Shown here: piece after piece, positions 1 through 32,000 of the stretch
Layout of the letters: each line of letters starts with the position of its first letter
Position numbering within the stretch: the first letter of the stretch is position 1
The notes under the pieces: model-generated
Database searches by the model: none
Told to the model about the DNA's origin: nothing
The model's input: only the letters and a program-made list of their open reading frames with translations
Assembly (NCBI GenBank): GCA_021201965.1
Contig: JAJQDY010000055.1
Coordinates: 8,563 to 40,562 of the forward strand
From: Phascolarctobacterium sp.
Lineage (GTDB): Bacteria > Bacillota > Negativicutes > Acidaminococcales > Acidaminococcaceae
Length of the DNA stretch: 32,000 bases
Direction: 5' to 3'
Made by a program: the position numbers and the translations under genes

Positions 1-105
1 GACATGGCAGGCGATGTGGCAGATGTGCTCCGCGCCACCGTTTTTAAAGGAAAAGACGTTTCAGCCGCGCAGTGGGAGGCCATTGAGTACTGCGTGAAAA
101 GCTGA
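1..105 (+). CDS. 3' end of an unidentified protein-coding gene (partial, enters from left edge)
   Basis: Frame 1 is open from base 1 (...DMAGDVADVLRATVFKGKDVSAAQWEAIEYCVKS) to TGA at 103-105. No family recognised. The same frame stays open to TAA 268-270 (see findings). Confidence 0.35.
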   Translation, partial: DMAGDVADVLRATVFKGKDVSAAQWEAIEYCVKS

Positions 106-323
106 GCGGAAACATATCTTCCAGGTGCCTATGGCGCAATAGACGAACTGAAAAAATGCAGGAAGCATATGGATGCCGGCAGGGAGAAAAACATCGTCGC
201 CAGCTGGCTGAACGTCATCTATGCATTCAACTATTCCGAGCTCCCGTCCATGAAGAGGCAGAACCTGTAAGGGCGCCGGCCGGTAAAATAAAGCAGGGCA
301 TGTCCTGCGAAAGGGGTAATACC

Positions 324-876
324 ATGAAAAAAAATACTGCTGCTACTTATTTTAATATTCGCCGTATCTTCCACCGCACTGGCATACCAGAATGAGCCAA
401 CAGGGTTCAGGGGGCTGTCCTGGGGATCTTCCGTGAAGGCCTTAACCGCCAAATACCAGGACTGCAGGGAAATTGATCCGGAAGACGGACCCATAGCTGA
501 ATGCCTTACGGGATATACCGTTACCCTGGAAAATGATTCCATAAGCGACGTTCCCGTTACGTTACCGGTGGAATATGTTTTTGCAAACAATAAACTTATG
601 AAAGTATCCGTTAACCTGAACGGGGATTCCAATGAAGCAGCAACGGAAAAGGCGGTTAAAATGCGTTCCGCACTGAGGACTTTGTACGGGGCCTGCACGA
701 AAAGCCTTTTCACCTGTACCAGCAATACGTTCATCTGGCAGTGGAGAGTTACCAGGATTTCCTTTACCGTTTTGTATAAGATCCACAATAAAACGGATGT
801 CCAGGAATCCGTCCTGCGGCTGGAATCGGAGAAGATGTCCGCTTACTATGTGAAATACCTGAAGGAGCACCAGTAG
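324..876 (+). pseudogene. small secreted protein of unknown function; its ATG is out of frame with the body because of an A8 homopolymer (frameshift, sequencing error or phase variation)
   Basis: SD-like AAAGGGG lies about 9 nt upstream of ATG 324-326, which is followed by A8 (327-334). The frame starting at 328 reads KKILLLLILIFAVSSTALA/YQNEPTGFRGLSWGSSVKALTAKYQ..., a textbook Sec signal peptide continuous with track ORF 433..876 (which only starts at an internal GTG). With A7 the ATG would be in frame. Stop is TAG 874-876, followed by a terminator. Confidence 0.55.
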
Positions 877-911
877 AAGAAAGCAAAACAGGGCTGGTAA
901 GTATAATAAAT

Positions 912-946
912 AAAACGGCCGGACTACAATAGTCCGGCCGTTTTTT
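912..946 (+). terminator. rho-independent terminator
   Basis: A perfect 10-bp GC-rich stem, cggccggact (916-925) / agtccggccg (931-940), has a 5-nt loop, then T6 (941-946). The A4 before the stem could make it bidirectional. Confidence 0.75.
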
Positions 947-1016
947 ATTTTGCTTCCAATGGTAAAATATTAATGTACTATAATAAAAGAAACTATGTTC
1001 TGGGAGTGTTGCATAT

Positions 1017-1421
1017 ATGAAGAAAATATTTGCACTGATACTTATAATTATGCTTTACTGCCAAACCTGTGGAGCATTTAATCCTCCAGATCCGAACAGG
1101 TGGGTAACCATACAGGATGGCAAAGTAATATCATGTTGGCTTGATGCAATGACAATACGCTTTGATAAAAAGTATGGTGAAAATTACGCAAATGTATGGG
1201 TAATACTAAATCCCAAAGAAGAGCCAGGCTATTCTATGGATAATATGGAATTTAACATGGATAAAAGAGAATTCAAATTCCTTTCGATAACCAAGTACGA
1301 TGATAACAGAAAGGTTACAGATTCATCGCCAATCCCATCTATATCTCAAGGAATTCCTCCAGGAACTCTACTCGAACTTCTATATCAAGTAATAGCCAAA
1401 GTTTCCGAAGCAAGAAATTGA
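1017..1421 (+). CDS. small exported protein, unknown function
   Basis: GGGAG lies about 10 nt upstream of the ATG. The N-terminal signal peptide is MKKIFALILIIMLYCQTCGA. The ORF is visibly AT-richer than the rest of the window and sits between two hairpin terminators. Confidence 0.6.
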   Translation: MKKIFALILIIMLYCQTCGAFNPPDPNRWVTIQDGKVISCWLDAMTIRFDKKYGENYANVWVILNPKEEPGYSMDNMEFNMDKREFKFLSITKYDDNRKVTDSSPIPSISQGIPPGTLLELLYQVIAKVSEARN

Positions 1422-1485
1422 ACCACGAATAAAGCAGCTTTAAGCAGGCTGAACAAATGCATATACCCTCCGTTTTTGCAAAATA

Positions 1486-1516
1486 ATAAGCGGATACCGT
1501 TAAGGTATCCGCTTAT
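1486..1516. terminator. hairpin terminator shared by convergent genes
   Basis: A 13-bp perfect stem, ataagcggatacc (1486-1498) / ggtatccgcttat (1504-1516), has a 5-nt loop. It is T-rich on the + side (ttatttcc) and reads TATTTTGCAAAAA on the - side. It lies between the stop at 1421 (+) and the stop at 1529 (-). Confidence 0.6.
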
Positions 1517-1528
1517 TTCCATTATAGG

Positions 1529-2320
1529 CTATTTAATGTATTCTTCCTCCAGGCGGTCCATGGTCCCGTCAAGATATTTCTCTTCCATGAAGAAGTTCAC
1601 GTAGTTCAGCCAGTCAAGGTCACCCTTCTGCATCAGGATGCCAAACTGGTTCTTGGTGAACGGTTCATCGATAAGGGGAGCTGCGAGGCGGCTGTCCTCG
1701 CGGCAGTATTTGCGTGCTTCCATGGTCTCGGTGATCATTACGTCGGCCTTGCCTTCGGCAATAAGTGCCGGGATCTCGGCGTTCTGATCATGGATTATAA
1801 GCTGTGCGTTCGGCAGCGCTTCCTTTGCGAACTTCTCGTTGGTGCCGCCGGGGTTTGCCATGATGCGCACGGCCTGTTTGTCAAGGTCTGCCAAGGAACG
1901 GAATTTTTTAGCGTCGCCCTTCCTGCAGAGGATGGTCTTGCCGAATACCAGGTACCCTTTCGACATGTTCATAACCTGCTCACGGATATAGGTCCTCGTG
2001 ATGCCGCACATGGCCATATCGAATTTCCCTGCCATGGTGTCTTCCTGGAGGGTCTTCCAGGTGGTGGGGACGAATTTCACCTCAACGCCGAGAGTCTGCG
2101 CCAGCATAGTGCTTACCGCGGTGTCAAAGCCTTCATATTTTCCCGTTTCGGCATTCATGTATGACATGGGTTTATAATCACCGGTGGTGCCTACGAGGAG
2201 GGCGCCGCGGGCCTTAATGTCTTCAATCTTCCCGGCTTCTGCCATCGTGTCAAAGGTGAATACCGTGAAAATGGCAGCGGCCACGAGGGCTCCTGCCAGG
2301 ATCTTTTTCAGAGTCAGCAT
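1529..2320 (-). CDS. periplasmic type-3 solute-binding-fold protein, cyclohexadienyl (prephenate/arogenate) dehydratase PheC-like
   Basis: Signal peptide is MLTLKKILAGALVAAAIFTVFTFDTMAEA. Motifs VGTTGDYKPMSY, ANPGGTNEKFAKE and GKADVMITETMEAR closely resemble the PheC family as I remember it. Enzyme versus transporter-binding role cannot be decided by eye. Confidence 0.7.
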   Translation of the reverse strand: MLTLKKILAGALVAAAIFTVFTFDTMAEAGKIEDIKARGALLVGTTGDYKPMSYMNAETGKYEGFDTAVSTMLAQTLGVEVKFVPTTWKTLQEDTMAGKFDMAMCGITRTYIREQVMNMSKGYLVFGKTILCRKGDAKKFRSLADLDKQAVRIMANPGGTNEKFAKEALPNAQLIIHDQNAEIPALIAEGKADVMITETMEARKYCREDSRLAAPLIDEPFTKNQFGILMQKGDLDWLNYVNFFMEEKYLDGTMDRLEEEYIK

Positions 2321-2359
2321 ACAAAATCATTCCTTTCCAGATAAAATAACTGTACGTTT

Positions 2360-2389
2360 ATTATACTATTTTTCACAAATTTTTGCCAA
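2360..2389 (-). promoter_or_regulatory. sigma-70-type promoter for the PheC-like gene
   Basis: Minus strand reads TTGGCA-N18-TATAAT (tgccaa 2384-2389, attata 2360-2365). SD GGAAAGGA precedes the ATG at 2320. Confidence 0.45.
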
Positions 2390-2422
2390 TAAAAAGACTT
2401 TTTGTAATATGATGCGGCAAAT

Positions 2423-2448
2423 AAAAAATGTCTGCATTAAGGCAGACA
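2423..2448 (-). terminator. rho-independent terminator after the tRNA-Ser pair
   Basis: Minus strand has stem TGTCTGC (2442-2448) / GCAGACA (2429-2435) with a 6-nt loop (CTTAAT, 2436-2441), followed by a T6 tract (ATTTTTTATTT). It starts 14 nt after the tRNA 3' end. Confidence 0.6.
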
Positions 2449-2461
2449 CGTCCTTTGGGAT

Positions 2462-2552
2462 TGGCGGAGTGGGTGGGATTCGAACCCACGCACGGCGCAA
2501 CCCGCCTAACGATTTAGCAAACCGTCCTCTTCAGCCACTTGAGTACCACTCC
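2462..2552 (-). tRNA. tRNA-Ser (anticodon GCU), CCA encoded
   Basis: The reverse complement starts GGAGTGGTACTCAAGTGGCTGAAGAGGACGGTTTGCTAAATCGT... The anticodon stem is ACGGT/ATCGT and the loop TTGCTAA gives GCT. It has a long variable arm, T-arm GTGGG-TTCGAAT-CCCAC and a terminal CCA. Confidence 0.9.
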
Positions 2553-2568
2553 GTTAGGTTACCTACTT

Positions 2569-2597
2569 ATTATATACGATTATTGCGCATTTAGCAA
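2569..2597 (-). promoter_or_regulatory. sigma-70-type promoter for tRNA-Ser(GCU)
   Basis: Minus strand reads TTGCTA-N17-TATAAT. The -10 ends 16 nt before the mature tRNA 5' end. Confidence 0.45.
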
Positions 2598-2604
2598 TAG
2601 TATT

Positions 2605-2693
2605 TGGCGGAGAGAGTGGGATTCGAACCCACGGAGGCTGTTAACCTCGACGGTTTTCAGGACCGTTGCCTTAAACCACTCGGCCACCTCTCC
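2605..2693 (-). tRNA. tRNA-Ser (anticodon UGA), CCA encoded
   Basis: The reverse complement starts GGAGAGGTGGCCGAGTGGTTTAAGGCAACGGTCCTGAAAACCGT... The anticodon stem is ACGGT/ACCGT and the loop CCTGAAA gives TGA. It has a long variable arm, T-arm GTGGGTTCGAATCCCAC and CCA. Position 33 reads C rather than the usual U. Confidence 0.85.
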
Positions 2694-2708
2694 GTTAGTC
2701 AGGTTTTT

Positions 2709-2737
2709 ATTATAAAATATATTCCATTACGCGTCAA
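2709..2737 (-). promoter_or_regulatory. sigma-70-type promoter for tRNA-Ser(UGA), overlapping the stop of the upstream CDS
   Basis: Minus strand reads TTGACG-N17-TATAAT (cgtcaa 2732-2737, attata 2709-2714). The -10 ends 15 nt before the tRNA 5' end. Confidence 0.5.
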
Positions 2738-3353
2738 GCTTCGCATCCACCGCAGAAAGGGCATCGTCCTCAAGGGAAGCCGCATACTGCGTCATGTTTT
2801 CCATTTCACCCGACACGCATTTGTTAAACTTTTCATCCTTCGTGTATTTAAGGTTTATGCCGACGTTATAGGCCGCGCTCCTTATTGCGGCAAAGGCAAT
2901 GATGGCGCTGCAGGCAGCATCAGTTATGACATTGGGGTTGCCTATTTCCGCAAGCCGCACCGAAATCCTTAAGACATCAAGGGAAGACCTTGCAATCTTA
3001 AAGGGGACCAGGACTGCCTGTTTGGCCGCCGCCGCTGTGGCCGCGATCCTTTTTTCTTTTTCGTCGGCCGTCCCTTTCGGCATTTTAAGGCATGCCATGA
3101 AACCCTTGAATGCCTCCACATCCTCCGCCACCGCCTGGAGCAGTTCCTCTTCCATGGCACCCGCTTCCTCGCGGAGCATTTCCATTTCCTTCTCGTTTTC
3201 CTTAAATCCGTCCTTGCCGATAGTCAAATTGGCAACCATGGACGCAAGGGCCGCCGCAAGGGCGCCCGCCATGGCTGCAGCGCCGCCGCCGCCCGGGGCC
3301 GGCTCATTTGAGCCGAGTTTTTCAAGAAATTCCCTGATACTTATGTCATCCAT
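2727..3353 (-). CDS. cyclodeaminase/cyclohydrolase family protein (FtcD C-terminal domain-like; formimidoyl-/methenyl-THF)
   Basis: The N-terminus FLEKLGSNEPAPGGGGAAAMAGALAAALASMVANLTIGK is the signature of this all-helical family, and the length is 208 aa. Its start overlaps the upstream gene by 8 nt. Confidence 0.75.
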   Translation of the reverse strand: MDDISIREFLEKLGSNEPAPGGGGAAAMAGALAAALASMVANLTIGKDGFKENEKEMEMLREEAGAMEEELLQAVAEDVEAFKGFMACLKMPKGTADEKEKRIAATAAAAKQAVLVPFKIARSSLDVLRISVRLAEIGNPNVITDAACSAIIAFAAIRSAAYNVGINLKYTKDEKFNKCVSGEMENMTQYAASLEDDALSAVDAKLDA

Positions 3354-3747
3354 TTTTCTTCTCCTTCAGGTAACGCCTTACAAGGACCGCCGCCGCATAT
3401 GCGTCAAGCGGCACGGGCGTGGTCAGAAGCCCCAAGGGGATAATCCTTTTTATTCCCCGGGGCGGGTTTTCCTCCCAGTAAATGGCCCTTGCCTCTTCCG
3501 TGCTGTGGGCTTCGCCCACCGTCTCAACGGGCACGGGAATAATATCCTTTACAGCATCCTTTACGGCAGCGCTGTTCGTCCCGTCGCCAATTACCGCGGC
3601 GATTAGGTTACCGCCTTCAAGGAAGCTTCCTATTTCCTTTACAATATCATTCGTTTCGGCAACGCAGAGCCTTATTATCTCCCCGCTTCCGCTTACCAGC
3701 GCCAGCCCCGTCTTGCCTCTTCCGGGGTCAATTCCAAGGTACAGCAT
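3346..3747 (-). CDS. YqgF/RuvX-like RNase H-fold nuclease (putative resolvase/pre-16S nuclease-like)
   Basis: MLYLGIDPGRGKTGLALVS is an N-terminal acidic motif of the YqgF/RuvC type. It also has ...VIGDGTNS..., ...HSTEEAR... and a C-terminal LDAYAAAVLVRRYL. The ATG shares one base with the upstream TGA (TGATG). Confidence 0.6.
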   Translation of the reverse strand: MLYLGIDPGRGKTGLALVSGSGEIIRLCVAETNDIVKEIGSFLEGGNLIAAVIGDGTNSAAVKDAVKDIIPVPVETVGEAHSTEEARAIYWEENPPRGIKRIIPLGLLTTPVPLDAYAAAVLVRRYLKEKKNG

Positions 3748-4877
3748 CAGTCGGCCTTCACTTCCAGTTTCACCTTTACGGGCCCGGCAGTCGTTATTTC
3801 GCCGTCAGCGTAGGCACTGAGCTTGATCCTGCCGCCCAGTTTCTTCATCTCTTCGCTCTTTTCCATTACCGTTGCGGCGTTAATGTTCCCAACTTTTCCG
3901 GTAATGGGATCGGACTTCACCCCTGCCTCGACGGTGGCATGGTTAACTGCTGAGAGGAAGTTCATAAGGATCATGTCCGCGCCGGTATTTGCCTTTTTCA
4001 GGTCAACGGTTTCTGAAAGGATAAGGTCGCCTACCGCGTAGATGAGCTGGTTCTCATCAATCTCAAGGTTGCAGACCACGGGCTCCCCGAGCACGATATT
4101 GCCCAGGGTGCGCACGCGCACCAGCATGTTCCCCTTGCCTTCATCAAGCTTTTTCACGGCACTTTCCCATTCTTCGGCCGTAAGCCATACTATCTGCACG
4201 GGTTTTTCCGGGTCCCGCTCTATGCCTATGCTGCTCAGGACGCTGTTATTGGCGCTCTCCATGAACCATGCCAGCTGGCCCTCGTTTTCGTCATGGCTAA
4301 GCCCGCCCTGAAGCACGCCAGCATAAACGACTTCGCCCGCAAGGTAGAAAATGGTCCCCACGCGCACGTTGGTGAGGCCTTTCGTCAGGGCTTCCGTCAT
4401 CCCTTCAAGTTTCTTTACTTCGCCCGTCAGCTGGTCCTTTGATTCGGTGAGGGATGCCACCTCATTCTGCTGCACGATGTAGCGCTCGTTGAGGTTTTTG
4501 AGGTTTGCCTCCATCTCGTCATTCTGCCTGCTGCTCTGCTGGATCTTTTCATCAAGTTGCGCTATGACGGCGTTCTTTGCCTTCAGCTCCTCATCAGCAT
4601 CCTGCTTGCCCTTTTCCAGAGCCTGCATGTCCTTCTGGAGCTTTTCCATGCCGAAAAGGGCGGCCCTCGCACTCTGTGAGGCCGCTGCCATAATGCCTAT
4701 GGTCACGACGGATATAAGTATCCCCGTCAGCACCGTCAGCAGGATGGACGTATATTTCGGGCGCAGTCCGAAAACCGACATGCGCGCCCTGCCTATCTTG
4801 CTGCCGAGTTTGTCCGCTATGTATGCTATAAGCCCGCCTATGGCGGCCATTACAAGGATAAGTCTCAGACCGAACAT
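3747..4877 (-). CDS. DUF3084-family membrane protein with long coiled coil
   Basis: The N-terminus MFGLRLILVMAAIGGLIAYIADKLGSKIGRARMSVFGLRPKYTSILLTVLTGILIS (two TM segments) matches my memory of DUF3084. A heptad-rich segment follows (QALEKGKQDADEELKAKNAVIAQLDEKIQQ...). A strong SD GGAGGTG precedes the start. Confidence 0.7.
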   Translation of the reverse strand: MFGLRLILVMAAIGGLIAYIADKLGSKIGRARMSVFGLRPKYTSILLTVLTGILISVVTIGIMAAASQSARAALFGMEKLQKDMQALEKGKQDADEELKAKNAVIAQLDEKIQQSSRQNDEMEANLKNLNERYIVQQNEVASLTESKDQLTGEVKKLEGMTEALTKGLTNVRVGTIFYLAGEVVYAGVLQGGLSHDENEGQLAWFMESANNSVLSSIGIERDPEKPVQIVWLTAEEWESAVKKLDEGKGNMLVRVRTLGNIVLGEPVVCNLEIDENQLIYAVGDLILSETVDLKKANTGADMILMNFLSAVNHATVEAGVKSDPITGKVGNINAATVMEKSEEMKKLGGRIKLSAYADGEITTAGPVKVKLEVKAD

Positions 4878-4889
4878 ATCGCCACCTCC

Positions 4890-5981
4890 TCAGGCGTTCT
4901 TCTTTTTCATAAGGTAGAGCCCTATGCAAAGACAGAGAATGTTAGGGAGCATGCAGGAAAGGAGCGGCGGCGTCACCCCGCCTTTCCCGAGCCCTGTGGT
5001 AAGCGTCATGGAAGCGTAGTATATGAAAATTACGATAATGCTTATGCCAAGCCCTATGGAGGAACTGGTCCTCTGCTTCTGGGTGCCGAGGCAGGATCCG
5101 ATCATGGCAAAGAAGAAACTTGCAAGGGATATGGAAATCCTCATCCAGATCTCGCACCACTGCCGTGCGGTTTTCTGCTTCTGCCGCTCTAAAATCTTTA
5201 TGTATGCCTGGAGTTCCCTTATGGTCATTTCATCGGGTTCCTTCTGCTCCCAGGCAATCTGCTTCGGGCTCAGGTCAAGGGGTATGATCTGCTCGCTGAA
5301 GGTTGCCGTGCTCTGCACGCCTTCCTTGTCGTTCATGAAAAAAACGTTGCCGTTGGTTATCCGCCAGTGCCCATGTTCCCAGTAGCCGTCCTTTGCGGTC
5401 TGGATTCGAGAGAGGACGCCCTTCTGGAACTCCTCTATGGTAATGCCGGTCATTTTTCCATTTTTATTGTCAAACTTGTTGACATAGGTAATCCGCTGTG
5501 TCTGCCCGGAAAAGGTCTTTATGACCACATGGTCCTGCATTATTGGTTTGGTGTTGTGTTTTATTTCATAGTTTAAAATATAGCCGTATTTGAGCTTGGA
5601 CGGGGGAACGACCTTTTCCGCCCATACCACGGAGAACATGCTCACTACAAAGCCCACCACGAGCACGGGCGCCACAATACGGTAGTAGCTCACGCCGCCC
5701 GCCTTCATGGCGATTATCTCGCTGCTTCCGGATAACCTGCCGAAGGCCATAAGGGACGAGAGCAACATTGACATGGGAAAAGTGTAGTTTATTATTTCGG
5801 GCAGGCTGTAGAAAAAGAGCCGTGTCACCGTCTCAACCGATGCCCCGTACTGGGTTATGTACTGGGTTATCTTAAATAACATGGTGCTTGCGATAAATAT
5901 GCTGGAAAATGCCGCCACCCCGAATATAAAGGGGTAAAGCAATTCTTTTAGGACATATTTGTCAAGAATACGCAGCTGCAC
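4890..5981 (-). CDS. LPS export ABC transporter permease, LptF/LptG (YjgP/YjgQ) family
   Basis: The GTG start has AGGAGG 7 nt upstream. It begins RILDKYVLKELLYPFIFGVAAFSSIFI, has 6 predicted TM segments with a large central periplasmic insert, and is adjacent to lptB. Confidence 0.85.
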   Translation of the reverse strand: MQLRILDKYVLKELLYPFIFGVAAFSSIFIASTMLFKITQYITQYGASVETVTRLFFYSLPEIINYTFPMSMLLSSLMAFGRLSGSSEIIAMKAGGVSYYRIVAPVLVVGFVVSMFSVVWAEKVVPPSKLKYGYILNYEIKHNTKPIMQDHVVIKTFSGQTQRITYVNKFDNKNGKMTGITIEEFQKGVLSRIQTAKDGYWEHGHWRITNGNVFFMNDKEGVQSTATFSEQIIPLDLSPKQIAWEQKEPDEMTIRELQAYIKILERQKQKTARQWCEIWMRISISLASFFFAMIGSCLGTQKQRTSSSIGLGISIIVIFIYYASMTLTTGLGKGGVTPPLLSCMLPNILCLCIGLYLMKKKNA

Positions 5982-5992
5982 CTTTTTTCCTC

Positions 5993-6712
5993 CTACATGC
6001 TGAACTTGTCACCTAGATAATATTTCCTTGCCACGGGATCGTTCGGGATGGTATTTCTATCGCCGTGGAGCAGTATTTTCCCTTCGACAAGGATGTACGC
6101 GCGGTCCACTATGTTCAATGTATCGCGCACGTTATGGTCAGTTATGAGGATGCCGATACCCATTTTTGCGAGGTGGGCAACCATATCCTGGATGTCGGCA
6201 ACCGCCATGGGGTCTATGCCCGCAAAGGGCTCGTCAAGGAGTATGAATGCGGGATCCGTCGCAAGGGCGCGGGCAATCTCCACGCGACGCCTCTCGCCGC
6301 CTGAAAGTGCCGTGCCCATATTTTTCCTTACATGGCTTATATGGAACTCTTCGATGAGCTCGTTCATCTTTTTTTCCTGCTCCCCTTTCATAAGGGAAGT
6401 CGTTTCAAGGATGGCGAGGAGGTTTTCCTCCACCGTCATCTTGGTGAAGATGGACGGCTCCTGGGGAAGGTAGCCTATGCCGCACCTTGCGCGCCCATAC
6501 ATGGGAAGGTGGGATATGTCCTCCCCGTCCAGGGTCACAATGCCGGCATTCGGACGCTCGATGCCTACTATCATATAGAAAGTCGTGGTCTTGCCGGCGC
6601 CGTTAGGTCCGAGAAGCCCTACAATGCTCCCCTGCTCGACTTCAATGCTGACGCCGTTTACGACGTTCCTTCCGGAATATGTTTTTACGAGGTTGTCGGT
6701 TTTTATAATCAT
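5993..6712 (-). CDS. lptB: LPS export ABC transporter ATP-binding protein LptB
   Basis: It has Walker [10 protein letters not shown], signature [15 protein letters not shown] and Walker [13 protein letters not shown]. The length is 239 aa and it lies directly after lptC-lptA. Confidence 0.92.
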
Positions 6713-7860
6713 TCTGTCTCCCCGCCTAATTTTTCAACGGCTTCCGTGAGGGCTTTTGACGGTACCATTGTGTCAAGTCCCTGGGTTTCCGCCGCCGCTT
6801 CCTTATCCGTTTCTCTTTTTATGGCTTCAGCGCTTTCAGCTATGGCCCTATTGGCCTCAAGTTCCTCATGAAGCGGGGCAAGCACCTTTTCAGCGGCTTT
6901 TCCCGCATCCGTGTCTTCGGCGGCTTCCTTTTCCTTCAGCCCTTCTGCATCTTTGCCACTGAAGATGATGCTTTTTGTTTCGGGCTTATAGACATTGAGG
7001 CCTTCCGCTTCCTGTTTTTTGCGTTTCTTATTCTTTTTCCCCGGCTCTTCTTCCTCTTCGCCCTTCGGTTTCGGCAGGGCTTCCTCTAAAAGTTCCTTTT
7101 CCTTTTCCGTTCCCTTTTCGTCTTCCATTTTATCCGTGGCATCTTCAGGTTTTGCGGGAGGGATATAGACCACCATTACCTTGCCGTCTCCGGTCGCAAC
7201 GCTGCCATTGGTCATCCTGAGCACGGCGCCCGCCATGGAATTGCCGTCCTTGGTGACCTTGGCATTACCTAAAAGTTTCAGCACGTCATTTTTCCCCTCA
7301 TAAACCACACGGTCCGCATAGCCGGTCATGCCATGCGCATCGCTTTTTATATTCACGCCGCCGATGGCATTTATGATGCCGCCGTCCTTCATGTTATATG
7401 TTATCTTTTCCGCGGTCACGGTGCTGCCGTCAGCGTCCGTAAGGCTTGCCCAGCCACCCGAAGTCTCGGCGAATTCCCTGTCGCTGTAGTAGTCGACCCG
7501 CTCCGCCTTTAAAGATTTCCCTTCCTTCGTGAGCATGGCGTTGCCTATGGCCGCAAAATGCTTGTCGCTGTACATGACAAACTTGTCGCAGGCGATATCC
7601 TCATCGCCGCGGTTGGCCACCACGTGCCCTTCAAGGACCCCGAGCATCTTCTTGTTGTCGAATTCCCCGTAGTCCGCTGTCGCAACCCCGTCTTCCCGCA
7701 CCACGACCACATGTCCCGTCGCAATGCCGATACCATTGTCAATATCGTAGTCCAGGGTGTCCGCCGTTACGCTAAAGCCCGCCATGGTGGCCTCCGCACA
7801 GACATGGGATGCGAAAAGCACTGCCGCAAGAAAAAGCAGGATATTCTTTTTATTTAGCAT
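6709..7860 (-). CDS. lptA: LptA/OstA-family periplasmic LPS transport protein with long E/K-rich C-terminal tail
   Basis: Signal peptide is [24 protein letters not shown]. About 200 aa of OstA-like beta-jellyroll repeats follow (ADTLDYD..., A.GNA.L..., AEKITYN..., [10 protein letters not shown]...). Then come about 150 aa of low-complexity E/K/A sequence. ATGA overlap with lptB. Confidence 0.8.
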
Positions 7861-8404
7861 TGAGACCTACCTCCTCAAGTTTTGCATTGCCTTCCATCTT
7901 AAGGTTCTTGAATGCGCTGGTGGTGGTCGCCTTATCCCCAGATACCAGCCAGCCATCCCTGTAGAGCCTGACGTTTCCCTCTGCCGTTATGATTTCCTTT
8001 TTGTCATTCCAGGTGGCCTTGTCTGCGATGAGCTTGCCTCCCGTGGGAAGGACCGCATCCACGTTCCCTTCAAGGATGAAATCGTTGCTCTTTTTAAAGA
8101 GCGTCCCCCTGTCCCCGGTGACGTCTATGAAACTGCCGTCAGAGCGGAAGACACTTCCCTTCACGCCTTTCATGAGGGTCTTGTTGCCTTCCTCCACCGC
8201 CTCGGCGACGGTGAATTCCCATATCTTTTTCCCGTCCCTGTCGCGGTTAAAGACGCTGTTGATCACGGTGGCCTTGACATCCCCCGCATTTTCTTTGACG
8301 ACGATGTTTTCCGGCGCGCTGCCGCCGAACATCAGCCACGCAAGGATGGCTGCGGCTATAACAAGCGCCGCTATGATGGAAGTTATGACGGTCTTCCTAT
8401 TCAT
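7850..8404 (-). CDS. lptC: LPS export periplasmic/IM-anchored protein LptC
   Basis: It has an N-terminal TM anchor (VITSIIAALVIAAAILAWLMF) and an OstA-like fold pattern (...ADKATWNDKKEIITAEGNVRL...). It is 184 aa and sits immediately upstream of lptA. Confidence 0.8.
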   Translation of the reverse strand: MNRKTVITSIIAALVIAAAILAWLMFGGSAPENIVVKENAGDVKATVINSVFNRDRDGKKIWEFTVAEAVEEGNKTLMKGVKGSVFRSDGSFIDVTGDRGTLFKKSNDFILEGNVDAVLPTGGKLIADKATWNDKKEIITAEGNVRLYRDGWLVSGDKATTTSAFKNLKMEGNAKLEEVGLNAK

Positions 8405-9284
8405 CCTTAACCTCCGGGCCAGTATACGGGGTATTCCAGCGGTGCTGGAACCACATCCAGCTATCCGGGTACTCTTTTATTACCTTTTCCACTTCCTGGG
8501 TCATCTTAAGGGTCACGTTATAGTCATCGGCAACGGTATCGCCGGTATTTTCATATCTTATGGGGTCTTTCACTATTACCTGGTGGCCGCAGTCTCCCGG
8601 CATTCTTACGATGAAAATCGGTATTATAGGGGCGTTAAACTTCCTTGCAAAGTATGCGGGCCCCCTCGGGGTTGATGCCATTTTCCCGAGGAAGGGCACG
8701 AAAATTCCTTCCTCGCCACCGTCCTGATCGGCAATGAGCCCGAGCATCCTGCCTTTTTTCATGGCGCTGGCGCAGCCTAAAATCTCCCTGGTGCCCCGGG
8801 AAAAAATTTCCTGGCCCACACCGGTGCGCAGTTCGTTCATAAAGTCGCTGTATACCCTGTTCGGCTGCGGTTTTTCCACGACAGAAAGGGGAAAACCGTA
8901 AAGGGCAAGGGCGGCCCCGAGCCACTCCCAGTTATCCATGTGGCAGGCCACCATGACAACGCCATGCCCTTCGCTGAGGACTTCCCAGAGAACGTCCTCT
9001 CTGTCAAATGTCACGAGCCCCCTTATGTTGTCCTTGTTTAAGGCCGGCATGTAGAGCATTTCCATAAATGTCATGCCGAGGTTCATAAAGAGGGAATTTA
9101 TTGTTTTCTGTGCCTTAGCACCGTCATATCCGAGACGTTCCATTATGGTTTCCTCGGCGCGAATCCTCTGCTTTTTCGCAATCATGTGGTAGAGGTGTCC
9201 GGCGCCCTTTCCCAAGGCTATGGCAGCCTTGTAGGGCAGCCAGGAAATGACCGTGCTGAGTGTCTTAAGCACGAAGTTGGGCAT
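8397..9284 (-). CDS. lipid A late acyltransferase, LpxL/LpxM (HtrB/MsbB) family
   Basis: The catalytic H(x)4E box is ACHMDNWEW. It also has ...IADQDGG... and an N-terminal hydrophobic anchor, and is 295 aa. Confidence 0.8.
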   Translation of the reverse strand: MPNFVLKTLSTVISWLPYKAAIALGKGAGHLYHMIAKKQRIRAEETIMERLGYDGAKAQKTINSLFMNLGMTFMEMLYMPALNKDNIRGLVTFDREDVLWEVLSEGHGVVMVACHMDNWEWLGAALALYGFPLSVVEKPQPNRVYSDFMNELRTGVGQEIFSRGTREILGCASAMKKGRMLGLIADQDGGEEGIFVPFLGKMASTPRGPAYFARKFNAPIIPIFIVRMPGDCGHQVIVKDPIRYENTGDTVADDYNVTLKMTQEVEKVIKEYPDSWMWFQHRWNTPYTGPEVKDE

Positions 9285-9817
9285 TACTGTCTGTCCCCCT
9301 GTCCGTTGGTCATGTAGGATTCAACTATCCCTTCCCATTTCCCCTGTTCATTTAAGATCATTTCAATGGCCTCCCGCACGGCGCCGTGGCCGCCGCGGCT
9401 CTTTAAATGGTAGTCCGCATGGAGGATTACTTCCTTTGCCGCATCCTGCGGAGCAAAGGCGATGTCCGTTGCGCAGAACGCCGGAAGGTCGTTTAAGTCA
9501 TCGCCCATATAGGCGACTTCCCCCTTTTCAAGTCCCATCCAGCTGATAAGATCCGTCACGGCTTCATATTTATCCGTAACGCCGTCGGAGCAGATCCCAA
9601 TGCCGAGGTCTTCCGCACGCTGGTGGACTATTTCCCCTGTACGCACCATGACTAGTAGCACCTGGACCCCGTTCCGCATGGCGGCAGAAATGCCAAGCCC
9701 GTCCTTCACGTCAAAGCTCTTAAAGTATTCCACTTCGCCGCCGGTGTGGCTGTGCCCGTCGGTCAGGACCCAGTCAACATCAAGGATCAACAGTTTGATT
9801 TTCTTCAGGTTATCCAT
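9284..9817 (-). CDS. kdsC: Kdo-8-phosphate phosphatase KdsC (HAD-IIIA)
   Basis: It has LLILDVDWVLTDG (HAD motif I), FDVKDGLGI, YMGDDLNDLP and GGHGAVRE. It is 177 aa. Confidence 0.88.
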   Translation of the reverse strand: MDNLKKIKLLILDVDWVLTDGHSHTGGEVEYFKSFDVKDGLGISAAMRNGVQVLLVMVRTGEIVHQRAEDLGIGICSDGVTDKYEAVTDLISWMGLEKGEVAYMGDDLNDLPAFCATDIAFAPQDAAKEVILHADYHLKSRGGHGAVREAIEMILNEQGKWEGIVESYMTNGQGDRQ

Positions 9818-10788
9818 TATACAACTCCCTGCCTTACAAGATCCGTCATATGGAGCAGCCCTATGACTTTCTTTTCCTCATCTATTACGGGAAGCACGGT
9901 TATGAGTTTCGGGTGATTGCTTTCCATAATATGCAGCGCTGCTGCCGCAAGTTTATCCTGTGTTATGGTCTTGGGTTTCGTTGTCATAAGTTCCGTAACG
10001 GGACGCTTCAGGAAATCCACGCCCTTACTCAATCCCCTGCGGATGTCGCCATCGGTCAGGACTCCGATCATTTTTCCCGTATCGTCAACGACGGATACGG
10101 CGCCGAGCCCCTTGTCCGTTATGACAAAAAGCGCCTCCTGGACCGTGGTCTCCCCTTTTACCACCGGGTTCTCGTCGCCCATGTGCATGATATCCCCCAC
10201 CGTGAGGAGGAGCTTCCTGCCGAGGGATCCGCCCGGATGGAAGACCGCGAACTGTTTGGCCGTGAAATTATGCTTTTTGAGCAGTGCAAGCGCCAGGGCA
10301 TCGCCATAGGCAAGGGTCGACGTGCTGCTGCTCGTCGGGGTAAGCCCTAAGGGGCAGGCCTCCTTCGTAATGCCGATGTTAAGTACCACGTCGGCATTTT
10401 TTGCAAGGGTCGACGTGTTGCTTCCCACCATGACAATTATTTTCGCACCTATCCTCCTTATGGAGGGAAGGATGTTTAAAATTTCCCTCGTCTCGCCGCT
10501 ATTAGAGAGGGCTATTACAACGTCGTTCACTGTGACCATCCCGAGATCGCCGTGGATCCCTTCCGCCGGATGCAGGTAAAAGGACGGCGTACCGGTACTT
10601 GCAAGTGTGGCGGCTATTTTCCGCCCCACAAGGCCCGATTTTCCCATGCCGGTCACGATTACGCGGCCGTGGCAGGAAAGGATCATTTCCACCGCGGCGG
10701 CGAAATTTTCGTCAATGCGCGGGATAAGTTCCATTATCGCCTCGGCCTCAAGCCGCAGCACTTCTTTTGCGTGTTCTAGCATTTCCAC
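9817..10788 (-). CDS. kdsD: arabinose-5-phosphate isomerase KdsD (SIS + 2 CBS)
   Basis: It has GRVIVTGMGKSG, ...HPAEGIHGDLGM..., ...SNSGET... and a C-terminal CBS pair. It is 323 aa. Confidence 0.92.
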   Translation of the reverse strand: MEMLEHAKEVLRLEAEAIMELIPRIDENFAAAVEMILSCHGRVIVTGMGKSGLVGRKIAATLASTGTPSFYLHPAEGIHGDLGMVTVNDVVIALSNSGETREILNILPSIRRIGAKIIVMVGSNTSTLAKNADVVLNIGITKEACPLGLTPTSSSTSTLAYGDALALALLKKHNFTAKQFAVFHPGGSLGRKLLLTVGDIMHMGDENPVVKGETTVQEALFVITDKGLGAVSVVDDTGKMIGVLTDGDIRRGLSKGVDFLKRPVTELMTTKPKTITQDKLAAAALHIMESNHPKLITVLPVIDEEKKVIGLLHMTDLVRQGVV

Positions 10789-10795
10789 ACTTCCT

Positions 10796-11614
10796 TTAAC
10801 TGCGTACTATCCTGTCTATGGCAAGGACATCCTCAAGGAGTTTTTTGAGGTCGTCCAGTTTTACCATGTTGGGCCCGTCAGAGAGCGCCTCTTCCGGGTT
10901 ATCGTGTACTTCAAGGAAAAGGGCGTCTATGCCGACGGCAGCCGCCGCCCGCGTAATATGCGGCACGTACTTGCTCTGCCCGCCGTTTTTTGCGCCGTCA
11001 CCGCCCGGGGTCTGCACGCTATGGGTTGCGTCCATGACTACGGGGTAACCGATTTCGCGCATGATGGCAATGCCGCGCATGTCGTTTATGAGGGTGTTGT
11101 AGCCGTATGTCACGCCCCTCTCGCATAGCATAAGGTTTTCATTCCCCGCTTCCTCAACCTTTTTCACCACGTTCACCATGTCCCACGGTGCTAGAAACTG
11201 ACCTTTTTTCACGTTAACGGTCCTGCCGGTCTTTGCCACGGCATAGATGAGGTCCGTCTGGCGCGAAAGGAATGCCGGAATCTGCAGGATGTCCGCAACT
11301 TCCGCCGCCTTCTCCGCCTGCCATGGTTCGTGTACGTCAGTAACAACGGGGACTTTCAGTTCCTCCTTGATCTTCGCGAGGATCTTAAGCCCGAGATCAA
11401 TGCCGGGCCCCCTGAATGACGTAAAGGATGAGCGGTTCGCCTTATCAAATGACGCCTTGAACACATAAGGTATTTTAAGTTCATCGCAGATTGCCTTGAC
11501 CATTTTGCCTATGGCAAGACTCCTTTCATAGCCTTCAAGGACGCAGGGTCCTGCCATGAGCATTAAAGGCTGTCCTTCGCCTACGCGGTATGGGCCGACT
11601 TTTACTATATGCAT
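10796..11614 (-). CDS. kdsA: 3-deoxy-8-phosphooctulonate (Kdo8P) synthase KdsA
   Basis: PYVFKASFDKANRSS, VTDVHE, QIPAFLSRQTDL and VNVKKGQF are near-identical to the E. coli KdsA motifs. Confidence 0.95.
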   Translation of the reverse strand: MHIVKVGPYRVGEGQPLMLMAGPCVLEGYERSLAIGKMVKAICDELKIPYVFKASFDKANRSSFTSFRGPGIDLGLKILAKIKEELKVPVVTDVHEPWQAEKAAEVADILQIPAFLSRQTDLIYAVAKTGRTVNVKKGQFLAPWDMVNVVKKVEEAGNENLMLCERGVTYGYNTLINDMRGIAIMREIGYPVVMDATHSVQTPGGDGAKNGGQSKYVPHITRAAAAVGIDALFLEVHDNPEEALSDGPNMVKLDDLKKLLEDVLAIDRIVRS

Positions 11615-11623
11615 AATTTCCTC

Positions 11624-12352
11624 CTATTTTCTGCTTTTCTTCATGAGTTTGTTTACTGCTGCAAGGTCTTCCGGCGTATCGACGCCGATTCCCTGGAAAT
11701 TGCTTTCCAGGACCTTTATCTTGTAACCGTTTTCCAGCGCCCTCAGCTGCTCCAGGCCTTCCACCCTTTCAAGGGGTGTCGGCGCAAGGGCTGCGTATTT
11801 TAAGAGGAAGCTCCTCCTGTAAGCATAGATCCCGACGTGCTTGTAGATTTTAAGGCACTCCGTCTTGTTCCTCGGATACGGGATAAGGCTCCTTGAAAAA
11901 TAGAGGGCATAGCCTTTTGAATCCGTCACCACTTTTACCACCGCGGGATTATTATAGTCCTCTTCCTTCATGACCACCTTCATGGTGGCCATGTCGATGC
12001 CGTCCTCGAACGCATCTGCCAGGCGGTCTATTATTTCAGGCGGGATCATGGATTCATCGCCCTGGACGTTTACTATGATGTCAACGTCCGGATACATGAG
12101 CGCAACTTCCGCAATCCTGTCCGTGCCGCTCGGATGGTCCGGTGACGTAAGGACCGCCTTTCCCCCGAATTTTAGGACCGCCGCCTCGACAAGCCCACTG
12201 TCCGTCGCGACAACGACTTCACTGGGGCGCTTTGCCTTCACGGCCTGTTCGTAGACATGCTGAATCATGGGTTTTCCCGCAATATCCGCCAGGGGTTTCC
12301 CTGGAAACCTTGCCGACTCATAGCGGGCCGGGATTACGCATAATACCTTCAT
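11624..12352 (-). CDS. kdsB: CMP-Kdo synthetase KdsB
   Basis: It has VIPARYESARFPGKPL and NVQGDES, is 242 aa, and is adjacent to kdsA. Confidence 0.93.
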   Translation of the reverse strand: MKVLCVIPARYESARFPGKPLADIAGKPMIQHVYEQAVKAKRPSEVVVATDSGLVEAAVLKFGGKAVLTSPDHPSGTDRIAEVALMYPDVDIIVNVQGDESMIPPEIIDRLADAFEDGIDMATMKVVMKEEDYNNPAVVKVVTDSKGYALYFSRSLIPYPRNKTECLKIYKHVGIYAYRRSFLLKYAALAPTPLERVEGLEQLRALENGYKIKVLESNFQGIGVDTPEDLAAVNKLMKKSRK

Positions 12353-12358
12353 TACAGT

Positions 12359-14872
12359 TTACACCTTCCTTATGGCACCGACCACGCATTCCTTGAATTC
12401 CTCCATGCCGTCGGTGATGCGAATATCCATGTTTAATATGTAAAGCGGTATCTCCCTGTCGGAATAGATGAATTCCGTCGGGATCTTAACCGCATCCTTG
12501 GCAGTCGTTACCATGGCGACCACGTTTTCCCCGCTTGCCCGGTCGCTTATGTACTGCATCTCGACCATGCCGTAGTCATGATGGTCGGGGTAGCGTACGG
12601 CTTCCTGGATCTTGAGCCCTATGCTGACGAGTGTCTGTTCAAAGGAGAAGGGATTGCCTATGGCGGAAAATACCATGACATGCTGGCCCATTAAATCGTC
12701 AAGGGCAATGTAGTTATAGGTTATGCCCTTGTACCAGTCGGCAATCTCCATGAAGTTCTTGGGATGGTGGATGCTTTCCATGATGGGGGCGCCCATGTTG
12801 TATTCGGCTATGATGTCGCGCACCTGCACCCGGTTAAAGACGCTGCTCTGGTCCGTCTTGGTAAGGAGGAAGAGGTCCCCCCTGTCAAGGTTCGATATGG
12901 GTTCGCGGAGCGTACCGCTCGGGAGCACGCCGCCGGGGCCGAACATGTTGAGGGTGTCTATGAGCACCACGTCAAGGTCACGCTCCAGCTGCCAGTGCTG
13001 GTAGCCGTCGTCCATGATTATTACTTCGGCGTTGAACTTTTCCACGGCGTATTTTCCCGTCACGGCACGGCTCTTGCCTATTATTACGGGAACGCCGGCA
13101 AGCATCTTCGCCATGAGGTACGCCTCATCGCCTGCCTCATAGGCAGTCATGTAAATCTTGGTGCCGTCGGAAACGACGCCCAGCTCCTTATCCCAGTGTG
13201 AACGGTAGCCACGGTTTAAAATTACGACCCTGTACCCGAGGCTCCTGACAAGATCCGCTACCTTCTGCGCCGTAGGGGTCTTGCCCGTACCGCCTACGGT
13301 AATGTTCCCTATGGAAATAACGCAGCAGGGCAGGCTCTCGGGCCTTAAGAAGCCCATCTTGTACATGTAGAGGTTGCAGGATACGCCGAATTCGTAAAGG
13401 TATGAGAGCATGACGAGGAAGGATACCAGGATCCAGCCCGTAAAGGAGGTCCTCGGCCCGTTCACGATTTCAAATATATACTGGATGATGGCATCGCCGT
13501 GGCGCAGGCGCTCGCCGCCTTTGTCGGTGATGTTCCTCGTGTTGACAGGGTATGCCGGGTATTTCTTGGAAGGGAGTGCCGTAAGTTCAAGAAGCTCCTT
13601 GAGGTAAGCGATACTCTTTACGTCGGCGCCCCTGTTCTCCCTTATTACCTGCATGGATGCCTCGCCCATCTTCTCCCTGCGTGCGTCGTCTTCTATAATG
13701 TCCAAAAGCTCCCCTTCAAGTTCGCTTTCCGTGTGGATCATTTTGCATGCCCCGACTTTGCTGAGGAGCGCATAGGAATCCTTAAAGTTCTGCATGTTGG
13801 GGCCGACGATTATGGGCTTTGCATGGGCCGCCGGCTCAAGGACATTGTGCCCGCCGTGCTTTATGAGGGACCCGCCCACATAGACCACGTCACCCACTGC
13901 GTAGATACGCCCGAGCTCGCCTATGGTATCTATGAGGAGCACGGGATAGGGTTTCCTTTTCCCTTCGAGCATTTTCGACCTGTAGCCTGCCTCATAGCCG
14001 TAAGCCGCCGCAAGGCGCGCGATTTCATCGGATCGCGTCGTTTTACGGGGTGCTATGACGAACCTTGCCTCGGGGTATTTTCCCCTTATGTCGCGGAAGG
14101 CGTCAAGAAGCGCCTTTTCTTCCGTGGGATGTGTGGAGCCCGCGACAATCACCGGATATGCGTCGCCAATTCCCAGTTCCTCCCTGTATTTTTTGAGGTC
14201 TTCCGCCGTAACTTCCGCATAAGTCTGGTCAAATTTAGTGTTGCCGGTAATGAAAATCTTCCTCTTATCGGCGCCGAGGCGCACGATGTAGTCCGCGTCG
14301 ATGCTGGACTGCATGCAGAAACGGCTCACGGTGGAGAGCATGTCATCCCAGATGCTGAAGAGGTAGCGGTAGTTCTTCACGCTGCTTTCGGAGATACGCC
14401 CGTTTACCATCATAACGGGGATGTGCAGCTCCCTTATTGCCCGGAGGAAATTCGGCCACAGCTCCGTCTCAACCGGCATGAAGATGCCGGGCCTTATCCT
14501 TCTTACTATTGATTCGGAAACGAAAGGCAGATCTATCGGGAAGAAGATAATGTCATCCGCCTCGGGGATAATCTGCTTGGCCATGTTATAGCCGCTTACG
14601 GTAAATGCGGATACAAGCACCGGGCGGTCAGGCATTTCCTTCCTTATCTGTTTTACCAAGGGGCCCGTTGCGACAATTTCCCCGACGGACGCACCGTGGA
14701 TCCAGATGCAGTCCCTACCGGCCACGTTCGCTATTTCGTCATCACAGATCCAGCCCATGCTCTGGCGGAAACGGGGCCCGAAGCCCTTTTCCGTTGCCAG
14801 GCGGTACAGGTAGTAGGGAATTACGAGCACAGTGAATACTATTACGACAAGAAAATTATACATAAGATACAT
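12359..14872 (-). CDS. waaA/lpxK: fusion protein: Kdo transferase WaaA (N-terminal, about aa 1-430) + tetraacyldisaccharide 4'-kinase LpxK (C-terminal, about aa 460-837)
   Basis: The N-terminal half has IWIHGASVGE, a GT-B pattern and ...GGSL..HGGHN.LEPAA... (WaaA). The C-terminal half has a hydrophobic helix FTGWILVSFLVMLSYLYEF, then ISIGNITVGGTGKTP (LpxK P-loop), ...LNRGY... and ...MDDGYQH.... It is one uninterrupted 837-codon ORF. Confidence 0.88.
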   Translation of the reverse strand: MYLMYNFLVVIVFTVLVIPYYLYRLATEKGFGPRFRQSMGWICDDEIANVAGRDCIWIHGASVGEIVATGPLVKQIRKEMPDRPVLVSAFTVSGYNMAKQIIPEADDIIFFPIDLPFVSESIVRRIRPGIFMPVETELWPNFLRAIRELHIPVMMVNGRISESSVKNYRYLFSIWDDMLSTVSRFCMQSSIDADYIVRLGADKRKIFITGNTKFDQTYAEVTAEDLKKYREELGIGDAYPVIVAGSTHPTEEKALLDAFRDIRGKYPEARFVIAPRKTTRSDEIARLAAAYGYEAGYRSKMLEGKRKPYPVLLIDTIGELGRIYAVGDVVYVGGSLIKHGGHNVLEPAAHAKPIIVGPNMQNFKDSYALLSKVGACKMIHTESELEGELLDIIEDDARREKMGEASMQVIRENRGADVKSIAYLKELLELTALPSKKYPAYPVNTRNITDKGGERLRHGDAIIQYIFEIVNGPRTSFTGWILVSFLVMLSYLYEFGVSCNLYMYKMGFLRPESLPCCVISIGNITVGGTGKTPTAQKVADLVRSLGYRVVILNRGYRSHWDKELGVVSDGTKIYMTAYEAGDEAYLMAKMLAGVPVIIGKSRAVTGKYAVEKFNAEVIIMDDGYQHWQLERDLDVVLIDTLNMFGPGGVLPSGTLREPISNLDRGDLFLLTKTDQSSVFNRVQVRDIIAEYNMGAPIMESIHHPKNFMEIADWYKGITYNYIALDDLMGQHVMVFSAIGNPFSFEQTLVSIGLKIQEAVRYPDHHDYGMVEMQYISDRASGENVVAMVTTAKDAVKIPTEFIYSDREIPLYILNMDIRITDGMEEFKECVVGAIRKV

Positions 14873-14875
14873 TAA

Positions 14876-16609
14876 TTACTCCTCGCTCTTACTGCTGTAC
14901 TGTATTTCATAGAGGTGGGCATAAAGCCCTCCCCTAGACATAAGCTCGCTATGGGAGCCGTCTTCCGCCATGTGCCCGTTTTCAAGTACGATGATCCTGT
15001 CGGCGTTCTGGATGGTGGAGAGCCTGTGGGAAATGACGAAGGAAGTCCTCCCGACCATGAGCCTGTCAAGGGCTTCCTGCACCACATGTTCGCTCTCGGT
15101 GTCAAGGGCGGACGTGGCCTCATCGAGAATAAGGATCTGGGGATTCTTTAAAATGGCGCGCGCAATGGCAATCCTCTGCCGCTGGCCGCCTGAGATATTG
15201 ACGCCCCTGTCCCCGAGTATGGTCTCATAGCCGTCCGACAGCGCCATGATGAAATCATGGGCGTTCGCCGACTTTGCCGCTTCCACCACTTCTTGCTTCG
15301 TGGCGTCAAGCCTGCCGTAGAGGATATTTTCGAAGACCGTCCCGTTAAAGAGAATGGTCTCCTGAGGCACGATCCCCACCTGTTCCCTGAGGGATGTCAT
15401 GGTGACATTCCTTATATCCCTGCCGTCTATCTTTATGCTTCCTTCCGTCACGTCGTAGAAACGGGGAATGAGGCTTGCGACGGTGGATTTCCCGGCACCG
15501 GATGGGCCTACGAGTGCCACTACCTGGCCGGGTCCTATATTAAACTTAAGGTCCTTTAATACCACTTCATCGCCCGTATAGGCAAAGCTTACGTTATCAA
15601 ATTCCACGTTCCCGCTGATTTTAGGCAGCGGCTCCGCACCGGGCAGGTCCTTTATTTCTTCTTCCATGTCAAACACCGCAAAGACGCGGTCGCCTGCGGC
15701 AAGTGCCTTCTGGATGCCTGCGATTACGCGGGTCAAACGCTTTAAGGGGTTTGCTATATTTACGGCATAAACGAGGAACGCTATAAGCTCGCCCGCCGTA
15801 ATTACGCCGTCAATGACGCTCCTGCCGCCGTACCAGAGGACCACGGTTACGCCGATGGCCGCTATGAATTCCACCATCGGGGTCAGCGTGGAGGAGAGCC
15901 TTATGTTTTTCATGTTGGCGGAAAAATTCGCCCTGTTCTGCCTTTCGAAACGGTCTATCTCATAATCCTCGCGCACGAAGGATTTCACGATGCGGGTCGA
16001 TGACACCACTTCCTGGAGCACTGCGGTAAGTTCTGCCGTACATTCCTGGATCCTGCCGCCTGAAAGCCTTATCTTCTTGCCGAAAAAGTCCATGAACCAG
16101 AGGACCACTGGGAATGTGCAGAAAGTGAGCAGAGTAAGTCTCCAGTTCAGCCAGAGCATGGCACAGATGCTGCCTACAAGGATCAGGCCCTCCGTCACCA
16201 TCTCCACCGCTTTTTCGACAAGCGCCACCTGCAGCGCCGTAACGTCGTTGGTCGCATAGCTCATGATGGTGCCCGTCTTGTTTTTATCGTAATAGGAAAG
16301 GCTCATTTTCTGCAGTTTGCGGAAAATGTCGGCCCTGATGTCTATGACCGCCTTCTGCCCCACCCAGCTCATAAGGTAATGCTGACCGTAGAAGAAGAAC
16401 CCGCGGACGATAAAGACTAAAATGATGCTTGCCGAAATAAGGTTCAGCTTCATCATGTCCTTATCGACGAGAACCTCATCCACGACATCCTTTATGATCC
16501 AGGGAAGATAAAGGTTGCAGGCCGCCGCCACGATGGTGCAGACAATCGCCATGCAGAGGCGGAAGGCATATGGTCTTATGTACTGTAAAAGACGCAAGTA
16601 GGAATTCAT
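14876..16609 (-). CDS. msbA: lipid A/LPS flippase ABC transporter MsbA (permease + ATPase)
   Basis: It has a 6-TM exporter domain, then Walker A GPSGAGKST, signature ISGGQRQRIAIARA and Walker B LILDEATSALD. It is 577 aa and lies inside the lpx cluster. Confidence 0.88.
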   Translation of the reverse strand: MNSYLRLLQYIRPYAFRLCMAIVCTIVAAACNLYLPWIIKDVVDEVLVDKDMMKLNLISASIILVFIVRGFFFYGQHYLMSWVGQKAVIDIRADIFRKLQKMSLSYYDKNKTGTIMSYATNDVTALQVALVEKAVEMVTEGLILVGSICAMLWLNWRLTLLTFCTFPVVLWFMDFFGKKIRLSGGRIQECTAELTAVLQEVVSSTRIVKSFVREDYEIDRFERQNRANFSANMKNIRLSSTLTPMVEFIAAIGVTVVLWYGGRSVIDGVITAGELIAFLVYAVNIANPLKRLTRVIAGIQKALAAGDRVFAVFDMEEEIKDLPGAEPLPKISGNVEFDNVSFAYTGDEVVLKDLKFNIGPGQVVALVGPSGAGKSTVASLIPRFYDVTEGSIKIDGRDIRNVTMTSLREQVGIVPQETILFNGTVFENILYGRLDATKQEVVEAAKSANAHDFIMALSDGYETILGDRGVNISGGQRQRIAIARAILKNPQILILDEATSALDTESEHVVQEALDRLMVGRTSFVISHRLSTIQNADRIIVLENGHMAEDGSHSELMSRGGLYAHLYEIQYSSKSEE

Positions 16610-17739
16610 TTTTTCTCCTTGGCTGTATTAAGCACGAGATCCGCCACGCGGTGCACTGCCCCTGGCTCCCCGAGCCTTTCGCGCACCAGCCTCAAATCAT
16701 CGTGCATTATCTTGTTCCTTTCGGGTTCCATGAGTTCAAGGGCCGCCGCTGCCATGTTTTCAGGGGTCAGGTCCTCCTGGAGGAATTCTGGCAGTATGTG
16801 GCGCCCCGCCACGATATTCGGCAGGCCTATATCAGGAATGTCGAGGACCCTTCTTGCGATAAAGACGCTCACCGGCGACGTGCGGTAAATAATTACGCTC
16901 CCCAGGCCGCAGAGGGCCGCTTCAAGGGTCACCGTGCCGCTTGTGGCAATGGCAAGGTCCGCCACGGAAAAAAGGTCGTAGTTATGGCCTTCCGTTACCC
17001 TGACGGGAATCCCCGCTTCCGTTATTTTTTCCTCGAGTACCTGGAAGGGAATGGTTGCAGCCCTCGGCATGGCAAAATCCACTTCCATCTTTTCCCTGAG
17101 TATCTTTGCCGCACGGAGGAGGTCCGGCAGCATTTTTTCTATTTCCTGGGCTCGGCTTCCCGGCATGAGGAGGATGAGTTTCCTACCGGCCTTCTTTCCG
17201 GCCCATTTTTCAGCTTCAGCCTTTTCCATGGAAGGCTTCACGATATCAAGCAGGGGATGCCCCACGAATACCGTGTCGGCACCTGCTTCCTTGTAGACAT
17301 CGTATTCAAAGTGGAAGATTGCGGCAACCTTCGTCACTATTTTTGCGACGTCCTTTGCCCTGCCCCTGTTCCATGCCCATGCGGAGGGACTTATGTATGA
17401 AATGACGGGAATGCCCTTTTTCTTTGCAAGGGCAGCTATCCTCATGTTGAACCCGGGGTAATCTATGACGACAAGGGTGTCAGGCTTTCTTTCGTCCATG
17501 GCACGTCCAAAATCCCTTCTCAACCTGAAGAGTGCGGGAAGTTTTTTTATGACTTCCGCAAACCCCATGACGCCGTGATCTTTTATGTCAAAGAGGACTT
17601 CCCCTCCCGCAGTGCGCAGGGCACCGCCTCCCATACCGAAAACCTCGGCGGCGGGATCCGCTTCCTTAATCGCTGCGGTGAGGGCACCGGCATGTATGTC
17701 GCCGGAGGCCTCCCCTGCTGAAATAAGTATCTTCGCCAT
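16606..17739 (-). CDS. lpxB: lipid-A-disaccharide synthase LpxB
   Basis: It has KILISAGEASGDIHAGAL at the N-terminus and ...VIDYPGFN..., is 377 aa, and has an ATGA overlap with msbA. Confidence 0.92.
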   Translation of the reverse strand: MAKILISAGEASGDIHAGALTAAIKEADPAAEVFGMGGGALRTAGGEVLFDIKDHGVMGFAEVIKKLPALFRLRRDFGRAMDERKPDTLVVIDYPGFNMRIAALAKKKGIPVISYISPSAWAWNRGRAKDVAKIVTKVAAIFHFEYDVYKEAGADTVFVGHPLLDIVKPSMEKAEAEKWAGKKAGRKLILLMPGSRAQEIEKMLPDLLRAAKILREKMEVDFAMPRAATIPFQVLEEKITEAGIPVRVTEGHNYDLFSVADLAIATSGTVTLEAALCGLGSVIIYRTSPVSVFIARRVLDIPDIGLPNIVAGRHILPEFLQEDLTPENMAAAALELMEPERNKIMHDDLRLVRERLGEPGAVHRVADLVLNTAKEKK

Positions 17740-17792
17740 TTATAACCCCTTTTTCCGCATAACTTGAAAAAACCCACAACACTTCAGCTTAT

Positions 17793-17801
17793 ATTATACC
17801 A
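17793..17801 (-). promoter_or_regulatory. extended -10 promoter element upstream of lpxB
   Basis: Minus strand reads TGGTATAAT (TGnTATAAT), about 53 nt upstream of the lpxB ATG and immediately after the terminator T-run. No good -35. Confidence 0.4.
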
Positions 17802-17802
17802 C

Positions 17803-17829
17803 AAAAAAACAGCCAGCACACGTGCTGGC
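17803..17829 (-). terminator. rho-independent terminator between lpxI and lpxB
   Basis: Minus strand reads GCCAGCACGTGTGCTGGC (palindromic GC-rich stem), then TG and T7. It lies 18 nt after the lpxI stop. Confidence 0.6.
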
Positions 17830-17846
17830 CGTGATAAATCCCAAAA

Positions 17847-18650
17847 CTATTTGACAAGAATCGTTATATTGTTTTCATCGGCGAGCTTTATCGCCTTTTC
17901 CCGGTCCGCTATGATGGTGCTTCCTGCCTCAAGGACAATCCCCGTGGCCCCCGCACTTACCATGGATTTGACGGTATTTGCGCCAAACCCCGGCATGTCA
18001 AACCTTTTATCCTGGTTGGGCTTTGCGGTTTTGGCGACAATGACACCGCCGCATCCCAGAAAGCCGCCGCGCAGGATGCATGCATCAGTACCTTCTATTG
18101 CTTCAAGTGCCATTACTGCCTTGTTCTTTACGACAACGGTCTGGCCTATGTCAAGTCCGCCTAATGATTTTGCGACTTCAAAACCGAATTCCATATCCGC
18201 AAGCTCTTCAGGCGTCGGCGCCCTTTTGGTGAGGACGCCCGGCTTCGGCAGCAGCGGTTTTATAAGATCCGCCTGGTCCATGACCTCTATCCCCTCGCCT
18301 TCCAGTTCCTTTACAATGGCGTTCATTATGGTGTCGTCCTTCCTGTCGGGAAGCGATGCCAAAAGCTTAATGGCGCGGAGATCCGGGACAATGGCGCCGG
18401 CCTTGTAGAGGACCTCCTTGCTCACCTTCCCGATCATCGTCACATGCGTCACTTCATGTTTTTTCAGGGTGGAAATTATTTTGCCGATTTTCCCAATATT
18501 TATGTCGTAATAAACGTCGGCAGCGGAAAAAAGTCCCGGATCAATTTCCGGGACCACGCCAATGGCCACAACTTCATATCCCTGCTGTCTGACGGCATCT
18601 GCCAATTCAGCCGGCAGATGCCCGACTCCTGAAAGTAATCCTAAAATCAT
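17847..18650 (-). CDS. lpxI: UDP-2,3-diacylglucosamine pyrophosphatase LpxI (DUF1009)
   Basis: LGLLSGVGHLPAE is at the N-terminus. It also has ...DIGQTVVVKNKAVMALEAIEGTD... and ...AKTAKPNQDKRFDMPGFG..T......AGATGIVLEAG.... It is 267 aa and sits between lpxA and lpxB. Confidence 0.85.
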   Translation of the reverse strand: MILGLLSGVGHLPAELADAVRQQGYEVVAIGVVPEIDPGLFSAADVYYDINIGKIGKIISTLKKHEVTHVTMIGKVSKEVLYKAGAIVPDLRAIKLLASLPDRKDDTIMNAIVKELEGEGIEVMDQADLIKPLLPKPGVLTKRAPTPEELADMEFGFEVAKSLGGLDIGQTVVVKNKAVMALEAIEGTDACILRGGFLGCGGVIVAKTAKPNQDKRFDMPGFGANTVKSMVSAGATGIVLEAGSTIIADREKAIKLADENNITILVK

Positions 18651-19456
18651 TGCCAGCCGCCTTTACGGGTTCTTATGATGCCGCGCTCCACGCTGCGCAG
18701 GAAGCGCATGAGATGCTCAACGGGCTCGCTGCTTTCCAGTTCCTGCTCCATGATGGCAATTGCTTCATGCATTGGAAGCCCGCTGTGATAGAGAATCCTG
18801 AAAGCCTTTTTCAGTTCATTGCGCTGATCCTGCGGCATTCCTGCTCTGGCAAGGCCGACACTGTTCAGTCCCGAAACAAATGCCGGATCTCCTGCAACAA
18901 TCATAAAAGGAGGAACATCCTGTGACACGCGGGCCATGCCGCCGATCATTGCATTGCGCCCGACCTTGCAGAACTGGTGGATGGCACACAGTCCGCCAAG
19001 CACGGCGCGGTCTTCTATAATTATGTGACCCGCAAGGGTCGCAACATTAGACATTATTACATTGTTGCCCACGATGCAGTTGTGGGCTACATGGGTATAA
19101 GCCATCATTAAGATATTATTGCCGATATGGGTTTCATTTCCTTCGCCCGTTGCCCTGTTTACGGTGCAGTATTCGCGAAAAATACCGCCGTCACCGATGA
19201 ATGTATAGGATTTTTCCCCTGCGAACTTTAAGTCCTGGGGTTCGGCGCCTATGGAGCAGCCGGGGAAAAACCTGCAATTTTTGCCTACGGTCGTATACCT
19301 GTGGATAACCACATGGGGCCCAATTTTACAGCCGTCGCCTATTACGGTGTCCTCATCAATGACTGCGTATGGCCTTATCTCAACGTCCTTACCAATAACC
19401 GCTGACGGATGGATAATGGCGGTTTCATGGATTTTACGCATGGGCATAACTGTCAT
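18647..19456 (-). CDS. lpxA: acyl-ACP:UDP-GlcNAc O-acyltransferase LpxA
   Basis: IHETAIIHPSAVIG is followed by hexapeptide repeats and a helical C-terminus. I prefer ATG 19456 (GAGGAG 8 nt upstream) over the track start GTG 19465. Confidence 0.9.
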   Translation of the reverse strand: MTVMPMRKIHETAIIHPSAVIGKDVEIRPYAVIDEDTVIGDGCKIGPHVVIHRYTTVGKNCRFFPGCSIGAEPQDLKFAGEKSYTFIGDGGIFREYCTVNRATGEGNETHIGNNILMMAYTHVAHNCIVGNNVIMSNVATLAGHIIIEDRAVLGGLCAIHQFCKVGRNAMIGGMARVSQDVPPFMIVAGDPAFVSGLNSVGLARAGMPQDQRNELKKAFRILYHSGLPMHEAIAIMEQELESSEPVEHLMRFLRSVERGIIRTRKGGWQ

Positions 19457-19533
19457 CGTCCTCACTCCTCAATTAAAGAATCACATGATAATCATTAAGT
19501 TATAGTCCTTAAGGCAGTGAGTTTTTTCGCATG

Positions 19534-19581
19534 GGAAATTCTCCCATTTTTTCTGATTATCACGGAATATTTCCCATTTTT
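19534..19581 (-). promoter_or_regulatory. two 18-nt direct repeats (15/18 identical), 30 nt apart, in the lpxA leader; candidate operator or structured leader
   Basis: Minus strand has AAAAATGGGAAATATTCC (19581..19564) and AAAAATGGGAGAATTTCC (19551..19534). The second sits inside the palindrome ATGGGA-N5-TCCCAT (19531-19547). Confidence 0.35.
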
Positions 19582-19618
19582 CTCCTATTTTCTCTTAAAT
19601 CCTGCCTGATTTCTTTTT

Positions 19619-20896
19619 TTATGCTTCCATGGGGTCAATAAGGGCAAAGAAGCAGTCGCATTCGCTGACTATATTGCCGTCCACTTTGCCTTCACAGTGG
19701 ATGACGCCCATATTCCCCTTAATTTTAACAACTTCCGCCGTGGTAACCACCTGGTCGCCGGGCACTACTTTCTTGCGAAAACGGACATTGTCGATTTTAC
19801 CGAATACGGCAAGCTTGCCCCTGTTTTCCTTCGGATACAGCATGGCAACGCCGCCGACCTGGGCCATGGCCTCAATTAAAAGCACGCCCGGGAAAATCGG
19901 CTCGTTGGGGAAATGCCCCAAGAACTGTATTTCGTTTACCGTGATGTTCTTGATCCCCACCGCACGCTGCATAGGTTCCAGCTCCAGGATTTTATCCACG
20001 AGGAGCATCGGGAACCGGTGCGGCAGTATTTTTTTAATTTCGTTGATGTCAAGGACTGCCATGTGTTGTTCCCCCTTTAATCTATAGGCAGCTATTTTCT
20101 TTGTAAGCCTTGAATTTAATGCATGTCCCGTCTGGAATGCTATGATGTGCCCCTTTATGGGCCCCAAAAGATACATATCCCCGATTACGTCGAGTATTTT
20201 GTGCCGTATGAGCTCGTCATGGAACCTGAGGTCCGAAAGCACCTTGTCCTTGGCGAAGACCACCGTATTTTCCAGGGTTCCGCCGAGTCCCATGCCCATT
20301 TTCTTCAGCAACTCAATTTCCTCAAGGAAGGCCACCGTCCTTGCCGGGGCTATTTCCTTTCCGAACGAGCCTTCCGTGAGCTCAATGTCAAAATACTGCG
20401 TCCCGAGCAGGGGATGCTTGTTCACCGAAGTGAAAGTTATCTTAAAACCGTTATAGGGCTCAATCATTATTGAGCGGTCACCCTCGTGGATTGCAAAGGT
20501 CTTATCCACGACATAGGGTTCGCGTTTTGCATCCTGCTCCGAAAGCCCCGCCTCTTCAATGAGGTCGAAAAACACCTTCGCGCTGCCATCCGCAACGGGA
20601 GGTTCCGAAGATGACATTTTCACGCGAACGTTGTCCACTCCCGCCATGGAAAAGGCACTCATGAGATGCTCTATGGTTGAGATCTCGGCACCGTTTTCGC
20701 TGATGGTCGTGGCCTTTACTGTAGCCGAGATATTTTCCGCCCTGGCGTGGATTTCAGGGCATCCAGACAGGTCCGTGCGGACGAAAATAACGCCCGTGTT
20801 TTCCGGTGCCGGCTTTAAGCAAAGGATAACTTCTTTCCCCGAGTGGAGCCCGACGCCCGAATATTTTACTTCTTTTGCAAGTGTTCGCTGCTTCAC
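19619..20896 (-). CDS. lpxC/fabZ: bifunctional UDP-3-O-acyl-GlcNAc deacetylase / 3-hydroxyacyl-ACP dehydratase (LpxC-FabZ fusion)
   Basis: KQRTLAKEVKYSGVGLHSGKEV matches the LpxC N-terminus (E. coli MIKQRTL...). The C-terminal 150 aa has ILPHRFPMLLVDKI and ...GHFP..PI.PGVL.IEA.AQ (FabZ). The start is ambiguous. GTG 20896 fits homology; the track start ATG 20947 would overlap the upstream gene by 41 nt. Confidence 0.88.
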   Translation of the reverse strand: MKQRTLAKEVKYSGVGLHSGKEVILCLKPAPENTGVIFVRTDLSGCPEIHARAENISATVKATTISENGAEISTIEHLMSAFSMAGVDNVRVKMSSSEPPVADGSAKVFFDLIEEAGLSEQDAKREPYVVDKTFAIHEGDRSIMIEPYNGFKITFTSVNKHPLLGTQYFDIELTEGSFGKEIAPARTVAFLEEIELLKKMGMGLGGTLENTVVFAKDKVLSDLRFHDELIRHKILDVIGDMYLLGPIKGHIIAFQTGHALNSRLTKKIAAYRLKGEQHMAVLDINEIKKILPHRFPMLLVDKILELEPMQRAVGIKNITVNEIQFLGHFPNEPIFPGVLLIEAMAQVGGVAMLYPKENRGKLAVFGKIDNVRFRKKVVPGDQVVTTAEVVKIKGNMGVIHCEGKVDGNIVSECDCFFALIDPMEA

Positions 20897-20906
20897 GTTT
20901 CCCACA

Positions 20907-21791
20907 TTATTTCTTAAACCGCTTGCGGCCGTCCTTCCAGCGGTCATGTACCCAGAACCACATTTCAGGATGCAGGATTATTTCTTCTTCCAGGATCCTT
21001 ACCATCTGTTCCGTGGCCCTGTAATAATCATTTTCCTTGTCTTCAGTCTTCTCCGTATAAATAGGAGGATAGATCTTGGCACTGCATGTGCCGTCATCGT
21101 TATTGTGCAGGAAGATGGGAAGAATGGGCGAACCGTGCAGCCGCGAGAGGGCCGCGCTGCCAATCGGGATAATGGACGGTTTGCCGAAAATATTTATTTT
21201 CACTCCCACATCATTTGTATCCTGGTCAAAGAGCACGCCTATGAGTTTTTTCTTCCTGAGCATCCGGCTTATAGCAAGGAGATCGACCTCGCCGCGGTTA
21301 TATGCGACTTCCTGCCCCACAATCTGGCGGTACTCGTTGATGAGTTTATCCATGTATTTATTGTTCTGTTTCCTGACTATGGAAAGCATGGGATAACCGT
21401 GCAGCGCGACTGTCCCGCCGAGGAGTTCCCAGTTTCCGTAATGCCCGGTCGCCATGATGACGCCACGGCCTGCCCTGTAGCATACATCCAGGTATTCCAT
21501 TCCTTCGATGCTCACGAGGTTTCTTATATTATCCCTTGTCAGGGTGGGAAACCTTAAGACTTCAACCACCATGCGTCCGAAGCGCCTAAGGCTGAGATCC
21601 GCTATATGGTACGCCCTGTGTTCGTCAACGCCGAGGCACTCCATGATGTTTGCCTTGGCCATCTTCATGCGCCATTCGGGCACCACGGCCACGGCGACGC
21701 CACCGAAGAATGACGCCACAAGGTTCCTTATGTATTTCGGTGCTATGCAGAGGAATGAACTGCACAGTTTGATAAGATGATAGGCCAGCAT
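20907..21791 (-). CDS. lipid A late acyltransferase, LpxL/LpxM family (second copy)
   Basis: The H(x)4E box is TGHYGNWEL. It also has ...VLFDQD... and is 294 aa. It sits between lpxD and lpxC. Confidence 0.8.
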   Translation of the reverse strand: MLAYHLIKLCSSFLCIAPKYIRNLVASFFGGVAVAVVPEWRMKMAKANIMECLGVDEHRAYHIADLSLRRFGRMVVEVLRFPTLTRDNIRNLVSIEGMEYLDVCYRAGRGVIMATGHYGNWELLGGTVALHGYPMLSIVRKQNNKYMDKLINEYRQIVGQEVAYNRGEVDLLAISRMLRKKKLIGVLFDQDTNDVGVKINIFGKPSIIPIGSAALSRLHGSPILPIFLHNNDDGTCSAKIYPPIYTEKTEDKENDYYRATEQMVRILEEEIILHPEMWFWVHDRWKDGRKRFKK

Positions 21792-21792
21792 T

Positions 21793-22821
21793 TTATTTTT
21801 CCAATTTTTTCTCTATTTCTTTTACCCTTTTCATAAGATCGCCGATTTTTTTGATGCTGGCGGTCTGACGCAGCCATTCCTTGTGTGGAATGGCCGGGAA
21901 TCCTGCCATGACGGAATTAGAGGGAATATCGTTGGTAATGCCAGTCCTTCCCCCGAAAACGCAATTATCGCCGATAGTTATGTGCCCCACGGTCCCTACC
22001 TGTCCCGCAAAGGTTACGTTATTGCCGACGGTGACGCTTCCCGATATGCCGACATGCGCCACAACTAGGCAGTTTTCGCCAAGTATGTCGTTATGTCCCA
22101 AATGGACGAGGTTATCTATTTTCGTACCGCTGCCGACAATTGTGCTGCCGACGGTAGCCCGGTCAATACATGAATTATTGCCGACCTCGACATCATCACC
22201 AATGACGACGTTGCCCGTCTGCAGTACTTTCGTGTGCTTCCCGTTTTCCGTGACGAAGCCGAAACCGTCACCGCCTATGACGCAGCCTGCCTGGAGGATT
22301 ACCCTGTTCCCTATTATGCAGTTCTCGCGCACGGTGGAACAGGGATAGAGGATACAGTCTCTGCCCATCTTCACGCGCTTTCCCACATAGGCATGGGGGT
22401 AGATGATGGTCCCGTCGCCGATCTCGGCGTTTTCCTCCACTACGGCAAAAGGCTCTATGGCAACATTTTTCCCTATTTTTGCAGTCGGCGCCACATAAGC
22501 AAGCTTGCTTATAACACGCTCCACCTCTTCCGGCGCACGGAAAAGCCCGAGCAATGCGGCAAAAGCCGCCCTGGGGTTCTTTACGCAGATTACGGGGCGC
22601 TTAAGGAGCGATGCGTCATCGCCATCGGAGAGCACCATGGCTCCCGCCCTGCTTTCATGACATCTTTCAACGTAAGGTGCCACGGCAAATGATATGTCGC
22701 TGGGACCTGCCTCGATAAGTCCGTTGACTCCCGTTATTTTAAGCGCCGGATTGTCGTTTTCCACGGTACCCTGCAGGAATTCAGCTAATTCTTTTACACT
22801 TTTTTCCATCCTGTCCTCCAT
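21793..22821 (-). CDS. lpxD: UDP-3-O-acylglucosamine N-acyltransferase LpxD
   Basis: It has an N-terminal uridine-binding domain (LAEFLQG...), a long run of hexapeptide repeats and a C-terminal helix. It is 342 aa. The internal ATG 22809 has a better SD (GGAGG). Confidence 0.9.
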   Translation of the reverse strand: MEDRMEKSVKELAEFLQGTVENDNPALKITGVNGLIEAGPSDISFAVAPYVERCHESRAGAMVLSDGDDASLLKRPVICVKNPRAAFAALLGLFRAPEEVERVISKLAYVAPTAKIGKNVAIEPFAVVEENAEIGDGTIIYPHAYVGKRVKMGRDCILYPCSTVRENCIIGNRVILQAGCVIGGDGFGFVTENGKHTKVLQTGNVVIGDDVEVGNNSCIDRATVGSTIVGSGTKIDNLVHLGHNDILGENCLVVAHVGISGSVTVGNNVTFAGQVGTVGHITIGDNCVFGGRTGITNDIPSNSVMAGFPAIPHKEWLRQTASIKKIGDLMKRVKEIEKKLEK

Positions 22822-22853
22822 GAAAAAACGGGTGCATGCAGCCGCCCGCCCTG

Positions 22854-23261
22854 TTATTTCATTTTGTCAATGAGGTCCTGCGTAACGTCTTTTCCTCCGT
22901 GGGGAACGGCTTCCTTAATTAAAATGGCACCCAGGTCCTTTTCCTTGGCAACCTGAGCCAGGCCGGTTTCAAGGCTGACTTTCAGCTTGTTCTGGGATTC
23001 GCTCTGAATTAAATTGGCTTTGGCGCTGTACTCTTCAAAGACTTTCTTCTGTTCTTCCTCGTCTTTGCCTTCCATAGCACTCCGCATTTCTGCTTCCAGA
23101 TCCTGCAGTTTCTTCGTGACTTCCTCCCTGGTAGTTTTTACCACGGCAGCGCTTTCCTCCACTTGGCGCATATCAACTATTCCGAAATCGGCATTGCGCC
23201 CGCTGCAGCCTGAGCTCATTAATGCTATGGCAACCATTAATTCTGCGGCAATTTTTCTCAT
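22854..23261 (-). CDS. skp: Skp/OmpH-family periplasmic chaperone, possible lipoprotein
   Basis: I prefer the start MRKIAAELMVAIALMSSGCSG (GAGG 9 nt upstream, overlapping the upstream stop); the track start is 23288. It has a coiled-coil core and ends KDLGAILIKEAV..GGKDVTQDLIDKM, typical of OmpH. The Cys follows a signal-like helix. Confidence 0.75.
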   Translation of the reverse strand: MRKIAAELMVAIALMSSGCSGRNADFGIVDMRQVEESAAVVKTTREEVTKKLQDLEAEMRSAMEGKDEEEQKKVFEEYSAKANLIQSESQNKLKVSLETGLAQVAKEKDLGAILIKEAVPHGGKDVTQDLIDKMK

Positions 23262-23271
23262 TTTTAAAACC

Positions 23272-24198
23272 TCACTTATTTTCTTCATTATTTTCTTTCC
23301 GCATTATGGCGATGACATCGTCTGTTATGTCATCAGCCTTGACGTTTACTTTATATTCCTTAAAGACCACCGTACACCTGTTGTCTTTGGCAACCTTTTC
23401 CACGGCGGACGCAATGTCCACTGTCATTTTATCAAGAATCTGCCTGTTCCGCTCTTCCTGCCGTGCTATTTCCCTGTCCATGATGTTCAGGGCTTCCTTT
23501 ATGGCTTTCGGGGCATCGTTCATCATTTTATTATATTTGCCTTCCGAAACGCCGAGCTTCTCCATTATATCCTGGTTCAGCCCGTCCGCCACTTCACGCA
23601 GGTTTGCATGCGCCTCGTCTATCCTCGGCTGCATGCGCTCCGCAATAATGCCCATTTTTACGTTTTCTATTTCCTGCATCCTCTGGTCGCGCTCGCCCTT
23701 TACCGACTGCAGTTCCCTCTCCGCATTCCTTTTCTCTTCGGGCGTAAGTTTCAGGGACTGCATCTGCATGCGGATATTGAACATCCTGAGCTGGTACTCG
23801 TTTTCCAGTTCCTTTTTATGTTCCCCGACAACCTCTTCCGCATCAGCCTCAGTTTCGTGATAGTACTGCTCCAGCCTTTCGTTTTCAATAACCTGCTGTT
23901 CAGCCATGCGGGTATTGAAATCGGCCTCCAGGTAACTCCTCTCACTCATATCCCTCAGCTCATACAGCTTCATGAGGTTCCTCATCTGGGTGCGAGCCAC
24001 GTTTTCCTGATCCTGGCGTTTTTCCACCAGACTCTTATAAACAGCCTCGCCATGGACCAGACGCTTATGCTGTGGATGCCCCGCAACGACCTTCTCGAAG
24101 TCAATGACCGCTATCTTGTCACTGCGGAAATTCAGGAATAAGCAGCCAAAGACCACAAATATACCTACAATGATTTTCCAAAGCAGCGATCTGTTCAT
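23272..24198 (-). CDS. Skp/OmpH-family protein with doubled-length coiled-coil arm (308 aa)
   Basis: It has an N-terminal anchor/signal, an OmpH start KIAVIDFEKVVAGHPQ and an OmpH end KDNRCTVVFKEYKVNVKADDITDDVIAIM. These are separated by about 230 aa of charged helical sequence. Confidence 0.7.
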   Translation of the reverse strand: MNRSLLWKIIVGIFVVFGCLFLNFRSDKIAVIDFEKVVAGHPQHKRLVHGEAVYKSLVEKRQDQENVARTQMRNLMKLYELRDMSERSYLEADFNTRMAEQQVIENERLEQYYHETEADAEEVVGEHKKELENEYQLRMFNIRMQMQSLKLTPEEKRNAERELQSVKGERDQRMQEIENVKMGIIAERMQPRIDEAHANLREVADGLNQDIMEKLGVSEGKYNKMMNDAPKAIKEALNIMDREIARQEERNRQILDKMTVDIASAVEKVAKDNRCTVVFKEYKVNVKADDITDDVIAIMRKENNEENK

Positions 24199-24219
24199 AG
24201 CCTTCTCCTGCGGTACGGT

Positions 24220-24702
24220 TTATTTTTCTGTCCTGAGCGCCTTCAACACGTCTTCAGTAATGTCAACGCCGCCGAAGATTACCGTTTTCTTGTCGACAAC
24301 AACGGACAGGCCTTTCTTGTCGGCCACTTTTTTGATCTCCTCTTTCGTCTTGGCGCGGATGGGCTCAAGCAGCTCCTTCTCCTTGGCAGCTAGACGTTCC
24401 TGCAGCTCGGAGTAATGGCTGCGTTTCTGGTCTTCGTTCATGTCCTGGCTTTTTTCGTTGAACTCGTTCTGGGCGACCTCTATTTCCGCCTGCATGATCT
24501 CCCTGACGTTTTCAACCCCGGGGCTCTGCGTTATGAGTGCCTGGTAATTTATGGTACCTATGGCACTTTCCATGGCGGCTTCGCTGGAAGCACTGAAGAT
24601 TCCCTTGTCAATGGAATAAGCAAAGCAGCCGATTACAAAGATCGCCGCCACGATGAGGGAAACCATCTTGACATTTTTCGGATTGCGCAATTGCTGCATC
24701 AT
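24220..24702 (-). CDS. skp: Skp/OmpH-family periplasmic chaperone
   Basis: It has a signal/anchor, ...INYQALITQSPG..., a coiled-coil core and the end KKGLSVVVDKKTVIFGGVDITEDVLKAL. AGGAG SD. It is 160 aa. Confidence 0.8.
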   Translation of the reverse strand: MMQQLRNPKNVKMVSLIVAAIFVIGCFAYSIDKGIFSASSEAAMESAIGTINYQALITQSPGVENVREIMQAEIEVAQNEFNEKSQDMNEDQKRSHYSELQERLAAKEKELLEPIRAKTKEEIKKVADKKGLSVVVDKKTVIFGGVDITEDVLKALRTEK

Positions 24703-24753
24703 AATGAAAGACTCCTTTTTTATCTAAAAAAATATTTACGAAATATATAGAAT

Positions 24754-24782
24754 ATTATAACAGTATAGGCGCATTCTTTCAA
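24754..24782 (-). promoter_or_regulatory. sigma-70-type promoter upstream of the skp-lpx genes
   Basis: Minus strand reads TTGAAA-N17-TATAAT (tttcaa 24777-24782, attata 24754-24759). It lies in the 89-nt AT-rich gap, about 50 nt upstream of the skp ATG. Confidence 0.55.
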
Positions 24783-24791
24783 CTTTTCCGC

Positions 24792-26057
24792 CTACAAATT
24801 CCCTATAAGGCGGAGGTAGAATTCGTCCCCGCCGTAAACGGCTTCGGCACTGAGAAATTCATGGATGCGGTAGCGCACGCCGTACTCGTTCCTGTTGCTG
24901 CCGGAAAAATGCTCCGTGCGCAGGCGCCATCTGGGTCCAAGGTAATATTCAAACTTCCAGTCGTTTTCGCTCTTTGGGATCCTCCTTGCATAGGTCCAGG
25001 CGCTCTTGCCCCAGTGATATGTATAGCCGAGGCCGAATATCCAGTCCATGTCATTTAAATAGACTTCCGCCTCGCCGAATACTTCATGATCGGTCAGGAG
25101 GAACCTGCCGACATGGGCCTTGCCGGACAGGTTGTTCTTATCCCTGCCCACATCGCCGTAACCTTCAAACCAGATTTTATACTCATTGGATGTGAGAAGG
25201 ATTTCAACATCCGTGTCAGGACCGGGGGTAATGCTGACCTTAGGTTTTAAGCGGTAAAGCTTACCGTCCGCCTCGTCTTCCAGCTGCGCCCTGAGGGACC
25301 CCGTGATTTCATCCCTGTTGCGTTTCACGTGTTCAACGGGAAGCCCGCGCAGCTTATCACATTCCACGCGGTATTTGTTTTTAAGTTTCATTAAAAGGAG
25401 GTTCGGAATTGCTTCTGACCTCAGTTCGTAATTTATGGTCCTTACCAGCTGCCCCACGGGATAGATGACAACCTGTACCACGGTCCTGTCGCCTTCCTGT
25501 ACAAGATCGACCGCCGCCTTGAATTCAGGGAGGGCATTTTCCACTTCATCCCTCACGATCCTTCTTAAGACGCCTACCGCCCAGTCGCTAGCATCAACCG
25601 ATGCTCCCCTTATGGTGTAGAGCAGGTCATTCTTAAGCTGCGGCATCCGCTCTTCAAGAAGCTCTGCTGCCGCAGGCTCCACGCCGGAAAACTGTATGTC
25701 AAGGTCCACGTTTTCTATGGTATTATTCCAGGGGTATATTTCAAGGGTTATATAAGTCGTCGGCCCGAGGGTCATATAGGTATTGCTTATTTCGTAGCCG
25801 GTAAGCACCCTGTCGCCGATTTCCGTAAGGAGCCTTGTATAGTCCACTTCAGAAAGGCGCACTATTTCCGTGTCCTTGTCCGCAAGGATCTGCTTGGCAA
25901 CCACCTGCATGCTGCTGCCCATTTTCCTGAGCAGCGGCCCGCTGGTGTCGCCCCTTATGTCAACGACATTCACGCTCACGCTGTCTATCGGCATAGAAAA
26001 AGCTTGCTGCAGCGGCATAAGTGCCAGTGCAGCAATGGTAAGAATCTTAAAATTCAT
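24792..26057 (-). CDS. exported protein of unknown function: three repeated alpha/beta-looking modules plus an aromatic-rich beta C-terminal domain (putative OM protein)
   Basis: Signal peptide is MNFKILTIAALALMPLQQAFS. Internal module ends recur: TYITLEIYP (about aa 109) and TVVQVVIYP (about aa 200). About 26 of the last 133 residues are W/Y/F, in an alternating pattern. SD GGAGAG lies in the 17 nt after the bamA stop. Confidence 0.6.
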   Translation of the reverse strand: MNFKILTIAALALMPLQQAFSMPIDSVSVNVVDIRGDTSGPLLRKMGSSMQVVAKQILADKDTEIVRLSEVDYTRLLTEIGDRVLTGYEISNTYMTLGPTTYITLEIYPWNNTIENVDLDIQFSGVEPAAAELLEERMPQLKNDLLYTIRGASVDASDWAVGVLRRIVRDEVENALPEFKAAVDLVQEGDRTVVQVVIYPVGQLVRTINYELRSEAIPNLLLMKLKNKYRVECDKLRGLPVEHVKRNRDEITGSLRAQLEDEADGKLYRLKPKVSITPGPDTDVEILLTSNEYKIWFEGYGDVGRDKNNLSGKAHVGRFLLTDHEVFGEAEVYLNDMDWIFGLGYTYHWGKSAWTYARRIPKSENDWKFEYYLGPRWRLRTEHFSGSNRNEYGVRYRIHEFLSAEAVYGGDEFYLRLIGNL

Positions 26058-26074
26058 ATATTTCTCTCCACAAA

Positions 26075-28324
26075 TCAGAATTGTCCGCCAAAGCTGAAAT
26101 GGAATTTACCTCCCGCATCGCCGTAGCCGTAATCAAGTTTAATGGGACCGAGAGGGGAATTGATGCGTATGCCGAAACCGCCGCTCGTCTTTACGAGGCC
26201 TAAATCGAAATAGTCCTCATGGCGTTTATCCCATGCGTAGCCGTTATCAATAAAGAATCCGCCCTGTACCCTCTTGGCCAGCGGGAAACGGTATTCAAGC
26301 GTTGCCTTTAAGAGGCTGTTGCCACGGAACTGGTCATCCTCGTAGCCACGCAGCGTATCGCTACCGCCCATGGAGAAGCGCTGTGACAGCGGCATGTCGC
26401 CGTGGGCATAGCCTCCGACGAGGTTCCACGCCCAGATCTGGTTCCTGCCGGCACGGTAATAATATCTCCCGTCTGCTGTAAGTTTGGTAAATGTAAAGTC
26501 ACCGCCGAGACCGGCCCATTCTACGCTGTAGCCTATGCGTTTGCCGGCATGCGGATCGTACTGGTTGTCGCGGGAATCGTATACGCGGCCGATCGTTACG
26601 CTCCTGGTGCGGCCGAAGTTCTCCTTGCGGCGTTCCCTGTAGTCCGTGGGATAGTAATCCTTCCAGTGTTTGCTGTTATTAAACTGCGGTTCGTAGTACT
26701 GGTTGGTATCGCCATTATAGCCGTCGGCCTGGCCGTCATAAATATCATCACGGTTCTTCAACGTGAGATAGTTGCTGATGAACTCATTATGCGTCTTCCA
26801 GCTCATGGTAATTTCCTGGCCCCTGCGCTTTTTATCATATCTTGCGATTTCGTGGCCGCCGATATCGTAATCCGCATATTCCGCAGTGATATCATATAGG
26901 TTAATGCTTGCCTGGGTTTCATGCTTATCTATCCAGGGTTTTACATATGTCAAATCGTAGTTCTTATCATCCTCGCCGCCAAACTCCCAGCGGAGCATAA
27001 CGCTGTCACCAGTGCCGCGGAAGTTCTTGTCGCCGATGGAGATCATGCCGATGAACCCGTCGGCGTCACTGTATCCTGCGCCTACGCCGAAGGTGCCGGT
27101 ATTCATTTCAACTACGGATATTTCAACCTCGACGCCGTTTTCCTCGCGTCCAGGATTTAATCTTACGTTAACGTCCTCGAAGAAGCCGAGGTTATAGATA
27201 CGCTGCATGCTGCGGCGGGCAAGTTTCGCATTGAAAGGTTCGCCTTTTTTCAGCCGCATTTCACGGGTAATTACGTAATCCTTACATTTTTTGTTGCCCT
27301 TAACCTTGAAATCCTCGACTATGCTTTCGTTTGCGGTTATGCTCAATGTCCCGTCCTGGGCCATGTGCACGTCGCTTACGCGGGCCAAAATATACCCGTC
27401 GGCACGGTACAGTTCCTCAAGTTTCTGGACCCTGGTATTAATATCCTTTAAATTGGCAGTATGGCCTGCAGGCATGTCAAACAGCCTATCTATCTTATCC
27501 TGTGCGATGACCGTATTGCCTTTTACTTCCAGTCTCTCATAAATGGGGTTTTCCATGACATGGTAGTTAACCTCGACGCCTTCGGGGACAAGGCGGAACT
27601 CCGGACGCATATCATAGAACCAGCCCATTTCATAAATGGCGCTCAAATCCTCACTGAGACCCATTTCCGTAAATTCCATGCCGGGCTTGGTTTTAAGGAC
27701 ACTCCTTATTTCGTTGTCCGTTACGACTGTATTGCCGCTGAAGATCTGCAGCGTTATGGTCCTCCCTATATAGGGCTGCAGGTTCAGTTCCAGCGGAATT
27801 TCCCTGGTGAGCATCTCTTCCTCTTCCTTAAGGAAGGGATCTTCAACCTGTTCCGGTTTTGCAATCACGTCACCTTCTGAACTTAAGGAAATACTTTCTT
27901 CACTTTTAGGCGGCTCTCCGGCATCCACCGGGATTACTTCCCCGCTCCCGCCGGTGTTGGGCAGCCTTATTTCCCCAATCACAGGGGCACTGTCAGCTTC
28001 AGGCTGCTGGGCCGAAGCATCAATTGCCGGTACCCCGCCCATAGTTTCATAGTAGTTCGGGATTAGCGTACCGTTTTTAGCGGCCTTTTTCGCCTTCTTC
28101 TGAAACTCCTTGGCCTCTTTCTTGGCTTTCTTCTGGGCCGCTTTCTCGGCCCTAAGCTCGTCATTCTGGGTCCTTACGTAAGGATTCCTTCCACCTGCAC
28201 CGATGGAAATCGTATCGGATGCAGACCGGTCCGAGCCGAAAGCGTCTTTCGCATAGGCTGGCACCTGCAGCATGGCAATCGCCAGTGCTACTGATATGAG
28301 TAGCAACAGCTTTTTCTTATTCAA
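26075..28324 (-). CDS. bamA: outer membrane protein assembly factor BamA (Omp85) with K/A-rich N-terminal extension
   Basis: It has a signal peptide, POTRA-like modules (about aa 180-420), and a barrel with ...GTFGVGAGYS..., ...LRGY... and a terminal ...KFHFSFGGQF. It is 749 aa. Confidence 0.9.
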   Translation of the reverse strand: MNKKKLLLLISVALAIAMLQVPAYAKDAFGSDRSASDTISIGAGGRNPYVRTQNDELRAEKAAQKKAKKEAKEFQKKAKKAAKNGTLIPNYYETMGGVPAIDASAQQPEADSAPVIGEIRLPNTGGSGEVIPVDAGEPPKSEESISLSSEGDVIAKPEQVEDPFLKEEEEMLTREIPLELNLQPYIGRTITLQIFSGNTVVTDNEIRSVLKTKPGMEFTEMGLSEDLSAIYEMGWFYDMRPEFRLVPEGVEVNYHVMENPIYERLEVKGNTVIAQDKIDRLFDMPAGHTANLKDINTRVQKLEELYRADGYILARVSDVHMAQDGTLSITANESIVEDFKVKGNKKCKDYVITREMRLKKGEPFNAKLARRSMQRIYNLGFFEDVNVRLNPGREENGVEVEISVVEMNTGTFGVGAGYSDADGFIGMISIGDKNFRGTGDSVMLRWEFGGEDDKNYDLTYVKPWIDKHETQASINLYDITAEYADYDIGGHEIARYDKKRRGQEITMSWKTHNEFISNYLTLKNRDDIYDGQADGYNGDTNQYYEPQFNNSKHWKDYYPTDYRERRKENFGRTRSVTIGRVYDSRDNQYDPHAGKRIGYSVEWAGLGGDFTFTKLTADGRYYYRAGRNQIWAWNLVGGYAHGDMPLSQRFSMGGSDTLRGYEDDQFRGNSLLKATLEYRFPLAKRVQGGFFIDNGYAWDKRHEDYFDLGLVKTSGGFGIRINSPLGPIKLDYGYGDAGGKFHFSFGGQF

Positions 28325-28338
28325 ATCCCAGGTCCCCC

Positions 28339-28776
28339 TTATTTACTGAGCTCCGTCTTGGCAGACCGTACCAGCCGGCGCATGTCGGCATTTGATATCA
28401 CTGGTCTTGCGACGGAGCGCTCGGCAGGCACTTCTCCGGAATAAACTTCTTTCCCGCTTGCTTCCTTTGCGCGGGCTTGAGCCTTCACTACGCTCTGGGT
28501 CACATCTGCCTGCATGGCATGCTGTGCCGAAACGCCGTGGTAATACCAGCCGCCGAACCCTGCCAGGACTAAAAGTATGGCCGTGCAGACCGCCAGCATG
28601 TGTCTGTTCCAATTCCATGGGACGTCACTTTTACGGCGCAGGTTTTTCAGCTCTGCTTCAGCAAGCATTAAATCAAGCTCGCCGCGCATGCCGTTATTAT
28701 CAAGAAAATTCTGTTCCGCATTTTCAAGACTGCTTTTTACGGTACGGATTCTCTGGGATACCTGTTTCTGTTCCAT
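28339..28776 (-). CDS. single-pass membrane protein, unknown function (anti-sigma-factor-like topology)
   Basis: It has about 58 aa of cytoplasmic helical N-terminus, the TM segment MLAVCTAILLVLAGFGGWYY, and about 65 aa outside. It lies 14 nt upstream of bamA and is the next gene after the sigma factor. No zinc-finger or other recognisable motif. Confidence 0.5.
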   Translation of the reverse strand: MEQKQVSQRIRTVKSSLENAEQNFLDNNGMRGELDLMLAEAELKNLRRKSDVPWNWNRHMLAVCTAILLVLAGFGGWYYHGVSAQHAMQADVTQSVVKAQARAKEASGKEVYSGEVPAERSVARPVISNADMRRLVRSAKTELSK

Positions 28777-28912
28777 AACGTGACCTACTTCCTGAAAAAT
28801 AGATGTAAATACATAATCCTTTTTTAAGATTTATTGACTTTCCGTTTTTTGGAGATTTTCCCCACATTACGCAGCTTATCTTGCGTTTACTTTTAAAATC
28901 ACCATTATATGA

Positions 28913-29548
28913 CTACTCTTTGTTAAGTTCGTGAATGAATTTTGAAAGCATGCTGCGTACCCTGCGCACTCCCTGCTTCTGCAAACGGTACACATGCCCG
29001 GGGCTTATATCAATGGCATCGGCTAAGGTTTTTGCCGTCTTGTCTTCAAGGTAAATGCCGGTTAAAACCATCTGTTCCTTCTGCGGCAGCCTTTCAATGG
29101 CCAGTGCCACTTTTTCCTGCAGCATCTGCTGTTCCACTATTTCAAGTGGCGATGTATCGGCAGATACAAGCGTATCACCGAGAATTACTCCTGATGTCGT
29201 TTCCCCTTCGAGGTAGAGCCGCCCCTTCCAAGAAATCTTTTTCAGGAAATCCATCATGCATCCCTTAATGCGGTATGAAGCAAAAATACTGAAGGCCACG
29301 CCGCGCGTATTGTCGTAATTTCCCGCAGCTTCAAGGAGTCCTACCATTCCTTCCTGGATAAGCTCCATGGTTTCCGCTTCAGGCAACGCGAAAGAAATGG
29401 CAATTTTAAATACTAGGGGCTGGTAGGAAGTCATGAGTTTCCTGTGCGCCTCGGTATCCCCTGCCCTCGTCTTCTCCCACAGGGAGTATTCTTCATCAGG
29501 CTGCAAAAGTTTTGTCTTACGCAGTTCTTCTAAGTATTTCTGCAGCAT
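28913..29548 (-). CDS. sigma-70 family RNA polymerase sigma factor (group 3, FliA/SigB-like architecture)
   Basis: Region 2 reads LVFKIAISFA...ELIQEGMVGLLEAAGNYD...FSIFASYRIKGCMMDFLKK. Region 4 HTH reads KTLADAIDISPGHVYRLQKQGVRRVRSML. It is 211 aa and starts 14 nt after the tamB stop. Confidence 0.85.
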   Translation of the reverse strand: MLQKYLEELRKTKLLQPDEEYSLWEKTRAGDTEAHRKLMTSYQPLVFKIAISFALPEAETMELIQEGMVGLLEAAGNYDNTRGVAFSIFASYRIKGCMMDFLKKISWKGRLYLEGETTSGVILGDTLVSADTSPLEIVEQQMLQEKVALAIERLPQKEQMVLTGIYLEDKTAKTLADAIDISPGHVYRLQKQGVRRVRSMLSKFIHELNKE

Positions 29549-29562
29549 TTTACACCTCCATG

Positions 29563-32000
29563 TCAGAATCTGATCCTATATTCGAGCTCTACCCAGTCAT
29601 CCGGATCCGTCAAACCATAGGTTCGGGAATATGCAAGATTTATATGCCTACTAATATCGTACTGTCCAAAGATACTTCTGTCAATACCATTGAAACTTGT
29701 CGTGTAGCCGATCATAAGATGCGACGTAAAGTATTTGCTTATCAGCATGTTGTAATGGTTCTTATCATCTGTGCTAAGTTCACTGCTGCTTGCCTGCTTC
29801 ATGGTTTCGAAACCGTCACCGCTCCTTATCTGTCCAGTGTAGATGCGGAACTGGTCAATACCCCGCGACTGCTTCAGCATCATCTCAACGTCGCCTAGGA
29901 CCGCCATCTGCAGGCCCACCGCCATGAGGTTTTGCATATCTTCACCGGTTATTTCATCCCCTCCGACTGCATCGGCACGCTGCAGTGTCAGCATACAGAT
30001 AATGGTATTCTGCTCGAGTGGCGGATTACTTGTAAGCTTCATGTTTATGTCTTCAATGGGCCCTTTAATGGTCACGTAAATATAGTACCTGCTGAAGCGG
30101 GCTTCGCTTTCAATATTTACCGTCGGGAAGAAAGTCCTCTTGGTCGGCCAGGAAAGTGATGCCTCTTTCAGCTTAAAGGGCGTGCGCAAATATGTAACCG
30201 TGCCGTGGTCCACGCTCAAATCGCCGCTGATATCCGGGAAAAGGCTGCTGCCTTCTATATGCATACTTTCTACTACCAACAGGTCGTAGAAGAATTTATT
30301 GAATAAATGAATCTTAGGACCGAGCTCTATATTAAGATCCAATCCGATATTGGTTCCGCCGTCCCCCATATCAGGAACCGTAGGAACATTAAAGAGTGCG
30401 TCTTCCACCCTTACATTGCCGCTTATCTTCGGCCGGTAGCCACTTTCCGCTTCCGTAGTTTCCGTGGCACGCTTCCTGTAACCTTCAGTCGTTATGGTAA
30501 GTTTGCTGTTCAGCCTGCAGGTCAGAATGTCTGATACGAGTTCCGCATCATTTGCCACGATATGCAGCATGTAGCTTTGGTCCTCGCTGCTGCGCAGGCC
30601 GTAGGTACCATTAAAGGCAATAGTGCCCTTGCCGAGCTGCGTGGAAAGATCATCCAGACGCACCTGGTCACCGTCAAAGACAAGCTCCGTATTGATTTTA
30701 TCTACAACTGTATCAGCGTCCTTTATCTTTATGCAGCCTTCTCTTATGGTAACGGAACCGAAAGTAAAGGGTTCTTCCAAAGTCCCCGCAAGGACTATGT
30801 TGCCGGCCGTTTCGCCAATTGCCCATTCAACCTGTTTGAAAAGGGCGGGCAGTATACCGAGCTGGGCCTCACTCATGTCGACATTAATCCTCATCTGGGC
30901 ATCCGGCTTGCGGCGCTCTTCTTTGGCGCACACAAGATCAACCTGGAGGAAGCCCCTGGCCTTGACGCTATAGATATCCTTTACAATATATGCCTCGGTT
31001 AAGGTAACCAGGTCATCGGCAAGTGTGAATTTCGTGGAAAGGGCATCAATCGGTGCCCCTGCAAAAGAGCCGTTAACTATTTCGGCATCTGCGCTGCCAG
31101 CCGGGTTATCGAAAGGTCACTGCACCTTGACCGCAATATTCATTTCACCTTTTATCTCAGGCGGATCCTTTACAAAGGCCATGGTAAGCATAGGATCTGC
31201 CTTCACCGCATTAAGCCCCACATCAATAGTCCTGCCGTCAAAATCGATCTGCCCGTCTATTATGATGCTGCCTTTGTCCGTTACGCCCTTTTTCTTCAGC
31301 AGATGGAAATTGTCAAAATAGAGCACGTCCTTTACCACATTGGCGTCAAAGAGCATATCGTTATAATGCAGTCTGTGGATGCGCACGTCATCTGCGGACA
31401 GCCGTAAAACCCAGCCGCTGCCGCTCCTGTGCGAATATGGCTGCTTAAATGAAGCCACGACCCTGTTGGTTGCGCCGCCATCAGCTTCCGCATGTCATGA
31501 TATATTCGTCAGCGACTCGCCATTAGCGATTATTTTATCGCTGCTGACATCGCCGGTAAAGACCGGCCTGTTAAGCGTTACCTTTAAAGTTCCCATGGCA
31601 TTCACAAAGCCGTCTATGTCATAATTCTTGTCCGATACGGGGAGCCTGTCGAGATCAAGATCCTTGGCATCCAGTTCAAAATCAATGCTGTTGTCGTAGA
31701 TGGACATGGTACCGTTCAGCTCAGCCTGGGTGGCCAGCGCGGCAATCTTGACATTCTTTATTTCCAAGTGCGACGGATCAATGTCATAGCTTCCCTTCAC
31801 CTTATCTATGAGGTAACCTTCTATACTACCCTTGGTGAGGCATAAATCACCCTTGGCACTGAAGCTGTTCATTGTTCCCCACACATGCATGTCGCTGTCA
31901 ATATCGCCGGTAAGGTCAAGATCCTGCCCGGCCGTCTTAAGCAGCGGTTCGATGCGTACGTGGTCTGATTTTATATCCAGGTCGAACACGGGATTATCCG
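29563..32000 (-). pseudogene. tamB: tamB (translocation and assembly module subunit, DUF490 C-terminus); 5' end outside window; frame interrupted by two in-frame TGA codons
   Basis: Track ORFs 31495..31989, 31117..31458 and 29563..30933 share one frame. Hand translation of the gaps shows no other stop. The TGAs are at 31495-31497 and 31117-31119. It has repetitive beta-rich sequence with G-x-h-x-x-P and ISG motifs, and ends ...DDWVELEYRIRF. Confidence 0.8.

What the first reader, a model, noticed from the sequence alone, without database searches (positions are those of the whole stretch)
24792..26057. Uncharacterised 421-aa exported protein coupled to bamA: three repeated modules plus a small aromatic-rich beta domain
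This gene starts 17 nt after the bamA stop, with its SD in the gap, so it is probably co-translated with BamA. I recognise no family. It has a Sec signal peptide, then three modules of roughly 85-90 aa. Two of them end in the same motif (TLEIYP about aa 109, VVIYP about aa 200). The last 133 aa has about 20% W/Y/F in an alternating amphipathic pattern, ending ...EFYLRLIGNL, which is like OM beta-strands. N-terminal repeated periplasmic modules plus a C-terminal membrane beta domain resembles a miniature Omp85/TamA-like layout. To my knowledge the BamB-E lipoproteins of Proteobacteria have not been described in diderm Firmicutes. A conserved unknown gene between bamA and skp is therefore a candidate lineage-specific BAM or TamB partner.
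Basis: inference. Interest (0 to 1): 0.65.

Follow-up and report, generated by a model that had tools for sequence, protein, structure and literature searches.

The report
SonA, a mini-BamA-like outer-membrane protein
This gene is the local copy of SonA, a small outer-membrane protein first described in 2026 (three POTRA-like domains on a ten-stranded barrel) that diderm Firmicutes encode directly after bamA; it is real and well conserved but already published, and its function is still unknown.

Summary
Window 24792-26057 (minus strand) encodes a 421-aa protein that starts 17 nt after the bamA stop. It has a Sec signal peptide, three mutually related modules of about 85 aa, and an aromatic-rich C-terminal domain.

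It is not an unknown family. It is the orthologue of SonA (Acetonema longum F7NM22; Beskrovnaya et al., Nat Commun 2026), matching at 29% identity over 402 aa (E 2e-59). It lies in the same sonB-bamA-sonA-skp operon. AlphaFold2 (pLDDT 89) gives three beta-alpha-alpha-beta-beta (POTRA-fold) domains plus ten strands. Foldseek matches only Omp85 proteins for the whole model. For the C-terminal domain alone it matches small transmembrane barrels.

Homologues occur in 164 of 201 Negativicutes genomes searched. They are almost always immediately downstream of bamA.

Points not in the paper:
- The family also occurs in the Anoxybacter order of Halanaerobiales and in several uncultured lineages.
- It was not found in 99 other Halanaerobiia genomes.
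- Its POTRA-like modules show no sequence-level relation to the BamA POTRA domains.
- In this lineage tamB is a pseudogene while sonA stays under purifying selection (dN/dS 0.10). This argues against an obligate TamB partnership.

Function remains unproven. A BamA-linked helper role in outer-membrane protein assembly is the best guess.

The parts
24792..26057 (-). sonA coding sequence (421 aa plus stop)
   Evidence: ORF. It matches A. longum SonA (F7NM22) at 29% identity over 402 aa, E 2e-59.
25995..26057 (-). Sec (SPI) signal peptide, residues 1-21, no lipobox
   Evidence: Read from the sequence. AF2 gives a low-confidence N-terminal helix at residues 4-18.
25731..25982 (-). POTRA-fold module 1 (residues 26-109), beta-alpha-alpha-beta-beta
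   Evidence: AF2 secondary structure. hhalign to modules 2 and 3 gives 97% and 95.5%.
25458..25712 (-). POTRA-fold module 2 (residues 116-200)
   Evidence: Contains the invariant W159 and nearly invariant P177 and P200.
25191..25439 (-). POTRA-fold module 3 (residues 207-289)
   Evidence: Contains the invariant P218 and P240.
24795..25181 (-). C-terminal ten-stranded beta-barrel domain (residues 293-421)
   Evidence: Ten strands appear in both AF2 models, with pLDDT 92 for the domain alone. The best fold match is the designed 10-stranded transmembrane barrel 8uzl (E 3.4e-5, TM 0.51), followed by OmpG, Ail, KdgM and OmpA. All ten strands alternate hydrophobic and polar faces.
26064..26069 (-). 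Shine-Dalgarno GGAGAG in the 17-nt bamA-sonA gap
   Evidence: Read.
26075..28324 (-). bamA (749 aa; low-complexity N-terminal extension, 3 POTRA, Omp85 barrel)
   Evidence: Pfam and NCBIfam hits. It is the only Omp85 gene in the genome.
28339..28776 (-). sonB-like gene (145 aa; cytoplasmic helix, one TM helix, short C-terminal part)
   Evidence: E 1e-10 to A. longum SonB F7NM24, with the same layout.
28913..29548 (-). Sigma-70 family factor (regions 2 and 4) that precedes sonB in every SonA-bearing locus examined
24220..24702 (-). skp1 (OmpH), the next gene downstream
   Evidence: Pfam OmpH E 6.9e-16.
24754..24782 (-). Promoter-like site (TTGAAA-17-TATAAT with TG, 11 of 12 matches) in the 89-nt sonA-skp1 gap
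   Evidence: Consensus scan only. It suggests skp1 may also have its own start.

Best explanation
The gene is the orthologue of SonA, the small POTRA-plus-barrel outer-membrane protein of diderm Firmicutes.

It is made from the bamA operon (sigma - sonB - bamA - sonA - skp) and exported by Sec. The ten-stranded C-terminal barrel would anchor it in the outer membrane, with three POTRA-fold domains reaching into the periplasm.

Most likely mechanism (inferred): it is an auxiliary factor of BamA-dependent outer-membrane protein assembly. The POTRA arm would receive or hold unfolded OMPs or Skp-OMP complexes by beta-augmentation. The short-stranded barrel would place that arm at the membrane next to BamA. 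It does not need TamB.

Shown here: identity, domain fold, synteny, purifying selection, and independence from TamB. Shown in the literature for the A. longum orthologue: co-expression with BamA and spontaneous insertion into liposomes. Inferred only: the helper role in OMP assembly.

My confidence is about 0.95 for 'this is SonA' and about 0.4-0.5 for the BamA-helper mechanism. The figure given below blends the two.
For: Identity. L031:4023-5300 from genome G052 is letter-for-letter UniRef100_F7NM22 / WP_004097360.1, the A. longum SonA. P0001 aligns to it end to end at 29% identity, E 2e-59, and by phmmer at E 1.3e-50 against 1.84 billion proteins (P0144). The upstream 145-aa protein matches SonB F7NM24.

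Fold. AF2 gives pLDDT 89.2 and pTM 0.72, with three beta-alpha-alpha-beta-beta modules and ten strands. All 50 listed Foldseek PDB hits are Omp85-superfamily proteins (BamA, TamA, Toc75, FhaC), with E down to 2e-11. The isolated C-domain model (pLDDT 92.2) is closest to a designed 10-stranded transmembrane barrel and to small natural OMP barrels.

Synteny. Homologues occur in 164 of 201 genomes and 70 of 81 genera of the class. They are single copy and full length. In about 120 of about 121 genomes where both coordinates were listed, the gene lies immediately 3' of bamA on the same strand (compared by hand). The same sigma - sonB - bamA - sonA - skp - lpxD order is seen in Halanaerobiales MAGs and uncultured lineages.

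Constraint. dN/dS is 0.097 against the 89%-identical relative, equal to bamA at 0.087 and skp1 at 0.10.

TamB independence. tamB here has two frame changes and four in-frame stops. The same lesions occur in an independent assembly. There is no second TamB-family locus in the genome.

Literature. SonA is co-expressed with BamA and is protease-protected after incubation with liposomes (PMC13018214).
Against: No interaction with BamA has been shown. The published cross-linking co-IP with anti-BamA serum recovered only a porin and a peptidase, not SonA.

SonA has been lost in whole genera: g6 and g37 here, and A. fermentans and V. parvula in the paper. It was also not found in 99 of 102 Halanaerobiia genomes. 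It is therefore not a core BAM component.

Its modules have no sequence-level similarity to BamA POTRA domains (hhalign below 2%). The POTRA assignment therefore rests on predicted fold alone.

I could not read model coordinates, so the hydrophobic belt of the barrel was not measured. Strand amphipathicity alone does not separate a membrane barrel from a soluble one.
Confidence: 0.6

Rival explanations
1. SonA is the outer-membrane docking partner of TamB. It would be a TamA analogue, with the TamB C-terminus binding a SonA POTRA domain to make a trans-envelope TAM-like machine.
For: tamB lies just upstream in the same cluster in nearly all loci examined. TamA is among the best fold matches (8us1 and 4c00). 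The authors of PMC13018214 raise this possibility.
Against: In this lineage tamB is a pseudogene with two frame changes and four stops, and the lesions are shared with an independent assembly. It is the only PF04357 locus in the genome. Meanwhile sonA is intact with dN/dS 0.097. Conversely, the SonA-less genera keep tamB directly upstream of bamA. Each protein therefore persists without the other.
Confidence: 0.1
2. SonA is an autonomous self-inserting 'pioneer' insertase. It would seed or catalyse OMP insertion independently of BamA, for example in a membrane that has no OMPs yet. This is the spore-germination model of PMC13018214.
For: A. longum SonA inserts spontaneously into liposomes at 30 C and is up-regulated at germination. 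The barrel has short strands of 7-12 residues, the shortest at the C-terminal seam. That is reminiscent of membrane thinning by BamA.
Against: SonA is conserved in non-sporulating gut lineages such as this 1.4-Mb genome, and its presence does not track sporulation. Small barrels in general fold spontaneously into liposomes, so insertion does not show catalysis. No Omp85 sequence signature is present: there is no PF01103 hit and no RG(Y/F) loop-6 motif.
Confidence: 0.15
3. The sigma factor, SonB and SonA form an envelope-spanning signalling module. SonB would be a membrane anti-sigma factor and SonA its outer-membrane or periplasmic sensor of OMP-assembly status, tuning transcription of the bamA operon.
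For: SonB has a cytoplasmic helix, one TM helix and no lipobox, and it always follows a sigma-70 r2/r4 gene. It has a faint NCBIfam anti-sigma hit at E 0.0023. Every full-length SonA locus examined (17 or more) also carries the sigma gene and sonB. Two SonA-less genera have lost all three.
Against: Classical Halanaerobiia keep the sigma gene and SonB without SonA. The sigma-sonB gaps of 127-189 nt are not the tight coupling usual for sigma/anti-sigma pairs. There is no test of binding. POTRA-barrel proteins are not known as sensors.
Confidence: 0.08
4. The C-terminal domain is a soluble ten-stranded barrel of the FABP, nitrobindin or lipocalin kind. SonA would then be a periplasmic carrier with no membrane domain.
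For: The domain is about 130 aa with ten strands, the size of soluble ten-stranded barrels. Nitrobindin, nitrophorin and Rv2717c appear among the weaker fold matches at TM 0.40-0.46. The alternating strand pattern fits either kind of barrel.
Against: The best fold matches are transmembrane barrels, and the whole model matches Omp85 proteins only. The hydrophobic face is rich in W/Y/F/G/A, and the polar face carries conserved charges E298, E325, R380, E391, E405 and R416, like the lumen of small OMPs. The A. longum orthologue is protease-protected by liposomes and is predicted to be an OM protein.
Confidence: 0.05

Closest known systems
SonA of Acetonema longum (UniProt F7NM22; Beskrovnaya et al., Nat Commun 2026, PMC13018214)
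   Same: Homologous over the full length (29% identity, E 2e-59). Similar size (421 aa here, 426 aa in A. longum). Sec signal, three POTRA-fold domains and a ten-stranded barrel. Same position between bamA and skp1, with sonB upstream of bamA.
   Different: This copy comes from a small-genome, presumably non-sporulating Phascolarctobacterium-related lineage whose tamB is dead. The BamA here carries a 180-aa low-complexity N-terminal extension.
BamA / TamA / Toc75 / FhaC (Omp85 superfamily, PF01103 plus PF07244)
   Same: Overall layout of N-terminal tandem POTRA-fold domains followed by a C-terminal outer-membrane beta-barrel. These are the only significant whole-model fold matches (E to 2e-11).
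   Different: The barrel has 10 strands, not 16. There is no PF01103 or PF07244 hit and no loop-6 RG(Y/F) motif. hhalign probability is below 2% to BamA POTRA domains or barrel. Whole-model TM-scores are only 0.17-0.23.
Small 8-12-stranded outer-membrane barrels (designed TMB10_163 8uzl; Ail/OmpX, OmpA TM domain, KdgM, OmpG)
   Same: The isolated C-terminal domain superposes best on these (TM up to 0.51-0.54). It shares their very short loops and aromatic-rich outward face.
   Different: No natural OMP matches closely, and none of these carries POTRA domains.
BamB-E lipoproteins of Proteobacteria
   Same: A possible functional analogy as a lineage-specific BAM accessory encoded beside bamA.
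   Different: SonA is not a lipoprotein (no lipobox), has an unrelated fold, and has no shown contact with BamA.

Membership tests
SonA (diderm-Firmicute POTRA-barrel protein) | Sequence homology to A. longum F7NM22 over the full length | tested here: met
   BLASTP gives 29% identity over 402 aa, E 2e-59. phmmer gives E 1.3e-50. The identity of the reference was proven by exact look-up.
SonA (diderm-Firmicute POTRA-barrel protein) | Gene lies between bamA and skp1, with sonB upstream of bamA | tested here: met
   The same order is seen in A. longum.
SonA (diderm-Firmicute POTRA-barrel protein) | Sec signal, three beta-alpha-alpha-beta-beta domains and a ten-stranded barrel | tested here: met
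   AF2 models and the sequence.
SonA (diderm-Firmicute POTRA-barrel protein) | Inserts into lipid bilayers / located in the outer membrane | not testable with these tools
   Shown only for the A. longum protein in vitro.
Omp85 superfamily (BamA/TamA/TpsB) | 16-stranded barrel matching PF01103 | tested here: not met
   No Pfam hit even at E 10. Ten strands. hhalign of the C-domain against the BamA barrel gives 1%.
Omp85 superfamily (BamA/TamA/TpsB) | POTRA domains recognisable by sequence profile (PF07244 / PF08479) | tested here: not met
   No hit in P0001 or in any of 56 family members. hhalign is below 2% to BamA POTRA1-3, while those three match each other at 96-98%. The fold-level match is met.
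Omp85 superfamily (BamA/TamA/TpsB) | Conserved loop-6 (V/I)RG(Y/F) motif inside the barrel | tested here: not met
   No such motif in residues 291-421 (sequence). The inter-strand turns are only 1-6 residues long.
TamA-like TamB receptor | Co-occurs and co-functions with an intact TamB | tested here: not met
   tamB is a pseudogene here and the only TamB-family locus. SonA-less genera keep TamB.
BamB-E type BAM lipoproteins | Lipobox with an acylated Cys | tested here: not met
   No Cys in the signal peptide; the cleavage motif is A-F-S.

The most novel reading that the evidence does not exclude
The sigma factor, SonB and SonA are one ancestral envelope-spanning control module of diderm Firmicutes. 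In this reading SonB is a membrane anti-sigma factor. SonA would be an outer-membrane POTRA-barrel sensor that reports the state of OMP assembly to it, so that the bamA-skp operon is tuned to demand. That would be a sigma-E / Fec-like logic built from unrelated parts. Nothing I found excludes it. Full-length SonA was never seen without the sigma gene and sonB, and two genera lost all three together.
Probability: 0.08. Interest if true: 0.65.

Novelty: already known. Interest (0 to 1): 0.35.

Why it matters
Diderm Firmicutes have BamA but none of the BamB-E lipoproteins. What helps BamA in these bacteria, and in Terrabacteria generally, is an open question. SonA is the only conserved outer-membrane candidate encoded in the bamA operon.

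The gene in this window is an ordinary orthologue, so the finding itself is not new. Four observations made here narrow the hypotheses that a bench study has to test:
- SonA survives under purifying selection in a lineage that has lost TamB.
- It extends beyond the Negativicutes to the Anoxybacter order and several uncultured lineages, always in the same gene order.
- It was not found in most Halanaerobiia.
- It is unrelated in sequence to the BamA POTRA domains.

They also suggest natural 'knock-out' lineages for comparison.

Tried and rejected
1. Pfam, NCBIfam and PDB sequence searches on P0001 and on the family profile found nothing significant.

2. Self-BLAST of the single sequence showed the repeats only weakly. 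Profile-profile comparison was needed to establish them.

3. The search for related loci failed with the 56-sequence alignment because no stretch was conserved enough. With the A. longum protein it found no relative. The A. longum identity was settled by exact cluster look-up instead.

4. I tested whether SonA-less genera compensate with extra BamA POTRA domains, and rejected the idea. BamA has three POTRA domains everywhere examined. The N-terminal extensions are low-complexity sequence without POTRA signal, and they also occur here together with SonA.

5. I tested whether the SonA modules are recent copies of the BamA POTRA domains, and rejected that too (hhalign below 2%).

6. Strand amphipathicity as a test of membrane against soluble barrel was inconclusive, because the POTRA sheets alternate too.

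7. Supplementary tables of the SonA paper are not held.

Barrel closure, shear and hydrophobic thickness were therefore not measured.

10. The taxonomy of the uncultured SonA-bearing lineages could not be verified. Their NCBI labels are 'Armatimonadota', 'Bacillota' or 'Bacteroidota bacterium'. I cannot say whether Limnochordia are among them.

Full report
WHAT IS THERE

The ORF at 24792-26057 is on the minus strand and encodes 421 aa. The bamA stop (TGA, 26075-26077) is followed by a 17-nt gap, which holds GGAGAG at 26064-26069, and then by the ATG at 26055-26057.

The upstream gene is BamA, with an Omp85 barrel and three POTRA domains. Downstream lie three Skp/OmpH genes and lpxD. Upstream of bamA are a 145-aa single-pass membrane protein, a sigma-70 family factor, and the remains of tamB.

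The three-fold repeat is real. On a 56-member family alignment the three modules recognise each other by hhalign at 94-97% probability (E 5e-11 to 1e-7). None recognises the C-terminal domain.

WHAT IT IS

No Pfam or NCBIfam model matches the protein or any of 56 relatives. A profile search of PDB sequences finds nothing significant.

The literature does have it. Beskrovnaya et al. (Nat Commun, Feb 2026, PMC13018214) named two conserved proteins of the Acetonema longum bamA operon. [quoted passage not shown] The reported gene order is sonB-bamA-sonA-skp1.

I tested membership directly. Genome G052 of the class sample carries a 426-aa gene after bamA. Its product is, by exact look-up, UniRef100_F7NM22 / WP_004097360.1, and the gene before bamA is F7NM24.

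The window protein aligns to SonA over 402 residues at 29% identity, E 2e-59. By phmmer it scores E 1.3e-50 in a library of 1.84 billion proteins. The 145-aa protein aligns to SonB at E 1e-10 with the same layout. The gene is therefore the SonA orthologue.

STRUCTURE

AlphaFold2 on a 33-sequence alignment gives pLDDT 89.2 and pTM 0.72. The model has three beta-alpha-alpha-beta-beta modules (residues 26-109, 116-200 and 207-289) followed by ten strands (293-420) joined by very short turns.

All 50 listed Foldseek PDB matches are Omp85-superfamily proteins: BamA, TamA, Toc75 and FhaC. E-values reach 2e-11, but whole-model TM-scores are only 0.17-0.23, as expected for a flexible multi-domain model with a smaller barrel.

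The C-terminal 135 aa modelled alone gives pLDDT 92.2. It is closest to a designed ten-stranded transmembrane barrel (8uzl, E 3.4e-5, TM 0.51), then to OmpG, Ail, KdgM, OmpA and related barrels. Soluble ten-stranded barrels rank lower.

Every one of the ten strands alternates between two faces. The hydrophobic face is rich in W/Y/F/G/A. The polar face carries conserved charges E298, E325, R380, E391, E405 and R416. This fits a small OMP with a polar lumen but does not prove it. Model coordinates were not readable.

At the sequence level the SonA modules and barrel are unrelated to the BamA POTRA domains and barrel (hhalign below 2%). The three BamA POTRA domains match each other at 96-98%. 'POTRA' here is therefore a fold assignment. 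SonA fails the membership tests for Omp85: no PF01103 or PF07244 hit, ten strands instead of sixteen, and no loop-6 motif.

DISTRIBUTION AND SYNTENY

Homologues occur in 164 of 201 genomes and 70 of 81 genera of the class. They are single copy and full length, at 25-62% identity.

I compared the coordinates by hand with a BamA search of the same genomes. In about 120 of about 121 genomes where both positions were listed, the gene lies directly 3' of bamA on the same strand, with gaps of roughly 15-430 nt. The one exception has the two genes on different contigs.

SonA was not found in one genus of the same family (g6, 0 of 7) or in the sampled genomes of genus g37 of family f26. In an example of each, bamA is followed directly by skp1 and preceded directly by tamB, so the sigma gene, sonB and sonA are all missing. 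This matches the absence in A. fermentans and V. parvula reported in the paper.

The family is small. Only 243 representatives at 50% clustering reach E 1e-3, nearly all of them 380-470 aa or fragments.

The family also extends beyond the paper's survey:
- It occurs in Anoxybacter fermentans, which NCBI places in the order Halanaerobiales.
- Two Halanaerobiales MAGs show the order SonB-like, bamA, SonA-like, three skp genes, lpxD.
- Only 3 of 102 genomes of that class match the family profile.
- Two non-matching genomes have tamB - sigma - SonB-like - bamA - skp, with no gene in between.

HOW IT MOST LIKELY WORKS

The deep conservation of the bamA-sonA junction and the POTRA-barrel layout point to a role in outer-membrane protein biogenesis beside BamA. 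So does the co-expression with BamA published for A. longum, together with its liposome insertion.

My best guess is a membrane-anchored POTRA arm that docks substrates or Skp-substrate complexes for BamA. This is inference.

There is evidence against a stable complex. The published cross-linking co-IP with anti-BamA serum did not recover SonA. Several lineages also live without it.

A NEW CONSTRAINT ON THE HYPOTHESES

I verified it.

An intact 1429-aa TamB from the closest relative (89% SonA identity) maps onto this contig in three pieces, in frames -1, -3 and -1, with four in-frame stops. The same lesions are present in an independent assembly that is 99.1% identical. Four relatives have intact tamB. 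The genome has no other TamB-family locus and only one Omp85 gene.

Yet sonA is intact, with dN/dS 0.097 against the relative. That equals bamA (0.087) and skp1 (0.10).

Within the tamB-dead lineage, sonA differs at 6 of 1266 nt (2 aa). The tamB remnant differs at 17 of 1371 nt (10 aa).

SonA therefore persists without TamB, and TamB persists without SonA. An obligate SonA-TamB machine is unlikely.

COMPARISON AND NOVELTY

The gene is a member of the SonA family, with all testable defining features met. It resembles Omp85 proteins in layout but is not a member of that family.

The finding is already known in kind. The added value here is fourfold: the wider and patchier distribution, the lack of sequence relation to the BamA POTRA domains, the TamB-independence, and the suggestion that the sigma factor and SonB may be a regulatory pair tied to SonA.

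LIMITS

- Function is untested.
- The taxonomy of the uncultured lineages is unverified.

Noticed in passing
window 29563-32000 and beyond (G000:C16 up to about 42200): tamB is a pseudogene in this lineage, with two frame changes and four in-frame stops (TAG, TAA, TGA, TGA). The lesions are shared with the independent assembly GCA_021203645.1. Relatives with 88-89% SonA identity keep an intact 1429-aa gene. There is no other TamB-family locus in the genome.
   Followed up: yes
window 28339-29548: SonB (145 aa) has a cytoplasmic helix with a conserved GEL-L-LA-AEL-like motif, one TM helix and no lipobox. It always follows a sigma-70 r2/r4 gene. It looks more like an anti-sigma factor than the 'OM lipoprotein' of the paper, and has a faint NCBIfam anti-sigma hit at E 0.0023.
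   Followed up: partly
window 27776-28324: BamA carries an N-terminal extension of about 180 aa of low-complexity sequence with no POTRA signal. Most Negativicutes BamA proteins align only from residue ~180 of this one. Similar-length but dissimilar extensions occur in the SonA-less genera g6 and g37, so the extension does not track SonA.
   Followed up: partly
window 24754-24782: A strong promoter-like site (TTGAAA-17-TATAAT with an upstream TG, 11 of 12 matches) sits in the 89-nt gap between sonA and skp1. The skp genes may therefore have their own start in addition to read-through.
   Followed up: no
It matches only the SonA barrel domain (family profile positions 306-427, E 4e-7), so it is a POTRA-less, possibly lipidated SonA variant. 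No sigma gene or sonB was detected upstream.
   Followed up: partly
L045 and L046 (G340, G327); class of G201: Classical Halanaerobiia keep tamB - sigma - SonB-like - bamA - skp but have no SonA. 99 of 102 genomes show no match. Only the Anoxybacter order has it.
   Followed up: yes
L054:7570-9983: In the closest relative (GCA_965307805.1) bamA is called as two ORFs (244 aa and 541 aa), split inside the low-complexity N-terminal extension. This may be a real frameshift or an assembly error in repetitive sequence.
   Followed up: no

Follow-up and report, generated by a model that had tools for sequence, protein, structure and literature searches.

In Escherichia coli, the alternative sigma factor RpoE is held by RseA, a one-pass inner-membrane protein with its N-terminus in the cytoplasm and its C-terminus in the periplasm, and the targets of RpoE include bamA and skp. 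Cell-surface signalling of the FecA-FecR-FecI type combines a barrel in the outer membrane (OM), a regulator that crosses the inner membrane once and a sigma factor. RsiG is an anti-sigma factor built as a helical hairpin. To our knowledge, diderm Firmicutes possess neither RpoE-RseA nor Lol nor the BamB-E lipoproteins.

SonB was named in Acetonema longum (Nat Commun, 2026), where it was called a putative OM lipoprotein and where the cluster sonB-bamA-sonA-skp1 was found to be syntenic across Negativicutes (PMC13018214). In the same paper, SonA was described as an Omp85-like barrel with POTRA domains, SonB, BamA and SonA were co-expressed from a predicted shared promoter, and Veillonella parvula and Acidaminococcus fermentans were reported to be without the cluster. 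The sigma factor gene beside sonB is never mentioned there (PMC13018214).

Organisation and inheritance of the locus

The tamB-to-bamA interval was analysed in a window of 32,000 nucleotides (the whole stretch of DNA under study) from Phascolarctobacterium sp. The host is a gut Firmicute, and this interval of its OM genes carries a sigma factor gene and sonB. All coordinates and sizes previously given for the interval by the sequence-only reading were reproduced, on the minus strand. The genes and the spacer are listed below in the direction of transcription.

29563..30933, minus strand: tamB-frame open reading frame (ORF), the 3' part of tamB (Pfam TamB, 88.9 bits)
28913..29548, minus strand: sigma-70-family factor, 211 aa (Pfam r2 and r4 matches)
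28777..28912, minus strand: sigma-sonB spacer, 136 nt, with the candidate sonB-bamA operon promoter inside
28339..28776, minus strand: SonB-family one-pass membrane protein, 145 aa (AF2 model, alignment)
26075..28324, minus strand: bamA, 749 aa, TTG start, Omp85 barrel and POTRA
24792..26057, minus strand: SonA-family protein, 421 aa (position after bamA, joint inheritance)
22854..24702, minus strand: three Skp/OmpH paralogues, forming the presumed operon's downstream part (Pfam OmpH)

Gaps of 14 nt separate the tamB-frame ORF from the sigma gene and sonB from bamA. The bamA product matched Pfam Omp85 with 154 bits and POTRA with 108 bits, and NCBIfam OM_YaeT with 276 bits, slightly below the cut-off of 297.15. 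Among the Skp paralogues, the 160-aa copy exceeded the Pfam OmpH cut-off (59.2 bits) and the other two fell under it.

The upstream neighbour had been read as tamB. A tamB-frame ORF does lie upstream of the sigma gene, but the gene is broken: its frame continues from 30933 to the window end at 32000 and contains two in-frame stops, because of which the ORF is a pseudogene remnant. In relative L115, whose sigma factor is 85% identical, tamB is intact (1429 aa), and the tamB region of the window is colinear with it in one frame, with 70% identity and 2 stops. The dN/dS values against the 85% relative were 0.13 for sigma, 0.21 for SonB and 0.11 for SonA, and all three are still under purifying selection in this lineage.

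Across Negativicutes, sigma and SonB were strictly co-conserved and adjacent between tamB and bamA, as the sequence-only reading had asked of a functional pair. Its proposal that the pair is particular to this lineage does not hold, the pair being present in about 79% of 301 Negativicutes genomes. Sigma was detected in 237 of these and SonB in 238, with one copy each and family tallies that are identical bar one genome; the two were adjacent wherever listed coordinates were compared. Loci from 25 relatives, spread over the class, kept the order tamB-sigma-sonB-bamA with few exceptions. The exceptions were two loci with no bamA match and one with no SonB tblastn match, and in all three an ORF occupies the place of SonB. 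Five sigma-less genomes have tamB directly abutting bamA, and sigma and SonB were therefore lost together. A profile search on the wider distribution returned 767 representative clusters of similar length, without taxonomy.

SonA shares this pattern. None of the eight sigma-less genomes tested has it, and two sigma-bearing genomes from the family of sigma-less ones do. Among the relatives' loci that extend far enough (L013-L026), it follows bamA in 14 of 14. Across Negativicutes, sigma, SonB and SonA are thus kept or lost together, and therefore probably make up a candidate switch controlling the bamA operon.

The sigma factor and its membrane neighbour

The 211-aa protein consists of a sigma2 domain (residues 1-107), a short linker (108-133) and a sigma4 domain (134-210). 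Both domains exceeded their Pfam cut-offs, which places the protein in the sigma-70 family (Sigma70_r2/PF04542, 49 bits, cut-off 24; Sigma70_r4/PF04545, 35.7 bits, cut-off 24.1), and both are visible in the AF2 model (pLDDT 84.8), with a 26-residue low-confidence linker between them. No Sigma70_r3 match was obtained with Pfam, and in alignments with PDB FliA chains, FliA residues 104-160, the place of sigma3, correspond to about 15 residues here. The protein had been classed as a group-3-type sigma factor. Its sigma2 and sigma4 are indeed FliA-like, but it is not a typical group-3 factor because the sigma3 domain is missing. The best NCBIfam match was FliA_WhiG/TIGR02479 (94.8 bits, below the cut-off of 189.6), and the protein passed the cut-off of no named sigma family in NCBIfam. 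Its size and two domains, sigma2 and sigma4 only, are those of the group 4 (ECF) architecture of about 200 aa. The generic TIGR02937 model was passed with 91.9 bits, the FliA, RpoS, RpoH and SigF models scored similarly or higher, and the specific ECF equivalogs in NCBIfam scored 48-50 bits. Top fold matches of the model were sigma factors, led by those of groups 1-3.

The gene between tamB and sonB encodes an undescribed short sigma factor. Taken as one part of our best reading, on which as a whole we are evenly divided, it would be a dedicated alternative sigma factor with FliA-like sequence and an ECF-like two-domain build. The genome has three sigma-70-family genes only, among them an RpoD-like gene and, on contig C83, a SigH orthologue in the classical cysS...yacO-yacP context. 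Two other identities were considered and rejected: SigH (NF006147, 54 bits against a cut-off of 212, with a separate SigH in its classical context) and flagellar FliA, the genome having no FHIPEP flagellar export gene. The JGI label of the protein, 'sporulation-specific sigma factor', is automatic.

By position and distribution, the 145-aa protein is SonB, the comparison with F7NM24 resting on the published description. It has one transmembrane (TM) helix, lies directly upstream of bamA, is syntenic with sonA and skp, and is absent where SonA is absent. The single-pass topology first read from the sequence is borne out by the AF2 model, which has two N-terminal helices, then a long helix of hydrophobic residues, a disordered region and, at the C-terminus, a short helix. 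The first two helices form a hairpin (aa 2-49), and the hydrophobic one is a TM segment that begins at about aa 60; the disordered linker spans about 102-128 and the terminal amphipathic helix 129-144. In the SonB alignment (A1), 10 of the 11 invariant columns fall inside residues 17-41, and the data favour the acidic helical hairpin, predicted to be cytoplasmic, as the most conserved part of SonB.

Lysine plus arginine counts were 5.0 on the N side of the TM segment and 1.9 on the C side. No N-terminal signal peptide was recognised, the first 30 residues having no hydrophobic stretch and the hydrophobic segment beginning near residue 62. A lipobox-like motif occurred in 31 of 76 SonB sequences, always inside the hydrophobic segment and never after it, and 7 of the 76 have no cysteine, so that SonB does not show the N-terminal signal peptide and lipobox with invariant cysteine by which bacterial lipoproteins are recognised. 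These sequence features favour an N-in inner-membrane protein whose functional domain lies in the cytoplasm and is tied to sigma, which suggests that the published OM-lipoprotein view of SonB needs a second look.

The sequence-only reading had seen no known anti-sigma motif in this protein, and searches of Pfam, NCBIfam, PDB sequences and folds agreed. No Pfam domain was matched in any of 31 family members, the NCBIfam 'antisigma' model scored 18 bits against a cut-off of 100, and a PDB sequence search returned nothing significant (best E 0.039, DotF). A fold search with the SonB model returned generic helical hairpins only, all with E > 1. SonB thus matched none of the zf-HC2/RsiW, RseA, RskA, FecR or FlgM-type domains by sequence or fold, and its hairpin is shorter than the classical anti-sigma domains. 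The context is that of an anti-sigma factor: SonB is sigma-adjacent, co-inherited with sigma, and N-in with one pass.

The sigma-sonB spacer and its candidate promoter

A gap between sigma and sonB was present in 27 of 27 diverse loci, with lengths of roughly 60-370 nt, mostly 100-200. For the 136-nt spacer of the window, it had been noted that no convincing sigma-70 promoter was visible and that a non-housekeeping promoter might lie there. A promoter scan likewise found no sigma-70-type site in the spacer, and a conserved element of non-housekeeping appearance, GAYTATA, is present. The promoter features are as follows.

28832..28838, minus strand: -35-like heptamer GTCAATA, 13 nt from the -10-like element
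28812..28818, minus strand: -10-like element GATTATG, 42 nt before the sonB ATG (family consensus GAYTATA)
29656..29684, minus strand: TTGACA-17-TACGAT, sigma-70-like site at the tamB 3' end (promoter scan)

Of 26 genus-level loci, 16 have exact GAYTATA in the 15-75 nt that precede sonB, with the conserved copies 25-65 nt from it, where 0.024 per locus (about 0.6 in total) would be expected; so do 12 of 20 further class-level loci, and the exact -10 word is missing in several genera. The distance between the -35-like and -10-like elements is 13 nt in the window, shorter than the 15 nt of the 85% relative and the 15-16 nt of other Acidaminococcales, whose upstream word is GTGAAAA. The spacer alignment has two 1-nt gaps in the window's copy. 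The -35 region varies between lineages and, at 18-19 nt from any TATA hexamer, appears to fit sigma-A poorly.

Longer lineage motifs around GAYTATA occurred only at the sonB site in each genome having them. The strict Acidaminococcales motif, GTGAAAA-N15/16-GAYTATA, gave 13 matches in 41 genomes, six of them the sonB site, with 4 matches for the control. The Sporomusales-type motif gave exactly one match per positive genome, located before sonB wherever positions were compared. These motif scans found no second target site for sigma; when the genome of the window was scanned loosely, the scattered matches were judged to be noise. Before the sigma gene itself the motif was absent, unlike in typical autoregulated ECF operons. 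The sigma-less loci with an intergenic gap that were examined have a canonical or near-canonical TATAAT before bamA. We presume bamA to be the main target gene of the spacer promoter.

Two other roles for the spacer were rejected: a structured RNA, with no Rfam match, and a terminator after the sigma gene, no hairpin being conserved across genera. When the first 68 nt after the sigma stop were folded for 27 loci, the mean z was -0.54, with 4 loci below -2.

The TTGACA-17-TACGAT site lies 136 nt before the sigma start, and five Acidaminococcaceae loci have it at a distance of 136-157 nt. The sigma gene may be transcribed from it, as an internal promoter; the conservation of the site may also be protein-driven, since it lies within conserved coding sequence.

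A candidate switch, its rivals and described systems

Our best reading is that a candidate dedicated switch, sigma/anti-sigma-like in kind, runs the sonB-bamA-sonA-skp operon, and in this we place middling confidence. The sigma gene would be transcribed with tamB, or from within the tamB end. We infer that SonB in the inner membrane binds sigma and keeps it inactive through its conserved acidic cytoplasmic hairpin. In the periplasm, the long disordered linker of SonB would bear the conserved C-terminal helix, which would touch an envelope partner, most likely the OM barrel SonA or the BamA machinery. A change in this contact would act as the release signal, and the freed sigma would drive the unusual spacer promoter, for which it would be specific. 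As this promoter would head the sonB-bamA-sonA-skp operon, SonB would be made again and the loop closed by negative feedback.

A bolder form of this reading, which we put forward tentatively and think rather doubtful, makes sigma, SonB and SonA a trans-envelope signalling triad of most diderm Firmicutes, in which SonA in the OM would report the state of OM assembly to sigma through the SonB tail spanning the periplasm. With the sigma gene carried by the mla-tolC-tamB transcript for lipid transport, and the bamA operon for protein assembly as its target, the circuit would couple lipid supply to protein insertion. In this form it would be a pathway of envelope homeostasis with an origin independent of RpoE-RseA, a non-ECF sigma factor and a new type of anti-sigma factor.

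An unlikely alternative follows the published proposal (PMC13018214) that SonB assists the BamA/SonA machinery, in its structure or its assembly; sigma would then be regulated otherwise and the adjacency would reflect shared operon history only. The co-expression of SonB with BamA and SonA (PMC13018214), its loss together with SonA and its lack of resemblance to any anti-sigma domain would agree with this, but the conservation peak falls on the predicted cytoplasmic N-terminal hairpin and not on the periplasmic part, and sigma has the same presence/absence pattern. The position of the lipobox-like motif inside the hydrophobic segment, its presence in only 31 of 76 sequences and the seven sequences with no cysteine also speak against it; in the paper, co-immunoprecipitation gave no BamA partners, and the organism is reported to be without Lol (PMC13018214).

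Alternatively, the spacer promoter could be served by sigma-A in the ordinary way, perhaps with a repressor site particular to the lineage, while sigma controls unrelated genes elsewhere, such as stress or developmental ones. TATAAT or TATATA does occur inside many copies of the -10-like element, the Succiniclasticum site reads TTGCCA-17-TATAAT, and Sporomusales-like lineages have over the -35 region a palindrome, CCAGAATCTGG, resembling a regulator site. We nevertheless consider this improbable: sigma-A promoters do not usually have an invariant GA on the 5' side of TATA, or 18-19 nt up to a -35-like word, and the sigma-less loci examined have plain or near-plain TATAAT instead. As to unrelated targets, the JGI label would point to sporulation, but it is automatic and the true SigH is encoded elsewhere; sigma occurs in a non-flagellate genome, and the presence of SonA and SonB is independent of sporulation ability (PMC13018214). 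Also improbable, in our view, is that SonB is a FecR-type positive regulator, needed to activate sigma when its OM partner SonA signals. An OM barrel, a one-pass inner-membrane protein and a sigma factor are inherited together, and their layout mirrors that of FecA-FecR-FecI, but neither a FecR domain nor a TonB-dependent transducer is present, and the sequence gives nothing that separates activation from inhibition.

A sigma factor encoded in the core OM cluster and co-inherited with SonA and SonB is a concrete and testable candidate regulator of bamA expression. The genetically tractable model Veillonella parvula is naturally without all three genes. This is a possible reason for the circuit having been overlooked, and it makes the species a clean heterologous host.

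Compared with RpoE-RseA, the locus likewise has an alternative sigma factor and a one-pass inner-membrane protein with a cytoplasmic N-terminus, which here would hold the sigma factor. It differs in that sigma is FliA-like in sequence and not an RpoE-type ECF factor, SonB is without RseA domains (Pfam), and the promoter lies between the sigma and partner genes, not upstream of sigma. Sigma2 and sigma4 are closest in sequence to the FliA/WhiG factors, but the score is under their family cut-off (94.8 against 189.6 bits), sigma3 is missing here and the host genome has no flagellar export gene. PDB 6pfv, the entry given for RsiG, was among both the PDB sequence matches and the fold matches of sigma. 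SonB resembles RsiG in its helical hairpin, whereas it is membrane-bound and matched neither FlgM nor RsiG chains.

The three-part layout, inherited together, is shared with FecA-FecR-FecI as a likeness of layout only, since SonA is Omp85-like with POTRA domains (PMC13018214) and not a TonB-dependent transducer, and a FecR domain is absent. In relation to SonB and SonA of Acetonema longum, the paper's OM lipoprotein differs from the N-in inner-membrane protein favoured here. The two loci agree in having a one-pass protein directly upstream of bamA and a barrel of the 420-aa class directly downstream, and the published absences match the losses found here.

Gene order at the tamB-bamA locus

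ORF calling placed all genes of the tamB-skp region on the minus strand of the window, which belongs to a small assembly (GCA_021201965.1; 1.38 Mb, 96% complete). The coordinates and sizes that the sequence-only reading had given for the sigma gene, the spacer, the membrane protein gene and the gap before bamA were reproduced exactly. The region contains, in the direction of transcription:

29656-29684, minus: TTGACA-17-TACGAT, a sigma-70-like site inside the 3' end of tamB, 136 nt before the sigma start
end at 29563, minus: tamB-frame ORF
29548 to 28913, minus: sigma ORF, 211 aa, 14 nt after the tamB-frame ORF
28776 to 28339, minus: sonB ORF, 145 aa, after a 136-nt spacer
28324 (TTG start), minus: bamA, 14 nt after the sonB ORF, with a GGGGGA ribosome site ahead
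24792-26057, minus: SonA-family ORF, 421 aa, downstream of bamA
downstream of the 421-aa ORF, minus: three Skp/OmpH paralogues (Pfam)

The tamB frame (29563-32000, minus) carries two in-frame stops. Over the last 870 codons, a single-frame alignment to the intact TamB of the relative GCA_965307805.1 (locus L115) shows only 70% identity, as against about 85% for sigma, SonB and SonA, which suggests that tamB is here a pseudogene under relaxed constraint. Sigma, SonB and SonA are still maintained under purifying selection, with dN/dS values against the same relative of 0.13, 0.21 and 0.11, respectively. The TTGACA-17-TACGAT site is common to five Acidaminococcaceae loci and could be an internal promoter keeping the sigma gene expressed, or simply conserved coding sequence; we treat it as a lead.

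The names sonB (F7NM24) and sonA (F7NM22) were given in 2026 to the genes upstream and downstream of bamA in Acetonema longum, where one shared promoter was predicted for sonB-bamA-sonA-skp1 and these genes were co-expressed and induced in germination, and co-immunoprecipitation recovered no BamA partners (PMC13018214). The text of that paper nowhere uses the word 'sigma'. Its accessions run MlaD F7NM28, TolC F7NM27, SonB F7NM24, BamA F7NM23 and SonA F7NM22 (PMC13018214), and the two numbers between TolC and SonB are presumably TamB and sigma. For SonA, a barrel of 10 strands and three POTRA domains were described (PMC13018214), yet the 421-aa protein of the window had no Pfam or NCBIfam match; the family is not yet covered by curated models. 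In V. parvula, TamB (Vpar_0526) adjoins BamA (Vpar_0527) (PMC5491611).

Joint inheritance and joint loss in Negativicutes

A tblastn search of loci from 25 relatives across the class recovered the order tamB, sigma, SonB, bamA, except for two short loci without a bamA match and a diverged one without a SonB match; in each of these three, ORF calling located a gene where SonB would lie. In the 14 relatives whose loci extend far enough, SonA comes next after bamA. Conservation of the pair between tamB and bamA, which the sequence-only reading had put forward as a check, was borne out: sigma was present in 237 of 301 class genomes (E <= 1e-30) and the SonB profile matched in 238 (E <= 1e-5), the tallies per family being identical but for one genome, with one copy of each, and the two genes were adjacent in every genome with listed coordinates that was compared.

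In five genomes lacking sigma, tamB abuts bamA directly, with gaps of 122-169 nt or a 13-nt overlap. None of the eight sigma-less genomes tested for SonA (each 97-100% complete) has it, and two sigma-bearing genomes from the family to which two of the sigma-less ones belong do have it. Losses occurred in at least three separate places, namely a group of Acidaminococcaceae genera, one family (f9) and one genus (g48) of family f25. Given this shared presence and repeated joint loss, sigma, SonB and SonA behave in evolution as a single unit centred on bamA.

Domain make-up of sigma and SonB

Regions 2 and 4 of sigma scored above the Pfam cut-offs and region 1.2 below threshold, and no region 3 (sigma3) was found with Pfam. 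The best specific NCBIfam model was FliA/WhiG (94.8 bits, cut-off 189.6), followed by RpoS, RpoH, SigB/F/G and SigK; no NCBIfam equivalog cut-off was reached. In alignments to solved structures, residues 27-111 correspond to FliA 18-103 and residues 127-203 to Aquifex FliA 161-237, with about 15 residues in place of FliA's sigma3 domain. An AlphaFold2 model (33 homologues as input; pLDDT 84.8) has sigma2 ending at residue 107 and joined to sigma4 by a linker of 26 residues modelled with low confidence; sigmas of groups 1-3 (sigma-32, SigB, sigma-S, SigD and SigH) head its list of fold matches. On these FliA-like matches, the missing sigma3 and the fold matches, the protein is group-3-like by sequence and ECF-like by architecture, and hence not a typical group-3 factor. 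Its sigma4 is strongly basic and nearly invariant. A literature search found no publication describing it.

Only three sigma-70-family genes, including this one, are present in the window's own genome. One is RpoD-like and lies within a 560-aa frame; the other is a SigH orthologue (contig C83:3388-4119, minus) that comes after cysS, a gene for an rRNA methyltransferase and one resembling yacP. As this separate gene occupies the classical SigH context, a SigH identity was rejected for the window's sigma, which carries the automatic JGI label 'sporulation-specific sigma factor'. A flagellar FliA identity was rejected, since the FHIPEP export gene is missing from the genome.

Neither the window's SonB nor 31 aligned homologues matched any Pfam, NCBIfam or PDB family. 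The AlphaFold2 model of SonB (pLDDT 73.5) contains:

residues 2-27 and 30-49: helices forming a hairpin
residues 54-101: long helix containing the hydrophobic segment
residues ~102-128: disordered stretch
residues 129-144: C-terminal helix

Foldseek with this model returned generic helical hairpins only (all E > 1). Ten of the 11 invariant columns of the family alignment lie within residues 17-41, with the consensus L..AE..F, a turn and RGELDLMLAEAE, and the eleventh falls within the C-terminal helix. Between them the linker, of variable length, is rich in Pro, Ala and Gln; it is truncated in the window's SonB, the shortest family member seen. Among 76 distinct family members the first 30 residues are non-hydrophobic, the median start of the hydrophobic segment is residue 62, and Lys+Arg average 5.0 in the 15 residues before it versus 1.9 after. 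SonB is thus predicted to cross the inner membrane once, N-in, with its most constrained part, which is acidic, in the cytoplasm, where it would face the basic sigma4 of its partner. SonB was labelled a putative outer membrane lipoprotein in A. longum, an organism noted in the same paper as being without Lol (PMC13018214). Lipobox-like words occur in 31 of the 76 sequences, every one within the hydrophobic segment, and seven of the proteins have no cysteine.

The candidate sonB promoter and proposed control of the operon

All lineages have a gap between sigma and sonB, usually 100-200 nt long, with no Rfam match and no hairpin conserved across genera. In loci anchored on sonB, the -10-like word GAYTATA lies 25-65 nt ahead of the sonB start. 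Exact copies occur in 16 of 26 genus-level loci (0.024 expected per locus) and in 12 of 20 additional class-level loci, and Selenomonadaceae-like loci have near variants such as GATTTTAT. The word upstream differs by lineage, being GTGAAAA at a distance of 15-16 nt in Acidaminococcales and CCAGAATCTGGCCTCTTCCC in Sporomusales-like families. The Sporomusales-type long motif gave one match per genome in 14 positive genomes, before sonB wherever positions were compared; the Acidaminococcales motif gave 13 matches in 41 genomes, six of them at sonB, and controls gave four. In the window (28819-28831, minus), two 1-nt deletions leave 13 nt between the -35-like and -10-like words instead of the 15 in L115, and the -10-like word reads GATTATG rather than GATTATA (A-to-G); the sonB promoter may be weakened in a lineage that also lost tamB.

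The CCAGAATCTGGCCTCTTCCC block is strongly conserved, about 20-35 nt upstream of GAYTATA (L095, L096, L098, L099, L101, L108, L109 and also L020), and is absent from the window. Its palindrome, CCAGA-A-TCTGG, lies over the -35 region, where a dimeric regulator could bind. Succiniclasticum-like loci (L026, L071-L080, L083) have a near-perfect sigma-A type sonB promoter, TTGCCA-17-TATAAT, and their sigma region 4.2 has RLEKQ or RLEKK rather than RLQKQ, which could reflect co-variation or promoter take-over.

The best-supported explanation, to which we give about an even chance, is that a dedicated sigma and its membrane-bound partner SonB control the sonB-bamA-sonA-skp operon; binding, signal and promoter specificity are what we infer. 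Its observed basis is gene order, co-inheritance, topology, domain make-up, a conserved unique promoter element and purifying selection. SonB would act on sigma as an anti-sigma and would sense a partner in the envelope through its periplasmic tail; SonA, being lost along with the pair, is the obvious candidate for that partner. Positive instead of negative control, with SonB as a FecR-like activator, is less likely; a rival to either is that SonB is a purely structural accessory of BAM or SonA. A further rival is a sigma-A promoter in the spacer, with sigma acting elsewhere. In a sigma-A promoter the -35-like word would stand at 18-19 nt from any TATA hexamer, leaving the invariant GA without a role; in the sigma-less loci examined, bamA is instead preceded by TATAAT boxes that are plain or nearly so. 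These promoter features fit recognition by the neighbouring sigma but do not prove it. TGAAA(A/C)-N16 with a short -10 may resemble ECF-type promoters, such as those of B. subtilis sigma-W.

Follow-up and report, generated by a model that had tools for sequence, protein, structure and literature searches.

Is a tamB gene that carries two in-frame TGA codons still translated into a complete TamB protein, or has it simply been lost? The question is raised by a locus at the end of a 32,000-nt stretch of DNA from Phascolarctobacterium sp. (assembly GCA_021201965.1, contig JAJQDY010000055.1), which was analysed as a whole and is referred to here as the window. Conceptual translation of the minus-strand frame from position 29563 to 31998 gave 812 codons that contain two internal stops and no others, and the C-terminal end of the gene reads ...RIRF-TGA. 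The last 328 residues of this translation (residues 484-811) matched the Pfam family TamB (DUF490), PF04357, with an E-value of 4.1e-28, the match spanning profile positions 53-381 of 381. A first-pass annotation of this DNA had reported these coordinates, this frame, a UGA-C context for both stops and an intact C-terminus, all of which were reproduced. The same annotation had described tamB as broken only by the two TGA codons and had offered three options for them, namely two GGA-to-TGA hits in a very fresh pseudogene, base-call error, and tolerated or programmed read-through. The features of the locus are listed in Table 1.

Table 1. Coordinates of the tamB locus and of its lesions within the window.
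Feature	Position in window	Strand	Remark
tamB pseudogene, 3' 57% (codons ~561-1430 of ancestral 1430)	29563..32000	-	exceeds window end
Longest surviving ORF, 456 aa, GTG start, DUF490/TamB C-terminal domain	29563..30933	-	annotated 'translocation/assembly module TamB'
TGA nonsense, formerly GGA (Gly913), G->T	31117..31119	-	next base C
174-nt in-frame deletion junction (58 codons, ~residues 754-811 of intact protein)	31415..31423	-	alignment to L001
TGA nonsense, formerly GGA (Gly729 of intact protein), G->T	31495..31497	-	next base C

The gene order mlaEFD-tolC-tamB-sigma-x-bamA places the locus at its conserved position in the outer-membrane cluster, with a sigma-70 gene, a small membrane-protein gene, bamA and two skp/ompH genes downstream of tamB. 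The domain match and this synteny identify the locus as descended from a true TamB orthologue. The gene between sigma and bamA has been called with 175 aa and with 145 aa, which is a difference in the start codon alone. All large ORFs of the window are located on the minus strand, and nine out of 30 of them terminate in TGA, including bamA and tamB, so that TGA is an ordinary terminator here, which bears out the earlier remark that it serves as a normal stop nearby.

Used as the query of a protein search, the conceptual translation retrieved a 456-aa protein that is 99% identical to the C-terminal ORF. The 90%-identity cluster of this protein and the cluster of a 164-aa N-terminal protein contained fragments of the same gene with lengths of 113, 456, 164/184, 79, 223/224, 235 and 280 aa. 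Their sources were NCBI MAGs labelled Phascolarctobacterium sp. (locus tags LUF25_ and LUD41_), JGI and Logan assemblies, and the lengths of 113, 456 and 164/184 aa occurred across these sources. The 90%-identity cluster of the 456-aa protein also included P0033, the one full-length member, with 1430 aa. The DNA of this intact allele (L001:10001-14293, GCA_965325785.1) is 96.2% identical to the window allele at the nucleotide level and carries GGA (Gly) at both TGA sites. Besides the window, nine further assemblies with the broken allele were compared (10 sequences in all), seven of them from different SRA runs (L002-L004, L006, L008, L010 and L011) and two being separately deposited MAGs (L005, GCA_021203645.1, and L007, GCA_965299295.1).

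Both TGA codons were found in all 10 broken-lineage sequences and so was a 174-nt deletion, which is invisible without comparison to another allele. The deletion is flanked by 9-bp direct repeats, CGGCAGCGG, one copy of which remains in the window allele, and the segment lost is conserved among orthologues (columns ~780-835 of alignment A1). Since the window reaches no further than codon 561 of 1430, lesions further upstream could not be seen by the first-pass annotation. In assemblies reaching past the window we found a +5/+6 insertion of variable length in a poly-C run at nt ~658 (C8, C9 or C11, depending on the assembly), the loss of one nucleotide (-1) from an A7 run at nt 722 and of 21 nt flanked by CGGCGGCAGGCT repeats at nt 741, one extra nucleotide (+1) at nt 1496 and a TTA-to-TAA nonsense mutation at codon 531. 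The lesions from the -1 deletion at nt 722 onward were seen in L002, L005-L008 and L010, with L004 adding support for the +1 insertion and the TAA codon, and these further lesions were present in every broken-lineage assembly that extends that far upstream. For the genome of the window we infer them from near-identical assemblies, i.e. from sequence read outside the window itself; L002, which extends upstream, differs from the window at 2 positions in 2438 nt. L007 has an extra +2 insertion at nt 2469, upstream of the 456-aa ORF.

Mapping of the reading frames along L008 showed that frame 0 extends to nt 669, frame 1 from nt 728 to nt 1522 and frame 2 from nt 1578 onward, frame 2 being interrupted by TAA, TGA and TGA. 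The membrane-anchored N-terminus (first 530 codons) is out of frame with the remainder, and one continuous ORF of ~1400 aa joining the N-terminal membrane anchor to the C-terminal domain is absent in the broken lineage. In total, eight disabling lesions relative to L001 are shared. The claim that tamB is broken only by two TGA codons fails, as the 174-nt deletion lies in the window and a further stop, frameshifts and the 21-nt deletion lie beyond it. Phase variation of the poly-C tract as an on/off switch was also considered, but it could have no effect, because the seven other lesions are fixed.

The broken alleles form three haplotype groups. The window, L002, L004, L008 and L010 are within 0.2% of each other, L007 is about 0.5% away from this group, and L005 together with L006 differs by 1.2-1.56% from the other broken alleles, while the intact allele is at a distance of 3.8-4.2% from all of them. 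As the lesions are common to three haplotype groups that are up to 1.56% apart, the pseudogene is inherited and older than this diversification. Thus, the first of the three options stands in so far as both TGA codons go back to GGA, the codon of the intact allele; it does not stand as to the "very fresh" state of the pseudogene, nor as to the TGA codons being its sole lesions.

We then turned to the genus as a whole. A profile search of species-representative genomes with alignment A1 identified 36 tamB loci, nearly all labelled Phascolarctobacterium, with 38-52% identity; the intact protein alone, used as query against the genome contigs, gave no match. In 35 of the 36 loci of other Phascolarctobacterium species tamB was uninterrupted over the matched span, complete copies comprising 1425-1433 codons, and the 36th locus (L046, on a 2.8-kb contig) had an open frame over 858 codons and a single frame change close to its 5' end. 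The first TGA site is occupied by Gly (GGN) in 35/35 loci and the second one in 36/36, with G913 being invariant in alignment A1, confirming that both TGA codons are located at Gly positions. A stop codon at either site was found in none of the 36 orthologous loci and not in the sister allele, and since no stop is conserved, nothing suggests a history of recoding at the two positions.

The pairwise dN/dS between intact and broken tamB is 0.23, a value within the range of the flanking genes (0.13-0.33), indicating that most of the divergence predates inactivation. Amino-acid differences were polarised with outgroup orthologues, and columns with at least 85% conservation in the outgroups were regarded as conserved. 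By this measure 48 derived replacements in tamB occurred in the broken lineage and 6 in the intact one, and at conserved columns the numbers were 23 and 2, respectively, the replacements at conserved columns including P971Q, R976C, L1030F, W1193L, G1196E, G1240R, R1287C and L1331R. Six neighbouring genes, pooled, had 42 derived replacements in the broken and 20 in the intact lineage (23 and 12 at conserved columns), i.e. the skew in tamB exceeds that of its neighbours (Fisher p = 0.007 for all replacements and p = 0.028 for conserved columns). Since the neighbours in the broken lineage also have an excess of derived changes, part of the asymmetry in tamB is background. The within-lineage polymorphism (N:S 35:21 in tamB and 18:19 in the flanks) has the direction expected for relaxed constraint, but is not significant (p = 0.21). 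Outgroup polarisation is thus the one measure that separates tamB from its neighbours, which neither pairwise dN/dS nor within-lineage polymorphism does, and the signal of a possibly relaxed constraint in tamB is modest. Taken together, the selection data fit a scenario in which the function would have been lost partway along the branch.

From these observations, i.e. the lesions, the fact that the assemblies have them in common, the intact sister allele and the uninterrupted orthologues, we conclude with a probability of roughly 0.93 that the locus represents the 3' portion of a tamB pseudogene, which is fixed in a single lineage of an uncultured Phascolarctobacterium species. Originally, the gene would have encoded a 1430-residue AsmA-like TamB in the order mlaEFD-tolC-tamB-sigma-bamA. 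It would then have been inactivated and have accumulated at least eight lesions, comprising three nonsense substitutions (TTA to TAA at codon 531 and GGA to TGA at codons 729 and 913), three frameshifting indels (+5/+6 in the poly-C run, -1 in the A run, and +1) and two deletions of 21 nt and 174 nt that probably arose by slippage between short direct repeats. The two TGA codons of the window would be plain G-to-T nonsense mutations at conserved glycines, and the synthesis of full-length TamB would be impossible with or without UGA read-through. It also follows that the database entries MCD7975066-70 and MCD8175833-35 would represent pieces of one single pseudogene.

Among the alternatives, the one that fares best is that partial function survives, with the 456-aa ORF or another fragment being expressed as a stand-alone DUF490 protein that acts with BamA. 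The 456-aa ORF, of which P0024 (MCD7975066.1) and P0027 (MCD8175833.1) are database copies, is open in all assemblies and has a significant match to the TamB domain, the overall dN/dS relative to the intact allele is low, and C-terminal truncations act as loss-of-function alleles in Veillonella parvula, so that the domain matters (PMC10665443). However, such a fragment would have neither a signal sequence nor a membrane anchor, as both reside in the out-of-frame N-terminal piece (P0029), and outgroup-conserved columns are replaced, among them the six from L1030F to L1331R in the list above. Moreover, the start of this putative ORF is just the first GTG that follows a stop. We therefore consider surviving partial function very unlikely.

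Even less credible is a tolerated or programmed read-through of UGA, by near-cognate decoding in the leaky UGA-C context or by a suppressor tRNA, that would provide enough full-length TamB. The locus resembles a read-through gene because the window cuts the gene: within the window both stops are TGA followed by C, and its 812 codons have no other stop or frameshift. Beyond it there is a TAA stop, and the indels in the first 1500 nt leave the frame shifted in sum; together with the deletion of 58 conserved codons, this means that read-through of the two TGA codons could not restore TamB. Neither the sister allele nor any of the 36 orthologous loci has these stops, invariant residues are replaced downstream of them, and TGA terminates other large ORFs of the window, as described above. 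We found no stimulatory RNA structure or SECIS-like hairpin in the 60 nt after either TGA, these segments folding no better than shuffled sequences (z = -0.40 and -0.07). Within the window, which is one stretch of the genome, the only tRNAs are Ser-GCU and Ser-UGA, neither of which is able to read UGA. Hence, the UGA-C context is real, yet irrelevant, and the suggestion of read-through finds no support. Two related candidates were rejected as well: selenocysteine insertion, as the orthologues have Gly rather than Cys or Sec and no hairpin is present, and reassignment of UGA to a sense codon (codes 4 and 25), as TGA is used as terminator in the window and the orthologues have Gly, not Trp. Finally, sequencing or assembly error with GGA as the true sequence at both sites, conceivable because all compared sequences are metagenome assemblies and G-to-T changes can be an oxidative library artefact, is excluded for all practical purposes and with it the base-call option of the first-pass annotation, since exactly these TGA codons and this deletion recur in nine other, independent assemblies (seven runs and two separate MAG records) whose haplotypes differ elsewhere by up to 1.56%.

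If tamB is a pseudogene, the cell would have to tolerate the loss of TamB function. In the window bamA, two skp genes, lpxD, a lipid A acyltransferase gene, an lpxC-fabZ fusion, lpxA, lpxI and lpxB are intact, as are msbA, a waaA-lpxK fusion, kdsB, kdsA, kdsD, kdsC, a second lipid A acyltransferase gene, lptC, lptA, lptB and lptF/G. Upstream of tamB, the broken lineage has intact copies of mlaE, mlaF, mlaD and the tolC-like gene. Judging from this gene content the organism is still diderm with LPS. In the related V. parvula, the Negativicute that serves as experimental model, a tamB deletion mutant is viable and not hypersensitive to SDS/EDTA, but hypervesiculates (Grasekamp et al. 2023, PMC10665443). 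Two loss-of-function alleles of tamB, one with a transposon inserted at K925 and one with a Q1329* stop that arose spontaneously, suppress the phenotypes of mla deletions, such alleles arise readily and are viable, the mlaD tamB double deletion mutant is viable, and a second AsmA-like protein is present (PMC10665443). We infer that TamB function is lost and, because the outer-membrane and LPS machinery is otherwise intact and TamB is dispensable in V. parvula, that the cell tolerates this loss; in the light of the V. parvula findings it is plausible rather than paradoxical that a relative should have lost tamB naturally. A wild gut Negativicute lineage would thus have lived without TamB through at least 1.5% sequence divergence, retaining BamA, Skp, Mla, Lpt and the entire lipid A/Kdo pathway. 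Such a lineage would support what was found in the laboratory, namely that diderm Firmicutes can do without TamB and must have another anterograde route for phospholipids.

We also asked whether the loss might be adaptive rather than neutral and coupled to an altered Mla function. In mlaD, 15 derived replacements occurred in the broken and 7 in the intact lineage, with 8 and 2 at conserved columns, and mlaE and mlaF lean toward the broken lineage likewise, the ORFs of mlaE, mlaF and mlaD all being open. An adaptive loss nevertheless appears improbable to us. If it did occur, it would be the natural counterpart of the V. parvula case, where loss of tamB suppresses defects of retrograde Mla lipid transport, and the flow of phospholipids at the outer membrane might have been rebalanced by weakening both opposing pathways, with reliance on a second AsmA-like protein.

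The locus can be compared with three kinds of known systems. With recoding systems (UGA as Sec, UGA as Gly in code 25, UGA as Trp in code 4, and leaky UGA-C) it shares in-frame UGA codons at Gly positions that are followed by C, but here the stops are not conserved, a recoding signal is lacking, UGA terminates neighbouring genes, and tamB has further lesions besides. The comparison with the sister allele points to plain decay and removes a tempting candidate for stop-codon recoding. Ordinary bacterial pseudogenes, in contrast, match it in having nonsense mutations, homopolymer frameshifts, repeat-mediated deletions, an intact orthologue in a sister strain and an excess of replacements at conserved sites; what is unusual is the identity of the gene alone, which encodes a supposedly central outer-membrane lipid transporter of a diderm Firmicute. 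In a limited literature search we found no earlier case of a gut Negativicute in which a natural tamB knockout is fixed in a lineage, and although the phenomenon as such is commonplace, this instance is of some slight use to the field. The closest parallel is TamB of V. parvula, which belongs to the same family (PF04357) and is likewise encoded downstream of mlaEFD and tolC and upstream of a sigma factor gene and bamA. Whereas the laboratory tamB mutants of V. parvula were selected in an mla deletion background, the mla genes are intact here, and the loss is natural, involves multiple lesions and is fixed in a wild lineage.

The four genes mlaE, mlaF, mlaD and tolC-like are all intact in the broken lineage, i.e. 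in the assemblies that share both tamB stops and the 174-nt deletion. Derived amino-acid changes, polarised with outgroup orthologues and given as broken:intact lineage, amount to 3:1 in mlaE, 5:1 in mlaF, 5:0 in OEP and 5:0 in the sigma gene, and to 15:7 in mlaD, where conserved columns account for 8:2. Unlike in the mla genes, OEP and sigma, the changes in bamA are evenly distributed (9:11). The excess in the broken-lineage neighbours may stem from an overall difference in rate or be connected with Mla.

Within the conserved outer-membrane cluster, the 421-, 144- and 145-aa ORFs gave no match when the window ORFs were compared with Pfam, and the 421-aa and 145-aa ORFs were found again in all sister assemblies. 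The LPS cluster of the window carries two gene fusions, LpxC-FabZ and WaaA-LpxK, and the window also holds a tRNA-Ser pair.

Features of the window and of the compared loci (L001, intact-lineage sister genome GCA_965325785.1; L002, L008 and L048, broken-lineage loci)
Feature	Position	Strand	Remark
tRNA-Ser pair, adjoining	window 2462-2552 and 2605-2693	-	anticodons GCU and UGA
WaaA-LpxK fusion	window 12359-14872	-	Kdo transferase (WaaA) and LpxK in single 837-aa ORF
LpxC-FabZ fusion	window 19619-20947	-	both domains in single 442-aa ORF
144-aa ORF	window 22854-23288	-	inside conserved outer-membrane cluster
421-aa ORF	window 24792-26057	-	inside conserved outer-membrane cluster
145-aa ORF	window 28339-28776	-	inside conserved outer-membrane cluster
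Shine-Dalgarno site	window ~28787	-	upstream of ORF 28339-28776, gene between sigma and bamA
Poly-C tract, dead tamB	L002:3063-3075 / L008, tamB ref nt ~658		upstream of window end
mlaE, mlaF, mlaD, tolC-like	L048:182-4816 vs L001:5218-9852		broken vs intact lineage

Phascolarctobacterium-type tamB loci also occur in records with foreign titles (L013, L020, L030, L041, L042 and L047, from our profile scan), namely Ruminococcus intestinalis, Escherichia coli, Segatella copri, Bacteroidaceae, Duodenibacillus and Bacteroides. The apparent explanation is mislabelling or chimerism of bins from a single project. The poly-C tract of tamB, C5 in the intact allele, reads C8, C9 or C11 depending on the assembly, and three contigs stop or drop out of the alignment there, reflecting either genuine hypervariability or assembly difficulty.

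Across all broken-lineage loci, many of the lineage-specific changes in the tamB region are G->T or C->T: five GGN->GTN polymorphisms, GGA->TGA at both stop sites and two cases of CGG->CTG. The 145-aa membrane-protein gene shows one more G->T change, in its Shine-Dalgarno sequence, which is AGTAGG in the window and AGGAGG in the intact-lineage genome. The changes compared in the tamB region hint at a mutation spectrum resembling oxidative damage.
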